Shown here: positions 1 to 64,000 of the stretch, piece by piece | How positions within the stretch are numbered: position 1 is the stretch's first letter | Layout: the number at the start of each line of letters is the position of its first letter | The notes under the pieces: generated by a model | Told to the model about the DNA's origin: nothing | Database searches by the model: none | The model's input: the letters and a program-made list of their open reading frames with translations, nothing else | Program-made: the position numbers and the translations under genes | Assembly (NCBI GenBank): GCA_010015805.1 | Contig: ML978125.1 | Location: 62,001-126,000, forward strand | DNA from: Rhizodiscina lignyota | Taxonomy: Eukaryota | Reading direction: 5' to 3' | DNA: 64,000 bases

Positions 1-2658
1 TGAGCAGCAGTACGACTTTGAAGAAGTTGTTGGAAATGCCCCAGACAGGCATCTTCTCCAGTAACGTGGCCGTCTGTTCCAGAATCTCAAAGCGACCTTC
101 AAGAGTCACAAGATCAGGGATCCCATAAAGAGTGATAGCATATTCGCCACCTTGCTCAACCCATTCAGTTGACAAGTCGAACTGCAGGTCACCTGCCTCG
201 CCGAGGCTATCAATTTGAATTGCTGGTCGCAGCCCGGAGATGGTATTGACAGGAGGTAAGAGATGAGCCATACACCAGAGTGCGACCCCCGCCCAGAAAG
301 CATTATAGCTTTCCGCTGGGTGATTAAACGGATATTCTCTGACAAGAGCAAGCATCTGCGCACTGTGGAATGCAACGTCTCTAACTCTCCGCGAATTCTC
401 CGAGCCCCATTTAACCATTCGAGCGCGTGCGGCCGTGTGTGTCCCACTGCTGCGAGCCAGAGTGTGTAGCCAGTCTAACAGATCTCCAGCGCCAGTTAAG
501 TGTGACATGTGGACGATCTGGTTGATTTCCACACTGCTTCGCATAGTAGTATTTCTCTTCCCTTCCCTTTTCGCAGTTGGGGATGAAAGGAAGCGGTCCA
601 ACTGCTTAAGCAGATTGAGTTTTCCGTCACCCATTGGCCACGCCTCCGGAGCAAGATCATGTGTAGGTGAGCTTTCAAGTTCTTTCAGAGACCAAATGAA
701 TCTTGCGAATGTCGTTGCAATTATGTACTGGTGTTGGGTGCCACCAGTCAAGGGTTTCTCGGATGGCTCGTTTGCGTACATGCTACGCATTGCGTTGCGG
801 AACGGGACGGCCTGTGGTCCATTGTCACTCCAGGGGTGGAGTGCCATCCATGCTTGCGCAGATTCGGCTTCCCAAAGGGCGATCTCAGAGGGTAAACCAA
901 GTGACAACTCGCCGACCACGATTGACGGTCGTCGGTTGTGCAAATAGCTGACGGAAGCATCATATTGCTGAAAAAAAGTCAGCTTCAACTCGTGCGTGCA
1001 GAGAACTCTTAGACGGGTATCATACATAGACAGCCCAGCCCAGACGGCGGTGCTGTTCCTTTGCTAACCAGGCCTCCCACCGACTCTGTTCAGATGCATG
1101 TGCTTCCAACGTAAATTCTGCTGGTTCCTGGAAGAGGCCCATCGCTCTGGCGTTGTGAACGAGAGACATTCGAAAGCGCTCACTCATGTCGAAAAGGCGC
1201 TTGCTGCCGTTGCAAAAACCATATGACCCTTGTAAAGCTTGTGCAGCAATATATTGATACGTTCTGGTGAGACGAGTTTCGCTCTCGCCCTTGATAGCGA
1301 AGCATCAGCGTTGAAGCCAGAAACCTCGGACCTAGTTACGTACCATGAACAAAAGCAGTCGGCGATTGAGCTCAGACAAGCAATGTGCAAAGGGTTTTGC
1401 GCCTTCAAAATTCGTGAAGCATGCGCCAATAGATGCCATTGCAAGCACGAGAGGAACGCAGTCTTGACTGGAGGCGTCGAATGTCGGCCGGTGTACGAAT
1501 GCAATTCCCTGCGAAGAAACTATTAGTCAAGTTGATAAATCAAACAGCGCTTAATCCTGGGGCCCCCACCAAGTGAAACCGAGCAAAGAACAAGTCAATA
1601 CAGTAATTAAGCATTTCCGTAGTTGGGAAATTCGCCAGTGAGACGGTGCCCCAGGGAGGGCGCCCCAGAGAGGAGCCAAGCACCCTTTGGATGTCATCTC
1701 GGGCTTGAGGTAGAATTGGGCGCTTTTGAAAAGATCCCGTCACTCGAGGTGGTACTTCGTCAGGTCGGGCCAGTGGTGGAAGTGGCTTCCCTTCCGGAAG
1801 TGGCTCTGCATTCCACGCCATCGGCCAAGGGTCTTCAGCAGGGATATTCGAAGTGAATGCTTTTAACTTTTCCTTGGGTTCGTCGTTTTGAGGCCCTCTC
1901 TCAACCTTGAAATCCAGACTGCTGAAATGCGTTGCAGTTGGATTGTCTTGGAGATCAGGTAGAGATTGAAAATTCGCCAGAAACTCGGGCGAAGAGCCAA
2001 AGAGGTCATCAGATGGAGAATTGTTAAACAGCCAATTCAAATCCAAGTCGTTGGAGAAATCGAAAAATGCAAAATCGTCAATCGGCAGAGGATTTTGAGT
2101 GTACATGTCTGTGGGAAATGCAGTCTCGACACCGAAGACTGGATTCAGAGTCGATGGTGTTGATTCTTGGAGTCCATTTGGAAATTCATGAGCTTCTGCA
2201 GTACTGTTTACAGGAAGATGTGACTGTTCGGACAGAGGTACGGAAACGGGCGAGATGGACTCTGTTCCTGCAGGTGTTCCTGCAGACGCTCCTGCAGACG
2301 CTGATCCGAAGGAAGGAGGCGCAGGATAGCTACAAGCCACTCCACGCCTCTTGCATGCAGCACACTGGTCGGGTTCTCCGGAGCATTTGATCTTCGCCCT
2401 AAAATTGTCTTAGAGACAAGTGCGTATTGGAAGAGCAGCCATACCGACTCACCTCTGACAAGGAAAGCATGATCTCTTTCGGCCTCGAGACGGCTCATCG
2501 TGTAGCTTCATGTGGCGTTTGAGAGTATCTCTACCGAGTGCGTTAGCCACCGCATCGCCGTACAACGCCCTCTACCAGGTCACCCTGCCATACTTTCGGC
2601 CAAATTTCTTCCTGCACTTCGCACAAGACACATTGCCTCGTCCACCTTGTTCCGACAT
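1..2658 (-). CDS. Fungal transcription factor with N-terminal C2H2 finger plus Zn(II)2Cys6 cluster and probable fungal-specific TF domain (3' end runs off window)
   Basis: Manual splicing from ATG 2658 gives CAKC...KRHMKLH (C2H2) then CFPCQRAKIKCSGEPDQCAACKRRGVACSY (Zn2Cys6). ORF 1540-2340 ends with LNYCIDLFFARFH, typical of the start of the Fungal_trans region. Several GT-AG introns. Confidence 0.85.
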
Positions 2659-3327
2659 GGTCATATTCGAAAGTTCAACCAACAGAGATGCGACAACTCT
2701 CAATCGCTCCGAAATTTCCTTCACCGGTCCGCCGGAGGAGGTGAATACGCAGACAGCACGACAAAATGCGACTTTCAGCGGCGGATCCCGTTCGGAGGCC
2801 GGGCAAGGCCGACTTTCATATGATCCATCTCAGAGGACAATTGGGATACATTATTGAGCAAGTATTTTCAAAGACAGGGAGATCTCTTAACAGAAATCCA
2901 GATTCAGAACTCAAGCTTAAGCCAGAATGAACTTTAAGTTCGAACAGGAGAACTGGGTCGTCGTAGATGTGTAGCGTCCAAGGACGCGGTGGGCGACGTC
3001 GAAGCAAGGGACGTATTGTAAGGTTCTAGTTATTTTACGACGGAAACTAACCCTATTTAGGCTGGTGCAGCCACACATGACTCGCGCTTATCTAATTTTA
3101 CTCTCGGCCAGTCTACGTGATACAATGTAACGCGTACTCCGTAGATGAGATTGTAATGGTCCCTCGCTTTTACAGCCTGCGAAGTTAGAACCGCATGGCG
3201 TGGCATTTAGCTGTTGAACACAGCAATCAACATATATCAAACTGCCGACTACACCTCTGGTCGCCGCCTGAAAACAAGACTATCAACTTTGTTGGTCCAC
3301 TCCAAACTCGACTCAAGCCATCTTGGT

Positions 3328-4171
3328 TCACAAATGGGCCTCGGTATTACCAAAGCCTTTGATCAGCTTGAACTTGGCGGCGTCGAGTTGTATCATACTC
3401 GCAATCATTTTCTTGGTCCAATCGGTCTGTGGTATCAGAGGCTTGACCATCATGGGGCCATCCTCCAGAGTACTTTCTTCGAATTCGTGCAACGCCAGCC
3501 ATCTCGGTGCCTTCACGCGTTTCTCCGGAGGGACACTTTTGCTTTCGACTTTATAGACGAGTTCGAAACGCGTGCTTCTTCTCCACCCAGGCGCGTCTCT
3601 GCGGAGCTGCTCCAGATGCTCTTCACGATACCAACGATCCACTTCCTCCGCCAGACCATCTCCAGGTTCAAGACAGACTGATATGACTAGAGGCGCTCTC
3701 GCTGTACTAGTCAGATTCCAAAGTACGAGTCACCTAGATGTGGAGAGCGACACTCCTGAGATGTCACTCACCCCGCGCTGCGCCTGGTTTCTCATACACC
3801 TGCACGCGTCTGTAAAACCTGGTATCGAAATTCGCCAAGTTGTGTACAGGACCACCTCCCGGAAGCATATCACTCTTTTGCGGTATCGATTTGAACTCGT
3901 CTGTCTGTATGAAGCTCAAGTCTGGTACACTGTAAAGCGCAAGATACGGCGCGTCCCTCGTAGGATCAAGGCATCGATATCGCCATGAAGCGACAACGCC
4001 ATGATCCTCTGGCGCAGTTCCAAGGACATCAGGAATATGTTTCTCTTCGTACCATTTTTCGAACAATTCCGGAGACAGCAGATCGATTGCTGTGACTTTG
4101 GAGTTGCTCCAGATTAAGCCAGGCCCAGAGAGTGGTGGGCCGTCGTAGACAGTTCTATTTGGATTTGCCAT
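3328..4171 (-). CDS. EthD-like dimeric alpha-beta barrel protein (two-domain)
   Basis: ORFs 3764-4171 (GPGLIW..FEKWYEEKHIPDVL..YLALY) and 3328-3642 (DRWYREEHLEQL..GWRRSTRF..WLALHEF) joined by an intron; repeated WY-x3-H motif. Confidence 0.7.
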
Positions 4172-4564
4172 GTCTTCAGAAATGACCGTTAAGAAGGATT
4201 GCTTGCAATGATTCAGTTACGAATATCTTGGGCTTCTTGACTTTCTAATCATACATCAAGGCAGAAAAAGGTGCGCGGAGGCCTGCGTGTATGCTTTTCC
4301 GGCGTCCAGGGAAATACTCCGTTCACTCATCGGGAGCTTTGACGTCCTCTGCTAAGCCATGCGACATACAGACTCTACAGCTTCCATTTCAAGTATTTCA
4401 TGGCTTCGCGGTGTCATGAGGATCAAGTACAATTACCGCATTGGAATGTCACGTCCTTAGTCACGTCGTCGTTCGCTTTCGCTGACCCGCTGCGCTTCCT
4501 GAAGATATCTGCTATCGATCTCTATTTTGCCTCTCTGATTTGAATTTCGTCCTCTATGCGGATA

Positions 4565-5929
4565 TCACTTCCCAAACAATTCCTTCTGTGTATCATAGCC
4601 GTATCCCAGAGTCAAATGCCAGTAGTTCGGAGCACCTTGTTTTGAGATCAACCACGCTTCATCAATTGCATTTACAACGTCTTCAGGAAGTGGACCCTTC
4701 TCTAATTCTCTCATGTAGCTCTCCAATTGGCCGATATTGCTTGCGCCTATCAGGAAGCCGCTGCAAGGCGCATCAGATTCTGTCACATTCGGTAGTAACT
4801 CCGGGTTAGAAGGACTCACTCATTGCCGCCATTGGTACGCATTTTCAGTGCACTATGATGCTGTAGCCACCGTATTGCGGTCTCTATTAGTGTCAAGCCA
4901 TGCTTTTTCGTGGCGGATTCAATGACCGCAAGCGCTTCCAACGACGTCTCCCGAACGAACCTCGCACGATACGTTCGGTCAACTGCTGTAGGATTCGCTG
5001 GAGCTTCCGTCTTGTTGGCGTTGTATTTGCCTGTAAAAAGGCCTCCAGCAAGGCTGCAGGGAGTCAGCATGCGACAACGTGATTGTTCCAGTTCATGGCC
5101 TCTCTAGTCTCCTACCTATTGTACGTTACGATATCCAATCCATACCTTCGGCAGGCCGTCATAAGCTCTCCCTCAAGGCCTCTCGCTAATTTTAAATGAG
5201 CTACTCCCACGATGGCGACAGACTTTGCAGTGAGGAAACTGACTGAGTGCGTTATACATGCCCTGATAAACGGTCGGCAACACCCACCCTTTCGCCTGGC
5301 ATGTCAATACGACTTCCGCAACCTCAAACGATGCAAAGTTGCTGAGCCCGAATTGTCGAAACTTGCCCTCATCATAGAGATCGTTCACTGCACTGAGCGT
5401 CTGTTCGAAAGGCAGGCTCCGATCTGGCGCGTGCAGGTAGAAGATATCAACAAAATCCGTCTTTAGCTCTTTCAATGACTCTTCGATGTTCGCCCTTATT
5501 CCCGCTGGTGTGCTGCTCTGAGGTTTCAATGGATACACTACGGATCACTGAGCAGGTACAAGCAAAGGAAGTAGCACCAGACCCACTGGCTTTCGTTCCG
5601 ATCTTGAAACCCTTCTCTTTCCATCCTGATTTGCCTGTGAATCCCTCTTGCTGCCCTTCCTGATACATTCGCGCCGTGTCGAGCTCATCGTAGCCATTCG
5701 CCTTGAAGATGTCTAGTTCTTTATTGAAATCGTCCAAACTGGTGACTTTGGCTCCCCACGTAGTATTCTGTCGATGTAAGCCCCAGCATTGGTCTCGGTA
5801 TGCTTCCATGAGCATTGCGTACCGGGCCTACGTTCGCCACTGGGAGGGTTGCTTAATATCTTTTCTCCCATTCGAACGAATGTGCTCTTACTTACACCCC
5901 AGAATAATTCGATTCTTCTTTGCCGCCAT
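4565..5929 (-). CDS. Aldo-keto reductase, AKR7 (aflatoxin B1 aldehyde reductase)-like
   Basis: Exons encode ELDTARMY, VDIFYLHAPD, FGLSNFASFEVAE, PTVYQGMYN, LAGGLFTGKY, GASNIGQLE; multi-intron. Confidence 0.88.
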
Positions 5930-6649
5930 TCCGGCTTACTATCAAGCAATGAGATTTCTGTTCTCAATATCTCGGTCTTCACGGCTGTATGAATGTTGAT
6001 TACAATGCCAATGGCACAGCTCTTTTTAACAGCAGGGACTTGAAGATTGCTGAATGCGTCGTACGTCTGCTCCGAGGACAAATGATCTGGGAGAAGCTTG
6101 AGGTAATCAATTACCTTGCAGATTCTTACCTTATATATAATCTTTGGAAAGTGACACGATGGTAACTCCCGGTGCACTAAAAGCCCAAACCAAGCAAGGG
6201 ACTATCAGCAGGTGGGGGGTTGTCCGTGGCTTGCGAGATGGAGATCCTCTCCGAAATCAAGCCACACAACTTGCGCCACAGGTGGCTTGAAGTTTCACGC
6301 TCCCGCGTATTCTTTTCCGCAAGCTCTCGTCCCAATTCATCCCCTCACACCTCGCGGAGCTGGAGAAAGTCGTCCACGGATTGAACGGCACCTGACGCTC
6401 TCGGTACTGTTTTAGGCATTCCGAGTCAGCTCAGTGGTCTCAGGAACAATGGCACGAATCGTGCGGAGATGTGGAAGTTGGAGAGCTTTTATTGAGCGCG
6501 TCCCTGGGTAACGTTCTCTCGGGATTGTAGCTATTGTTGTAGGTCGTTGACTTTTAGTTCCGTGTGTACACTATCCTGTTCAAGCCCTCCTCCCTTCATC
6601 CACTATTTCCTTCGTCTCCAATACTTTGATTGCATCTCTCAACTTCACA

Positions 6650-8800
6650 ATGTCACCCTCACGCACAAGCAAACGACCAGTTCGCATCGCGGGTTGCTCA
6701 GGTGGCTTCACAGACCGCAGCACCGCCATCACACGCCTCGCCTCCGACCCCGATGTCGATGCCATCATCGGAGACTGGCTCTCAGAGCTCACCATGACGA
6801 TGCACGGCGCTGGCAAAGCCAAGAATCTCAAGGAAGGCAAGGGCAAGCTGACCCTCGAAGAGCGCCAAAAAAGCGCCATGTACGCTGATACCTTCCTGCA
6901 ATGCTTCGAGCCCGCTATCCCAACCCTCGTCAAGAACAAACCGAAGCTAGCAGTGAATGCGGGTGCGAGCGATACGGAGCTATTGGCGCTAGTGTGCAGG
7001 AAGATGGTGCAGGATCAGGGGGTGGATTTGAAGATCTCATGGGTTGAGGGTGATGATGTGACTTCTGCGGTGGACAAGCATATCAAAGAGGGAGAGCAAT
7101 TTGAGAGTCTAATGCATGGGAAGCGATTGGAAGAGTGGGGTATGGAACCGATTTGCGCACAGGCATACTTGGGAGGTTTATGCATTGCAGAAGCATTCAG
7201 GCAGGGTGCAGATATTGTCATCTGCGGTCGAGTTGCGGATGCTGCGCCCGTAATTGGTGTTTCAGCGTGAGTTCGAAAGATGCCAAAAGCGAAGGACATT
7301 ACTGACAGCGCTGCAGGTGGTGGCATGAATGGAAGAACGACCAATTTGACGAGCTTGCAGCCTCTCTGATTGCAGGGCATTTGATAGAATGCTCGGCATA
7401 TGTGACCGGTATGGGTGATTATATTAAGTAGAAATGAAAATTGACAGCTAACGAGACCAGGTGGCTTCTACTCCGCATTTAAGGATCTCATCAAGACCGG
7501 AAAGCATACAAACATGGGCTTCCCAATCTGCGAGATGGAAGCCGATGGTACATTCAATATTGTCAAGGAAAAGAACACAGGTGGATGTGTCACAGTAGGG
7601 TCGGTCTCGTCACAGCTTCTATACGAGATCCAAGGGCCACTGTACTACAACTGTAAGAACTTTCCGAATGTATGACGGGGTGTTAAGCTCACAGAACCAT
7701 TCCAGGCGACGTGGTGGCCGACATTACCAACATTAAAATGCAACAAGTCGCGGAGGACGTTGTGCGCGTATCGAACATCAAAGGCCTTCCGCCACCTCCA
7801 ACCACCAAAGTCGGTATCACTGCACCGGCAGGCTGGCAAGCGGAATGGCATATGTTCATGTGCGGTCTTGACATTGAAGAGAAATGCAAAATCACAGAAG
7901 ATCAGATCCGCGACGCAGTTGGCGACAACATCAGTCGCTTTTCGCTGCTCAAGTTTCACGTCAACGGGTCGAGTCCAATCGATGCGAGGAACCAAGATCT
8001 TGCGACCGTAGACTTCCGGGTCTTTGCGCAATCGAGCGATTATGAGGTTATGAGGGCAGATATCCCAAATGGTTTCAACAGATGGTGTCTTGAAGTCTTC
8101 CTCCAGAGCGCTCCAGTGAGTTGCGCGTGATTTCGTTGTTTGGGAACCTTTCTAATGAATGATTCCAGGGCCTGTCGCTTAGCAACGATCTCCGCCAAAT
8201 CACTCCCAAGCCATACTACGAATACTGGGTTTCTCTACTTCCTCAATCATCTCTCAATGTCCGTGTACATAACCTCTTTGGCGATGAGAAAGTCATGGAC
8301 TTGGCGCCGCCAGCTAAAACGCAGACGTACCCCCGGCAACAGCAGTCATATGAGACCAAAGATCCAGTTGACCTGTCTTCGTTCGGCGAGACGGTTCGTG
8401 CGCCACTTGGATACATCGTCATGGGCCGCTCCGGCGACAAGGCCTCGGACTGCAACGTCGGCTTCTTCATGCGCCATGATGATGAATGGGACTGGTTACG
8501 CTCGTTTATGACTATTGAACGAGTGAAGCAGCTCCTTGGTCCGGAGGAGTACAAGGGGAAACCGATTGATCGATTTGAGGTGCCAAATATCCGCGCTGTT
8601 CATTTCTTGTTGCATGATCATCTTGAGTAAGTTGCAGTCTTGTTTGGTGTTGGCGTACGAAGACCAGGACTGACTTGCTAAACAGCCGAGGGTACAACGC
8701 CTGCAGCACGTACGATACGCTTGGAAAGAACGCAGTAGAATATATGAGAGCGAAAACCGTCGATCTGCCGAAGAAGTTCTTGGATCGCGGAAGGATTTAA
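6650..8800 (+). CDS. DUF1446 / acyclic terpene utilisation AtuA-family protein
   Basis: RIAGCSGGFTDR, GDWLSE, AYLGG, GADIVICGRVADA, GRSGDKASDCNVGFF, NIRAVHFLL motifs across exons; stop TAA at 8798-8800. Confidence 0.9.
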
Positions 8801-11800
8801 ACGCATAATGTTGAGCAAAGTGGTTGGTCGGGCCGCTGATATGCGGGTACTGTATGCTTCGGCGTTGGTAAACATCGAATACTACCGCAATCTGGCCAAA
8901 ACTCGCGCATTGTTCAGGTCTTTCAAGATGTGTTATGTTCTCTGCTCTTCTCAGTCCTCAATTTCATGCTCTCGTGCCCTTGCTGTGCTTGACGGGTCTG
9001 CTGCCCCTATAATCCATTAATGCCAGTAAAAAGTAAGATGTTACCGGGATAAATTGCATGAAATTAAAGAAGTTTCTCCAGATACATGGGGTCTGAACGG
9101 AACTACCAATCACGAAGGGGAGGTTGTAGTAGGCAATTCCAGGTCCAGAAATACGATGGCGGTATGAAAATAGAGCTCTAAAGCATGGAATGGACATTTT
9201 GAGAACAAGGATTATAAATTGCATCTCAAAAACGCTGAGTTCCATCGGCAGAAATGCTGCTTATATCACTGTCGTGCAATCCAACCCTAGCAATCCCGGA
9301 ATGTTTCATTGTCTTCTTTTGGTGTTCTTTCTCTTTGCAATCCATCAGCGATCGCATCAGTTAATTGATTAAACATGGCAAGTCAGGATCGTAGCTGGGG
9401 TTAGCCCCTTGACCAACCATCTCGATTAGAGTACGTCATTCACCTTGTTTAGCGCTGTCCTGGCTTCCTCAAAATCAAGCCCAGCATATTGTGGAGAGTT
9501 TGCCAATGGGAGCTTTGCAGAATTGATAGGATCGACGTCGAATGAATGAATACGGCGTCACAGCCTCGCTCTTTCAGATACTTCAGTACTCTAGCTCTGG
9601 CAACAGGATCCGCCGCGATGGAAGGACGGAAGTAGGATTCGAATCGCTTCTCACAGAATGGTCCAATGCTCTGTTCGTAGCTGATTTGGATCATGTCCAA
9701 AAGGCACGATATTTAATAGACCAACGAGAGTACCAGCAATCAGCCAACGGGTGAAGTCTCTCTTGATGGATTAAGCACCTCAGACAATGGGATTCCAGTG
9801 TTCCTTCTGCCTCTGCTTGATGTGGAAGGGTCAAATCCGCATCGCCGGAGAAGTAGAGTAACCCGAATTTCCTGAAGATGCAAATCGTACACATAGAGGA
9901 CCAATGGTACAGTCGTCACCGATGAACGACCTGGTCGGGAGGCCTTTGCTGTCAGCTGATTCAATACCCTTAACCATGCCATCATGGATATGTCGCATGA
10001 CTTTCAACGTGTTGTCTTCGTTGCGCACACCTTTGACTTTGTCTGTCGCACACTAGAATGTGGCATGTCTGACGCCTCCACTCGCACTATGAAAAATATC
10101 AAGTTCATGCGACACTTCGTACCCGGCTTTTTCAAGCTTTTGGATGAGCTCACGTCCAGTGACAAGGGCTCCTGGAGCTTTGCATGGCCTGGGCCAGCGA
10201 GTGCCATCTTCGCTCGGGATACCAATAACCGCGATAGATGAGTCTGAGATGAATGCCGTCGCAAGAGTAATACCTCCAAATTGTTTGAGAAATGTACTTT
10301 CTTACCTATTGAAATGACGATACTTTACCTCCTCCGTGTCTAAGAATAAGGCGACTCGATTCCAAGAATCAAGTGCTACTCTAGAGTCTAAGCCAGCCAC
10401 ATACGATACGGCATCGGGCATAGCACATCAAATGGCGCACTCTCATTAGCGGTGCGCTCGTATGTAACCCACGTGTGGGACGGGTATCGTGAACCTGCTC
10501 ATTAAATTGTATTACCTCTCAGGAGAATTTCCGCTCAGGAAAATTTCCAAGGCGCAGCTAGCGGCTCTCTCTTATCTCTTGGCTCAATACCAATACTCTT
10601 GGTGGCACCGCCGCTTGCTCCTTTCGGCCGCCTTCCCGATACTACGACTCGGCGCGATTGCTTGCTTGCACGTATAAGTATTAGACGTGCTCCCTCTTGT
10701 CGCAGGGGATGGGGTTTCGAACGACTCGCCGCTGTTTGCGCTATTCCGAAGAACAAGCTCCGGAAGACTGAGTGACATGATGGGCACGGCGCAACACCTT
10801 TGACCACACCAGACGGCGCACTCTGGCCATAACAAAGCCCCTCGCACCGACCTTGCGCCTCTCACTGGGACAATATGTCAACTATCCAGCTTTTCGCACG
10901 ACTCTAGGATAATTCCGGTTGATCCGAATACGTTGGCGGAACAACTTCCTAACCCCTCTGCGAGTCCATTTGCGAGGTCGATTAGCAATCGCCAGCAGGA
11001 AGATGGATGTCGAAGGATCAAAGTAAAGGCCGACCACATGCGCCAAGCAGCAGTATTGAAGGAAAATGCTGTCGAGAATACTAATTTTGGCGCCAGACAG
11101 AGGCCCTTTCTCCCCATGGAGACATACCGAATCAGACCACACACAGCCATGACGCGCTCTTTCGCCATAGGTCATCACGGCGACAGCGCACGCATCAGCT
11201 GAAGTCGGAAAGCAAGCGACTCTCAGCAGTCCAATATTTCGCATTCCGGCAACACTCCAACACATTTCCAGCGATAGCCTAAGCCAATATTGCCTGGTCC
11301 TTCTGCTCAGCACTACCACCGGGGCCCTTCCGTGCTCTCATCAGAACAGGACTTTGGCCCTCTGGAAGCGGCGGCGGTTGTCACTGGTCACGCATGTCAG
11401 CAAGGCAATGCCTCCATCCATTAAGAATCTCACACAGTGGACCTTTGCGACGACCTGCAATCACTTCGTTATTGTTCAATTTCAGGTACCCGGAACGACA
11501 ATAGAACCGTTTGCTCCGCGTTGGTCACATCGTCTCACTGCCTGTTCGTCGTGTCACTCCATGCTACCCTTTTCGGGCATTTTACGCGCAAAATTCAGTC
11601 TGCCTTGTTGGACGAATGTCTCCACCGCCGCTAAAGGATCATTTCTTTCCAAATGCTCTGTCCACTTTAGGTTCGCGCTTATTCGAGGAATCAATAACTA
11701 GTTTGCAGCTTTTGAGCCCAACGATTTATGATATAGCAGCCTCGTACGGCTGCGCTGGGCAAAAGAAGCTAGGTGCCTTGCATTTTGGAAAGGCGTCATC

Positions 11801-13520
11801 CGCTTAAACTTGCTTTACGGTCCACCGCGTTTTTCCATGACCTTGCATCTCTTCCAGGCCCTTTATTTTGGTTCCAGGCTCGAGCTTGCGGCTCTGTTTT
11901 ATCTCCGCGCTGGCCCAGGAAACCCATACACTGCCACATGTTCGGGAGCTGAACGTAGCAACGTACCTGTCGCAGGAAAATAGATTAATGATGATCCGGC
12001 CCAGTTGCATGAGTCTGTTCCTGAGACATTGAGGGCTTGCCGCATTCTGATTTGGATTACTTCATATGGTAATAAGAATGACTGCTATGGACCGCATGAC
12101 TGCATCTGAACTGGCAGGATCATCGGATTTAGGTGCACACAGTGTCTTACATTATTTGGGCCCGCATCATTAAGCGTGCAGCTTCAGCTATGGAGTCTTT
12201 TTACAGCTCCGTAGCTTTTGCGGAAATAAGGGCGTTCACGACATCAGCACAGAGAGCTTTCATCAGATCGGTTTCCGCGACTTGCTGAGTCCTAGCCTTC
12301 CTTTGCTACCAGGCGTAACCTGGGGAAGGCTTCAGCTGACGAAGAGCTGTGTGCTCTATTCGGCGATGAAGCTGCAAAGCAACTGCTGTCGGCAATATCG
12401 GTCCGCTTGAAGCGTAATGATTTCGCATATTTCGAGTTTCCAGCTTTCGACGTTTGCAGCCCGTCTCGTAACTGGCTTTCGTCATCAATAGCTGCCCGGA
12501 GGATCTCCAACGGGGGTTCCTGGTTATACACGCAAATGCGAAATAGGAGGGTATTTCGTCCTCCACAATGAAGCCCGAAGAGGCATTCCTCATACGTGGA
12601 ATTGTCAACAAGGCTGCAGAGATTTGGTTCGAGATCGGCACGGCCAGCGCTTCCTGGTCTGGACTTTTGCAGCAATTAACAATTCAGTCGCTCTTACGTC
12701 GTCCGGCGAAGCTTTGTCGCCGAGGCGCCAGTGTTTTGAATGTCTGGAACAGGTGAATATAGAGAGATGGTCAAAATAGCTCCCAGAGTAGGGGAAAAGC
12801 GCGACGACAAAAGACGGTGATTGGCGAGCTTAAGCGGATCGACGAGGCTGTGGTGTCAAAAATTACCCAGAGTCGGGCGGGCTTGGGGGCGGAGTGTGCG
12901 TCCAGGTCACGTGGGCTGACTCTAAAGATATCCGCAGCTTGCGTGGTCGCTCGCATGCACCTCCCCCGCCTCTCGCAAGCACTCCTCGCCCTCCGTCGCC
13001 AGGCATTACACCCGCCTCCACATCTTGCCGTCGCTAGCACCAATGCAAGCTCTCTCGGCCTGTCTTAGATCTTGTCAAGCATCGCTGACTGAGATCTTTA
13101 ATTCTGGAATCAGCCCTAACCATTCTCGGCAACACATCAGACGCGCCTGGAGATGTCCAGGTCATCCCATTTCTAACCATGCAGCCAACGTGAGGGGGCT
13201 GATGGCTCCACTCGCATACGTTGACTGCCAGGTACCAAAGACACGCTCAAGCTCGTGAACCATCGCAAATCGCACAGAACCGGCCCTGTCATATTTTTGG
13301 AGCTGCACAGAAACATGAGCCTCGTGAGCTATATAACCTGTCCATTGTCGGCCTCGAAATGCTTCTCTCCTCATCACAACAACAGCAAAACAATCAATAC
13401 AACACTTTCCTACTCTATCATCTTTTCTTTACTTTCCTATCTTACTTTCCTAATTCCTAATTTTTAAACGACCAACCTCCATACCAGTCCTTCTAAAAAC
13501 CCCAAAAACCACCAATCAAA

Positions 13521-13982
13521 ATGCAGTTCTCCGTCGCAGTCATCCTCTCCGCCCTCGCGGCCACCACTCTTGCTGCTCCTCAGTTCGGCGAGTGGAACCA
13601 CAACAAGGGCGTCGACCACGGCTTCGGTGGTGACAACCACGGTAGCTCTGGCCACAGCAGCTCCGGCCACGGCAGCTCCGGCTCAGGCCGCTCCTCCAAC
13701 GACCATGTGATCTTCGAGATCACCAGCGAATCTGAGGCGACCAGCTCGGTCACCGTCTACCTCGGCCACGGCGTCACTCTCCACGAGACCGCCACCGCCA
13801 TCGCCGCCAGCGAGGTCATTGTCGAGCAGGTTGGCTCTGCGATCTGCACGATCGCGATCGCAGAGTCGGAAGCCTCTGTCACCGACACCATCACCGAGGG
13901 CTGGAGGAAGGAGTTCTCCGCTACCTCCGAGGCCAGCTCCACTGTCACCAGCATCAGCTGTGACTACCCCTCTGGCCACTAA
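13521..13982 (+). CDS. Small secreted protein (153 aa), Gly/Ser/His linker, two Cys
   Basis: Signal peptide MQFSVAVILSALAATTLA-AP, strong C-ending codon bias, TATA-like TATATAA near 13331, CAAAATG start context. Confidence 0.85.
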   Translation: MQFSVAVILSALAATTLAAPQFGEWNHNKGVDHGFGGDNHGSSGHSSSGHGSSGSGRSSNDHVIFEITSESEATSSVTVYLGHGVTLHETATAIAASEVIVEQVGSAICTIAIAESEASVTDTITEGWRKEFSATSEASSTVTSISCDYPSGH

Positions 13983-15893
13983 GCATGTTCACTTAAATGA
14001 GAGTGAACGCTTTGCATAGGTGCTTTCGGCGAACGATACCTTCACGGCAAGCATTTGCATAGGCGCGGGAGGACCCTTCGGGGCCCATTTTGGATTATCA
14101 AACCATGGCTTGGGAGTTTTTGCTCTTTTTTCTTCTTAAACTTTGATATCTCTTGCATCGCTATACACCCGAAAACCCAGATAGTAATATGACAAAACGG
14201 AGTTGGTCAAAATACATTCTCTTCAATCTTGCAATTTTTTGATTTGTGAGTGGCGCTGCTTGAATTTCTCCAAGTCCTTTGAAATTTCAGCAATCAAACT
14301 TGAAACTGCCTACGATCAGTTGATTCAATAAAGTCAGGAGCTTCCGCATAGAGCTCGAGGTGGCGTTACGAGGCATGCGAACTACTTGGCCGTCGTCGAC
14401 TTGAGAAGTATTAATTGGATAATGCATCTCTGTGCAGAGTGGCGATTTATATGCACAGTAAGGCGTCAGCTACCATCCTCCGGCACCGGCTGGACTGCAC
14501 CTTCTAAGTGAACTAATGAGTGTATTATCGACGAACGATATGGTTACATATCATCTCCAAAGTATGCAATCGGCTTCCTTTATGCAATATCACCGACTCC
14601 TGAGCATGCATCGACAAGTTGCCTTGTATAATAAGGAAGCTGAAGTTTAGTGTAGTTATGAGGAGGCTGGGAGCGCCGATAAAACGCAAGACTGACGCGC
14701 CATCCTAATCCAAATTAGTCCTAGGGCGTAGCCTCTTGGTCTTCAACTTTGTCACTCGAGATGCATCCCATAAAGCACTCAGCCTTTCTGATCCTCGAGC
14801 GATAGTTTAAATATATCACACGTGTTCAACTTCTGCTCTCGTTTCAATTGCCAACGCTTTCAACTCCCAATGCGTCTGTCCGGTCGGCATACCGAAGGCC
14901 TGCGACAAAAAGCGCCGAGAGGACTCGACGCCCGACATGGCGCTTATCGTCCACGAGGCTGCATCTTTCACAGTCGTATCTTTATAGAGTATCAATTATT
15001 CGATGCAGTTTTCTGCAAGCCGTCGATTATCGGAGCCATCTTCCTGCACGCAACGCGGGAAGATGAGGTTGTCTCCAACGCAGTGGAAGGCTGTTGAACA
15101 TCTTCACTGGCTCTGACAGATGGCAGACGCCCTTTAGAGCCCGTTTTTGGCCACAGACATTGCAGCTTCACGATCCTTCCTCCATGTTTTGCTCAGCTGA
15201 ATATATGAGTCACGCTTGTCCCGCCCGTTGCTCCCGTCTTCCCAATAATGACCTCGCTCTAATGCAGCTCTCACATCCTTCCTGCGCATTATCACACGCC
15301 TCTCATTCATTTTTTCACTTACAATGCTACCCTTCAGCCTCTAGGCTGTAACTGGGAGGACTGTAATGGCCTTATATTTACTTGATGCTTCTCTTCCTTT
15401 CCCAGTACTGCTATGTCTGATTCCTTTGGCTGTCCAGTGCTATTTTCTCTCCTCTGCTCACCCCTGTTTTTTGAACTACTACACAATACAAGTCGATTCA
15501 GCTCTTACGCTTTCTCAAGAAAATGCATCGGGATGTTAAACAGGCTGTTGGCCCGCGGAATGGCAGCCGGAGGGAGGTTGGGAGAAATACGACAACAAAG
15601 AGAAGATACGCCAGGACCATCCCACAATCACAGCGTAACAGACAAATTGGCACAGGGTCAACACGGGTACCTTCAGCGGGCTGGAGATTTGCATCGGCGG
15701 TGATGACGACTGGGGCCCATGGATATTGTGGGCTCGATTTGCAAAACACTATCCATTACTCTAATTTCAATCCCTTTCTTTAGGACTTGACCTACATTTC
15801 AGACACAGGACAAATCCGCTCATGATTTTTTCGCTGAGCTAATAAATGCGAAATGTACAAGAGTACAAAAGCGCTACAACGGCATGCCACAAG

Positions 15894-17715
15894 CTAAGCT
15901 GGAGCCGCACTATCACGACGCTCCTTTCGCTCGTTGAAACGAAGCTTCAACGGGGCCAACCCAAGCGTGAAGTGATCTCTCGTCTTATACAAAAGATCTC
16001 TACCATCCTCGCCGGGGGCAAAATCGACGTCGAAATAGTGCAACAGCTTGGCGACGGTCGTTCGGATCTCCAACATTGCAAGCGGTCGTCCAATGCAGCC
16101 GTAAACGCCTGTTGAACAGACAAGTCAGGTGCTTGCTCGTGAGTTGAGAGATGAGTACTAACCTTGTGAGAATGGGGAAAATGCTGTTCTGTTCGTAACC
16201 ATATTAGTCTTTTCATACCAGCGCTCCGGCACAAAGCCCTGCGGATCCTTGTAGCATATGTCGCTTCGACCGATGACGTATTGGGGACAGAAGACGTCAG
16301 CATTGCCAGGGATGTGCTTGCTGCCAATCTCAATCCCCTCTGGCGGCGTGCTGCGGTTGATCGCTGATGGCACAGGAGGATGGAGCCGCAGTGTCTCAAA
16401 GATACAACCGTTGAGATAGTCATTGTTGGCGATATCGCTATTCTCCACGTTACCCTCAGAATCGGTGTACGGTTTGAGCTCTCTGCGGAGGCGTTGAACA
16501 AGACTTGGCTCCGCAGCAAGATGATAGAACAGGTGCGTGAGTGTTGCTGCAGTGGTGTCGGAGCCGGCAACGATGACCAAGCGGCTATCACCCTGGAGAT
16601 ACGTGAGCTCCAAGCCTTCTGGCTCGCGCAAGCTACCTTTCTCTTGAAAAGGTTCCAATAATGCGGATGTAATGTCGGGGATTTTGGCGCCTTTCTGTAC
16701 GGATTCAGCTCTATGGCGGATTATTAGACAGGATACTTGCCTCCATTCGCTTCTGCATCTGCTCGGAACAGTAATTGATGAATTTCCAATAGTCCTTGGC
16801 AGCTCCTGGAATCGCGACAATCACTCTAAAGACCCACGGAGGGAGCTTCGCGGCCATCGGTTCCATCCCAGCGTTTAGCAGGGCGATAGCCCAATGCTCT
16901 TCTCCCTTCTCCAACATGTCAAACGATTCTGATATACGCCGGACCCATCAGTCAAGCGTGACAATGTTGTTTCGACAAGAAAGCTCACCTCCAAAAGCTA
17001 GATCGCCCATGACGTCGTATGAGAAGTAATTAAACCAGTCAGATACGTTGACGGGTTGGACTCCGCCAAACGCTCTCAGCTGTTCTACAAGCCTGTTCTC
17101 ATACGGCTTCATGCGCTCCTCGTACCCTCGCAAGGCCTTGTCGCTAAAGGCAGGACTCCAGATCTTCCGTCGCTGGTCGTGCATGTCTCGTTTGCGAGAG
17201 GTGTGCAGGCTCGTGAGTGGATAGTCTTGGTCGTACCATGGTCCTTTGGAACACTTGGTACCAAGTCCGTAGACCTTTTGAGGGCCGTCAGGATGGATGA
17301 TGGAGAGTGTGTTCGGTCCTATTCTCAGGAACTGTCCGTACTTCTCATGCAGCTTCTCCAGCTTGTACGGCGCGTCGGCGTTGGTCGTAACTCGAGTAGG
17401 CCACCAAAAGTTTGACAAGCGAGCCATGAATGGCCCAGGGAAGTTCCGCAAGGGGTGGAAGAATGCACGGTACAGGAGTGCACTGCCATTTACGCTCAAA
17501 AGGTAGAAGAAGGATGCGGAAGAAACAACAGAGAAGGCTTGAGGGATTTCGTAACCGGCGAGGCGGGAGAGTGCAAACACAGCAGCGCCATTGAGCAACA
17601 AGAAGACTTGAAGATAGAGGACGCCGTGCATATGGTGTTCCCCTCGCTTGAAGTAGAGCAAATGAGAAAGTACGCCGATGTTGGCGGCTAAAGCATTGAT
17701 GAAGATGGACGACAT
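15894..17715 (-). CDS. Cytochrome P450 monooxygenase
   Basis: N-terminal TM and FPGP, I-helix AGSDTT, ETLRLHPP, PERW, heme motif PFSQG|VYGCIG across an intron; ORFs 16948-17904, 16711-16917, 16158-16820, 15894-16076. Confidence 0.93.
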
Positions 17716-18430
17716 GATGAACGTGGTTGTGAGGAATAGCGCTAGAGTTGTGCAAGGCGACAACTTACTTCGGCGATAGAATATATTCTTGTAGTTATTG
17801 CTCAGGATACGCCCGCACCATGTCTGCCGTCGGCTGCAGCATACCTCGAGACTGCAAGCCACTGCCATTCCGTTGATTGCGGGGAATCCGGGGCAAACCA
17901 CCATGTTTTAGCGGCCGCAGCACATTGTCCTCGGAAGCGATCCCCCAGCCCCTTTCAGAAAGGAAAGTATGTCTTCCGGTCCCGATTTGAAGCCTATTGG
18001 GCCTTTGTGTGTCCTCGGTCTCCGCCTTGTGGCTTAACTGGGCCGCGGAAACCCCACGTTCTAGCTCTTGCATGATCCATTGTGCCGAGAAAGCTACTTG
18101 CGGCGTCGTGCCAAATCGAATACTCTTTGCTTGGACGGGTTTATTGAAGATAGTAAATAATCATTGATGAAAGGTGGCTGTTGATGTGGATATAGTGTAT
18201 GTAATAAGGATTGTTGTCCATCCTTTCAAGTTCGGCCTGTAAGATTTTAGCGCCACTCACCTCTGATTGGATGACATAATCGACGAAAAAGCGTTCCTCC
18301 GATCGTGATACCAAACCACTGCGGCTCTTCTTAATCAATTGTGAAAATTAGTACGTGACCGTTTCGGATCACATGAAAATTAGCAAAAAAAAAGAAGAAA
18401 ACAGAAAATTGGCTTGTGCAATTAAAATGC

Positions 18431-18438
18431 AAAAAAAA
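18431..18438 (-). terminator. RNA polymerase III oligo-T terminator
   Basis: T8 run on the minus strand 11 nt after the discriminator A; a second T run near 18385-18393. Confidence 0.75.
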
Positions 18439-18508
18439 GAAGACTGTAATGCATCGGCCGGGAATCGAACCCGGAGCTGGCGGAGACAGATGGCAACCAC
18501 CAATTTTA

Positions 18509-18560
18509 CTAAGCAGTAGGGTTAGAATGTTGATTGGATTAAGGAAGTGGAGAGTCGTAC
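18509..18560 (-). other. Spliceosomal-type intron 2 in tRNA-Gly (52 nt, after the D-loop GG)
   Basis: GTACGA donor, TTCTAAC branch site (18527-18521), TAG acceptor 12 nt downstream. Confidence 0.85.
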
Positions 18561-18569
18561 CCATTAAAC

Positions 18570-18625
18570 CTATTTAGGAAGTTAGCATTTATTAATTTGA
18601 ATGCGGAGACTTGTGCTGCTCGTAC
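18570..18625 (-). other. Spliceosomal-type intron 1 in tRNA-Gly (56 nt, between tRNA positions 9 and 10)
   Basis: GTACGA donor, TGCTAAC branch site (18587-18581), TAG acceptor 11 nt downstream. Confidence 0.85.
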
Positions 18626-18663
18626 CACCGATGCTGGATTGTTGGAGGCTCAAACTTAAGAAT

Positions 18664-18671
18664 TATTTATA
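18664..18671 (-). promoter_or_regulatory. TATA box upstream of the tRNA gene
   Basis: TATAAATA on the minus strand at -37 to -30 relative to the mature tRNA 5' end. Confidence 0.6.
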
Positions 18672-20194
18672 ATAGGAAAACTCTTCCCACCCAACCGCGC
18701 CGATCTGCATCCTCGCTCATTTGCTTGCGTGGCACTTGGTGTGGATCGCAGCAATGGGAGTTGTCTGTAAGTTAAAAGATACTTCTTAATTATATTTATA
18801 TATGCTAATGCATTTATCGCTGTTTGTGCATCGCAGTATTTAGGAGCGTTCATCTTCTCCTTAAGTTATATTCATAATGAAAGATTCCAGGCCCTCAGAG
18901 CCGTCCCGCTACTCGTGCAAACCTCGTATGCGCAGAAGGGCGAACATGCTCCCTATAGTGCTCTAAGGCCTGTGTGGTACTCTTGAGTGACGTCTTTTTG
19001 TCTATATTGTATACAAATTGACTTGAAATGAGGCTGCAGCGTCGACTCACGCCCTTACTTCCGCGAACGACGACAACAATGCGAAACTTAACTAGCTCTA
19101 TGCACAAAAATCCTCCTCAATCCAGTGCATCCAATATCGCGTCAAGTCCGGCTCTACGACCTCGAAGCCTTTCGTCGGACGGGCAAAAACGTGTCAATGC
19201 CTTTCTTATCAGACGCGAGGTCATGGGAGGGCCAACGAGATACGAGGCAGCCAGCTGTGGAACATACCAGTTACCAAACTTCTGCCAACGGTAAACGATC
19301 CGACCTCGAGCGGGAGCTCCGTTAGTATGATTTGACTAGACATAATGCTCTTCCTCCACCACGGTCGAAACGCACACAGCAGCAGCACATACGATTACCA
19401 ACTCCCCCGAACAGCTCGAAGGCAGGCCGCTCGAAGCAGCATTCACCCACATCTCTCACGACAGAGGCCGGGCCTTCTCGAATGGTATGTTCTACCCAAC
19501 TGCTAGGCTCGGAATTAGATAAAGCCGCTCATCCTCACACTTATCCCTATGGTCATCCTCACGCACGTCCATCAAGAGCTACGAGCCATATCCAGGCGCT
19601 GAGAGACCGTACACCGCTATCAGAAACGGCATGACCAGGACAAGAAGCAAGAGCTTCCGGATACAATGTAAGCTCTACTCTTGAACAACTCTAGGTGAAT
19701 CTCGAAAACATTCAATGGTAGTTACAGACGAACAAAGAGAATATATTCCTAATGCGGACTCGCTGGCAGGCTGGGCTCATAGCTATCAACGAAGAAGTCA
19801 AAGCTTTAGAACGAGTATCACGATCGTTGGTAAACAGTGAGGTTTCGATGTACCTGGTAAGAAAGCTCGTCAATGGAAAGATGCGAAGGGTTCCAGGGGC
19901 GAGAGGGTAGCGGACTCTGCACCTGATGATATGTCGGGGAATTCAGGTGAAGGAGTTCCAGAAAAAGTAGAGAGCCGCTCGCCGGCCGAAACATGCCTTG
20001 ACAAATCGCCTCATGTTCGTCACAAGGGATATCAGGGAGAAGGATCGGCTTAGTATGGGACGAAATATATTCACTCTCTACCATCTCAGTAATGCATTGT
20101 AAATTTCTTGAGTCGGTGAAATTACTCGTAGCAAAGTTTTTGAAAGCTACTAAGGCCTAGCTCATTTGCAATTTGAAGTAGCAAACCATACCAA

Positions 20195-20300
20195 TGCAAG
20201 CCGTCATGCAAGCCGTCATGCAAACCGCCATCTAACCCGTCATGCAAATCGTCCCCCAACCCGCCAATAGCCCGCCATGCAACCCGCCAATAGCCACGCA
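20195..20300. repeat. Degenerate ~12-bp tandem repeat
   Basis: gcaagccgtcat gcaagccgtcat gcaaaccgccat ctaacccgtcat gcaaatcgtccc caacccgccaat..., directly 3' of the 20310 ORF stop. Confidence 0.75.
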
Positions 20301-20309
20301 GGAACTGCA

Positions 20310-21164
20310 TCAGTTGAAATCATCCTGTAGGATGGAAAGGACCACGGGTATGTTCGCTAGGTCAACGTATATTCCTTCATTACGCTCTTGATCAACAAAG
20401 GTAACGCGAATGTCCATGGCACCCTCTGCTTTCGCCTGGTTCATGCTCTGGACTACTTCGAGTAGTGTAGCGAGGGCCCGATCTTGATCATTGAGCGTAT
20501 TCGGAGTCCAGGTGTCACCAGCACGAACATGACGATGCGCGTCTAAGTAGGCCGCATGAGACACGTTTACTGTCAATTCCCTTAGTCTTGAAAATTCCGA
20601 GAGGCGACGTATTGCCAGGTTTGGGTTATCTATGACAGTAATGCCTGTTCGATCTCGAATGCCAGAACGGCTCATCATGTCGTCCACCCCGATGTCGTAT
20701 GCTCTAGTCCTGGAGGCATTCTGTGTGGCAGCCCAACCACCCCGTGCGGAACTCCAGTTATTCTGTAGCACCAGTGTAATGTTAACACGCCGGATGCAAT
20801 TCTTGAGTTCTGAGCTCAACGCCGCACAGCCAAGCACGAGATGACCTAGAGTGACGAACTCGAAGTCTTTGTAGGCGCCAAAGGCATACAGGCCACGTTC
20901 TATGAACTTCTTGGAAGCGAAACTCGGGTTGTGAAGATAGAAAGGCGTAATTTTGACTCCCACAGCATTACTGAAAGTACGGCTTGCGAGGTCGAAAGCG
21001 ACCCGTTTTAGTAGTGGCCGAACGGGATTTTCGTCATCCAGGAACACGTATTTGAAGATTTCATCCCACAGCTCTGGGGGTAGTTGATCAACTGCGCGAG
21101 AGCGCATGTATCTCCGGAGCCAGTTCCGAATGTACTGAGTCGGGGCCGTTGGAATCCGGCCCAA
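20310..21164 (-). CDS. Hypothetical protein with N-terminal F-box-like motif
   Basis: 284-codon ORF; DQLPPELWDEIFKYVF resembles an F-box helix; LSEFSRLRELTV later. Start uncertain (first ATG near 21108). Confidence 0.55.
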   Translation of the reverse strand: MGRIPTAPTQYIRNWLRRYMRSRAVDQLPPELWDEIFKYVFLDDENPVRPLLKRVAFDLASRTFSNAVGVKITPFYLHNPSFASKKFIERGLYAFGAYKDFEFVTLGHLVLGCAALSSELKNCIRRVNITLVLQNNWSSARGGWAATQNASRTRAYDIGVDDMMSRSGIRDRTGITVIDNPNLAIRRLSEFSRLRELTVNVSHAAYLDAHRHVRAGDTWTPNTLNDQDRALATLLEVVQSMNQAKAEGAMDIRVTFVDQERNEGIYVDLANIPVVLSILQDDFN

Positions 21165-21292
21165 GAAGCGTGGCTTCGGGACGTCTGCTTCTAATCTTTA
21201 CACGGACAGGTTGGGTTTCTTCGAGCATGGCTGCCGTGTGAGTTGAAATGCGATGTAATTCTCGAGTGCACTTCTGTGAGTGCGGCTTACAG

Positions 21293-23947
21293 CGGCGAAT
21301 GGAGTGGTCGAACGTGCGCCTTGCGGCACCATCGGAGACGATATCCAAGCACATGCGCAAGAAGTCCGCGGACAACAGACTGGGCGGGCTAATGACAACG
21401 CTGAAAAAGCCGCCATATCTCAGGAGTCGAGCAGGCATTGCGACACTCCAGGCATCTCCATAAAGAATGACGAGGCACATGGACTTCCTTCCAACTCTGC
21501 CACTGTTGATGCACTTCGTGAGGTCGAGCCGGGCCAGAAGCGTCCGGCCACAACGCCGACGTCATTTGACTTCGCAAAATATCGTAGTATCCATCGAGAG
21601 AATCGTACGTTGAATCATGACGCATGATCGCATAAGTGCTAATTGTTCTTCAGCAAATGTTGCCCCCCTTTGTGAGGCCCCGGCCGTAGTTACCCGGCTT
21701 GCCCAGGTGCCGTCTCAGGAGGCACCACCAGATCCGCGAACTGGTATTGCCGCCCTCATACAACTAGATGCGACTCTTGTTGCGGTGGACCTCGAAGTGT
21801 GGGATGACAACCGGACTCCGCATCTAACCCACGTCCTCGAAGTCGGTTGTGTGGTATTACGCACTAAACTGATCCGGAAGGCGCCTAACGAGCGGGTCTC
21901 CAAGCTCATGGGCGAGTCCGACCGGCATCATTTCATCATAGCGGAGAATATAAATGACAAGCAAATACACGTTCCGCGAGCCATTTATGACTTTCAGCAC
22001 GGCAGATCCGAGACCTTGCCGGAGGCCGAAGTGGCCGCTAAACTTCGTCAAATCCTCTTACCAGACCGTGGACCAGTTATCCTCGTTACTCACGGTGGTA
22101 CAAACGATATCGGGTGGCTTCGAGATATGGATGTCGTCCTTCCAGCAGACATGCCCAGGCTAGACACACAAGACTTCGGAGGTAGAATCAGCTTGGAGAA
22201 CTTGTGCGAACGGCTCCAGATACCACTAGACTTTCCATACAACGCGGGCAACGATGCTTATGCAACGTTGGGAGCACTACTGGTCATGGCTGGCCGAACC
22301 GATCGCCCTTCAAGATCCATTAACGAGAAGGTCTCCTCGATGCTGCCACTCCTCAACGCGACAGCACCTCCGCCATCAGGCTCGGTTGCTAATGTGACCT
22401 CTGGCAAGGGCATGGAAAAAGCGACAGCACCTCCTCCGCCAACAGACTTGGTTGCCAACGTAACCTCTGGCAAGGGCAAGAAAAAAGCGATAGCAGGCCC
22501 CCCTGATCAGCGAAGCTCTTTCCAAGACCAATATTTGAGAGCCAGTATGGGCACGGATCCCTACTCAGCCGAGTTACTTTCCCTCCGGAGCAAACACATG
22601 TTTTTGGCCCACGCAGAGGAGACCTTTTGCCTCTTTCCTGACGGACTCATCAACATCACCAGCGTGCCAGTGTTCTGGAGAAAGGGTTTCGACAAACAGA
22701 ACGCTCCGCGGCTCTTTCCGTTGGATACGAAGGACGTCAGAGAACCACGACGGATCAGAGTGATTGGAGATACGACCCCGAATTGGAACGAACGACCAAT
22801 TGGAAGGGCATTCGCCGTCTTCGAAGCCCTCGATAAAGTCAGGGAGGGCGTAGAAATTCTAGACTTCGAGAACTTTATGGGAGCCTCCACCTATTGGATC
22901 CAATACTTTCCATGGAAGTCGGTGTTCCCCAAGCTATCCAAACTTGGGTTCTACCAGTGTCCGAGATTGGGCTTCGATATGTTCTTTGATGAAGATGTAG
23001 TTCAACGCGTCCTTGGCCTCAAGGAGGAAGGTGTTGAAGTCGATTACGACTTCCACGACTTTGCGTGCCTTGGCCAATGGACTGCAGAGCAGTCTCAAGC
23101 GCGTGTTCTCTTCGGAGTCCTTGCGAAGCATACACCACAGATCACTCAAGTACCTTGGCTACTGCAGGAAGACACGGTCTTCACTCGACACCTACAATCC
23201 ATAATGGAAGGTCAAGCTCCTCCTCTTTGCCACGCATATCCTAGGGAGACGCAGAGCAGTTTGACCGGCCAGCACATACTCTCATGGCTCCGTGATCGGA
23301 CGACGGCCGCAGACTCAAAGAACGCCGAGAATTTCAAAGTTAGCGACTTCGAGTTCGCCCAGACGCTTAGAGAAATTGGCCCATTGACGCAGAAAACGCT
23401 CCTCCAGTATGAAAAAAAAATCTTCTACTGCAATGACAAAGGGCACAAAGCCGCAATGATTGGCTTTGGTTTCTCGAAGACCAGGTTGAGGAGTAGGAAG
23501 AATGTAGAAGATTCAAAGCTCTTCGAGGATCCCAGCGAGTTCCACAGCCTGGATGACAATATGGTCTGCGCGGGTTGCGACCGTTGGCAGAGCTGCGCTG
23601 ACGCTCTTCTGGGGAACCACAGGGGCGTATGGGTTCAGAAGGCCGCGATCGTTGACGACGCCCTGAGGGAACTGGCCGACACACAGCGTCAATCGGAGTC
23701 TTCACCGGAACAACGCGTCGCCGAGCTGATCGAAATTTGCACCACGAAAGATAGTGATCTTGAGAAATTCAAGAGGCTAAAGCAGGGGCATTCCCCAGTC
23801 GAGAAGGCCAATGGCGCCCGGTACGGGCTAATCGATGCGCTGGCGATCCCGTCCGAGTCGAAAGAGGTCTGGTTGAGTAGTAAGGAATTCCATGAAGGCG
23901 CTGAGATGGAGTTGCCATCCAACTATCGCTTCATTGAAAGGAAGTAG
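21293..23947 (+). CDS. DEDD 3'-5' exonuclease (Gfd2/YDR514C/QIP-like) domain fused to a large unknown C-terminal region
   Basis: VAVDLEVW..EVG..HFII..ILVTHGGTNDIGWL..LDTQ..SLENLC..YNAGNDAYATL in a 776-codon ORF. A frame-consistent intron at 21605-21653 joins the upstream ORF 21280-21627. True start not resolved. Confidence 0.75.
22358..22495 (+). repeat. In-frame tandem duplication (63/66 bp) in the linker of the exonuclease fusion
   Basis: ATAPPPSGSVANVTSGKGMEK / ATAPPPPTDLVANVTSGKGKKK / AIAGPP. Confidence 0.85.
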
Positions 23948-24099
23948 AGAGCGGAGGTGGATGGGTTTACGGCGTGGCGGGCCTTTCCTTTCCTCCCCAA
24001 ATTTGCTGTCATTACAAATCCCCCCTCCCCGAAATTGCTTTCATCCCCCCAAAATTGCCACTTTTCCTTTACTTTACGAATGCGAGTAGTTAGCTCTAG

Positions 24100-24950
24100 C
24101 CATGCCCTCAAGGCAACCTCAATAGAACTTGCTACAGAAAATCTGCTTGCTTTAATCGCTAGAAGATATGAATTTGTGACATGAGCACGACAGGGTTTTT
24201 TGGGGACACGCGCATTCAGAGTTTATCCATAGAACTAGGCCCAGTTTGGCCAGCCCAAAGATCGTAGCTTTTGGGCTTCCTCGTTGTATCCTAAAGACGA
24301 CCGCTAGCCCTCTACGGCAAGGAGTAGATACCTCTCCATAAGGTCAATCTAGTTAATCTAACTGAGGCGTTGTTTGTAAAGGGGGAGAAAAGTACCTTCG
24401 TAGATCTATTTGGTAGTAGTAAACCCGTGCACCGATAGTCGAAGCCACGGCGTTCTTAGCGTACAACGACGAAGCCCAAAAGTTTCGGGATGCGATTTTA
24501 CGATTACCTTTTAAAAAGCTGAATCCTAATATCGCATCTAAAGCTCCTCACTAAACTATTCTAAGTAGGTAGCTAGCTAAGTAGAGTAGGCTTAGGCTGA
24601 CTTCGATATAGAAGTAATATTTAGCTTTAAATACTAAAAATATAGTATAAAGAATAGAATAAAGTATACTCTCAACAATACTAACAAAGCTGTAGCGGTG
24701 CATATAAAGCGATATTTCGGCCAGTTAAACTGGCCCCATAAGTCGAGTTCTCTTTTATACGTGACCGAGGTGCATGTGTTAGAATCTCCGATTAGGTAGT
24801 TTACACTACAACACTTCTATACTCTATATCAGTGTCGGTACCATGACAGAATGTTAGCCTCGAGCTTCAATTCTCTGGCCGAAACATATCAGAGAATATA
24901 AAAGCGATCTACAGCACTAGCGTTAAAGCCTCGCTCGTTAATCCGAGCCT
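24100..24950. mobile_element. AT/TpA-rich degenerate repeat, probably RIP-mutated transposon relic
   Basis: No long ORFs; visibly TpA/TAG-rich (e.g. 24540-24700). Confidence 0.45.
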
Positions 24951-25675
24951 CTCTCGTAATTCACGCCGCTTCCGCACCCAAACTTACATCTCAACTGGCT
25001 CAATTTCGGTATCGCGTGCGGTACACCGCTATTTCGAGCTTGACGCGCCTCTTCCGAGATCGCTGCAACTTCACGGGTCATCTGGGACCGTGGAAGCCCT
25101 CCGGGGTTCCTCTTCGACGACCGCTTCGTCAAGCCAAACTCTCCTTCCCAACAACTGTCCTTGAGTCGCATAGGTCAGACGGACAGCTCTTACATTGTGT
25201 GGTTGTTCAAGCAACCGACAACTCTAGCTCAAAAACTCAAGGATACTTGGTTACGTTGGAGCATCACGCCTGTCTGGCGAGAGAAGTTGCCAACCAGCCT
25301 GCTAGGCGATACCACTGCCTTCGGTCTCAATCTTTTGGAATTTAAAAGTCAGGGACATCCTGCCACCTCCTGTCTGGCTCTCTGACACCTCTCTCGCTCC
25401 CTTTGCCTTTCAACAGCAGCGAATCTTAGAAGGCTTCCTCTAGTTCCTCTCCTCCCAATGCCATCATCGTCCCTCTGGCCACCTGACCGTCTCTCTAGTC
25501 GTTCATCCGTCCGTCGAAGCCGCCCTCAGAGAGTAGCTGGGTGCTACATGTCGTTGTCGACCCAACATCCAACTTAGTTATCAACTACACGCGTACGAGC
25601 TTGACAAGCGAACCCTCCTCTGTTCTCTATGCTAAAGCACGACCCAAACGCCCTCGAAATCTAGCGTAGACACCT

Positions 25676-26400
25676 TTGTCGCTGCGGTCGACCGAATCTA
25701 CTCTACGGGCTGCCTTAAACCTCTCTCCTTCCTCCCCTGCATCGTCCGTTGCGTCGTCCGGCAATCTAAATAAGCGATCTTCGATTCGCCAGCAGCAGAG
25801 ACAGACCAGCGCGTCGGCTCAGTCTGGTCAGTCCGCATCACGATCCGAGCCCAGAGCGATCACAGGCCAGACAGACACTTCGTTCAACTCTGGCGGTTCC
25901 TCCAGTACATCCGTCGACTGCCATATTCGTCACGATCCAAATAACTCAAACGCCGACATGGCCAGTCCGTCTACAGACGCCCAGCAGCAGGCTATCGTGG
26001 ACATGATGCTCGGAGTTTTCACCGAACAACTCCCGGCTGCGCAACGCCAACTGGGCCCACAGGGCGCTCCCGGCCAACATGACAACAGGGAGATACTGAT
26101 CCAGCAGGAGATGTTGACTCCCAGGGCGAACCGGTCCACAAGGGCCAGTCAGTCCACAAAGCGCACAAGGCCTAGCCGGCACAGCTAGCGCTGGCGGGAA
26201 TGGCGGACAACCATTCAACGTTCGCGATATTGGCTACAAGTCGTTCACTCTGGCCAAAACACATACATTCGCAATTTCTGGATCTTCACCGAGCGACTCC
26301 GCGACGCCGCTACCCTCTTTAGCAAAGAAACAGTGAAGCTCAAGATTCCGTCAATGCTCCGCTCCCTTTTCGTAAGATACCAGATTTACCGGAGTTCGCA
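25676..26400 (+). pseudogene. Retrotransposon gag-like relic
   Basis: Low-complexity Ser/Gln ORF with GPQGAPG, then out-of-frame FNVRDIGY..TYIRNFWIFTERLRDAA..KIPSMLR resembling fungal LTR-element gag N-terminal regions; truncated just before the MITEs. Confidence 0.45.
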
Positions 26401-26450
26401 TGCTAGCTACATATACCACCAAAAAGGTAACAATGTCTGAACATCTAATA

Positions 26451-26702
26451 CCGTAGAAATCGGATGACCAGGCACTGCGCTAAAACCGCCGTAGCGCACA
26501 CGATGTCAGCGCTTATTTCAATTTAGTTAGTAGTTATATAATAATCTAACTACTGTTAGCTTAGAAAGGGGTAGTAAGGATAGAAAAGTCGAGAGGCTAA
26601 GCTGTGCTAAGCATATGAATACTAACTAAATTTGTATGAGCGCTTACATCCTGAGGGCTACAGCGCTCTCTAGCGCAGTGCCTGGTCATCCGATTTCTAC
26701 GG
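26451..26702. mobile_element. MITE A (252 bp), 32-bp perfect TIR, TA flanks (Tc1/mariner-type)
   Basis: CCGTAGAAATCGGATGACCAGGCACTGCGCTA at 26451 and exact reverse complement ending 26702; TA on both sides; TpA-rich non-coding core. Confidence 0.88.
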
Positions 26703-26726
26703 TATTCAGACGTTAGAATGCGTATA

Positions 26727-26854
26727 CCGTAGAAATCGCCTCAACGCATACTGCGCTAGTGAGTGCACGTCCGTCCTTCGACCAATAGATCTACGTTACC
26801 TTGTAGAGTTAGCGCCCGTCTCTAGCGCAGTATGCGTTGAGGCGATTCCTACGG
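26727..26854. mobile_element. MITE B (128 bp), 33-bp TIR with one mismatch, TA flanks
   Basis: CCGTAGAAATCGCCTCAACGCATACTGCGCTAG at 26727 and reverse complement (one mismatch) ending 26854; TA on both sides. Confidence 0.85.
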
Positions 26855-27352
26855 TATATATATACGACCCTAACATCGACTGTTAAAGAGTGATAGGCAA
26901 CAGGCTTCAGCTGAAGTCGAGATTGTCGCGCGGCATCAATGTCACTTTGCTGTTGTATCATTCACAACTAGGCAGCAGTACGTTGTTGGCCTTTCGAACA
27001 TCACCTCTACAAGCGAAATTGAATAAACTCGTGTGCAAGGTCGAGGCTGCTCCCCGATCATATCTCAATGAACTTTGGCACCCTTGATCAGCAGCGAGTG
27101 CAAGAGCTACAACGAAATCGTATCCCGGCTTATTGATGCTGCGCGATTTCATTGAGCAAGATTCCAACAAGATGTAATTCGACTTTCAGAGACAGTCTCA
27201 CTTGCCTTGAAGAGCGACACTAATATTTCGCTAGAAGTTATACTCTCGTCGGGCTCAGCTCTATCTGATGCTCGAAGCGATATAGAGGCGGGATATGGTG
27301 AACAGGTCTCGATCTGTAGATTCGGTCGAGATAAAATGATCTATAATGGGTA

Positions 27353-27883
27353 TCATGAGGTCTTCGAGTGCACACACAACGCAATGCCCCCTAAAACAAG
27401 CGCTATGCCTATCCACGTATCTGCCCAGTATTAGCATTATAACCGCCAAACGCCAGGAATCTATAACGTACCTCGCGCAATGACCTTCCCCTCAGCCCAC
27501 CACTCTCCCAAAACGGTGAACAGAAACGCCAGCGAATTCGTAATCGGCACCGTGAGACTCAGCTCCGCTTTCCCGACCAAGAGGAAGAACCACACGCTGC
27601 CCGTCAGATTGATCACCAGCGGTATCAAGTAACCCGGTCTCTTGAGCAGTCCCACGACGCCTCTATAAATAGCGACAGTCTTTCTCTTCAGCCAGCTCCC
27701 TTCGATGGGTTGCTCGGATGGCAGTCCACTCGCGGTCGCTGCCTTTCTCTGTTGCTCTTCTTTTATAGAGGCGAGGCGCATGAACGGTGTTGTGAGGCCC
27801 CAAGCCATGCCGACGAGGAGGAAGCCGAGGATGTAGCGGATTGCGGAGGGGTGGGGATCGGAGGATGGGGCATCGGCTACCAT
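27353..27883 (-). CDS. TMEM234-family small membrane protein
   Basis: VGMAWGLTTPF, INLTGSVWFF, ELSLTVPITNSLAFLFTV; second exon DTWIGIALVLGGIALCVHSKTS* after an intron. Confidence 0.88.
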
Positions 27884-28342
27884 TGTGGCTTGTGGTGAGA
27901 GGTAGATGGTTAAGATGGACGAAAGGGGGTTTGAGTCGCTGGCAAAAGGAATGCGCTCGAAAGGGACGGGAGACGGCGCAATTGATGCTGAGGGAGAAAT
28001 ATTAAGAAGAAGAGGTGTGGATAGAAGGCGTGAGACAGGTTACTTGTGAGGTGAAGATGTGATGAGGCTTGGAGAGCTGCGAGGTTGGAGGTTGGAGGTT
28101 GGATGTCGGAGTTTAGCGGCGATTGGATAGGCAGATGGAGGACTGGATCTCGCTATCGCAGGTGGCTGATGCACCCGTCATCGGGTACACACGTACCCAA
28201 GTCCAGATGAGCGCCACCCAGACTCCGGATGATTGACACCCACAGTTTGGGTATTCAACGAGGAGGGTGCACACGTGGGACAATAATGAAGTATTATGAC
28301 AGAATGCTACGTTCAATATCATTGAGTTTGTGCTTATTCTTT

Positions 28343-29284
28343 CTATGAATACAGCCTCGAAAAGCCTCCTTTAGGAGGTTGTAGCCAATTCTTCCCATCA
28401 TACTCATTCTCGCCTTCTATCATGTGGAACGTATAGATGAACCTACTCTTGCCGCTTGTATTCTTCTCGCTCTTGTGCAGTATATTGCCATGAATGAGCA
28501 CGAGCGTGCCGGCTTTGACCTCTCCAATTGTGTATTCTTCATCCTTGTCCTCGACGTTGGAGTCAAGACCGACAGGAAACTGCGCACCACTATTGTCCTC
28601 AAAGTCTGTGCCCGTGCCTTTTCTTATGAACCTACTCTTGATAGGTGCCCGCTTGTGACTTCCTCTCGCAAAGCTGAGGCATCCGTTCTCTATCGTCGCA
28701 TCCTCGAGGGCGTACCAGAAGCCAATCGCACTCGGCGGGTTGGTATATAGAAATGTACTGTCCTGGTGCGGTGGCACACGCCCTCCAATCTCTGGCTGTT
28801 TGCATATGACCATGCTCTGCAGAACTCTTGGATCCCTGAACCCCAATTTCTGCGCAATGGCAGCGTTTCTTGGAGACAGTGAGATGCGCCTGAACCCCGG
28901 ACTCAGTTCGTGCAGATAGTGCCCGATCTTGTTGATCGCCCTCTCTTTCGGCTTGATCAATTCCCCACTGGGCGAAAAGGCGTCTTCCTCGAAGAAGAAG
29001 CGCACTTTGTCTCCGCTCGTGAGAAAGTACTCATCGCCGACATGCGCGTTGCCATTGTCGCCAGTCGAAAACTTGGTCATGGGATGCGTGTCTAGGGAGA
29101 ACTCTGCGAGCATCCGATGGGTCTCGGAGAGCAGTTCTGATACTGTGGCTGGGTCGAGCGCGTCTGGAATGAGCAAATAGCCATTTTCGTCCCAGAACTT
29201 GAGCTGCTCTGACGATAAGCCGTCGCTGTCAGCTACCGGAGCGGATGTGGACGACGGTGGGGGAGAAACACGGGAGGGTGGCAT
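28343..29284 (-). CDS. Phytanoyl-CoA dioxygenase family (PHYHD1-like) Fe(II)/2OG dioxygenase
   Basis: INKIGHYLH, QSMVICKQPEIGG..PHQDSTF (HxD), IHGNILH, SRFIYTFH. Confidence 0.92.
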   Translation of the reverse strand: MPPSRVSPPPSSTSAPVADSDGLSSEQLKFWDENGYLLIPDALDPATVSELLSETHRMLAEFSLDTHPMTKFSTGDNGNAHVGDEYFLTSGDKVRFFFEEDAFSPSGELIKPKERAINKIGHYLHELSPGFRRISLSPRNAAIAQKLGFRDPRVLQSMVICKQPEIGGRVPPHQDSTFLYTNPPSAIGFWYALEDATIENGCLSFARGSHKRAPIKSRFIRKGTGTDFEDNSGAQFPVGLDSNVEDKDEEYTIGEVKAGTLVLIHGNILHKSEKNTSGKSRFIYTFHMIEGENEYDGKNWLQPPKGGFSRLYS

Positions 29285-30996
29285 CTCTCAGCGGCTCTGG
29301 CGCCTGGAGCGGGGGATGTGGAAACGGAGTGGGAGGTTGAGGTCGTTTCAAAGTATTTGTAGGGATCGTAGGGCAGGTCGGAGATGCGCTCGCGTGAGAG
29401 AGACGAAGGTGAAACGGGGCAGAAGTTCCCTTGGCATGCCGCACACGACGGATTTGGGTGGGATAGTACCCAGTTTTAGGTTGGGTAGGCGCCTAGAATT
29501 GACTGATCCGCGGGTACCTCTTAGATCCCGCATGCAAGTTCCTCACATTATTGGCCGATTAGGCTTTCTAGTGGAGAATTTGCACAGCATTTGAATTGCC
29601 AATAAGTGTGCCATATATAAATATCATGCTAATAGGCTTAAATGGATGGAATATGTTTGGATCCGACATCAAATAGCTCTACTCTCGTCTTCCAAGTTGT
29701 ACGGTCTAACTACGGAATCCACGATCGAGTTCCACACATAGTCTATGACTAGGTGCGATAGAGTCCCCATGTAACTTGAACAGAAGCTCTAATCGCTTAA
29801 CATACCATCACTCCTATGGCTCCAGTAAGATCATTCCACTGAACTTCGAGCTTGAGATTGATAGATGCAGGAGAACCAATAGGAATAGTCATCGACAGAA
29901 GAGAAGTTCAAAATTTAGTTGCCTTGCTCTCAGTTCGCATCACGTACTTGAATAATCAAGTTCAAGAACGGGCCCTAGATCGCCCCGTAATCTGAACTTT
30001 ATGGATATGTGCAAAGCCATTTCAGACCATTTTCTTTTGATAAAGTTGGTAAGAAAGGAGGTTGGGAGTTAAAGAGGATCTCGTAGACGATAGGATAGCA
30101 TGTACGACACATTTAACGCAGATAATTACTCTTGAAAAACATGCCCTGAGATAGCTCACGACAAGAAAACGTTCGAGTACAAATTAAAGAAGCATGCGAT
30201 GGAAGTGCTTATTGTGGACGGGAGGCAGAGATTTAAAGCTGTGATTTTATCGTAAGCGACCAGGGCAGCCAGAGTGGACTTCAAGCTTTGCGGGACAAGA
30301 GAACCTTCTTGACTTCTACACATCCATCACAGAAATGCATAGTAGATCTTCGCATACGCATCGCTTTCGCATTCATTCTGTATCCAATTGCATCTACAAT
30401 CGCCTCGACCTGCCAATTGCTCGAAACGAGAGCGTGCTGAGACAGGACTCAACACATGCCACCGTGGCCGGAGCGCGCATCATTTCTTGGGAAACATCCA
30501 TTGACTTATCAGAGCCCTCTGGTACGTGCAGCTGTACGTACACAGCTCTTTCGGCTTCTCTTAAAGCAGGCTAATTTCAACATGCGCTCACTATCATGGG
30601 GCTGCTCTCAAACATTTCCGTGACAGGGGCACACGAGCAGCGCAAGGATACATGCCAATCCGCTACAACCTGCAACGTGCAATCGTCTCGCAATCACCTC
30701 CCTGTCATCAGCTCAATTGCTACAGTAGCCACTCTTTTGCTGTTCTTCTATTCTTTCTAGACCTCAGTCTTCCCTTATCCGCTGCCTGGTGCATTCGGAT
30801 GAAGGACGCTTGCATAGCCGGGAACTACATCACCTTGCGTACACCCTTTTTGTCTCCCTTCATTTCACGCTTCTATCCTTTGTAATAAGGACAATTTCTC
30901 CTTCTCGAATCCTACATTTCATCGTCCTTGCGATCGTTACTGTCGCTTGATGCCACAGTGTCGCCCCTTTGCCGGTATACGAACCTAACAGCCAGA

Positions 30997-32735
30997 ATGC
31001 TTTCACTCGCTGTGCGCATCCTGACAAACCCATTCATTCTTATATCATTATTCATAACCACGATAATTTCTATAATATCATGGGCCTGCAAACCGACACT
31101 CGTTCCAAAAGAGATACCTTGGGTTGGAAAGCCGCGGAGTAGAATCTTCCCACGGACGACAGCGTCACTATTATGCTTCTTTAATGTGCGAAAGATCTTC
31201 GATGAGGGATATAGAAAAGTATAGATCCATTGAAATGACTGAGTCATCTTGGCACTAACTGAATGATCCAGTACTCTCAATATGGCAAGGCATACATTTA
31301 CCCGTCTTACTCTGGTCCTCCGGAGGTCATCATACCTCGATGCGACCTTCCATGGCTGCTGGACCAGCCAGAAACAGTCGTTAGCTCCGAGGCGCTCCAA
31401 CGAGACTTAATGGAAGGCCAATACGCCTTCACCGACCCACAGCTACTCCAATTCCCATTTCACAGTCACATCTTGGTACGATACCTCACCCGCCGAGTTG
31501 CCTGCCTACTCCCCGATATTTGGGACGAGCTACAGCATGCTATCAGCACAACATGGGGCTTCAACAACGTAGAATGGCGAGATATCTGTGTTTGGGATAA
31601 CATGATGTCTATCATTGCCTCAACCTCGAACCGTATGTTTGTCGGGAAACCGCTTTGTCGCAACGAGGACTACCTCTCCAACGCCATCGCATTCGCAAAC
31701 GACGTCACTCTCAGCGTAACAGCGCTATCCCTCGTCCCATCATTCCTCAAACCTCTGCTTGGACCGTTGATCACACTTCCAAACCATTACCACTACCACC
31801 GAACCGCCCGACACACCCTCCCCATCATCAAAGACCGCCTCATGCACATGCGCCGCAAGCAATTTGATCCAACGTACAAATGGACGGAACCAAACGACTA
31901 CATCACCTGGCATATCCAGCAAGCAATGTCAGAAAACATTGGCGAGGAACTCGATCCGATCAGAATAGCCCGCCGGTTAATGCCCATCAATTTCGCAGCA
32001 ATCCACACAACCGCGCTCACAATCACGAACGCAATCTTTGACATTTTCAGTGGACCCAACGCGTCCTTCGTCGTCGAATCGCTACGTGAGGAAGCTGAGC
32101 GGGTGTATGCAGAATGCAATGGACACTGGACGAAAGACGCCGCAGCCAAATTGCTACGCCTCGATTCTGCACTGCGAGAGAGTATGCGTTTGAGCGGATT
32201 CTTGACGCGCAGCGTATTCCGCAAAGTCGTGTCCCCGGATGGACTGACGCATCCGCGCGAAGGCTGGACAATACCGCAGGGCGCGTGGGTGGCTGTAGAT
32301 GTTATTAGTACGCACCACGATGACTCGATCTATGATTTTGCTGGCGGCTATGATCCCTTCCGCTTCTCTCGACCGAGAGAAGAAGCTTTATCTACAACAT
32401 CTTCCGCATCTAACACTCCGCCACCATCAACGCCGCAAGACTCAACTTGCGATTCCGCTTCAGACAAGGACGAGGTGCTCTGGCTCAAGAACCAAGGAAT
32501 GGTTAGCACTTCAGACACCTTTCTCGGTTTTGGTGCAGGCAGGCATTCATGCCCTGGCCGTTTCTTCGTTGCACATGAACTGAAGATGTTGCTTGTGTAT
32601 ATCCTGATAAATTACGATATTGAGCCAATGGCGCAACGTCCGTCGAATATGTGGTTCGGCACGAACATCTTACCAGACATGAAGGCTACCATCAGAGTAC
32701 GAAGAAGAAAAGGTGCGAGTCCAGAGGATGTTTGA
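30997..32735 (+). CDS. Cytochrome P450 (ent-kaurene oxidase-like group)
   Basis: TM exon from 30997, intron near 31220-31271, NFAAIHTT, DSALRESMR, YDPFRF, FGAGRHSCPGRFF. Confidence 0.93.
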
Positions 32736-33067
32736 GCGTTCTGTTGGCCGGAAATGGTAATAGGATGGAGTTTCGGGGCAATATTGAATGTAAGGTCCTG
32801 ATTATTTCTGCACCAGTCTTGATGGCATGGTTTATCTTGAGACATTAGCATTGCTAGATACCACTTGAGAATTGAGAATTTGTTTCTTTCATATCAATAG
32901 AATCTCATGCGGTTCATTTCAGTCGTACTCTCATTTCATCATCGCAACCGCAAAAGGTACAATTTGTCCAACACTTCCAACTCCCGTCCCATCCCAACGC
33001 CAAACAATTCTAGCGCCTCGATCCTCAACCGCACCCTGATATCATACATAGATGGCCTTTCACCAAC

Positions 33068-33307
33068 TCAAAACCTCTTATCAGCATCCCTAAGCGCATC
33101 GTCCTTCATCTTCTCCGCATCGCGCGCCATCTTCTTCGCATCGGACGAGAAGGTTGAGTTGCCTGTCAGTTTCGACGACTTGCTGCCGCTGTTGGTCATG
33201 TCCTTGTACGTCTTGTCGGCGGTATTTCCAGCGTCTTGGACGGCGTTGGTGACGGTGTTGCTGACCGACTTGAGCGTATCGGAGATGGAGTTTGTGATAT
33301 TGGACAT
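33068..33307 (-). CDS. Small hydrophilic LEA/CsbD-like stress protein (79 aa)
   Basis: CAAAATG start context, charged helical repeats DAKKMARDAEKMKDDALRDADKRF, C-ending codons. Family label is inferred. Confidence 0.6.
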   Translation of the reverse strand: MSNITNSISDTLKSVSNTVTNAVQDAGNTADKTYKDMTNSGSKSSKLTGNSTFSSDAKKMARDAEKMKDDALRDADKRF

Positions 33308-33823
33308 TTTGATTGGGATTTGAGGACTCTTGGTCGAGGAGAATATGGTAATCTGGGGTGGTATGTTTGGAGTGGTATGGAGATTTATTCTGAATAATAT
33401 GAAGGCTCGTAGCAGGAAGACTATGGTGTGGGTTTATATAATCGAAATTTTGGAGTATGGGAGCGTCCCATCCTATCCATTTCGCAATCTGAGATGCAAG
33501 CTGACGTCACGCTATCACGAGTGCTGATGCGGAACGTCGACGCCCATCCACATCTGATTGCGACAATTTATTCTATTGGACTGGAAAGAAAAGTAGAGCC
33601 GTATCGCGACTCTTTAGTCGTTGTGTTTCAATTACGAAATATCACGCCCGTGGCCTGGTGAATGGCGGCTAGAGGGTCAATTTTCTACGGCGACAGGGGA
33701 GAAGGGCCTCCGCAGAGACTAAAATTGCAGTGCACGACGGCTCTGCGCCAGCATACATATATCGAAACATACTGGTAAGCTTGGATCTTATGGCAGTATG
33801 CTGCACGTCGTTATTGGTTGACT

Positions 33824-34739
33824 TCAGCAAACCCATCCTCCATCAATGACCTGGAATTGTGAGTCGTAGATCAAAGGAGACGCAGACATCGACCTACCTG
33901 AACGGTCCCTGTAATGTACTGACTTTGATCACAGAGCAGCCATGCAATGAGCGAACCAACTTCATATGGGGTCCCTCTCCTCATAATCTGACATCTCCAA
34001 ACTTGCTCACCTCCTCTTGCGGCTACCGATTTCTGCTGCATTGGGCCATCAATCAAGCCACTAGACTTTTCAGCCTCCCATTAATGTGCATCAAGAGAGA
34101 ACTGTACTCACGGAGCAATGCAATTAATGCGAATCCCCCTCTCGCCAACCTCTTTCGTCGCTGCTCTTGACAATCCAATAACCGCGTGCTTCGACGCCGT
34201 ATATGCGGCATTCTTCGGGAAACCGATGACACCACATATGCTCGCTGCATTGACGACGCTTCCTTTGTCATTCATGTTTGCCAACTGCGCCCTCATGCAA
34301 TACATGACACCGTGAAGGTTCACATCCATAACGAAATGCCAGTCGTCGATATCTTGATCCTGCACACGCTCCTTGTTGATGCCCTTTGGAATCACGCCGG
34401 CCAGGTTTACCGCTCCGTCTAGTTTGCCAAACTCCTGCACCGTATATTGAGCGTCCTCATCCACATTACGAGAATACAGGGTCGTCATACCTTAACAGTC
34501 TTCTCTATCCATGCGTCGACCTGCTTGTGATCTCGTACATCCACAACAGTGGATAAGACCTTTCCTTTGCTGACATTTTCAATCTCTTTGACCTTCTCTT
34601 CCAATGCTTGTTCATTAACGTCTGCTACTGAGAGATACGCGCCCTGTTCTGCGAGAAGGAGAGAAGTCTGAAAGCCAATGCCAGACCCAGCACCCGTGAT
34701 AGCAATAATTTTGCCTGTGATATCGAAATTGACTGGCAT
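33824..34739 (-). CDS. Short-chain dehydrogenase/reductase
   Basis: TGAGSGIG, NLAG, YTASK, RINCIAP, ITGTVQ|VIDGGWVC*; three introns. Confidence 0.92.
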
Positions 34740-35222
34740 GACGAACGGAAATCTGGAGACAAGCAAAACTTACAGCGTCGAGTAAGTCAAGAAAGACGTG
34801 CTCAAAACAGAGACTGCATATTCGACAGCATGCCTATGCGAAATCACGAGGCGGAAAATAGTCTCCTGCCGAGCATCTCCTGGAGAGTGACGTTCTTTTG
34901 GCAATGGTTTGTTGAAAGGCGAAATGCCAGCCCCTTGCCGCTTTTCCCAACACGGAAGAAACCCCCGATATCCCCGCACTGGCCGGCAACTGAACTCCGA
35001 AGGGAAATCCAACTTCCATTTCGAGTTTGAGGGTGCTGTGGTGGAAATGGATTTCCATTCTTCCAGAGATACGAGGAATGCGGTACTATTGACTGTATCC
35101 GTGGGTGAAATGCGGAACCGAAGATGGAGAGCACGCGGCGCACCGAGAGTCGACGCGTCTTTTGGGAAGTTGACGCGTCAAATGTCACTCAAGTTGGAAG
35201 TCAGAAGAGTTAGTAGAACAAG

Positions 35223-36363
35223 ATGAAGGCCGTACAGTACGACCCAGTAAGTCGAATCGCACCAGGTCGAGAAGAGATCAGGAATTGACATTAGCAGATC
35301 CAGAAAAAGGTTGTCATCAACAATGTTCCAATTCCAGAGCCTGGCGAGAATGAATTCCTCGTACGCGTGGCATCGGCGTCTCTCTGTCACAGCGATTTGA
35401 TGGCAATTGGCGATTCATTCATTCCAGGTCGAACAGAACCCGTCACGCTCGGCCACGAAGGGGCAGGCTACATCGAAAAGCTACATCCAACCGCCGAGGG
35501 TAAAGGGTTTACAAAGGGTGACGCTATCGGCTTTCTGTACATCATTGGGTGCTGTTTCGAGTGTGATGGCTGCCAAGTTCACAACAATCACTGCTTGACA
35601 AGACCGAGTTACACCCAGGGATTCACATTCGATGGCTTCTTCGCGGAATATGCGCTCGTGGATTATCATAGTGCGATCATACTGCCCAAGAAGATTGCCG
35701 TTCGAGTGGCATCCCCGTTGTTTTGTGCTGGAGTGACAGGTTGGTGCTACCTTCTACCTATCCCGTGCTCAAACCTGACGAAGATTAGCATTCCATTGTG
35801 TCGAGTCTTGCGGTCTTGACCCAGGGCAATGGCTGGTTATTGTTGGATGCGGCGGTCTTGGCCAGCTTGCAATTCAGTACGCGAAAGCAATGAGGTTGAA
35901 GGTCATCGGTGTTGACATCCATGACTCCGTTCTCGAAGTGGCATTGAAACAAGGCGCAGACTATGTCTTCAACTCTCGCGCCAATAAAGACTACGTGCAG
36001 CAAGTGAAGCAGATAACTGGCAGTACTGGTGCAGATGCTGTAGCCGTTTTCAGCGCTGCAGAAGCGGCCTACCGGAGTGCGACACCCTTGATCAAACTCG
36101 GAGGTGTATTGATGGTCGTCGGTCTCCCGGACAAAGGCGTTACGCTTGATGCGCTCGACATTGCTCGTGGGACTTTCCGGGTAAAAGGAGACTCCACAGG
36201 AATTCCAAGTAGAATGCCGAGAGCTATAGAATTCACAGCAGAGCACAACATCTTGCCCGAAGTGGAAGTTTATCCGTCCTTAGACGACGTGCCGAAGATG
36301 ATCGAAAAGATGCAAGCGGAGCAAAGTACGAAGAGGATGCTGGTGGATTTTTCAAAGCTTTAG
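35223..36363 (+). CDS. Zinc-dependent alcohol dehydrogenase (MDR)
   Basis: CHSD, GHEG, structural Zn CFECDGC..C, PLFCAGVT, GCGGLG. Confidence 0.93.
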
Positions 36364-36430
36364 AGTTAGACTAGACCAAGCCAATTTCAATATAAGACCT
36401 TGCCAAATCAATCTTTCAAGGGCCTCAAAT

Positions 36431-36973
36431 TCATCCCCTGTTTCCCATCAGCTGCTCAAAGCTGCAACTCAGGCACTCAATTACATTGCCCCACGGATCT
36501 TGCAAGTACAGTGCCTTCTCACCATACATCGATACAGTCTCTCCGATTTGCTTGCCGCCTAGCTTGGTTGCTTTCGCCGCAATGGCATCCGGATCCGAGA
36601 CCGTGATAGCAATGTGAAAGAAACCGCCTCTTGCATAATCGAATGGCTCCGGCTGTTTGTACGGCGGATCGCTGAACTCAAATACCTCAAAACCGACCGA
36701 GTTACCGCAAGCGAGCCATGCCGTTTTCACTTTGTGCAGCTTGTTGTTGTATATCTTGAAGATCGGAGCATCTGGCGTCTCTGCGCGGTCCGTCGCTCTG
36801 TCTGAGCGGATTCGACGAAACCCAAAAACTTCCATGTAAAAGTTGCATGCCTCGTCGCAGTTTGGTACGGAAATGGCGACGTGATTGAACACGAAATTCT
36901 CGTTTTTGTGCACCTGTGGCTTGTCAGAATGATTCTTTTCGGTAAGGTGGTTGCTCCGGCTTACTGCCGTCAT
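36431..36973 (-). CDS. Glyoxalase/VOC-superfamily protein
   Basis: FNHVAISV..FYMEVFGF, FEVFEF, GFFHIAIT, YLQDPWGNVIE (H/E/H/E metal ligands). Confidence 0.9.
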   Translation of the reverse strand: MTAVSRSNHLTEKNHSDKPQVHKNENFVFNHVAISVPNCDEACNFYMEVFGFRRIRSDRATDRAETPDAPIFKIYNNKLHKVKTAWLACGNSVGFEVFEFSDPPYKQPEPFDYARGGFFHIAITVSDPDAIAAKATKLGGKQIGETVSMYGEKALYLQDPWGNVIECLSCSFEQLMGNRG

Positions 36974-37351
36974 TTTGAGGTATCTTTTTCGAGATGACTT
37001 TTTCTGGTAGATTTCAGCGCTCAAGGCAATGAACGAGTATTGGCCTTCATATCTTGGCCGTTTGGCGTGCAACTACGCGTGCCTGATGCGCTGCGCCATC
37101 CGCAAACGAGGGGGAGATCCAGGGGAAAGCTTTTCCATCCGTACGGTAGGAGCTGTGCCACTACGCGCGATACTTTCAGAAGTCGCTCAATGGTCCAGTC
37201 GGTTACCGGCGGCGACCACATTTACTCCAGATGTCAGAAATCGGTACTGGTGGCAGCCGTGTTCTTGAGAGATACTCTTAACACTTCCAGTTCTCGTTTA
37301 CTTTTGGACTCAGAAGAGTAGAATTGATCCATTTCTCACAACTCAATCATA

Positions 37352-38532
37352 ATGCCTCAGATATCAAAGCGTCAACTGGGCAAAGATGGGCCGTTTGTTT
37401 CTGCTATAGGATTTGGTGCAATGAGTTTGAGTTATGCTTATGGGAAGCCTGGTGATGACGAGGCGAGGTTCGCGGTGCTTGATCGCGCTCTGGAGCTTGG
37501 CGCGACCTTTTGGGATTCGTCTGACGCGTGTACGCGATCTCCTCAACATCTTCATCAAACCCGAATATAACTCTCACGACGGCTAGATTTTGATAGCGAA
37601 GATCTACTGAAGCAATGGTTCGATCGTACAAAGAGACGCGACGATGTCTTCCTCGCAACAAAGGGCGGGATGGTACGAGACGCGTCGGGGAAGCTGAGTG
37701 TCAGATCAGATCCCGAATATGTTAAAGAGGCGTGTAACAGGAGCTTGAAACGGCTAGGGATAAAAAAGATTGATCTCTACTACTGCCACCGCGTAGATCC
37801 AAATGTCCCAATCGAGCATGTTGTCACGGCTCTGGCAGAGCTAAAGGCGTACGTTTCCCTTCCTCCGAAGTTTTCGAAAATTAACAAGTCACATCGCAGT
37901 GAAGGCAAGATTGGTGCAATCGGACTATCAGAAATTTCTGCTGCAACGCTGCGACGTGCGTGCAAGGTGCATCCAATTTCTGCAGTACAGACTGAATACA
38001 GCGCCTTTGCTTTGGATATTGAGGACCCGAACATAGATCTTCTGCGGACATGCAAAGAGCTCGGAGTCGCTGTTGTAGCATATGGCCCTCTCGGGCGAGG
38101 TCTTCTCACTGGGCATCTTACCTCTCGCGATCAATTCGAAGCCGGAGACTTTAGGATTCATGCTCCCCGATTCAGCGAGGAGAACTTCCCAAAGAATCTC
38201 GAGCTTGCCGAAACATTCAAGAATTGTGCAGAACGAAAACACTGCACTCCAGGGCAAGTTGCTCTTGCGTGGCTGTTAGCACAAGGGGATAACATCATTC
38301 CAATTCCGTGAGTTTGTTGCAGTCTCGTACAGACATTGAGCTTCATTGACGGTATCACAGCGGGACCAAGAAGATTAAATATCTTGAAGAGAATATGGGG
38401 GCACTGAGCGTGTCCCTAACGGAATCTGAGCTGGAGGCCCTCAGACATGACATTGAAAAAGTGCAGGTTATGGGGGAGAGATACCCAGAGGCTCTTGCGC
38501 AGTATTCTTTTGTGGACACTGTAGAACTATGA
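37352..38532 (+). CDS. Aldo-keto reductase (AKR13/YakC-like)
   Basis: IGFGAM, FWDSSD, IDLYYCHRVD, IGLSE, VQTEYS, YGPLGRG, IPIP|GT. Confidence 0.92.
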
Positions 38533-38607
38533 AACTGAACTCGGCCGATACCATCGAATCGAAGCACATGCATGGAATTCCACATTCGCCTTCTTCCTCC
38601 GTAGAGT

Positions 38608-39094
38608 CTACTGTTTCTCCGGAATCACTAGGTTGTCGTATCCAATCTGTATATGAATTGGATGCTGTAAGAAAAGCTTTTCATCCTCTTCACAAGATTT
38701 AGCACGACGCCAGACAGTAGGATGTGGAAGGTCTGACTTACCCACAATCACCTTCTTGAACTCTTCATCAGATGCTATTTCCTTCCAATCGTCAAGGCTA
38801 TCTAACCAGACTTCTGCGACGCCATCGTATTCCAATACCGGGATTCCAAACTCGGCAGCCTGCTTTCGATATTCAGGCGTGATATGGTGCTGACATCTTC
38901 AGATTTGGTTGGCAGCTCAAGCAATAAGAACGATATCGTACCTGGTTGTACTTGCGAGTTTTATTCGCGAACAGCTTGTTCTGCATTGCAAGCTTCACAT
39001 GCTGACCCTTCCAATGTTCATGGAATTGCTCATCTGATATGTTCGGCAGTTTTTTCAGGAACAGGGAAATCTTGACGTATGGCTTGCTCGTCAT
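38608..39094 (-). CDS. EthD-domain protein
   Basis: FLKKLPNISDEQFHEHWKGQH..YNQ and EYDGVAEVWLDS..DEKLF. Confidence 0.85.
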
Positions 39095-39530
39095 TTTGCG
39101 TATGCTTAAATTGAAGATAGAGTATGCAAGGATATCAGCTCACAATTCACACAATAATGTAAGTGCAGAGCCTTGTGAGATGTGCTTGTTAAACAATTGT
39201 GCGTTTTAGGACTAGTGCATCATGCGGCATGCTCCACCGGATAACGTATTGCGAGGCACACCTCCAGCCACATTGCTCCGAGATTCCCATCCAGTTGTCC
39301 GCGAAGTTCACTGCTCGGTCTGTTGCATTCTTCTCGGTCTTAAAATCAAGGCAGGACTTAATTTGGAGCTTGGTTGAGCGCGGAAAATGCCACTGCACAA
39401 TTCCTGGCTTGAACCAAATCTCGACTTCACTTGCTAGCCCGTCGCATCTCACTTTCACAAGCAGATAAATTTACATAAGTGGTGATAACCACTGAAGCTC
39501 TCGCTCAAAATAACGTTTAAGACCAGCATC

Positions 39531-41376
39531 ATGGCTGTTCTCAATGTCGACTTTCTTTCAACTGGACCCAATCCTTGGACAGTGGTTGCTCTATTAGTAG
39601 CTGGAGGTGTACGTTCTCTGAATCAAACATATCAATGCTGATCAGCTAACTTTTGAATTAGATCTGTATCCAACTTGCCTATATTGTCATATACCGGCTG
39701 TATTTCCACCCTCTTGCCAAGTATCCTGGACCTTTATTGGCTCGTATATCACCGGTAATGTATCTAGACCAAATTTGACGTCAAAATACTTATCGACATC
39801 AGATCCCAATCACGATTAGCCTCCTGAGGGGTCGCATACCATTCTTCGTTAAAGATGCCCACGACAAGTATGGCCCTGTTGTCCGCGTCTCTCCGAATGA
39901 GTTATGCTTCGACAACGAAGCGGCCTGGAAGGACATCTACGGCAGCAGGCCTGGCCACAAGAACTTTCACAAGGATCCAATTCACGTCGGATCGATTCAA
40001 AGTGTGCCCGGAGTAAGCACTATCACGATGGCCAATGACGCAGATCATGCACGGCAGCGGCGGGCTCTTTCGCATGCATTCTCAACCAAAGCGCTCCTTG
40101 AGCAAGAATACATTGTTAAGAGCTACATCAACGTCTTCTCGGAGAAAATGAAAGAGTTTGCGAAGAATGGCACACCAGTCAATGTGACCGACTGGTTTGC
40201 ATTCACTACTTTTGACATCATTGGTGACATGGCGCTCGGAGAACCGTTTGGATGCCTCACTAATGAAAACTTTCGATTCTGGGTCCCCCTCATCAGTGAT
40301 TCAATCAAGGCCGGAGCGATTGAACAAGCTACTCGAAGGATGGCGGAGACAGATTCAGCAATGCAAAAGTTCCTTCTGAAATGTATTCCGGAATCCATAC
40401 GCGGGACCAGGAGGAACCATCTCGACTATAGCAAAGAAAAGATTCTCAAGTATGGCATCTTGAAATGACTAGAATCAATTGATGCTGACGATGTCGCAGG
40501 CGTATGCAGCAGACGAACAACGAACACAAGGATTTCTTGTACTACCTCATGAAGCAGCAAGACAAGGATCAGCTAAACCTTGACGAAGTAATTGTGAACG
40601 GGGCTTTATTCATGTAAGTCGATCATAGTCATTTCGTAGCATTCCTGGCTAATTCCGAACTTTATAGCATTGCGGGCACAGAAACAACAGCAGGGTTCCT
40701 GACCGGCCTCTTCAATCAGCTGCTGCGGCAGAATAATCGCCACATTCTTGACAAACTGATCAAAGAAATTAGGTCGAACTTCCAGTCCGATGCCGACCTT
40801 TGCTTCGAAGAGCTCGTGAAGCTGCCGTATTTGACTGCGGTGATTGAAGAGGGCCTCCGCATCTTTCCTAGCGCGCCGATTGGTTTTGTTCGCACTGTAC
40901 CTCAAGGCGGCGATATTGTAGATGGACATTTCGTTCCAGGTGGAGTATGTTCTGCAACAAGCATCAGACTATCAGAGCTGACAAGTGCAGACTACCGTTT
41001 CCGTGTGCATGTGGGCAGCATCGCACAGCGAGAGAAACTTCGAGGATCCGTACGTCTTCCGTCCAGAGCGATGGCTGGATAAGGAGAACAGCAAGGACAA
41101 GCTGACTGCCAGCAATCCCTTCTCTTTGGGACCGCGGGGATGTATCGGTCGAAAGTAAGTTCGGATGAGCATGTCTGCAGCCCGTCACTAACGCCCGGTA
41201 GCCTCTCGTACATGGAGATGCGACTCATAATTGGCAAGCTGCTCTGGCATAACGATATCGAGATGCATGGCGATAATAAGATCTGGGATCCTAAGAACGA
41301 CCATGAGAATATGGTGGTCTACAATAACTGGATAAAACCACCGCTTTGGGTTAAGCTGAGTCCGCGCAAGATGTAA
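39531..41376 (+). CDS. Cytochrome P450 (TRI11/CYP65-like group)
   Basis: [54 protein letters not shown]; multi-intron. Confidence 0.93.
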
Positions 41377-41710
41377 AGTGCGATTATCGATAGTCGAGAT
41401 TGCAGATGCGTGTTCTTTATCACTGTCCCATAACTTAGGCATATGCGGAAAGCCTTAGAGAAAGCAAATTTTACTAAATATTCATGGCAAACACGTGTGG
41501 TCAGAGATTTTGCGGAGTTCTGACTTGTTGAGCTGCACCTAAAGGCAAGTTGTGATATGTCTAGAAGCGGCGCTGACACGCAATGATTAAGTCTTCAGGG
41601 TTTGAGTGACACTATTTTTCTTAAATTCTGGTTCGAGTAGAGACTTCAAAAATGCTGTAACAGTTTAGGGTTTTTCTAAGTTCACACTCTCGATCTCGAT
41701 CTCAACTGCA

Positions 41711-42508
41711 TCATCTATCATACGCTGCGAGAATGTGATCAAAGTATCCCTTTGTGAGATCTTTCAGTTCCGGATGTGTAGCCACCCAAAGCTTGTTCTC
41801 CTTGATTCCTTCAACAATCATCTGTGCAGTGTCGCTCGCTGGTATCCGCCTCGCCTCTCGCTTCTTAACCTCCGAAACCAGCGCGTCCCCATACTTCTCC
41901 GGCCTGCTGCGCTCGCTCTTCATGATATCTGTCACTGTGCCCGCCACGATCACGTTCGTAATGCCTACTCCATGTTCCTGAGACTCTGCTTGGAGCGCAG
42001 CACCGAGCGCCATGACCGCCGATTTGGCAGACGTGTACGGGCCGTGGAGAGTGAACCAATTGGGAACCATGCCTGCCTGCGATCCGGTGATGACAATGTG
42101 GCCAGATTTGCGCTCGTACATCTCTGGGTAGTAGAGCTGGACGAAGTTAACGACGCCTCCGAGCACTACATCGTACACCCAGTCCCAGTCCCGCTCCCGG
42201 TGCCTCGCAAATTCGCCGCTTGTCGTCACGCCAGCGTTGAGAACGAGTACGTCAACGGGCCCGAAGGTTTTGGCAACTTGGTCGTGAAGGCTTTTGACTG
42301 AGGATCTGTCTGAGACGTCGCAGACTATAGGAAGTACTTTTGGTGCTCCCGCAGCCTCGATCTCCTTTGCCGTTTCCGCGAGTCGTTCTTGGTTTGTAGA
42401 CGCGATGACGATGTTCATAGAATCTTTTGCAAACTCGAAGGCGACGGCTTTGCCAATGCCAGTGGCACCACCTGTTATGACGGCCGTTTTACCCTTCAAG
42501 TCTTTCAT
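41711..42508 (-). CDS. Short-chain dehydrogenase/reductase (intronless)
   Basis: TGGATGIG, NAGV, TGS, YTSAK. Confidence 0.92.
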   Translation of the reverse strand: MKDLKGKTAVITGGATGIGKAVAFEFAKDSMNIVIASTNQERLAETAKEIEAAGAPKVLPIVCDVSDRSSVKSLHDQVAKTFGPVDVLVLNAGVTTSGEFARHRERDWDWVYDVVLGGVVNFVQLYYPEMYERKSGHIVITGSQAGMVPNWFTLHGPYTSAKSAVMALGAALQAESQEHGVGITNVIVAGTVTDIMKSERSRPEKYGDALVSEVKKREARRIPASDTAQMIVEGIKENKLWVATHPELKDLTKGYFDHILAAYDR

Positions 42509-42893
42509 AGTGGAGTTGTTGAATTTGAAATGAAAGGTGGAGATGAACTCTTTGAAACGAAGAATCGATGAGAGAGATTAGAAACAGGTAAAATCTCTCA
42601 CAACCTACAGCACAGTTCAGTCTCAACATATATATTGACCTTCCATCGAAGATCTACTAATCCTTTGATTAACGCGTAGTTTGTGATACCTTGACTGGAA
42701 AGCCGGCAGGTTGACGTTATGCCCCGCGTTTTCCCCCAAGCTTCGGAGCGCTCTTTGGCAAAAGGTATCCGCGCCAAATGATGCAAACGTGACACGGCAT
42801 TTTTAAAGATGGAGTTTTCAATACTGCTCCAGAAGAGGATTTTTAGACTTGTGTCCAAGGAAACTCATATTCGAGGCATACTACTTCAACATC

Positions 42894-43798
42894 ATGGCGT
42901 CGAAAATGTCTGGGCCGGGGATGCTGTACGTCACGAGCAAGATCGCAAGGAAGGATCTCATGGATTATGACATTTATATGAACTGGTGCGAAACTTTCAG
43001 CTCATTATATCAAGTGGCTAATATCGACAGGTACGATAATGACCACATCGCTGAGATCATGCAAACGAGCGGCATCCACACCGCGTTCCGATACATCGAT
43101 ACGAACAAGGACGCGCTGAAACCATATCTGGCATTCTATCCGATGCCGGATATTGCATTTACTCAAGGAGAAGAATTCAGAAAGATCAGCGTGCATAGCA
43201 AGTTGCTGCCAGGAACGGGTCTGTGCTACGATCTTGCCGATATTGATGTGAGATATTATGGTCTGACGGAGAACGGAGAAAGAAAAGGAGGCCCAAAACA
43301 GGGTAAGTCAACCAAGGGAGTGTTAAAGGCCGTACTGAGAGATTCTTTCAGATCCAGCTCCATGCCTCGTCACAGTAGCTATCGAGCCGGACGCTGGTTC
43401 AGGGCTGACAAACGATCTGATCGATGAATGGTACAGGACGACAGTGAGTCAAACCAAGACCATATAGTCTGGGTATACAGCTGAAAATACACGTACAGCA
43501 AGCGGAAAGAATCTCTCAAATACCAGGATACCAGCGCACGACGCGATACAAGCTGCTCTACGCGCGTACCAACGCGCAGTCACGTGCGCTGAAGGGCTTG
43601 CCAACGACCAACGAGCCTGCCCCAGAGCCGCCAACGTGGCAGGCGATTCATGAGTTCGATCGAGTTGTTCAGCCGGAAGAGCTACAGCCGTTGAAAGGGG
43701 CGGAAAAGACGAAGGAACTGCTGTCGAAGACGAAGGAGACCGAGTTCAACATTTTCCGGCTGGCTAAGGCGTTTGGCGAGAAGCGCTTCTTTGACTAG
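42894..43798 (+). CDS. EthD-like two-domain protein, same family as 3328-4171
   Basis: SGPGMLYVTSK..W|YDNDHIAE..YLAFY..DVRYY; C-terminal PTWQAIHEF. Confidence 0.72.
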
Positions 43799-44265
43799 TG
43801 CGAATTGGCATCCGAGTCATCCGCATGATGTAAAAATAAGCTACCCATTATGAAGCGTATCTTGAGGTTCGGAAAACCATTATTGAAGACATGAAAAGCT
43901 TGAACGCGTGCGAAGTGACATGGATGGGCGGAAGAGGCTTGGCTGGCAACCTTTTTCCAGCCGACCGCGTTTCCACTTCCTCCACTTCCCCTTTTCCATT
44001 CTTCCCCTTTTCCACTCCTCACCTTGAAAACAACCCAAGCATTCAATGCCGGGCTTAATGCGGGTTAACGCCTTTCCATCTTGCCGAAACCCAGTGATAA
44101 TGCGTAAGAAGTCAAGTCACCGTTTAAATGACCCTTGGTGACGTGTTGCCTCGCGTGCGCGGGGCTTTAGACGCGTACCATCGTCTACACGTCCGGGAGC
44201 GTTTACTATTCCGTGTTGTTTTCAACGATTTTCTTGCTCTATTTCGAATCTAAAGGATCATAGAA

Positions 44266-45364
44266 ATGTCGAACTTAGAAGCAGCTAATTTGTTCTCGGT
44301 GAAGGGCATGGTCTTTGTGGTAACAGGCGGCGGAAGCGGTAAGACAATCTTTTGAATCATTAAGCACTGAATACTGACGTTTGACTGCCATACATAGGAA
44401 TTGGAGCAATGATGGCGCGATCATTAGATGCAAACGGTGCCGCCAAAGTGTATATCATTGGCAGGAGAAAAGACAAGCTTGAAGAAGTTGCAACATCTGC
44501 TGTCTGCTAACCTACTCTCGGTGGAATGATTCGAGCAATTGACGCGTATACAGAGCAACGCATCGATCATACCGATACAAGGTGACGCCTCCTCGAAAGA
44601 CTCCCTCGCCTCAATAGCATCCCACGTGTCGTCTGAAACTCCATTCGTCAATGCCGTCATCGCAAATCACGGCTCGCCAGGGCCAACCCACAACGAGCTC
44701 CCCAAAAATCCTTCATTATCTGACATTCGCGAACATCTTTGGAAAGTGCCAATGGAAGAGTTCAACGACTGTTTCATGATGAACTCCACCTCGGTGATTT
44801 ACTGTCTTCTTGCATTCCTTCCGCTTTTGGAAGCGGGAAATACACATCCATCTTCTCCTGCCGTGGCAACCGGCGTAAAAAGTCAGATCATCGCTACGAG
44901 CTCGATCAATTCTTTCAGCCGCAAGATGGGTCAGGGCTTTGCGTATTCTGGATCGAAGGCTGGTGTTGTGCACATGATGAAGTGTGCAGCGACTTTTTTT
45001 GCCCCATATGGGATCAGAGCGAATGTGGTCTCGCCAGGCATCTATCCGAGCGATATGAGCGCTGTATGCCTCGTGCTATGATACATTATCTCGCCAGCTC
45101 TGCTGATTCTCAAGATAGGCATTCCTCGAAGGCAAAGACGCGACGAAGATGGGCTCAATTGATCACAACATCTGCCCTTTGACTAGAATAGGGAACGAGG
45201 AGGCAAGTCGAATTTTTCGGGCCTGTATATTATGTTGCTGACTCGGCATTCAGGATATGGCAGGCGCTACTTTATTCCTCTGCAGCAAAGCTGGAGCATA
45301 TGTGAACGGTCTGGTAATCAACACAGATGGCGGAAGGCTTTCTATTGTGCCAGCAACATATTGA
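44266..45364 (+). CDS. Short-chain dehydrogenase/reductase
   Basis: NLFSVKGMVFVVTGGGSG|IG, YSGSK, RANVVSPGIYPS, YVNGLVINTDGG. Confidence 0.9.
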
Positions 45365-45482
45365 GTAGATTACATACTAGGAGCAATCTTGTTTATAGCA
45401 AGCCTGCTGTATCCCAACACTAAAACAAATCACTAAATTCCTCCGTTGGATGTAAGACTGGCCATGAGACATCAGATAGACA

Positions 45483-47353
45483 TTATACCTGCTCGTGCAC
45501 ATCCTTCTGCGGCGGATTAATGTTGGTCTTCCCACTCTGCAATGTAGCCGCAATAGAGTCGCTCATCAGATGATCGATATTCGGAACGAAGAAGGTTACG
45601 AGAATTGCCACGCCGCCAAACGCAATCGACACATAGAACACAGTTCTGTAGGCATCCAAATATGCATGCCGATACGCGAGTGCGCCCGCTTGCTCGATTG
45701 CTGGCGTGAGTCCCTTCACGGCTGAAAGCGTGGCCTCTGTAGCGCCAGCTGTAATAGCGGTCATATAGTCGGCAACGGAAGAAGCCGGCAGACCAGCTTT
45801 GACGAGAGCAGATGGCACCTCCGCTGTGATAGTGTCAGTTGAGCGTGCTGTCAGCACGACGGTGTACACGGTTGAAGCGACTGTCGAGATTGCTGAGCGA
45901 GCGGAACCAGCGAATCCGACGGCAGTACCAATCTCTTGCTGGTCTTTGATACAGATGGAACAGATTGGGAGGACCAGAGCCTCGTTGTATCCGATGCAGG
46001 TTGTGGCGATGAAGACGAATGCCATGGCCATGCTGGAAGATGTGATGCTGTTGACGGCCATCACTGCGGTGTGTCAGTAAAATTTCCGATAAAGGGATGG
46101 CAACGTCGGAGACTTACATCCTAAGAACAGCGTTCCAAGAGTGATTACAACCAGGAGCTGATACTTTGTCTTTCCGATCATCTTTGCACAAGCGCCGCCA
46201 ATCATCTCGCCAACCGTGATTCCGAGACCCACAAGACATGCAACCCAGCCAGACCACATCTCGCGACCATTGGCGTAGACATTGGCAGTCATCTCTGGCC
46301 AGATGATGGCTTGGCTGTAGTAAACACTCGCGCCAAGAGACAGCGTTAGGAACGATGCCACATAGCCGCGGTTCTTGAAAAGGTGTAGCGGCACCATGGG
46401 TTCTTTGAGATCGACTACGCTTTCGTACACGAAGAGCCCGACGAGACACAGGAAGCCGACGACTATGAATGAGATTGTATGCGCGTCCTTCCATGGATAT
46501 ACGGAGCCACCAGAGGAAAGACCAAGAATGAACCTAAGAAATATCAGTTAGTGCCCCAGTCCATGATCTCGGGCGCTAAAACATACAAGATAAGACCCGC
46601 GATGTACAGAAGCAAGCCGATATAATCAAAGTCCTTGATCCAGGTCACGATCTTGTCGCTGCCGTGCTTCTGGTGGAATGTTGGCGGGAAGTAGAACAGA
46701 GCGTAGAGAACTGCGGTGATCCCGTTGAGAATGATTAGCAGATAGTAAACCCAACGCCACCCCGGGCCTGTATACAAGACGAACGCAGTTGATACGGCAG
46801 CTCCGAACCCAGCAGACGGTAGGCTGAACGCGAAAAGCACTGCATTTGCGAGGAAGCGGTATTTGACGGGCACGAGCTCGCCAACAAGGAAGGCATACGA
46901 GTATCCCGTGCATGCCGAAAGTCCAACGAGAGTCTGCCCTCCGATGAGCACGGGTAGCGTCTTCGCCGTAGCACCAATGATGGCACCGATCATTCCCAAG
47001 ACGGTTCCAGAAATGAAGAAGTATCGACGACCAAAGATGTCAGAAAGTCGGCCAACGAGGAGCAATCCCACGGCAAGACAGAGCGTATAGACAAGCGCTA
47101 GCCAGGTGATGCTTGCACTGGGCCCAAGGTCCGCATTGATGGCACTCAAGACAGGTGCAACAAAGGCAAAACCTCCTGTGCTTGCCATGAGGTTCATTCC
47201 CGTGGCGATGAAGGATCCAATGAATCGCACGCTGCGGAAGTAGCTTTTTGGAAGCGCATCCGCAGCTGCCGTGAAACCCTCCGAGGCATCGTGCACGATT
47301 GGAGTTCGATCAGCATGTTCATACTGATGCTCCTCATGTTTCTCGATATCCAT
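45483..47353 (-). CDS. MFS transporter, fungal trichothecene efflux pump (TRI12)-like family
   Basis: GRLSDIFGRR, GELVPVKYR, GWRWVYY, FYFPPTF, PMVPLHLF, AYRTVFYVSIAF; many TM segments. Confidence 0.88.
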
Positions 47354-48155
47354 ATCTCAACTCGTTGTGAACGCTGATGAAGGCTATTATTAAGGATATT
47401 GGACCAACTTGAAGATGAACGAAGTGATGCACAATTCAGTAATAGGGTTGAAAAACAAACAAGAATCAAGCCTTTGGAATAGCTGCAGAGGGAAAAGCGA
47501 CCAAGATCGGCGTGGGAGGAATATAAGAATGCGTTCGAAGCATCCGGAAATCAGATTTCCTCCTCCTTCTCGCCAACGGCTCCACTCTCCCGCCGCTCAA
47601 ATCGCTAAATGACTACCCACCCCGTATCAGATTTTGGACTAGCCTAGGAATGCCCCCGGAGACTAGCGAGTTAGCGCAGGTACTGAATGTGGAGTTGGAA
47701 TATGGAGTGTGGAGAGGCCCTTGATCCTTGATCTTTGGATCTGCACCGGGGCCATGCATCTGGGAAACGTCTTCCGTAGTACCACTTGAAGAGGTTCGGG
47801 TAATGGCGCATGAAAGAAAATCTCGAGCAGTAGACAATCTTACGCCACCGCCATGTGAACTAGACTGATCATCCTCACATTGCCTTTCTGTCGAAGCCTT
47901 CTCTCTCCAGTGTCAGTCTGATAGGTTAGGGTCACTCCAAGGGCTCCGGACTGTTCCTCCCAAAGCCTCTCTAGACACCCACCTTTTCAACAAATATCTA
48001 GTTAATCGTGTTGATCCATTTAGCCAGTCTGGTTTGCTACTCACGCTACGGCTTCTGTTGTTCTTCGTAGAAAACAGTAGCTTCGCAGGCAGCTTCGGAT
48101 CTCTTCGACGTGAAATGATCTGTGAGATTTATCTTATCTTATCTTATCTACGTGA

Positions 48156-48623
48156 TCATCGTGCCTCAATCACGCTCCAAAACTCGCACCCCCCGGCCCC
48201 AAACTTAGTCTTATCCCCCAACCCCAACCTTTCATACTCCTCCCTCCTCCGCTCCTTCTCTTGCTCCTTCGCCCTCATCCGCTCAAACTCCGCCTCGTCC
48301 GACGGCAGCTTGTCCCTGCTGCCACGCCGCTCATGCAGCTCACCAATCTTTGCCTTGGCCTTCCCAAATGCAGCGGCCAGGGGAGACTTGAGCGACGAGG
48401 GGGTAGATGCGGCATCTTTGCTGGGGTTAGTGAGTACTGTGTTGACGAAGTGAGAGGAAGGGCAAGGATCGGGGGTGATGTACCTTTGTGTTGCTTGCGC
48501 GGCGGATGATTGGGTTGTTGATGTTGGTTTGGTGGAGGATGTTGCGGATGAGCTGGAGGATGAGATGACAGGCTGCGTCATATCTGCCTTTGACGATGAT
48601 GATGGGCTCCCTGAAGTGGACAT
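48156..48623 (-). CDS. Hypothetical small protein (Ser/Thr-rich N-term, charged C-term)
   Basis: 155-codon ORF; EKERRREEYERLGL; 3' end may be spliced. Confidence 0.55.
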   Translation of the reverse strand: MSTSGSPSSSSKADMTQPVISSSSSSATSSTKPTSTTQSSAAQATQRYITPDPCPSSHFVNTVLTNPSKDAASTPSSLKSPLAAAFGKAKAKIGELHERRGSRDKLPSDEAEFERMRAKEQEKERRREEYERLGLGDKTKFGAGGCEFWSVIEAR

Positions 48624-49936
48624 ACTTCTTTTCTGGCAGCGCTGGAGCTTTATCGTTGTGGTGTTCGGTGTATATGCCGTTGCTTGTCCACAGGAAGGCT
48701 TTATTGAAGTTGTTTAGGCTGCAGTGGATGGCTTTATATCTTAGCTGCTCTGAGGTGCACAGACATTTTCCACCGCCACCGGGAACAGAGGTCTTTATAC
48801 GGTGCATGAAAGATAGAGAACTTGGGAATTGTTCAAAACATTACTGGAAGCAACGACGGCTTAAGAGAGTGGTGCGTTAATTGAAGAAGATGCGTATGAG
48901 GAGGCGTATGCGTTGCATTGACCCTCGATGATGAACGCGCATGCCATCTGCCTCATTGATGGGCATCACCGCTTCTTGTTGTTCCACACTGGGAGTAAGT
49001 AGGTAGACGGAGACAAGATATGGAATCTTCGGCAGATGCTCTTTGCAGCGGTGTACTTATTTGGATGCCCAGACATGTAGGAACAAGAAGCGACGAAAGA
49101 ACTGAACTCGTCAGGCAACAGGGTGAGAATAAACGAGATGGCAAAGCTAGAGAAAGGCTAGAAAAGGCTGCATAGCTGATTCGATCAGTTGCACGATTCT
49201 GGAAAGTGTCAGCGACATTTTGCGATCGCTGGAGTACGTCTCCTTGGTGTTGCACTGGACGCGTAAGTTGTTGAAGGCCTGAGGCCAAGACAGCAGCGTA
49301 CTCCGCATTCGTCACTTGTCCGGAATGAGAAGCTATTGATAATTTCTGCCCTTCGATTTGGCACGGCAATTTGTTTCCATGGACGCGAGTTTAATTCGAC
49401 GTCGGAGACCAATTGAGGTAGATCGGTCCCTCCGTGTGAACAGCGATGTTTAGTTGTTCTTCTGCACATGGCCAAGCGATGCGGAGTTCGGATTTGGGTT
49501 CTGGATGCAACTCCGACGCCGGAGGTGACAACGACGCGTAGAATAGCTACTGTGAGTCAGTTGAATTGCGATGATCACACTTTCTGATATGATATCCTTG
49601 AGATGATCAACTCTGATTCGCGTCGATGCTCGACATGATCAAGAGAAGGTGGAGTAATCCGACGCACGAAAACGAGAATGACGAAAAACACAACCTCCAA
49701 GTAGCGCGAAGGGTATCTGTTCGAAAACGAAGAACTGTTTCTCCAAAGCGCCCAAACCCCGATTCCATTACAATTCTATAAGATACAGACGTAGATCCAA
49801 ACAGTGTCAGCCGCTCCGTCTATGAGGCGTCGTCAGTCGTGAAGAATCGTAGCCACAGATTACCACCAATTGTGTGAACGCCGTGTCCGCTCTTGCTTTT
49901 CTTATGCCATTTCCAAAGTTGTTCCAATGCAAGGAA

Positions 49937-50810
49937 TCAAGACTCCTTCGGTGAATGCAATTTCACCACCCAGCGCATTGCCCGTATCGCTTCTTCCATC
50001 TCAGCTTCCAGCTTGGCCATCCTCTCATCGCGCTCTTGATGTTCGTCGAGTCGCTTCTTCAGAGCCGCATTTGCTTGCTGCGCCGCGGCCTGGTGCTTGT
50101 CGCGCTCGTCGCCAACGATTGATATGCGCTCTATGCGCTCATCGACACCTCGGTTCGCTTCCTGTACATCCGAAATACGTTTGCGTAAGCCATGTATTTC
50201 ATCTCGCAACTGATGGTGGCTTTCCTTAAGCGTCTCATACGACGTGTCGGCTCTCTTGGCCACCGCCTGAGCCTCTGATACTTCTTTGTGTGCTGCTGCT
50301 GTTGTCTCGCCCAGCTTCTCGCCCATCTCTCGTGACTTCTCCTCCGCGGTAGTCCGTCTGGACACCTCCGACTCCAGCGACTCCTTCAGCTGTGCTATCC
50401 GCCGATCTTTTCGTTCCGCGAGCAGTTTGTCGGAACCGTGTACGTGCTCGAGGTTCGACGTCTGTGATTGCAATGACGCGATGAGGTTCTTTTGTGTGCG
50501 CAGTTGCTCTTCCGCCTCCTCCTTTGCGGCCCTCTCCGCTCTCAGCTCTCGCCGTAGTCTGTCATTTTCTGCCGTCAAGCGCTCAATAACCTTGGTCGAA
50601 GACGTCGTTTTCGCAGAGGGAACGGGTTCTGGTGTAGCGGACTGCATCACATATCGCGGTGGTGGGGGTGATGGTGAATTTGAAGTGAGTGTTGCTTTGA
50701 AGTTGCTGATGTTGAGGATCTCCGTAGGCCCCTTCATAGCGGTTGACTTGGTGGTCATGCTTTCACCACACCGCTCGTGGAGACTGGGGCTCGTGCGTTC
50801 TCATCATCTG
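49937..50810 (-). CDS. Coiled-coil protein, possibly She3-like
   Basis: VIERLTAENDRLRREL..LAERKDRRIAQLK heptads; frame stays open upstream of Met 50758 to a CAG acceptor, so an upstream exon is likely. Confidence 0.6.
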
Positions 50811-51379
50811 AACGGGGCCGAGAGTGAAATGAAAGGAAGGTGTGTCAGTGAGATCGTGTGAAGTGTTTAGTGAGTGAAGTGTTGCGAGTGAAGCGCTGAG
50901 GTGCGGTAGGAATAAAGAACGATAGTAAGACAACAGAGCCAGCGCGTCGGTGTGTCAGGCAACGCTTTCAGGGATCAGCGCGTCTGTGAATCGTATCCTG
51001 ACTGGGCCAGGAACAAGGAGCGGCTCGTGGGTAACGCCCGGCGAGATGCAGGGACACGCAGCGGATGGTTGGTGTTCACTTGTCTCATAGGGCGACGCTT
51101 ATCCTATAGTGGTGTAACGCTGACTTAAAACCGTTAGCATCGATAATTGAACCTTGACGTGACTAAGCTATCCTGGGCCTGTGGCGGTGTTCTCGAGTGG
51201 CTAGGTACCCTCTGGTGTCACGACCAATTTATTAATCTCTTCCCTACATCCCATATCGACCTCTGTCTCGCAAAAAGAAAAATTTGATTCTAACCTGACT
51301 TCACAATTGCGGATGCTACCTGTAGCACCATAAGACAGTATCTCAGAGAAACTGTCGAAATCAATCCGATACAGCGCCT

Positions 51380-51740
51380 ATGTAACATGGCTTGCGATGC
51401 CACTGAAGTCTTACATCTCCTCCACTTCACAACAAGATAATTTATTACGATGTTAAGCGTGAGAAACTTTTATTGGATTTCTCTCTATGGAAAGCCATTG
51501 TCAGGATTTGAGAATGCCAGATCCTCTATGCCTCAACCTTTAGAAGAACCAACAGTTGTCACAGACCTTTTCGCTCTCGGCTCAACAATTTACGAAATAA
51601 TCAATGGTAGACAGTCCTACACAACCTTCCTGATGAGGAGGGAGAGATACGATGCGCGCAACAGATACCCCCTGATGCGGAAAGTATTTTTGCCGAAAAG
51701 TCATGAAATTCGGTCGGCTCAAGATGCAGATCTCGCTTAG
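51380..51740 (+). pseudogene. Decayed protein kinase fragment
   Basis: IIYYDVKRE(K)LLLD (degenerate catalytic loop), then in another frame TDLFALGSTIYEIINGRQSY; frameshifts. Confidence 0.65.
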
Positions 51741-52571
51741 CCTTGGAGTACAACTCCTCAACTAGCGCGAGGAGGCCGAACACCGATCTAAGACGTATGT
51801 TGCTTGCTTTCCAGTCACCTATCTGCGATATAGTTCCTGAAGGATGTTCTGCATCACCTCCATCACCCAATGATTGTGGAAGAGGGGTCGCTAGGACAAG
51901 CTTGTGAGGCAAAGAGATCAGAACTCAAAAAGCGTCTACTCGTGGTGATGAACAAGAGATGAATCTAATATATCGGAGGAAAAAGAATGAGAGAGGAAGC
52001 CGGACTTGCACTCGTCTGTTCAACACTAGGCTTATTTGGATACACTAACCTAGCTGGGAATAGCGTCTGCGCAGATCAGGAGTCTAAACTCTGCACTCTC
52101 ACTCTCTCTCACGCATGCAACCAGGAAAACAAGCTTCAACTCAACTTCAAATCCTACACTGTTAACTTCTGTGCGCGTATCTCTCATTTGGCCTCTATAG
52201 CCTGTCCGTTCTTCTCCAAAAGAGTTGGAGATCTGGCGCGCGTGACAGGTAGCATTCGTTCCGCACAGACTCGACTATGTGACGAAAGCCTGAACTATAG
52301 GGCATAGGGTGGGATGCGCTATCGAGGAAATTGAGGCGCTCAGCTGCTGTATGAAAGCCTCTCCCGCGATCTACAATCCCTCAGAACCCAAATTCTATCA
52401 TCTCTGTATTCCTTTCTGTTACCAGAAACTTTTGTTCGCGCTTTAGGTATCACTCTTCCTGGTCTAATAATACCTAGCTCCTCTTTTGGCTTTCATCAGA
52501 GATGACGGAAATATGGACGTCCAATGCCGCGTGAGACACCATTCTCTTCCCGACACGTTTGTTCTTATACA

Positions 52572-53918
52572 TCAAGTCTTGATATTCAGCACAAATCCAG
52601 ACTTCATGACTCGAACACAAACATAGATCAATCCAGCAGCGCATGCCGTTACACCTCCATAAACCCACAGGCCCGTCCAATGTAACGGATCGACGGTACC
52701 AAGAATGGCACCAGCACCCGCGCCACCAGCCAACAAGCCGAGTCCGCCAATTGCAAAGCCCTGGCCAATGCGAGTGCCGATCATGGATTTGTTCTCCGTT
52801 AGTACGCGGAAGCATACAGGTGGCAGCGCGACGACGACACCGCTGAAAAATCCCGTGACGGCGGCTTCGATAATCATTCCCGCCGCGTTGTGTACGCCCA
52901 GCAGACACAGCATCGTGACGCCCAGTAGCATTGTGAACGGTGCTATAGTATTGAACACGCCGATGCGGTCCGACAGTGCGTTAGGCAGGATCCGCCCCAG
53001 GATCGACCCGGCGTTGAAGATGGCCGCTGTGTAGAATGCCAGCGAGGTATCGGTGAAGCCACGGTCCGCTGGGTAGAATGAGATGTAGAAGAGGAGCGCG
53101 GTCTGGCCAATGAAGCAGACCAGCACACCCAGCGTGAACAGCATGAACGGCGCATCACGGAACGCGGACCAGTCTACTATGGCGCGCGGCTTCGGGACGC
53201 GCACCCGCATGCGTAACGCGGCTAATGGGACCATGAAGGTCGCTAGGGCGATGAAGCCGATGCAGCGAACAGCCCAGGGAAAGCCTATACGCGAGATGAG
53301 TCGATAGAGCACGATGGGATAGATGACACCGCCGAGCGAGGAGCCGGAGGACGCGATGCCAATGGCGAGTCCAATGCGCGTACTGAACCAAGTCGGAATC
53401 AGCGACACAGTGGGCACGAAGAGCAAGCCGGCGCCGATGCCAACGCAGAAGGCCTGCGCCAAGAGCGCCTGCCAGTATTCGGTGCACAAGGAGAGCATCA
53501 TGTGACCAAAAACGATCATAAAGCTACCGGTGATGATGAGAAGGCGAAGGTAGCCCCTGTCGAAGATGGGTCCAGCGACGACGCCGGTAAGCTGAAGCAG
53601 GAAGCATTGGATGGAGCCAATCCAGGAGATGTCGGCGGAGGAGGCGTCGAAGAGCTCACCGGACTCGTAGTAGGTTTGGAAGGCGCTGAAGGCGCTGACC
53701 AAGCCCCACGTATTAAAGAAGAGCACAAAACCTGCAGCGACCTGGAGCCATGCGAAAAGTCCGCCATCTGGAGGAGGTGGAGGCCCCCTGGTATGATTCT
53801 CGAGTGCGGGTTGCTGCTCGGTGTCGGTCTCGGATGGGCTCCCTTTGGGGGGATCATTGTGAAGATTCATTGGCGTCATCTTTTCTTTGGGCACATCTTC
53901 AGCGACTTGAGGAGGCAT
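52572..53918 (-). CDS. MFS monocarboxylate (MCT/Mch)-type transporter
   Basis: PPPDGGLFAWLQV..FNTWG, ISWIGSIQ, GPIFDRG, GSSLGG, GRILP; intronless. Confidence 0.92.
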   Translation of the reverse strand: MPPQVAEDVPKEKMTPMNLHNDPPKGSPSETDTEQQPALENHTRGPPPPPDGGLFAWLQVAAGFVLFFNTWGLVSAFSAFQTYYESGELFDASSADISWIGSIQCFLLQLTGVVAGPIFDRGYLRLLIITGSFMIVFGHMMLSLCTEYWQALLAQAFCVGIGAGLLFVPTVSLIPTWFSTRIGLAIGIASSGSSLGGVIYPIVLYRLISRIGFPWAVRCIGFIALATFMVPLAALRMRVRVPKPRAIVDWSAFRDAPFMLFTLGVLVCFIGQTALLFYISFYPADRGFTDTSLAFYTAAIFNAGSILGRILPNALSDRIGVFNTIAPFTMLLGVTMLCLLGVHNAAGMIIEAAVTGFFSGVVVALPPVCFRVLTENKSMIGTRIGQGFAIGGLGLLAGGAGAGAILGTVDPLHWTGLWVYGGVTACAAGLIYVCVRVMKSGFVLNIKT

Positions 53919-54267
53919 ATTGACAGCAGAATAAAGAAAGCAGATGACGGCTGATAAATGTGGTTGTTTGAGAATTTTGACGTATATACAGACCTTCTTA
54001 AGTACCAACTAGTGTGTATTCCGCCGAAATGGGGGAAAGGCCGCACGCCACATTACATCCAAGGCATGGAGTGTTCAGTGACGGGATAACTACAGTACGA
54101 GAGAATTTGCCGACTTGTGGATCTTCAAGGGGCTTTTCGCCCGTGACGGCGGAACTAAATTTGCCAAGCCTTCGGACCTGGATACATCATCTACGACCTC
54201 CATAACCTCACACCCATTTTCTCCGCCGCGTAGGAGGCTGATCAATATTCATTGACGACGGCTAGCC

Positions 54268-56591
54268 ATGATTGACGTACTAGATGGAGAGCTAGATGGC
54301 GTCTCAATCGACCAAGAGATGCCAGCTAAGCGCAGGAAGGTTCGCAAAGGGACTCGATCTTGCTGGGAATGCAAACGACGGAAGATCAGATGCATATTCG
54401 CGTCGTCCCACGATGCCGTCTGCCTCGGCTGCCAGCGGCGGCGTTCGACTTGTGTCAGTCAGGATATGCCGGAAGAGTTGTCTCCGGCAAGAAAAGGCAA
54501 CCGGTATCTCGCGGAGCGGATCAAAAGAGTAGAAGATTGCATGAAAGACTTTCTTGCTAGCAAACATGTCGACGGGATAAGCCATACTGAGGAAGAGGCA
54601 CGGCGGGACAGTCGTTTAAACCCTGATACCGCAACTGCTCGCCCTGATGATTCAGAGTCCTCAACAATTCGAGTTCCTCTCACGCAAAAAGAGGTACTTG
54701 AACCACTCATATCCTGAATTCTTTCCTAATAGCTACTTAGAGCCTCGGAGACCCTGTACTAAATTCATCACCCCTCACACCAAAGTCGCAAGATGTTTCA
54801 GATCAAGCAGAGACCGAAACAGTCCTCCGTCACTTGTTTGCAGCCTTTCCCTCCCAAGAGGATACCAAGATCCTGCTCAAAGAGAGCTCTAGAACGTCAC
54901 GCTACAACGATTTGATCAACACTCAGTCGCATAGCAAGTTGACCCCCGAAACGCTAGCGGCATCGTACCCCGAAGCTGAACTTCCTCGTCGCAACGCCCA
55001 CCCAGTCATTTTGGCCAGATGTATGCTCACACTTGCCATAACTCTCCAAATACCGAGTAAAGACAAGTTCCTCGGCCTTTCTGAACCGCAGAACACAATC
55101 ATGCGTCGTTTGGTGACGGCTGCTAGGACTTGGGTAACGACCAAGGAGGAGATGCAGGGCACGGTCGAGAGTCTGATTTGCACCATTCTAGAGGCTGTAT
55201 TTGAGACAAACTGTGGCAACCTTCGACGGGCATGGGCTGTCTATCGTAGGGCAATAACTGCCGCTCAGTTGATGGGCCTTCACCGCTCTCCCATCCCTGC
55301 GCTGAAACACATCGACCGCGAGATTGATGCTAAGCCAGAGATTATGTGGTTTCGCATCGTGTACATGGACCGTTATCTCAGTCTACTACTTGGCCTTCCT
55401 CAGGGCACATCTGATAAGAGCATGGGAGCCATGTCGGTTTGGCAGAACGAACCACCCCTTGGCAGATTCGAGCGCCTACTCACGGTTATTGCATCTCGCA
55501 TCTTGGAACGCAACGAGCGTGATTTTGCCCCTAGCGAACTCATGACAACCCAATCCATCGATGCAGAACTATTGAAAGTGTCGAAGAGCATGCCGGCAAG
55601 CTTTTGGCGTCCAGCGAATTTCCAGGGCCTCACCGCAGGAGAGCCCGATGCCTTCTTGGAAACTCTACGCCTAGGAGCCCAGGTCTACTACTATAGCCTG
55701 TTGATTCAACTCCATCTACCATATATGATGCTAATCAGCAACAATATCGAGCACGAGTATTCCAAGATTACTTGCGTCAATGCTGGTCGGGAAATATTGA
55801 TGCGCTTTATCGCTCACCGAACCTTCAACCCCGTTTCATCCTGCTCGCGCCCTGTAGACTTCTTTGCGCTCTTGGCTGCAATGACGCTTCTACTTGCTCA
55901 TCTCAACACTCATTATCATCGAGAAGCGAGCAATTTCCTGGCCCACCAGCGCTTGAGCGACCGCGCCATGCTAGACCAAGTCCTGGAGATAATGGAAGTG
56001 ATGAGTAACGTCAACGAGGACGTAATATCTACAAGCAGCGCCAAACTGGTCCGACGGTTACTCGCTATGGAGACGGACGCAGCCGAAGGAAGCAACTATA
56101 TCGCTAGAAGCGTAAGAGGAGATGACAGTGTGCAGGAGGACAACGAGGACAATGAGGAAGGTGAGGAGCTTCGCTTACGTATCCCGTATCTCGGTGTCGT
56201 CAAGATTACTCGACAGGCTCCCATTTCTCGAGAATCTCCGCAAGGGAATGCAACATCTCGGCCGTATCAGCCTTCCCAGGCCGAGCTCTTACCGCCTATA
56301 GATGAACAACCGCTTAGCCATCTGAATGACATGGCCGAAGGCTCCACGATTTCGGGGAATATGCTGGCATCGGAACGGTCGAATGCACAGTTACAAGCAT
56401 CCTTGTATGAGCAGTCCATGCTGCAATATCCCAGCTCCAACCATGACAACATCGTTTTGCAGCCACCTGTTGGACCCCCTCCCGTGGCGGCTGGCGTCGA
56501 TGACTGGGTCTTCCAGGGAGTCGACATGGCGTTCTTCGACAGCTTGATGAGAGGCACGACTCGCGTGGATGATTTTGGGATAGAGCAGTGA
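54268..56591 (+). CDS. Zn(II)2Cys6 transcription factor with fungal TF middle region
   Basis: RKGTRSCWECKRRKIRC..CLGCQRRRSTC; intron from about 54694; ORF 54834-56591 with GNLRRAW, DRYLSLLLGLP, WVFQGVDMAFFDSL. Confidence 0.92.
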
Positions 56592-57405
56592 TGGGTTGAA
56601 GATTGGCTGAGGATGGCTGGTGGTCATGTGTAATGAACATTTACTGAGCTTGATACATCGTTGGGTGGTTTCGTATGAAGAATATTGGCATCCCTATTTA
56701 CGAGAGAAGCATGACTTGTGAGTGCCACTTATCGGATGGGCATATTTGTGACTAACTCAACAACTTCAAAGATTGATGGCTACCTATTCTTGTCGCTTCA
56801 GTTTCTTGGAGTAAGTACATGAAGAGTGCAACATCTTCGGGATGGATTCTGGTCTTCGATAATACCCTGCCACCGCATACGCGCTTTGTCAAGAGTCACT
56901 GGCCGACTTTTAGGTGGATGTACAATCTCAGTACATGAAAACTATTGTTTTCACAGTCTCAAGCCTATGTCTTCTACACGCAATACGGAAATGGAATGAG
57001 GATGCCCTGTAAACGTATTTCGAATGATGTTGCCGACACCGAAGAACTCCTAAAAATGCCAATGTGAGACGCCCCCTGCCTATTCGCGGCAGCTACTTGT
57101 ACTAGAGTCACTTGAGCGGCCAATTCTAGAGAAAACATATTCCATTGGCACTAGCAGCTTTGGTACTTTATGGATGACAATGGATGCCCTCCACTCTCGA
57201 CTATTTCGCGATCGGAACCGCATCTTCAGCATGCTCACAGAATTATTTCGATATCCAACTGTTTCATTATGAACAGCGCGAAGAAATACATATTTACTGA
57301 GTGGGGTATCATAATCTAATTTACACATCGAGTCTTACTCATGATTCTGCCAGGAACTCTCCACATCCCATGGCATGTAGCACAGCTACTCCCTGCCAGC
57401 AATTT

Positions 57406-58182
57406 TTAGCCTGTGAATGTTGTCACTGCTTCCAGTATAAAATCAGCAGTTTCCTTCGGCCTGCTCAACATTGGCGAATGGCTACTCGCAATTTCCCGTA
57501 CAGTGACGTCGCCACCAGAATCCTTCGCAAGTTGTATGAGATATTTTTGAGCCTCGATCGGCAAGCCCTTGTCCTCTGCAGTGGTCAAATGCCAGACTGG
57601 CACGTCCATCCACCCCGTATACATATGCTCGCCACCCTCAGCCAAAGCTTTCACCGACTGTTTCCTCAGCCTGCTGACCCAGTAATCCCCCTCTTCCTCA
57701 GGAAGGTCGTGATAGAACAGCTCCCTTGGTGGGACCACTATTTCAGCAAAGCCGCTCGGATCGATCTTCCAAGATGGTGGTGGCTTGCCGCCAAGGCCGT
57801 CAAGGAAACTCTTCATCCCCGTCTGACTGAAGGCAGTTGCTATATTGACGAGGCCAATGACATGACCGGATGTGTCGTTTGCAGATGACGGGGCATCTTG
57901 CTTTGGGCGGGTGAGGCCTTTGATTGCGCTCTGTCCGACTATGCCACCGAAGGAGTGTGTTACAACTACGACGTCACGCCCTTGTGTGGTCTCCGCTACG
58001 ATCGCGTTGCGAACAGCGTTGAGATCGTCTTCGAAACTTGCGGTATTGCTTCCCTCCGTTGACGGGAGAGAAGGCGCAACGCATTTGAATTGTTGAGCTT
58101 CCAAGAGGGATACGACTTTGTTCCAACACTCGGGACTATGCCATGATCCGTGCACAAAGACGATTGTAGGCTTGGTAGACAT
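57406..58182 (-). CDS. Alpha/beta hydrolase (methylesterase-like)
   Basis: VFVHGSWH, nucleophile HSFGG, Asp in AEDK, His in SHSPM. Confidence 0.9.
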   Translation of the reverse strand: MSTKPTIVFVHGSWHSPECWNKVVSLLEAQQFKCVAPSLPSTEGSNTASFEDDLNAVRNAIVAETTQGRDVVVVTHSFGGIVGQSAIKGLTRPKQDAPSSANDTSGHVIGLVNIATAFSQTGMKSFLDGLGGKPPPSWKIDPSGFAEIVVPPRELFYHDLPEEEGDYWVSRLRKQSVKALAEGGEHMYTGWMDVPVWHLTTAEDKGLPIEAQKYLIQLAKDSGGDVTVREIASSHSPMLSRPKETADFILEAVTTFTG

Positions 58183-58842
58183 GTTGAAGTGATTGTGAAG
58201 GGATTTTCAAAAAACGAAATTGTGAGGTGGAAAATGAAGGGGCAAAAGGGAGGGCTTCGGACGAGAGACGATTGGAGAGGCTGAAGAAGAGAACAAACAG
58301 CAGGTATACGAACGTTTATTTAACATTGTGCCTGAGGTTAGCAATATGGCTACCAGAAAACAAGGCGAAATTCCGTCGGAAGGTCCTGAGGATCCGAATT
58401 AATTGTCTCATGGGACTAGCCGGTCCTGGCATCGAATGAGTCAACTCACTGTCGGCTTTCTGATACTTCCGGAATATTTTCGCAGTTCTGCGCTCTGATT
58501 GGACAAGAAGCAAGCCGAGTTATTGCACTAGCCTCAGCACTCCCTTCTGCATATTTGAACATCGCTGTCTTCGCCTCGCTTCTTCAGCCGCATTTATGTG
58601 GCAACTCAAATGGACGTCCTTAAAGAGAATTAAGATTCAGCTCCGGACTGGATATCTAGTGATTGGGTAGATTACTATGCGCCCGAAAAGCAAAGCGCGG
58701 CAACGAAACGCTTCCGAGCCGGGTGCAAGATGCCCCTGAATCCCCATGCTACAATTGTCAACCGCTCATTGAGCGAATAATACGGCCTCTCTTGTCGATG
58801 TTTTTGGACAAGGGAATGGCCACTGATGGGAAGCAATCGCAT

Positions 58843-59480
58843 ATGAGTCCAGGTCGGATTGAGACCGCATTCCCTACATCCTCTCGTCCTTATGTTTACA
58901 AGTCTCTTGTCGAGGGACAGTTTCGCTTGCTGAGCCTTCGTCCTGGTGTCTCCACGGATCCTCTGTGGATTGACATCTCATAGCGCTCCTTAGATGATGC
59001 CGACCATGCCGACCATGCGTTCGAGGCGCTATTGTACACCTGGGCTCCGCGTTATCTATGGAAGGAAATATTCTGCGGCGACGCCATCATACGAGTGACG
59101 GCTAATCTCTTCGATGCTCATTGCACTGCGGATATCGAACGAGACAAAAACATATGGATCGACTAAATCGCTATAAATCAACATGACACTGTGGAGCAGA
59201 ATGCGCAAGCCCAACGGATGGGAAGCATCTATTCAAAGGCTCGGCATATGATGATCTGGCTGTCTAAAGAGCTTGGGAGGCGGACAACTCTGAACATGTG
59301 ATCCTCTTCGGTTCATTATGCCTTGCTGCAATGAAAGCCGGAGTTGAGCTGGCTTTAAAGCATATGTGCAGCGAAGACAAACTTTCGACTGCCGTTTGGC
59401 TATCAATGTTCCGACTTCTCCGACACGAATACTTCCGACGTGTTTGGATGATCTGTGAAGTAATACGCGCGAAGTAATGC
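58843..59480 (+). pseudogene. HET-domain pseudogene
   Basis: FRLLSLRPG, FEALLYTW, VTANL, IWID*IAINQ, RMGSIYSKA..IWL, YFRRVWMICEV with in-frame stops and frameshifts. Confidence 0.8.
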
Positions 59481-60355
59481 CGGGTCATGTTATTTGGAAA
59501 CATCTTAGCGTGAGAAGACTTGAAATGATCGGAACAATGTTCCAGAGGAAGCTGGACGCCCACTCAGAGATTGTTATGGAACTGTACCCAATAGCATATC
59601 CATCGGATATGTACTTCTACGCGAGCGGCCTCGAGAAGACGTCGACAATCAGAGGCACTCTGCGATTAGAACCAGGAAACCGGATCCCAGAGGCTTCTAG
59701 GCCGCAACCAAGCCGATATAGATTTTGTGCTGTTGTCTCCAGGTTTCAGCTGTTATTGGGGCCAATTATATATAAGAATGGCGCATTTCAAGTTCCAAGC
59801 CGAGGAAATCAAGTCTTCTTTCGGCATCTTCTTCTCTCGAAGTGAAGCTGCACTACAGCCAAGATGGTCGAGAACTCAATAGCACGTCTTCTATGTGCGC
59901 TTTCCCATCGGAATGTCCGATGTCCGCATGCTGACCTGATATCGACATTTCGATTTGCCCATTCTTGCATCATGGAGAAATGCATTTTCAGCTCGCGGGC
60001 ATGGCCCTCGCAATCTCGATTGCTTCATCCTCCATTCGGTAACGCAAATCAACATCATAGCCATTAAAACGCTAGTCATCCCTGCATCTATTCAGGTCCA
60101 GCTGTATGTTCCGATTTGTATCCTGCAGTTCCATCATGCAGTTGCAGGTATTGGACGCACATCGCTTCGAAGTATTTCAGCTGAAACCAACGTGGAGAGG
60201 GCACCTAGATTCTAGCCGATGTCAACAAATCAACGAGGTCTAAATGCCCTTTTTAAATTGTATATAAATCGTCATTATTCTGCGTTGTTTCATATTCATC
60301 ATTCCAAAAGACCAATCTTCATCACTTCCAGGGTCGCTAATTGACACTCAACGCA

Positions 60356-60790
60356 ATGCGCTCGCCGCCTTCATTCTCTTCCTCCTCACCGTCTGCACCG
60401 CCGTCTCGTTTCATGTAACTACGACCAAGAAAGGGAACACCACACCAGCTCCGAAACCTAGTCCAAATCTTTGTGCTGCCGTCTCCGCAGTCGTGTCAAT
60501 CCTCAAGCTCAACAAAGCAGGAAGCTTCTGCTCTTCCTTCCTTCACATTACAACTACGGAGGCGGTAACTAGTGGCCCTGTTAAGCGAGACATTGAACTG
60601 GATGAGCGCGGGCAGCAGAAGATCCCGCCATATCTGGGGCATTTGCCTCATCGGCCATCTCGAAGGGGTGTTCATGTATCGTGGCAACGGCGACATCCGA
60701 ACCGTATACCTCTTGAGCAGGACCGGAAACATTGCGTGCTTCCAATGCCGCAGCTGTAGTTTCAATTCGAAGGGAAGGAGGGGATGGTAG
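60356..60790 (+). pseudogene. Probable disrupted secreted protein gene
   Basis: Hydrophobic LAAFILFLLTVCTA is out of frame with ATG 60356; followed by LCAAVSAVV..SFCSSFLHI..KR..IPPYL. Confidence 0.35.
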
Positions 60791-61430
60791 GAAATCATTC
60801 GATTAGCACACGGAGCTAGTCTCGGTATTGTCGCTTTATGTGTCAATAGAATTGAGTTGCCTTTGGTGTCACTGTCAGTTGGTGACGCTTTCTCAGTTCG
60901 TCATCGTCTTGCATATCGATTTCAATCATTGAGTTTGACTGTTTGAGACTGGGACTCTGTCCTCTTACGGAGACATGCGACGAAATATGGATGCCTTCAC
61001 TTGAAGAACACAAAAATATAGCGTTTAAGATGCAAATATGGAAAATGAGTGCCCAATCGAGCGAATCCTGAATCAGAGTGCCGTCAAGAGACGTGAGTCA
61101 TTTCCATTGTATCGTATATATTTCGATCTAGTATGATCGTCATGGTTCTTCGTATCTCATAAGTTATAAAGAGTTCGGGAGTGGCAGTCAGAGACCAGCT
61201 CGGCAGGATGGAGCTATTCGATCCTCCTGTCGTGAGCAACAGTAGTGACCAAGGCAGCCATCGGCAACGATAATCCAAAGCACTTGAGCCTTTCGGCTCC
61301 AGCCTGAATCGTATGCTACATAGGGGATGGCCTTTCCCACTCAAATGTGTCAATTCTCTCGACGCCTGGCCTCTTGTGTCTGGAGTCGGAGTCGTTTTGA
61401 ATCCTAATCGTTCAGTGAACCGCGGCCCGG

Positions 61431-62640
61431 TCAAGGTGTCAGAGTCGCTCCACTCAAAGTCGTGTCAATCGAGGAAAATGTCATCTTTGTGTCCAACCGC
61501 GGCTTTACAAAATCCTTCTCGCATTTCTCATTCTCTGTCTCCTCCAGGATTTCTTCATAAAGCTGCTTGGGATCTCTCGTATCTTCTTTGATAACACGCT
61601 GGCGCCACATCTGCCAGATCTCTGTCTTCGGCACGAGATGCATATCGTCTACCCATTTTCCATTTCCAAAACGGCGCAGCAAGAACCCGTAAACGTGTGT
61701 TCGTGTCTGTGCCGGCTCATCATTCGCTTTCTCTAATTTCGTGAGGCAGCTTCCAGCGTTCAGACGCTGGCCGATCATCACATTCGCTTGGCCAAGAAGA
61801 TTGAGCGCGACGAACGCGAGCTGATCGGTCGAAGAGCCGTTGGGAATGGCAATGAAGACTATGAGAAGGGCGATGAAGCTGCCCACCCACGACATGCGGT
61901 GAGAAATTTTGGCCAGGTTGCTATCCACGGGTTGCACGCCAAGGCCGGTCCAATCGCAGATATCACCTCTTGTTCCTTCCAATACCAGGCAGGAGTTCCT
62001 TGATCCCATGAAGATGACGGCATCATTTGAGTGTGGCCTGGAAGGCTTGTTCTGTGAGTTCTGAATGAATTGACGCTCTAGCAGGCGCAGAAGGATAGAC
62101 CAGCCAGTGAAGACAGCGCAGGTACTTATTCCAATCCAGGTAGAGGTGCGGACGTAGCAAAGGACAGACATGATAGCGGCAAAGCAGATCCAAGTCAATA
62201 CAACCCAAGCCTGAGATTGCCAATGGATTTGGCGCAATATACTTTCGTCAGCGCGCGGCTTGATTCTGTAGACAGTGCAGCTGGCGTGCTTGAGCAGGTC
62301 AAGGTGGCTGATCGTCTTCGCAGTGCGCATATTCCGCAGAGGTGCGGTCTTTCCTCCAAATGGACTGATATATGTCTGGCCTACCGACTCATAGAGCTGG
62401 GAGGTGGATCGTAGGTAGTTCTGCAGACCAGCGACAGGAGCAGCGGACAGGCACTCGGAGAGGGTGCGGCGCATCATGCGGAAATTCACCTCCTCGCTCT
62501 CGCCCAAGAGGACCATGAACGATGAGACATCGAACTGCCATTTCTCGAACTTTGTGGCGACCATGTCGAGGGCATTGAAGAGGGAGACGCCAGCGGGATT
62601 CGAGGGCAGAAGCAGAGAGAGAGGGTTGAGGGGTGACATG
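61431..62640 (-). CDS. Hypothetical multi-pass membrane protein
   Basis: ORF over 400 codons, FDVSSFMVLLGESEE N-terminus, about four hydrophobic segments; no family recognised. Confidence 0.7.
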
Positions 62641-63140
62641 AAGAACTTCGAACAGGCCAAGCACGCACAGCCTCGTCCCCGGTCGCACAAGTGGATCAGT
62701 GGAATTCGAGTCGATGCGCGAGCGGAGATGTCTGCACGGCGAGCTCATAAGCTGCAGAGGGATGCGTCTGGGCTTTTATCGCACCACTGAAGGCAAACCT
62801 CCGCGCCACGCTGCTCAGCTCCACCTCACGCTACCCCGGCCTGCGCCTCACCGGTCGCGCGCACAGCCCTCACCTCACTCTCCTCCCGTCCCTTCGACGC
62901 GCTTTTCATGTTCGTTCATTCGACGTAATTCGTATCGCTCGCTCTGCCTCTCAGTGCGCCTTGGCCCTCCGGCCCTTCCGCTCCACCTTTTCGAGGCTGA
63001 GGCATCTTTATCATGGAGAGCCCGCTCCGCCTCGACGCCCTTGACTCGAGGCATTTCATTATTCCCGCTCTCGACGGCCGCAGTCTCCTGTGAATGTTGA
63101 AGCCGCTCAGCGCCATTGAGAGCCATTGCCCGGCTCAATC

Positions 63141-64000
63141 ATGCCGTTCTTCGCTCAATTCGCGTCGCTGACCGGTGGCAACATGCTTCCATGGGAGAAG
63201 AAAATGCAATTCGACCTCCACCTGCCAATTGAACAGGGCCACAATACGAGATCTGGGAAACAGCTCCAACGGCAGATTTTGAAAGTACTAGATTGCGCCA
63301 CCCCGACGGATGCAAGCGCTCGTGGGACCTGGCGCGTTTTCGGCGGGCACCGCAAAGGCTCGCTCCGCTTTCTTACCGCGTACACGCGCCGCGTTATGTC
63401 CTGGTCTTCGGATAAAGCCGTTCATCCACGGAATTTTGAAAGCAGACTCGACCTGGCCAATGGCACACCGGCTCCTCAATTTCAAGTGGTGGAGGCTGAC
63501 CACCTGAGTGGACTGCACAGGGATAAGCCCAAGTACTTAGCTGTCTCATACCGTTGGCCCAAACGATCACGACAAAAAGCGCCTGCAGACCTGAAGAGTG
63601 ATGTACATTGCTACGATGTGTGGGATCCGAGAGCCAATGGGGGCCACGGAGGAGTGCGCAAGAATAACGCCCCCAAGGAGGTCATCGATCGAGCTATCAA
63701 ATTCGCAAAGGACAGAAGGATTCAGTTGGTGTGGATTGATCAAGAGTGCATCAATCAGTCAGATCGCCATGACAAAGAGTGTGGTATTAGATCCATGGAC
63801 GACATCTTCCTCAACGCAGCAAAAGTCATTGGTCTCCTGCAAGTGCGCATCGACTCCGAAACAGAAGCCAAAGTGCTCCATAGGCTTACTGTAGAACAAC
63901 CTCGCCTCGACCCGAAATCTTTCAAGGCCGCGGTCAATGTCGTATACCGCATCTCTCAGGATGAGTGGTTCTCTCGAGCTTGGACTTTCCAAGAAGCAAT
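63141..64000 (+). CDS. HET-domain protein (runs off window end)
   Basis: Frame open from ATG 63141 to the end: YLAVSYRW, VWIDQECINQ, IRSMDDIF, WFSRAWTFQE. Missing from the ORF track because there is no stop in the window. Confidence 0.85.
   Translation, partial: MPFFAQFASLTGGNMLPWEKKMQFDLHLPIEQGHNTRSGKQLQRQILKVLDCATPTDASARGTWRVFGGHRKGSLRFLTAYTRRVMSWSSDKAVHPRNFESRLDLANGTPAPQFQVVEADHLSGLHRDKPKYLAVSYRWPKRSRQKAPADLKSDVHCYDVWDPRANGGHGGVRKNNAPKEVIDRAIKFAKDRRIQLVWIDQECINQSDRHDKECGIRSMDDIFLNAAKVIGLLQVRIDSETEAKVLHRLTVEQPRLDPKSFKAAVNVVYRISQDEWFSRAWTFQEA

Follow-up and report, generated by a model that had tools for sequence, protein, structure and literature searches.

A gene for tRNA-Gly(GCC) lies on the minus strand of the DNA analysed here (a stretch of 64,000 nucleotides, hereafter the window), with nucleotide 1 of the tRNA at 18634 and the discriminator base A73 at 18450. 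Its 185-nt body is interrupted by three insertions of 56, 52, and 6 nt, and it is accompanied by a TATA element upstream and by runs of T downstream. Read 5' to 3' along the minus strand, the locus comprises the following features.

18664..18671, minus strand: TATAAATA (TATA), at -37..-30 from tRNA nt 1
18635..18663, minus strand: spacer and 5' leader from TATA to tRNA nt 1, which on sequence alone would contain the transcription start site
18626..18634, minus strand: exon 1, 9 nt, tRNA nt 1-9 (5' strand of the acceptor stem, U8, and G9)
18570..18625, minus strand: insertion 1, 56 nt, spliceosomal in type, between tRNA nt 9 and 10
18561..18569, minus strand: exon 2, 9 nt, GTTTAATGG, tRNA nt 10-19, the A-box core
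18509..18560, minus strand: insertion 2, 52 nt, spliceosomal in type, after G19
18491..18508, minus strand: exon 3a, tRNA nt 20-37, holding the anticodon GCC
18485..18490, minus strand: 6-nt extra element TCTGTC at tRNA position 37/38
18450..18484, minus strand: exon 3b, tRNA nt 38-73, which includes the B box GGTTCGATTCC (18471-18461)
18431..18438, minus strand: T8 run resembling a Pol III terminator, 11 nt after A73
18385..18393, minus strand: second run, T9, a possible back-up terminator within a T-rich tract

When all three insertions are taken out by script, the remaining 71 nt fold into a cloverleaf with stems of 7/4/5/5 bp, which ARAGORN identifies as tRNA-Gly(gcc). Every one of its 21 stem pairs forms (19 Watson-Crick and 2 G-U), the anticodon is GCC, and the variable loop measures 4 nt. 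The last part of the gene, composed of exon 3a, the 6-nt extra, and exon 3b, spans 59 nt (18508-18450); if this part is left whole and the two large insertions alone are removed, ARAGORN still calls a tRNA-Gly(GCC), now of 77 nt, in which the anticodon stem consists of two G-C and three G-U pairs and the variable region extends to 10 nt. On the untouched genomic sequence of the whole 64-kb window the same program reported no tRNA gene, and Rfam at its gathering score returned no match. A sensitive Rfam scan (E-value mode, 501 bases) gave four weak matches, none of them to the tRNA model, the best over exon 3 being to a tRNA-like model, whose 18.6 bits fall short of the cut-off of 42.5. Metagenome scans were also negative, both with exon 1 plus its donor and exon 2 with its splice sites (0 matches) and with the anticodon arm plus B box (0 matches). 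A DNA sequencing data set, compared with 18300-18800 at 80% likeness, yielded a single contig of 70,024 nt, identical to the locus and probably the source assembly.

Several features of the surrounding DNA were recorded in passing. Pfam families assigned to 16109-17715, 28346-29287, 31186-32735, 52575-54008, and 54741-56588 comprise two cytochrome P450s, a PhyH-type dioxygenase, an MFS transporter, and a fungal-specific transcription factor, and the gene content of the window resembles that of a fungal secondary-metabolism neighbourhood. An open frame of 777 aa on the plus strand (21614-23944) has a DEDDh exonuclease-like domain at residues 55-225, followed by a long tail with no family match. 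The Pfam families (cytochrome P450, fungal transcription factor, MFS transporter) are those of a filamentous ascomycete, and the homologues of one window protein agree with this: among named taxa the highest identities, 75-76%, are to Dothideomycetes, with Lecanoromycetes at 71-72%, and one further match reaches 87%. In the gap between two genes (20194-20289), a 12-nt unit (ATGCAAGCCGTC-like) is repeated in tandem about eight times, with 70-80% matches.

The three insertions

Both large insertions begin with the donor GTACGA and end with a TAG acceptor. Each also contains the branch-point sequence CTAAC, at 18585-18581 in insertion 1 and at 18525-18521 in insertion 2, which puts the branch A 12 and 13 nt, respectively, ahead of the insertion's end. 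The frequency of such a combination was estimated by screening every 52- and 56-nt segment of the window, on both strands, for a loose triad consisting of a GTRNGN donor, CTRAY located 8-20 nt from the end, and YAG. Only 5 of 255,784 segments passed, and both insertions were among the five; the strict form of the triad (GTANGN plus CTAAC) was passed by three segments, again including both insertions. Given this rarity, and the fact that each insertion boundary allows only two registers, chance is excluded as an explanation for the splice signals, and judged by these signals the two large insertions are spliceosomal in type (U2-type GT-AG).

Comparison introns were collected from the window itself as GT...AG segments with a CTRAY branch that join two frames, each open for 50 codons. 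These are heuristic calls on merged open reading frames, not annotation; they yielded 48 candidates in 33 clusters, from which 13 were kept by a fixed rule. The 13 heuristic introns are 46-70 nt long and have their branch point 7-27 nt from the end, mostly at 9-14 nt, ranges into which the lengths (56 and 52 nt) and branch distances of the two insertions fit. Their donors are of the GTRNGT kind, with T at +6 in 11 of the 13, and GTACGA, with its A at +6, is absent among them. The donors of both insertions are weaker than those of the window introns.

No further copy of either large insertion was found within the 64-kb window. Plain shuffling of the sequences never reached the alignment score observed between insertions 1 and 2 (0 of 500); when the shuffling left the splice signals in place, an equally good alignment arose in 320 of 1000 cases, and the idea that the two are paralogues was rejected. 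Introner-like elements are among the phenomena reported from fungi (PMC11282704, in the portion consulted); here, the lack of other copies in the window and the dissimilarity of the two insertions beyond their signals leave no sign of an active element family. A predicted long-range helix, in which the 5' end of insertion 1 pairs with the 3' end of its partner (-9.4 kcal/mol, pair probabilities 0.71-0.93), was likewise discarded as a special feature, 220 of 1730 window 17-mers pairing equally well.

The third insertion, TCTGTC, is absent from the sequence-only reading with which this locus was first described. It sits exactly at 37/38, the canonical site of nuclear tRNA introns, and once it is left out the anticodon arm has a clean stem (GGTGG/CCGCC) and a 7-nt loop. 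To our knowledge, no fungal tRNA-type intron as short as 6 nt has been described. The element is either a miniature tRNA-type intron or a lesion. In the former case U32 could pair with the intron G located three bases before the intron end, in the manner of anticodon-intron pairs.

The longest run of T is two in each large insertion and three in the whole 185-nt body, in agreement with the original description, according to which neither intron has a run of four or more. Taken as a sign of selection, this lack of T runs does not survive comparison with the 13 heuristic introns, against which it is not significant. Three of the 13 contain T4 or longer and seven have no run above two; from this small set, the probability of finding no T4 in either of two introns is about 0.6, and that of finding no run above two in either is about 0.3. 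Two introns free of T4 are thus the expected outcome and carry no weight.

Promoter signals and their geometry

The remaining signals around the gene were also correctly identified from the start. The consensus of the B box is GGTTCGANTCC, and the intact box that had been claimed is present as an exact GGTTCGATTCC at 18471-18461. It is the single exact match in the window, where six matches with at most one mismatch compare with 3.97 expected; scanned for other hidden tRNA genes, the window gave no second exact B box. The T8 terminator occupies 18438-18431 and leaves a trailer of 11 nt from A73. Runs of T8 occur at three places in the window, counting both strands, and two of these lie directly behind the tRNA gene on its sense strand. 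The TATA element was likewise recovered where it had been placed (-37..-30; 18671-18664 of the minus strand). TATAAATA is found four times in the window against 0.76 expected, a count reached by 2 of 100 shuffles, and its position agrees with the upstream motif at -34..-28 of S. pombe and Arabidopsis thaliana tRNA genes (reported in the consulted part of PMC11547032). The flanking signals of the tRNA gene are not background.

The T-rich tract behind the tRNA (18383-18438, minus strand) contains the word TTTTTTTTGC twice, 46 nt apart. These two copies could be a main and a back-up terminator; alternatively, the tract could be the pyrimidine-rich promoter region of the P450 gene located downstream on the same strand.

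The A box is a more complicated matter. Its consensus is given as TRGYnnARBGG at +8..+18 (PMC11547032, as far as consulted), and a contiguous box at that position is missing, the DNA at +8 scoring 6 of the 9 specified positions and the core lying 56 bp downstream. The sequence AGGTTTAATGG, which consists of the acceptor AG of insertion 1 (18571-18570) and exon 2, matches 8 of the 9, T8 being replaced by the A of the acceptor; so high a score is attained by 186 of the 127,980 11-mers in the window (0.15%). TGGTACGAGCA, composed of exon 1 and the donor, matches 6 of 9, a score reached by 8,929 of 127,980 window 11-mers (7%), and 11 of the 230 11-mers at the locus score at least 6. The description of the A box as broken is therefore too strong: its core, nt 10-19, is whole within exon 2. 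Of the two surrogate A boxes that had been suggested, AGGTTTAATGG is nothing other than the tRNA's own core, and the score of TGGTACGAGCA is too common to be meaningful. Such resemblances are in any case a product of the insertion site. A GT...AG element placed in TG|GT automatically recreates TGGT on its left and AGGT on its right, the donor GT duplicating tRNA nt 10-11 and the acceptor G duplicating nt 9, and look-alikes that arise automatically are no evidence of selection.

A second Box-A-like 11-mer, also scoring 8 of 9, is located at 18501-18511 on the minus strand, 29 bp ahead of the B box, where the acceptor of insertion 2 meets the first bases of the last exon. With 0.15% of 11-mers reaching this score and about 230 positions scanned, it may be a chance match.

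The distances between the elements set limits on how they might be used. A spacer of 89 bp separates the exon-2 A box from the B box, which falls inside the natural range of 31-93 bp, whereas the spacer measured from the pseudo-A box at +8 is 145 bp, beyond that range (range from PMC11724288, in the sections seen). The same sections report that TFIIIC binds the B box with nanomolar and the A box with only micromolar affinity, and that mutation of four conserved A-box bases leaves TFIIIC still able to bind stably (PMC11724288). Measured between first bases, TATA and the exon-2 A box are 100 bp apart, 56 bp more than they would be without intron 1. Here lies a geometric problem that was missed in the sequence-only reading: intron 1 displaces the A box from the TATA element. 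If the tauA "ruler" (PMC11724288, same sections) is applied to the exon-2 A box, TFIIIB would come to lie on exon 1 or on the beginning of insertion 1, so that transcripts would start within insertion 1 and lack exon 1. If TATA instead sets the position of TFIIIB, tauA can only reach the weak 6/9 site at +8, 145 bp from the B box. The promoter layout, as read from these distances, is compatible with Pol III, given either some flexibility or a dominant TATA.

A working gene, an inactivated copy, or a neighbour's signals

The best explanation of the locus, held tentatively and somewhat short of even confidence, is that it is a live nuclear tRNA-Gly(GCC) gene, probably transcribed by Pol III from a full set of type-2 Pol III signals, whose transcript would be spliced by the spliceosome. 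On this account two introns of spliceosomal type entered the D arm of a tRNA-Gly(GCC) gene in a Dothideomycete-like ascomycete, and a 6-nt element entered at 37/38. TFIIIC would be anchored by the exact B box and TFIIIB would assemble on the TATA element at -37..-30, so that transcription would begin a few bases ahead of nt 1; Pol III would then traverse the 185-nt body, meeting no T run above three, and halt at T8. The spliceosome would subsequently take out the two D-arm introns, as it does with the Pol III-made U6 precursor of fission yeast, and the tRNA splicing endonuclease would remove the 6-nt element. The promoter features would be an inheritance from an uninterrupted ancestor that permits transcription by Pol III. 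The fuller form of this account, a working tRNA gene that needs both the spliceosome and the tRNA endonuclease and in which TATA chooses the start while the A box is displaced by intron 1, is one that we put forward with more reserve, as possible and somewhat doubtful.

The sequence-only reading went further and took the promoter layout to show that the locus is under selection to stay transcribable by Pol III. This does not follow. TATA, B box, and terminator would be kept by any tRNA gene that worked until recently, so that the inherited signals, which a recently dead copy would retain as well, indicate compatibility with Pol III and not selection. A better argument than the promoter can be drawn from inside the gene, where three rare insertions have broken none of the 21 stem pairs, all splice signals have been kept, and the 6-nt element falls at 37/38. 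These intact pairs and signals seem easier to explain by purifying selection, the insertions being tolerated as they would be spliced out. Against a live gene stand the weak donors, an exon 2 of only 9 nt, the unusual shortness of a 6-nt tRNA intron, the stretched distance between TATA and A box, and the blindness of tRNA finders.

There is a substantial possibility, again below even, that the locus is instead a tRNA-Gly copy from which tRNA is no longer made, having been inactivated not long ago by a 6-nt insertion together with insertions resembling introns, which could be introner-like elements or introns that were reverse-spliced and then copied back into the DNA. TATA, B box, T8, and stems would then persist for the reason that too little time has elapsed. 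Genes for tRNA-Gly(GCC) are normally multi-copy, so a dead copy could be carried without cost. Such a history would agree with the failure of ARAGORN and Rfam to find a tRNA, with the poor anticodon arm that remains when only the large insertions are removed (two G-C and three G-U pairs, 10-nt variable region), with the 56 bp by which the TATA-to-A-box geometry is stretched, and with the weak donors of both insertions; the arguments for selection in the sequence-only reading have all failed testing, and introner-like elements do occur in fungi by report (PMC11282704, portion consulted). It is less easily reconciled with the state of the sequence itself. Three independent rare insertions that disrupt 0 of 21 stem pairs are unlikely for neutral sequence, all three splice signals are retained in both large insertions, and the 6-nt extra is found exactly at 37/38, the site of real tRNA introns. 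Nor is there any sign of an active element family, as the large insertions have no repeats in the window and are unlike each other beyond their signals.

Since spliceosome recruitment is normally coupled to Pol II and the insertions are spliceosomal in type, the tRNA might be made from a Pol II precursor, with TATAAATA, a perfect TATA of the Pol II type, directing a capped non-coding transcript that is spliced co-transcriptionally and from which RNase P and RNase Z release the tRNA. Pieces resembling tRNAs are cut from some Pol II transcripts, and the acceptor stem and T arm form in the predicted fold of the precursor, so that end-processing enzymes could act on it. We nevertheless regard this route as unlikely: a T8 run at 11 nt and an exact B box belong to Pol III genes and would serve no purpose in a Pol II unit, the minus strand around the locus shows neither an open reading frame nor a further exon, and we know of no natural nuclear tRNA that is made by Pol II. 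The U6 gene of S. pombe, moreover, shows that fungal splicing can do without Pol II (PMC5855946, as far as consulted).

The TATA element might instead serve a Pol II gene that runs away from the tRNA on the plus strand, in which case its position at -37..-30 would be a coincidence. The plus-strand reading of the element is another TATA-like word, a second TATAAATA is present 122 bp further on (18793-18800) in a region locally rich in such words, and an ATG at 18755 is followed by an intron-like stretch, GTAAGT...TGCTAAT...CAG (18755-18837, plus strand). Splicing from this ATG across GTAAGT...CAG yields only a short peptide when read by eye, and a gene at 18755-18837 is doubtful. A single plus-strand frame of at least 100 aa exists in 18700-19800 (102 aa, 19326-19634), and the position of the element fits the upstream tRNA motif of other TATA-using fungi and plants. 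Ownership by a neighbour therefore seems very improbable.

If the gene is live, it would mean that structured Pol III transcripts other than its own snRNA are open to the spliceosome, that introns can enter tRNA genes without killing them, and that a TATA box can rescue the choice of start site in a gene with a displaced internal promoter; how polymerase identity and splicing are linked would become directly testable in a fungus. If it is dead, the locus offers a rare snapshot of intron-like sequences entering a gene that does not encode mRNA, and a warning that tRNA finders miss such loci.

Relation to known split genes and Pol III promoters

The locus shares with ordinary tRNA genes of S. 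pombe and Arabidopsis an AT-rich upstream motif, a B box, and a T-run terminator. It is unlike them in that Box A is separated by 56 bp from nt 8-9 and by 52 bp from nt 20 onward, and in that standard finders fail on it. A disturbed internal promoter is also seen among tRNA genes with multiple or ectopic introns, which have been described from Cyanidioschyzon merolae, nucleomorphs, and archaea and which, like the gene considered here, carry several non-canonical introns, including in the D arm (PMC3728597 and PMC3978253, in the parts consulted). There, the tRNA endonuclease acts on introns with a bulge-helix-bulge structure, and the pair in tRNA-Gly is set apart from them by its GT...CTAAC...TAG signals and by a size within the range of the heuristic window introns.

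Among Pol III promoters, the yeast U6 gene had been named as the model for a layout of TATA plus B box. In S. cerevisiae SNR6 the A and B blocks are about 200 bp apart, compared with a normal distance of 30-90 bp (PMC5855946, portion consulted). The comparison holds only if the pseudo-A box at +8 is used, in which case a TATA element and a B block (bound by TFIIIC in SNR6) far from the A block, here at 145 bp, would be common to both genes; it breaks down for the exon-2 A box. SNR6 has its A block at the normal distance from TATA and its B block behind the terminator, whereas at the tRNA-Gly locus a good A box has been shifted downstream by 56 bp and the B box keeps its usual location within the gene.

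A closer parallel is the U6 gene of S. pombe, which is transcribed by Pol III and carries an intron taken out by the spliceosome (PMC5855946, portion consulted). This gene and other fungal U6 genes with mRNA-type introns resemble the tRNA-Gly locus in combining an intron of spliceosomal type with an upstream TATA and with A and B blocks. The host differs, however, being a tRNA and not an RNA of the spliceosome's active site, and it has two introns 9 nt apart, neither of which carries a promoter block. As the host is not an active-site RNA, the origin by reverse splicing in place that has been proposed for U6 is not directly applicable.

Spliceosomal introns have also been reported in U1, U2, U5, and rRNA genes, and the determinants of their insertion are called unclear by reviewers (PMC5855946, portion consulted). 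Full-text literature searches, judged by titles and the openings of abstracts, produced no description of spliceosomal introns in tRNA genes. The spliceosomal introns in the rRNA genes of ascomycetes (Bhattacharya et al., 2000, as cited in the consulted portion of PMC5855946) differ from the present pair in that they belong to another RNA and to a gene transcribed by Pol I; like the tRNA-Gly insertions, they are spliceosomal in type, reside in a gene that is not transcribed by Pol II, and come from ascomycete lineages near this one.

Follow-up and report, generated by a model that had tools for sequence, protein, structure and literature searches.

A predicted tRNA-Gly(GCC) gene of Rhizodiscina lignyota with two spliceosomal-type introns in the D-arm and six extra bases at the 37/38 intron site

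A tRNA-Gly(GCC) gene in three exons

The DNA analysed was a 64,000-nucleotide stretch of Rhizodiscina lignyota contig ML978125.1 (assembly GCA_010015805.1; positions 62,001 to 126,000 of the forward strand), referred to here as the window. Judged by its sequence, the minus strand between 18634 and 18450 of this window is a tRNA-Gly(GCC) gene in three exons, whose component parts and flanking signals are presented in Table 1. When the exons are joined by coordinates, a molecule of 77 nt is obtained, which ARAGORN calls as tRNA-Gly(gcc). This agrees with the first-pass annotation of the locus, which had described a 77-nt joined molecule with the bases TCTGTC (18490-18485) immediately following A37. 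Deletion of TCTGTC leaves 71 nt with a 7-nt anticodon loop, as that annotation had also proposed, and ARAGORN folds this shorter molecule into a full cloverleaf that is likewise called as tRNA-Gly(gcc). As the six bases are followed by a T, removal of either TCTGTC or the next frame, CTGTCT, yields an identical product.

On unjoined genomic DNA, comprising both the window and a 301-nt genomic stretch, ARAGORN predicts 0 tRNA genes, and Rfam returns nothing at the gathering level across the whole window. Sub-threshold Rfam matches alone were obtained for the region 18000-19000, including one to the mascRNA model over exon 3 (18.6 bits, against a cut-off of 42.5), and this weak resemblance only reflects tRNA likeness. 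A B-box scan of the 64-kb window produced one match at 0 mismatches, which belongs to the split tRNA-Gly(GCC) gene. The DNA of the locus is identical, with no variant, in one contig (word depth 155) of X1, a DNA-like contig set and the only public run that contains it, although this run may be the source of the assembly itself and is thus not independent support. No paralogues of the locus at 80 % likeness occur in that run, in which it is found in the one contig only.

Table 1. Positions of the exons, introns and flanking signals of the predicted split tRNA-Gly(GCC) gene in the 64-kb window
Feature	Position	Strand	Description
TATAAATA box	18664..18671	-	37 to 30 nt upstream of tRNA position 1; putative role with Pol III or Pol II
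Exon 1	18626..18634	-	9 nt; positions 1-9 (5' acceptor strand, U8 and G9); identical to type A relatives
Intron 1	18570..18625	-	56 nt; GTACGA ... GCTAAC ... ATAG; between positions 9 and 10; putatively spliceosomal
Exon 2	18561..18569	-	9 nt; positions 10-19 (5' D-stem strand, D-loop to G18 G19); most of the A box
Intron 2	18509..18560	-	52 nt; GTACGA ... TCTAAC ... TTAG; inside the D-loop; putatively spliceosomal
Exon 3, whole	18508-18450	-	59 nt; positions 20-73 and the six extra bases
Exon 3, first part	18491..18508	-	Positions 20-37; 5' anticodon stem strand GGTGG; loop nucleotides 32-37
Nucleotides 32-37	18496-18491	-	TTGCCA; anticodon GCC at 18494-18492
TCTGTC	18485..18490	-	Six-base insert at 37/38; interpreted as a canonical tRNA intron reduced in length
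Exon 3, second part	18450..18484	-	Positions 38-73: U38, 3' anticodon stem strand CCGCC, 4-nt variable region AGCT, T arm with B box, 3' acceptor strand, discriminator A
T8 run	18431..18438	-	Starts 11 nt after the discriminator; Pol III terminator-like

For comparison, relatives were sought in public metagenome contigs using a pattern made up of GCCA, a gap, and the 25-nt T-arm and acceptor end, and at least 120 loci were recovered. Among the 123 matches listed, 119 could be parsed, with sixty-nine being intronless and fifty carrying an insertion of 11-27 nt at 37/38. The two nearest sequence types among the matches listed (types A and B) have the D-arm GTTTAGTGGTAAAAT and the loop TTGCCAT, and are fungal in style. 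Two of the loci, L072 and L080, are tRNA-Gly-like with a broken acceptor stem (4/7 pairs) and are surrounded by inverted repeats (CCCCCAACCAAACATCTGTGG before, its complement after); by their sequence these may represent a tRNA-derived mobile element.

Compared with type B the 71-nt exon sum has only six differences, and compared with type A seven, all of which lie at paired positions and keep the pair, a pattern that goes beyond chance. In the anticodon stem the changes relative to the relatives are C-G to G-C at 30:40, A-U to G-C at 27:43 and C-G to U-G at 29:41, while the acceptor pair 5:68 has gone from U-G to C-G and the tertiary pair 15:48 from G:C to A:U. The last of these, the Levitt pair, accounts for the single difference between exon 2 and the nearest relatives listed, where A15 is matched by U48, and an identical 15:48 switch separates two metagenome sequences that are otherwise the same. 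Since every difference preserves a pair and all unpaired positions are the same as in the relatives, there is no sign of neutral decay in the exons. Likewise, the features by which tRNA pseudogenes are recognised, namely uncompensated changes in stems or conserved loops and loss of the terminator, are absent, with 0 of the 6-7 differences uncompensated and the T8 run present. The pair-preserving changes may, however, all be older than the insertions.

From the start of exon 1 onwards, no stretch of at least four T residues precedes the T8 run, and none lies inside the 185 nt, including intron 1; the listed relatives have similar T runs followed by GC. Upstream, a strict TATAWA at -45 to -20 is found in 4/45 of the fungal-type relatives listed. 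Many of the listed fungal-type tRNA-Gly(GCC) 5' flanks (L001-L120) share a CATCAA motif, which immediately precedes position 1 in one sequence type, while in the other it stands (TTCCATCAA) about 25 nt upstream, and this shared motif may be an upstream promoter element. The locus itself lies in a 2.4-kb gap without sizeable open reading frames (ORFs), and its surroundings yielded neither an ORF nor a further exon; a P450 gene starts 545 nt downstream (17904) on the same strand. Pfam identifies two cytochrome P450 proteins, a PhyH-type dioxygenase, an MFS transporter and a fungal-specific transcription factor within 40 kb (genes at 15947-17904, 28343-29284, 31263-32735, 52572-54008 and 54834-56591), a neighbourhood which, by its domain content, looks like a secondary-metabolite gene cluster. 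The fungal transcription factor domain, the P450s and the MFS transporter point to an ascomycete-like fungus as the origin of the window, as do the taxa in the protein atlas. An uninterrupted ORF of 776 amino acids with a DEDDh exonuclease-type domain is also present on the plus strand (21617-23947), and a homologue search with this ORF retrieved itself alone at E <= 1e-20 among 7,999 scored candidates.

Splicing signals of the D-arm introns

Introns were compared with the U2 type of spliceosomal intron, defined here by a GT donor, a CTRAY branch 8-30 nt before a YAG acceptor, a length within the range of the host and exact restoration of the host RNA upon removal. Both D-arm introns begin with GTACGA, carry CTAAC 11-12 nt before their end and terminate in TAG, and the host RNA is exactly restored by their removal, so that at the level of sequence both have all the features of this type. 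The host intron set was obtained by crudely screening the window for GT...AG segments linking long open reading frames. This gave twenty-one candidates, mostly 49-62 nt in length with CTRAY branches and YAG ends, and the 56- and 52-nt D-arm introns fit these in both length and signals. Donors starting with GTACG are found in 3/21 candidates (GTACGT twice and GTACGC once) and GTACGA in 0/21, while both D-arm introns make use of GTACGA. Given that the borders of the insertions are fixed to 1-3 bases by the tRNA alignment, the occurrence of donor, branch and acceptor at both insertions is far beyond chance, for which a rough estimate is about 1 in 10,000 per insertion.

The similarity score of the interiors of the two introns was reached by 913/5000 shuffles and no further copies of either intron were found within the window, and there is thus no evidence for an introner-like family. 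Target-site duplications were restricted to overlaps of 3 nt (GGT) and 1 nt (G), as expected at splice junctions. A bulge-helix-bulge motif, sought at the intron borders as a 4-bp helix between two 3-nt bulges, was observed in neither of the two folds examined, the minimum-energy and the centroid fold of the 185-nt precursor. The split D-arm was found in none of the at least 120 relatives' loci listed, its pattern gave 0 matches in viral contigs, and no second copy of the split architecture was found in the contig collections scanned. Two matches to the pattern in contigs of bacterial MAGs were rejected as chance, as they lie in unrelated DNA without the remainder of a tRNA.

Among known systems, the multiply interrupted tRNA genes of C. 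merolae, cryptomonad nucleomorphs and archaea are described, in the available portions of PMC3728597, as bulge-helix-bulge substrates of the tRNA endonuclease. As presented there, these genes resemble the one in the window in having more than one intervening sequence per tRNA, including in the D-arm, and in being missed by standard finders, but differ in that the D-arm introns described here have spliceosomal signals and no bulge-helix-bulge in the minimum-energy fold. Fungal U6 genes, which are transcribed by Pol III, have up to four spliceosomal introns (Tani and Ohshima 1989, 1991; Canzler et al. 2016, cited in the accessible part of PMC5855946), and according to the same source spliceosomal introns are also carried by U1, U2 and U5 snRNA genes and by ascomycete rDNA, a Pol I template (Bhattacharya et al. 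2000, cited in the accessible parts of PMC5855946 and PMC6652019). As far as these accounts extend, the fungal snRNA and rDNA introns share with the D-arm introns the canonical donor, branch and acceptor, otherwise unconserved interiors, the presence of several introns per small RNA gene, a non-Pol II host and a fungal genome. Unlike in those cases, the host in the window is a tRNA, its internal exon is 9 nt long and a second, unrelated splicing system would be needed for the one RNA. A literature search, with most subscription papers outside its reach, turned up no tRNA gene reported to contain a spliceosomal intron. An engineered case is said to exist, in which Kohrer, Vogel and Domdey in 1990 placed a pre-mRNA intron in a yeast tRNA gene, where it was reportedly spliced.

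The six bases at the 37/38 site

The six bases occupy the site at which the relatives have their canonical intron. Among the matches listed, a 37/38 intron is present in 46/47 genes of the two nearest types, the shortest being 11 nt (L105), with other lengths of 14, 15 and 16 nt and then 17 and 23-27 nt. These length variants suggest that internal deletions of the 37/38 intron occur in the family. Sixteen of the forty-two unique introns of the listed relatives start with TC, and that of L097 starts with TCTGT, as in the window gene. On the basis of the same 37/38 site and the shared first bases, TCTGTC looks like the beginning of a canonical intron, and it probably descends from the canonical 37/38 intron of this family, whatever its present fate. 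The gene's own anticodon-arm pattern gave 0 matches in metagenome, genome and viral contigs.

The likeness to the canonical introns of the relatives includes the site, the flanking loop (TTGCCA before and T after), the possible pair between nucleotide 32 and intron position -3 and the restoration of a 7-nt loop, as well as, for several of the listed relatives, the first bases TC or TCTG. The relatives' introns, however, are 11-27 nt long, while the six bases of the window gene leave no room for an intron hairpin or a 4-bp anticodon-intron helix, and their excision is putative. The first-pass annotation had taken them for a probable ultra-short canonical intron. This reading is supported in part, by the exact 37/38 site, the intron in 46/47 of the nearest listed relatives, the compensatory changes in the anticodon stem and the possible U32-G(-3) pair, but not as regards length, which falls below the 11-nt minimum among the fifty intron-bearing relatives listed.

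Whether an insert of this size could serve as a substrate of the tRNA splicing endonuclease (TSEN) depends on the 3' site. There, according to the available text of PMC10485636 and bioRxiv 10.1101/2022.09.03.506465, a bulge of 3 nt is needed, and the proximal anticodon-intron pair that closes it is the conserved requirement. Nucleotide 32 pairs with intron position -3 in 41/42 unique relatives listed. In the window gene, tested at the sequence level, U32 can pair with the G at intron -3, which leaves a bulge of U, C and U38; U33 faces a U, G34 can pair with the C at -5, and C35, C36 and A37 together with the first intron base make up a loop of 4 nt in which the 5' site lies. The resulting pattern of pair, mismatch, pair and mismatch is common to the window gene and 6/42 unique relatives listed. 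In the minimum-energy fold the G at -3 pairs with C35 rather than U32, and a random purine at -3 would permit the pair with nucleotide 32 half of the time. In place of a multi-pair anticodon-intron helix, there is only a pair, a mismatch and a pair opposite nucleotides 32-34. In length, the 6 nt compare with a minimum of 11 nt in the fifty listed relatives, a tRNA intron minimum of 11 bp given for Cyanidioschyzon merolae in the accessible part of PMC3728597, and 11-25 nt given for Arabidopsis tRNA introns in that of PMC13728533. In the literature search, to which most subscription papers were closed, none of the canonical nuclear tRNA introns reported was below 11 nt in length. Nucleomorph tRNA introns of only a few bases have reportedly been described, by Kawach et al. 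in 2005. In base complementarity, the six-base insert of the window gene is compatible with the minimal TSEN rule.

Maturation, decay and other fates of the locus

The reading we prefer, to which we assign a probability of roughly 0.4, is that the split tRNA-Gly(GCC), whose sequence keeps all the features of a functional tRNA, is a working gene with a three-step maturation. In this model, a 185-nt precursor would be transcribed from around the TATA box to the T8 run, and the spliceosome would remove both D-arm introns and so rebuild the D-arm. Only then would the mature body be available for docking by the tRNA splicing endonuclease, which would cut after A37 by distance from the body, and before U38 in the 3-nt bulge (U, C, U38) closed by U32-G(-3), upon which tRNA ligase would join the halves to a 71-nt tRNA. 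The sequence itself shows the anatomy, the correspondence in position with the relatives' introns, the pair-preserving divergence and the possible anticodon-intron pair; transcription, both kinds of splicing and their order are steps that we infer. The further proposition, that this is a nuclear tRNA gene which would be expressed only via two unrelated machineries in a fixed order, with the spliceosome acting first and endonuclease and ligase then removing a 6-nt intron, is tentative, the balance being somewhat against it.

The proposed order of splicing draws on the way in which the substrate is recognised. According to the available portions of PMC10485636 and bioRxiv 10.1101/2022.09.03.506465, eukaryotic TSEN reads the mature tRNA body, of which the acceptor stem and D-arm are part, and locates the splice sites by measuring their distance; the first of these sources agrees, in the part available, with the earlier statement that TSEN recognises the tRNA body. 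As the D-arm which TSEN contacts is assembled only after exons 1-3 have been joined, spliceosomal splicing would be expected first, and the same order put forward in the first-pass annotation is reasonable as a deduction. Three arms (acceptor, anticodon and T) are present in the fold predicted for the 185-nt precursor, but not the D-stem, which consists of four weak pairs between exon 2 and exon 3 across intron 2. The z-score of this fold for the whole molecule is only -1.6. The fold also contains a 9-bp helix with one bulge between 18624-18616 and 18516-18507 (minus strand), which pairs the start of intron 1 (after its G) with the end of intron 2 and the first two bases of exon 3. As modelled, this helix would extrude intron 1, exon 2 and intron 2 together in a single loop and mask the outer splice sites.

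For a working gene speak the clean, covarying exons, the complete splice signals, the intact flank and terminator-like run, the possible anticodon-intron pair and the precedent of fungal U6 and rDNA. Against it stand the split A box, the internal exon of 9 nt, an intron half the known minimum and an architecture that is unique among the at least 120 relatives' loci listed. The A box is not only split by the introns: its distance from the B box also exceeds the usual one by about 50 nt, and with the box so divided and displaced Pol III could start inside intron 1 and miss exon 1.

The same difficulties could mean that the gene is a recently dead relic, inactivated by the insertion of the D-arm introns and/or the internal deletion of its anticodon intron to six bases, in which case no mature product would be made and the six bases would be a scar that is never excised. 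We hold this to be only a little less probable than a working gene. Within 185 nt the locus has three structural lesions, and its A box is split; the intron is shorter than all fifty in the listed relatives, among which internal deletions at 37/38 do occur; and the architecture, besides being unique among those loci, is a variant absent from three contig collections. Furthermore, tRNA-Gly(GCC) is normally multi-copy, and the loss of one copy would thus be tolerated. Against decay stand the 0 uncompensated changes in 71 exon positions, although a very young pseudogene would still fit, the completeness of donor, branch and acceptor in both introns, and the intact 5' flank and terminator-like run. 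A dead gene of 71 bp would also have had to gain two introns, independently and exactly, and to suffer a deletion before any disruptive point change, which seems an unlikely order of events.

An exapted or Pol II-hosted tRNA-like element is improbable. Under this alternative the locus would belong to a TATA-driven non-coding RNA or a long P450 leader with ordinary introns, the tRNA part being a passenger or a released small RNA and the six bases having no role in splicing. The TATA box at -37 and the P450 gene, the nearest downstream and on the same strand, are compatible with it, and Pol II transcripts are the place where spliceosomal introns are normally gained and kept. It sits poorly, however, with a T8 run directly after the tRNA, as in the ordinary Pol III genes of the family, with the tertiary covariation of a tRNA kept in the exons, and with surroundings in which neither an ORF nor another exon was found.

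The last alternative turns on which anticodon stem is formed. ARAGORN folds the 77-mer with a GGTGG/CTGTC stem, including three G-U pairs, and a 10-nt variable loop, such that the weak alternative fold raised in the first-pass annotation does arise; at -16.9 kcal/mol it is, however, 8 kcal/mol worse than the GGTGG/CCGCC cloverleaf with a 13-nt loop (-24.9 kcal/mol), and it discards the compensated stem. On account of the compensated changes relative to the relatives, and of the 4-nt variable region in 42/42 unique intron-bearing relatives listed, GGTGG/CCGCC is the right stem. Retention of the six bases in a working 77-nt RNA, with either the weak stem and 10-nt variable loop in which ARAGORN accepts it as tRNA-Gly(gcc) or a 13-nt anticodon loop, is therefore very improbable, since the weak-stem form would forfeit that energy and the compensated stem and would give a glycine tRNA with a long variable region.

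Each of the two leading fates carries its own meaning. If the gene is dead, it would be a rare snapshot of the exact gain of spliceosomal introns in a non-coding, non-Pol II gene, which bears on how introns are gained. Genes of this kind are missed by tRNA annotation, with both ARAGORN and Rfam blank on the genomic DNA here, and if the split gene is indeed expressed, no standard finder would detect its like, so that the tRNA genes counted in eukaryotes could fall short of the true number. Should the split gene work as preferred above, and its product be made, tRNA genes would be a new host of spliceosomal introns, extending the precedent of U6 and rRNA to the most abundant class of Pol III genes. 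The fungal tRNA endonuclease would then accept a six-base intron, a new lower bound at about half of the shortest canonical nuclear tRNA intron documented in the sources consulted, and this would support recognition of the tRNA body together with one anticodon-intron pair as sufficient for cleavage.
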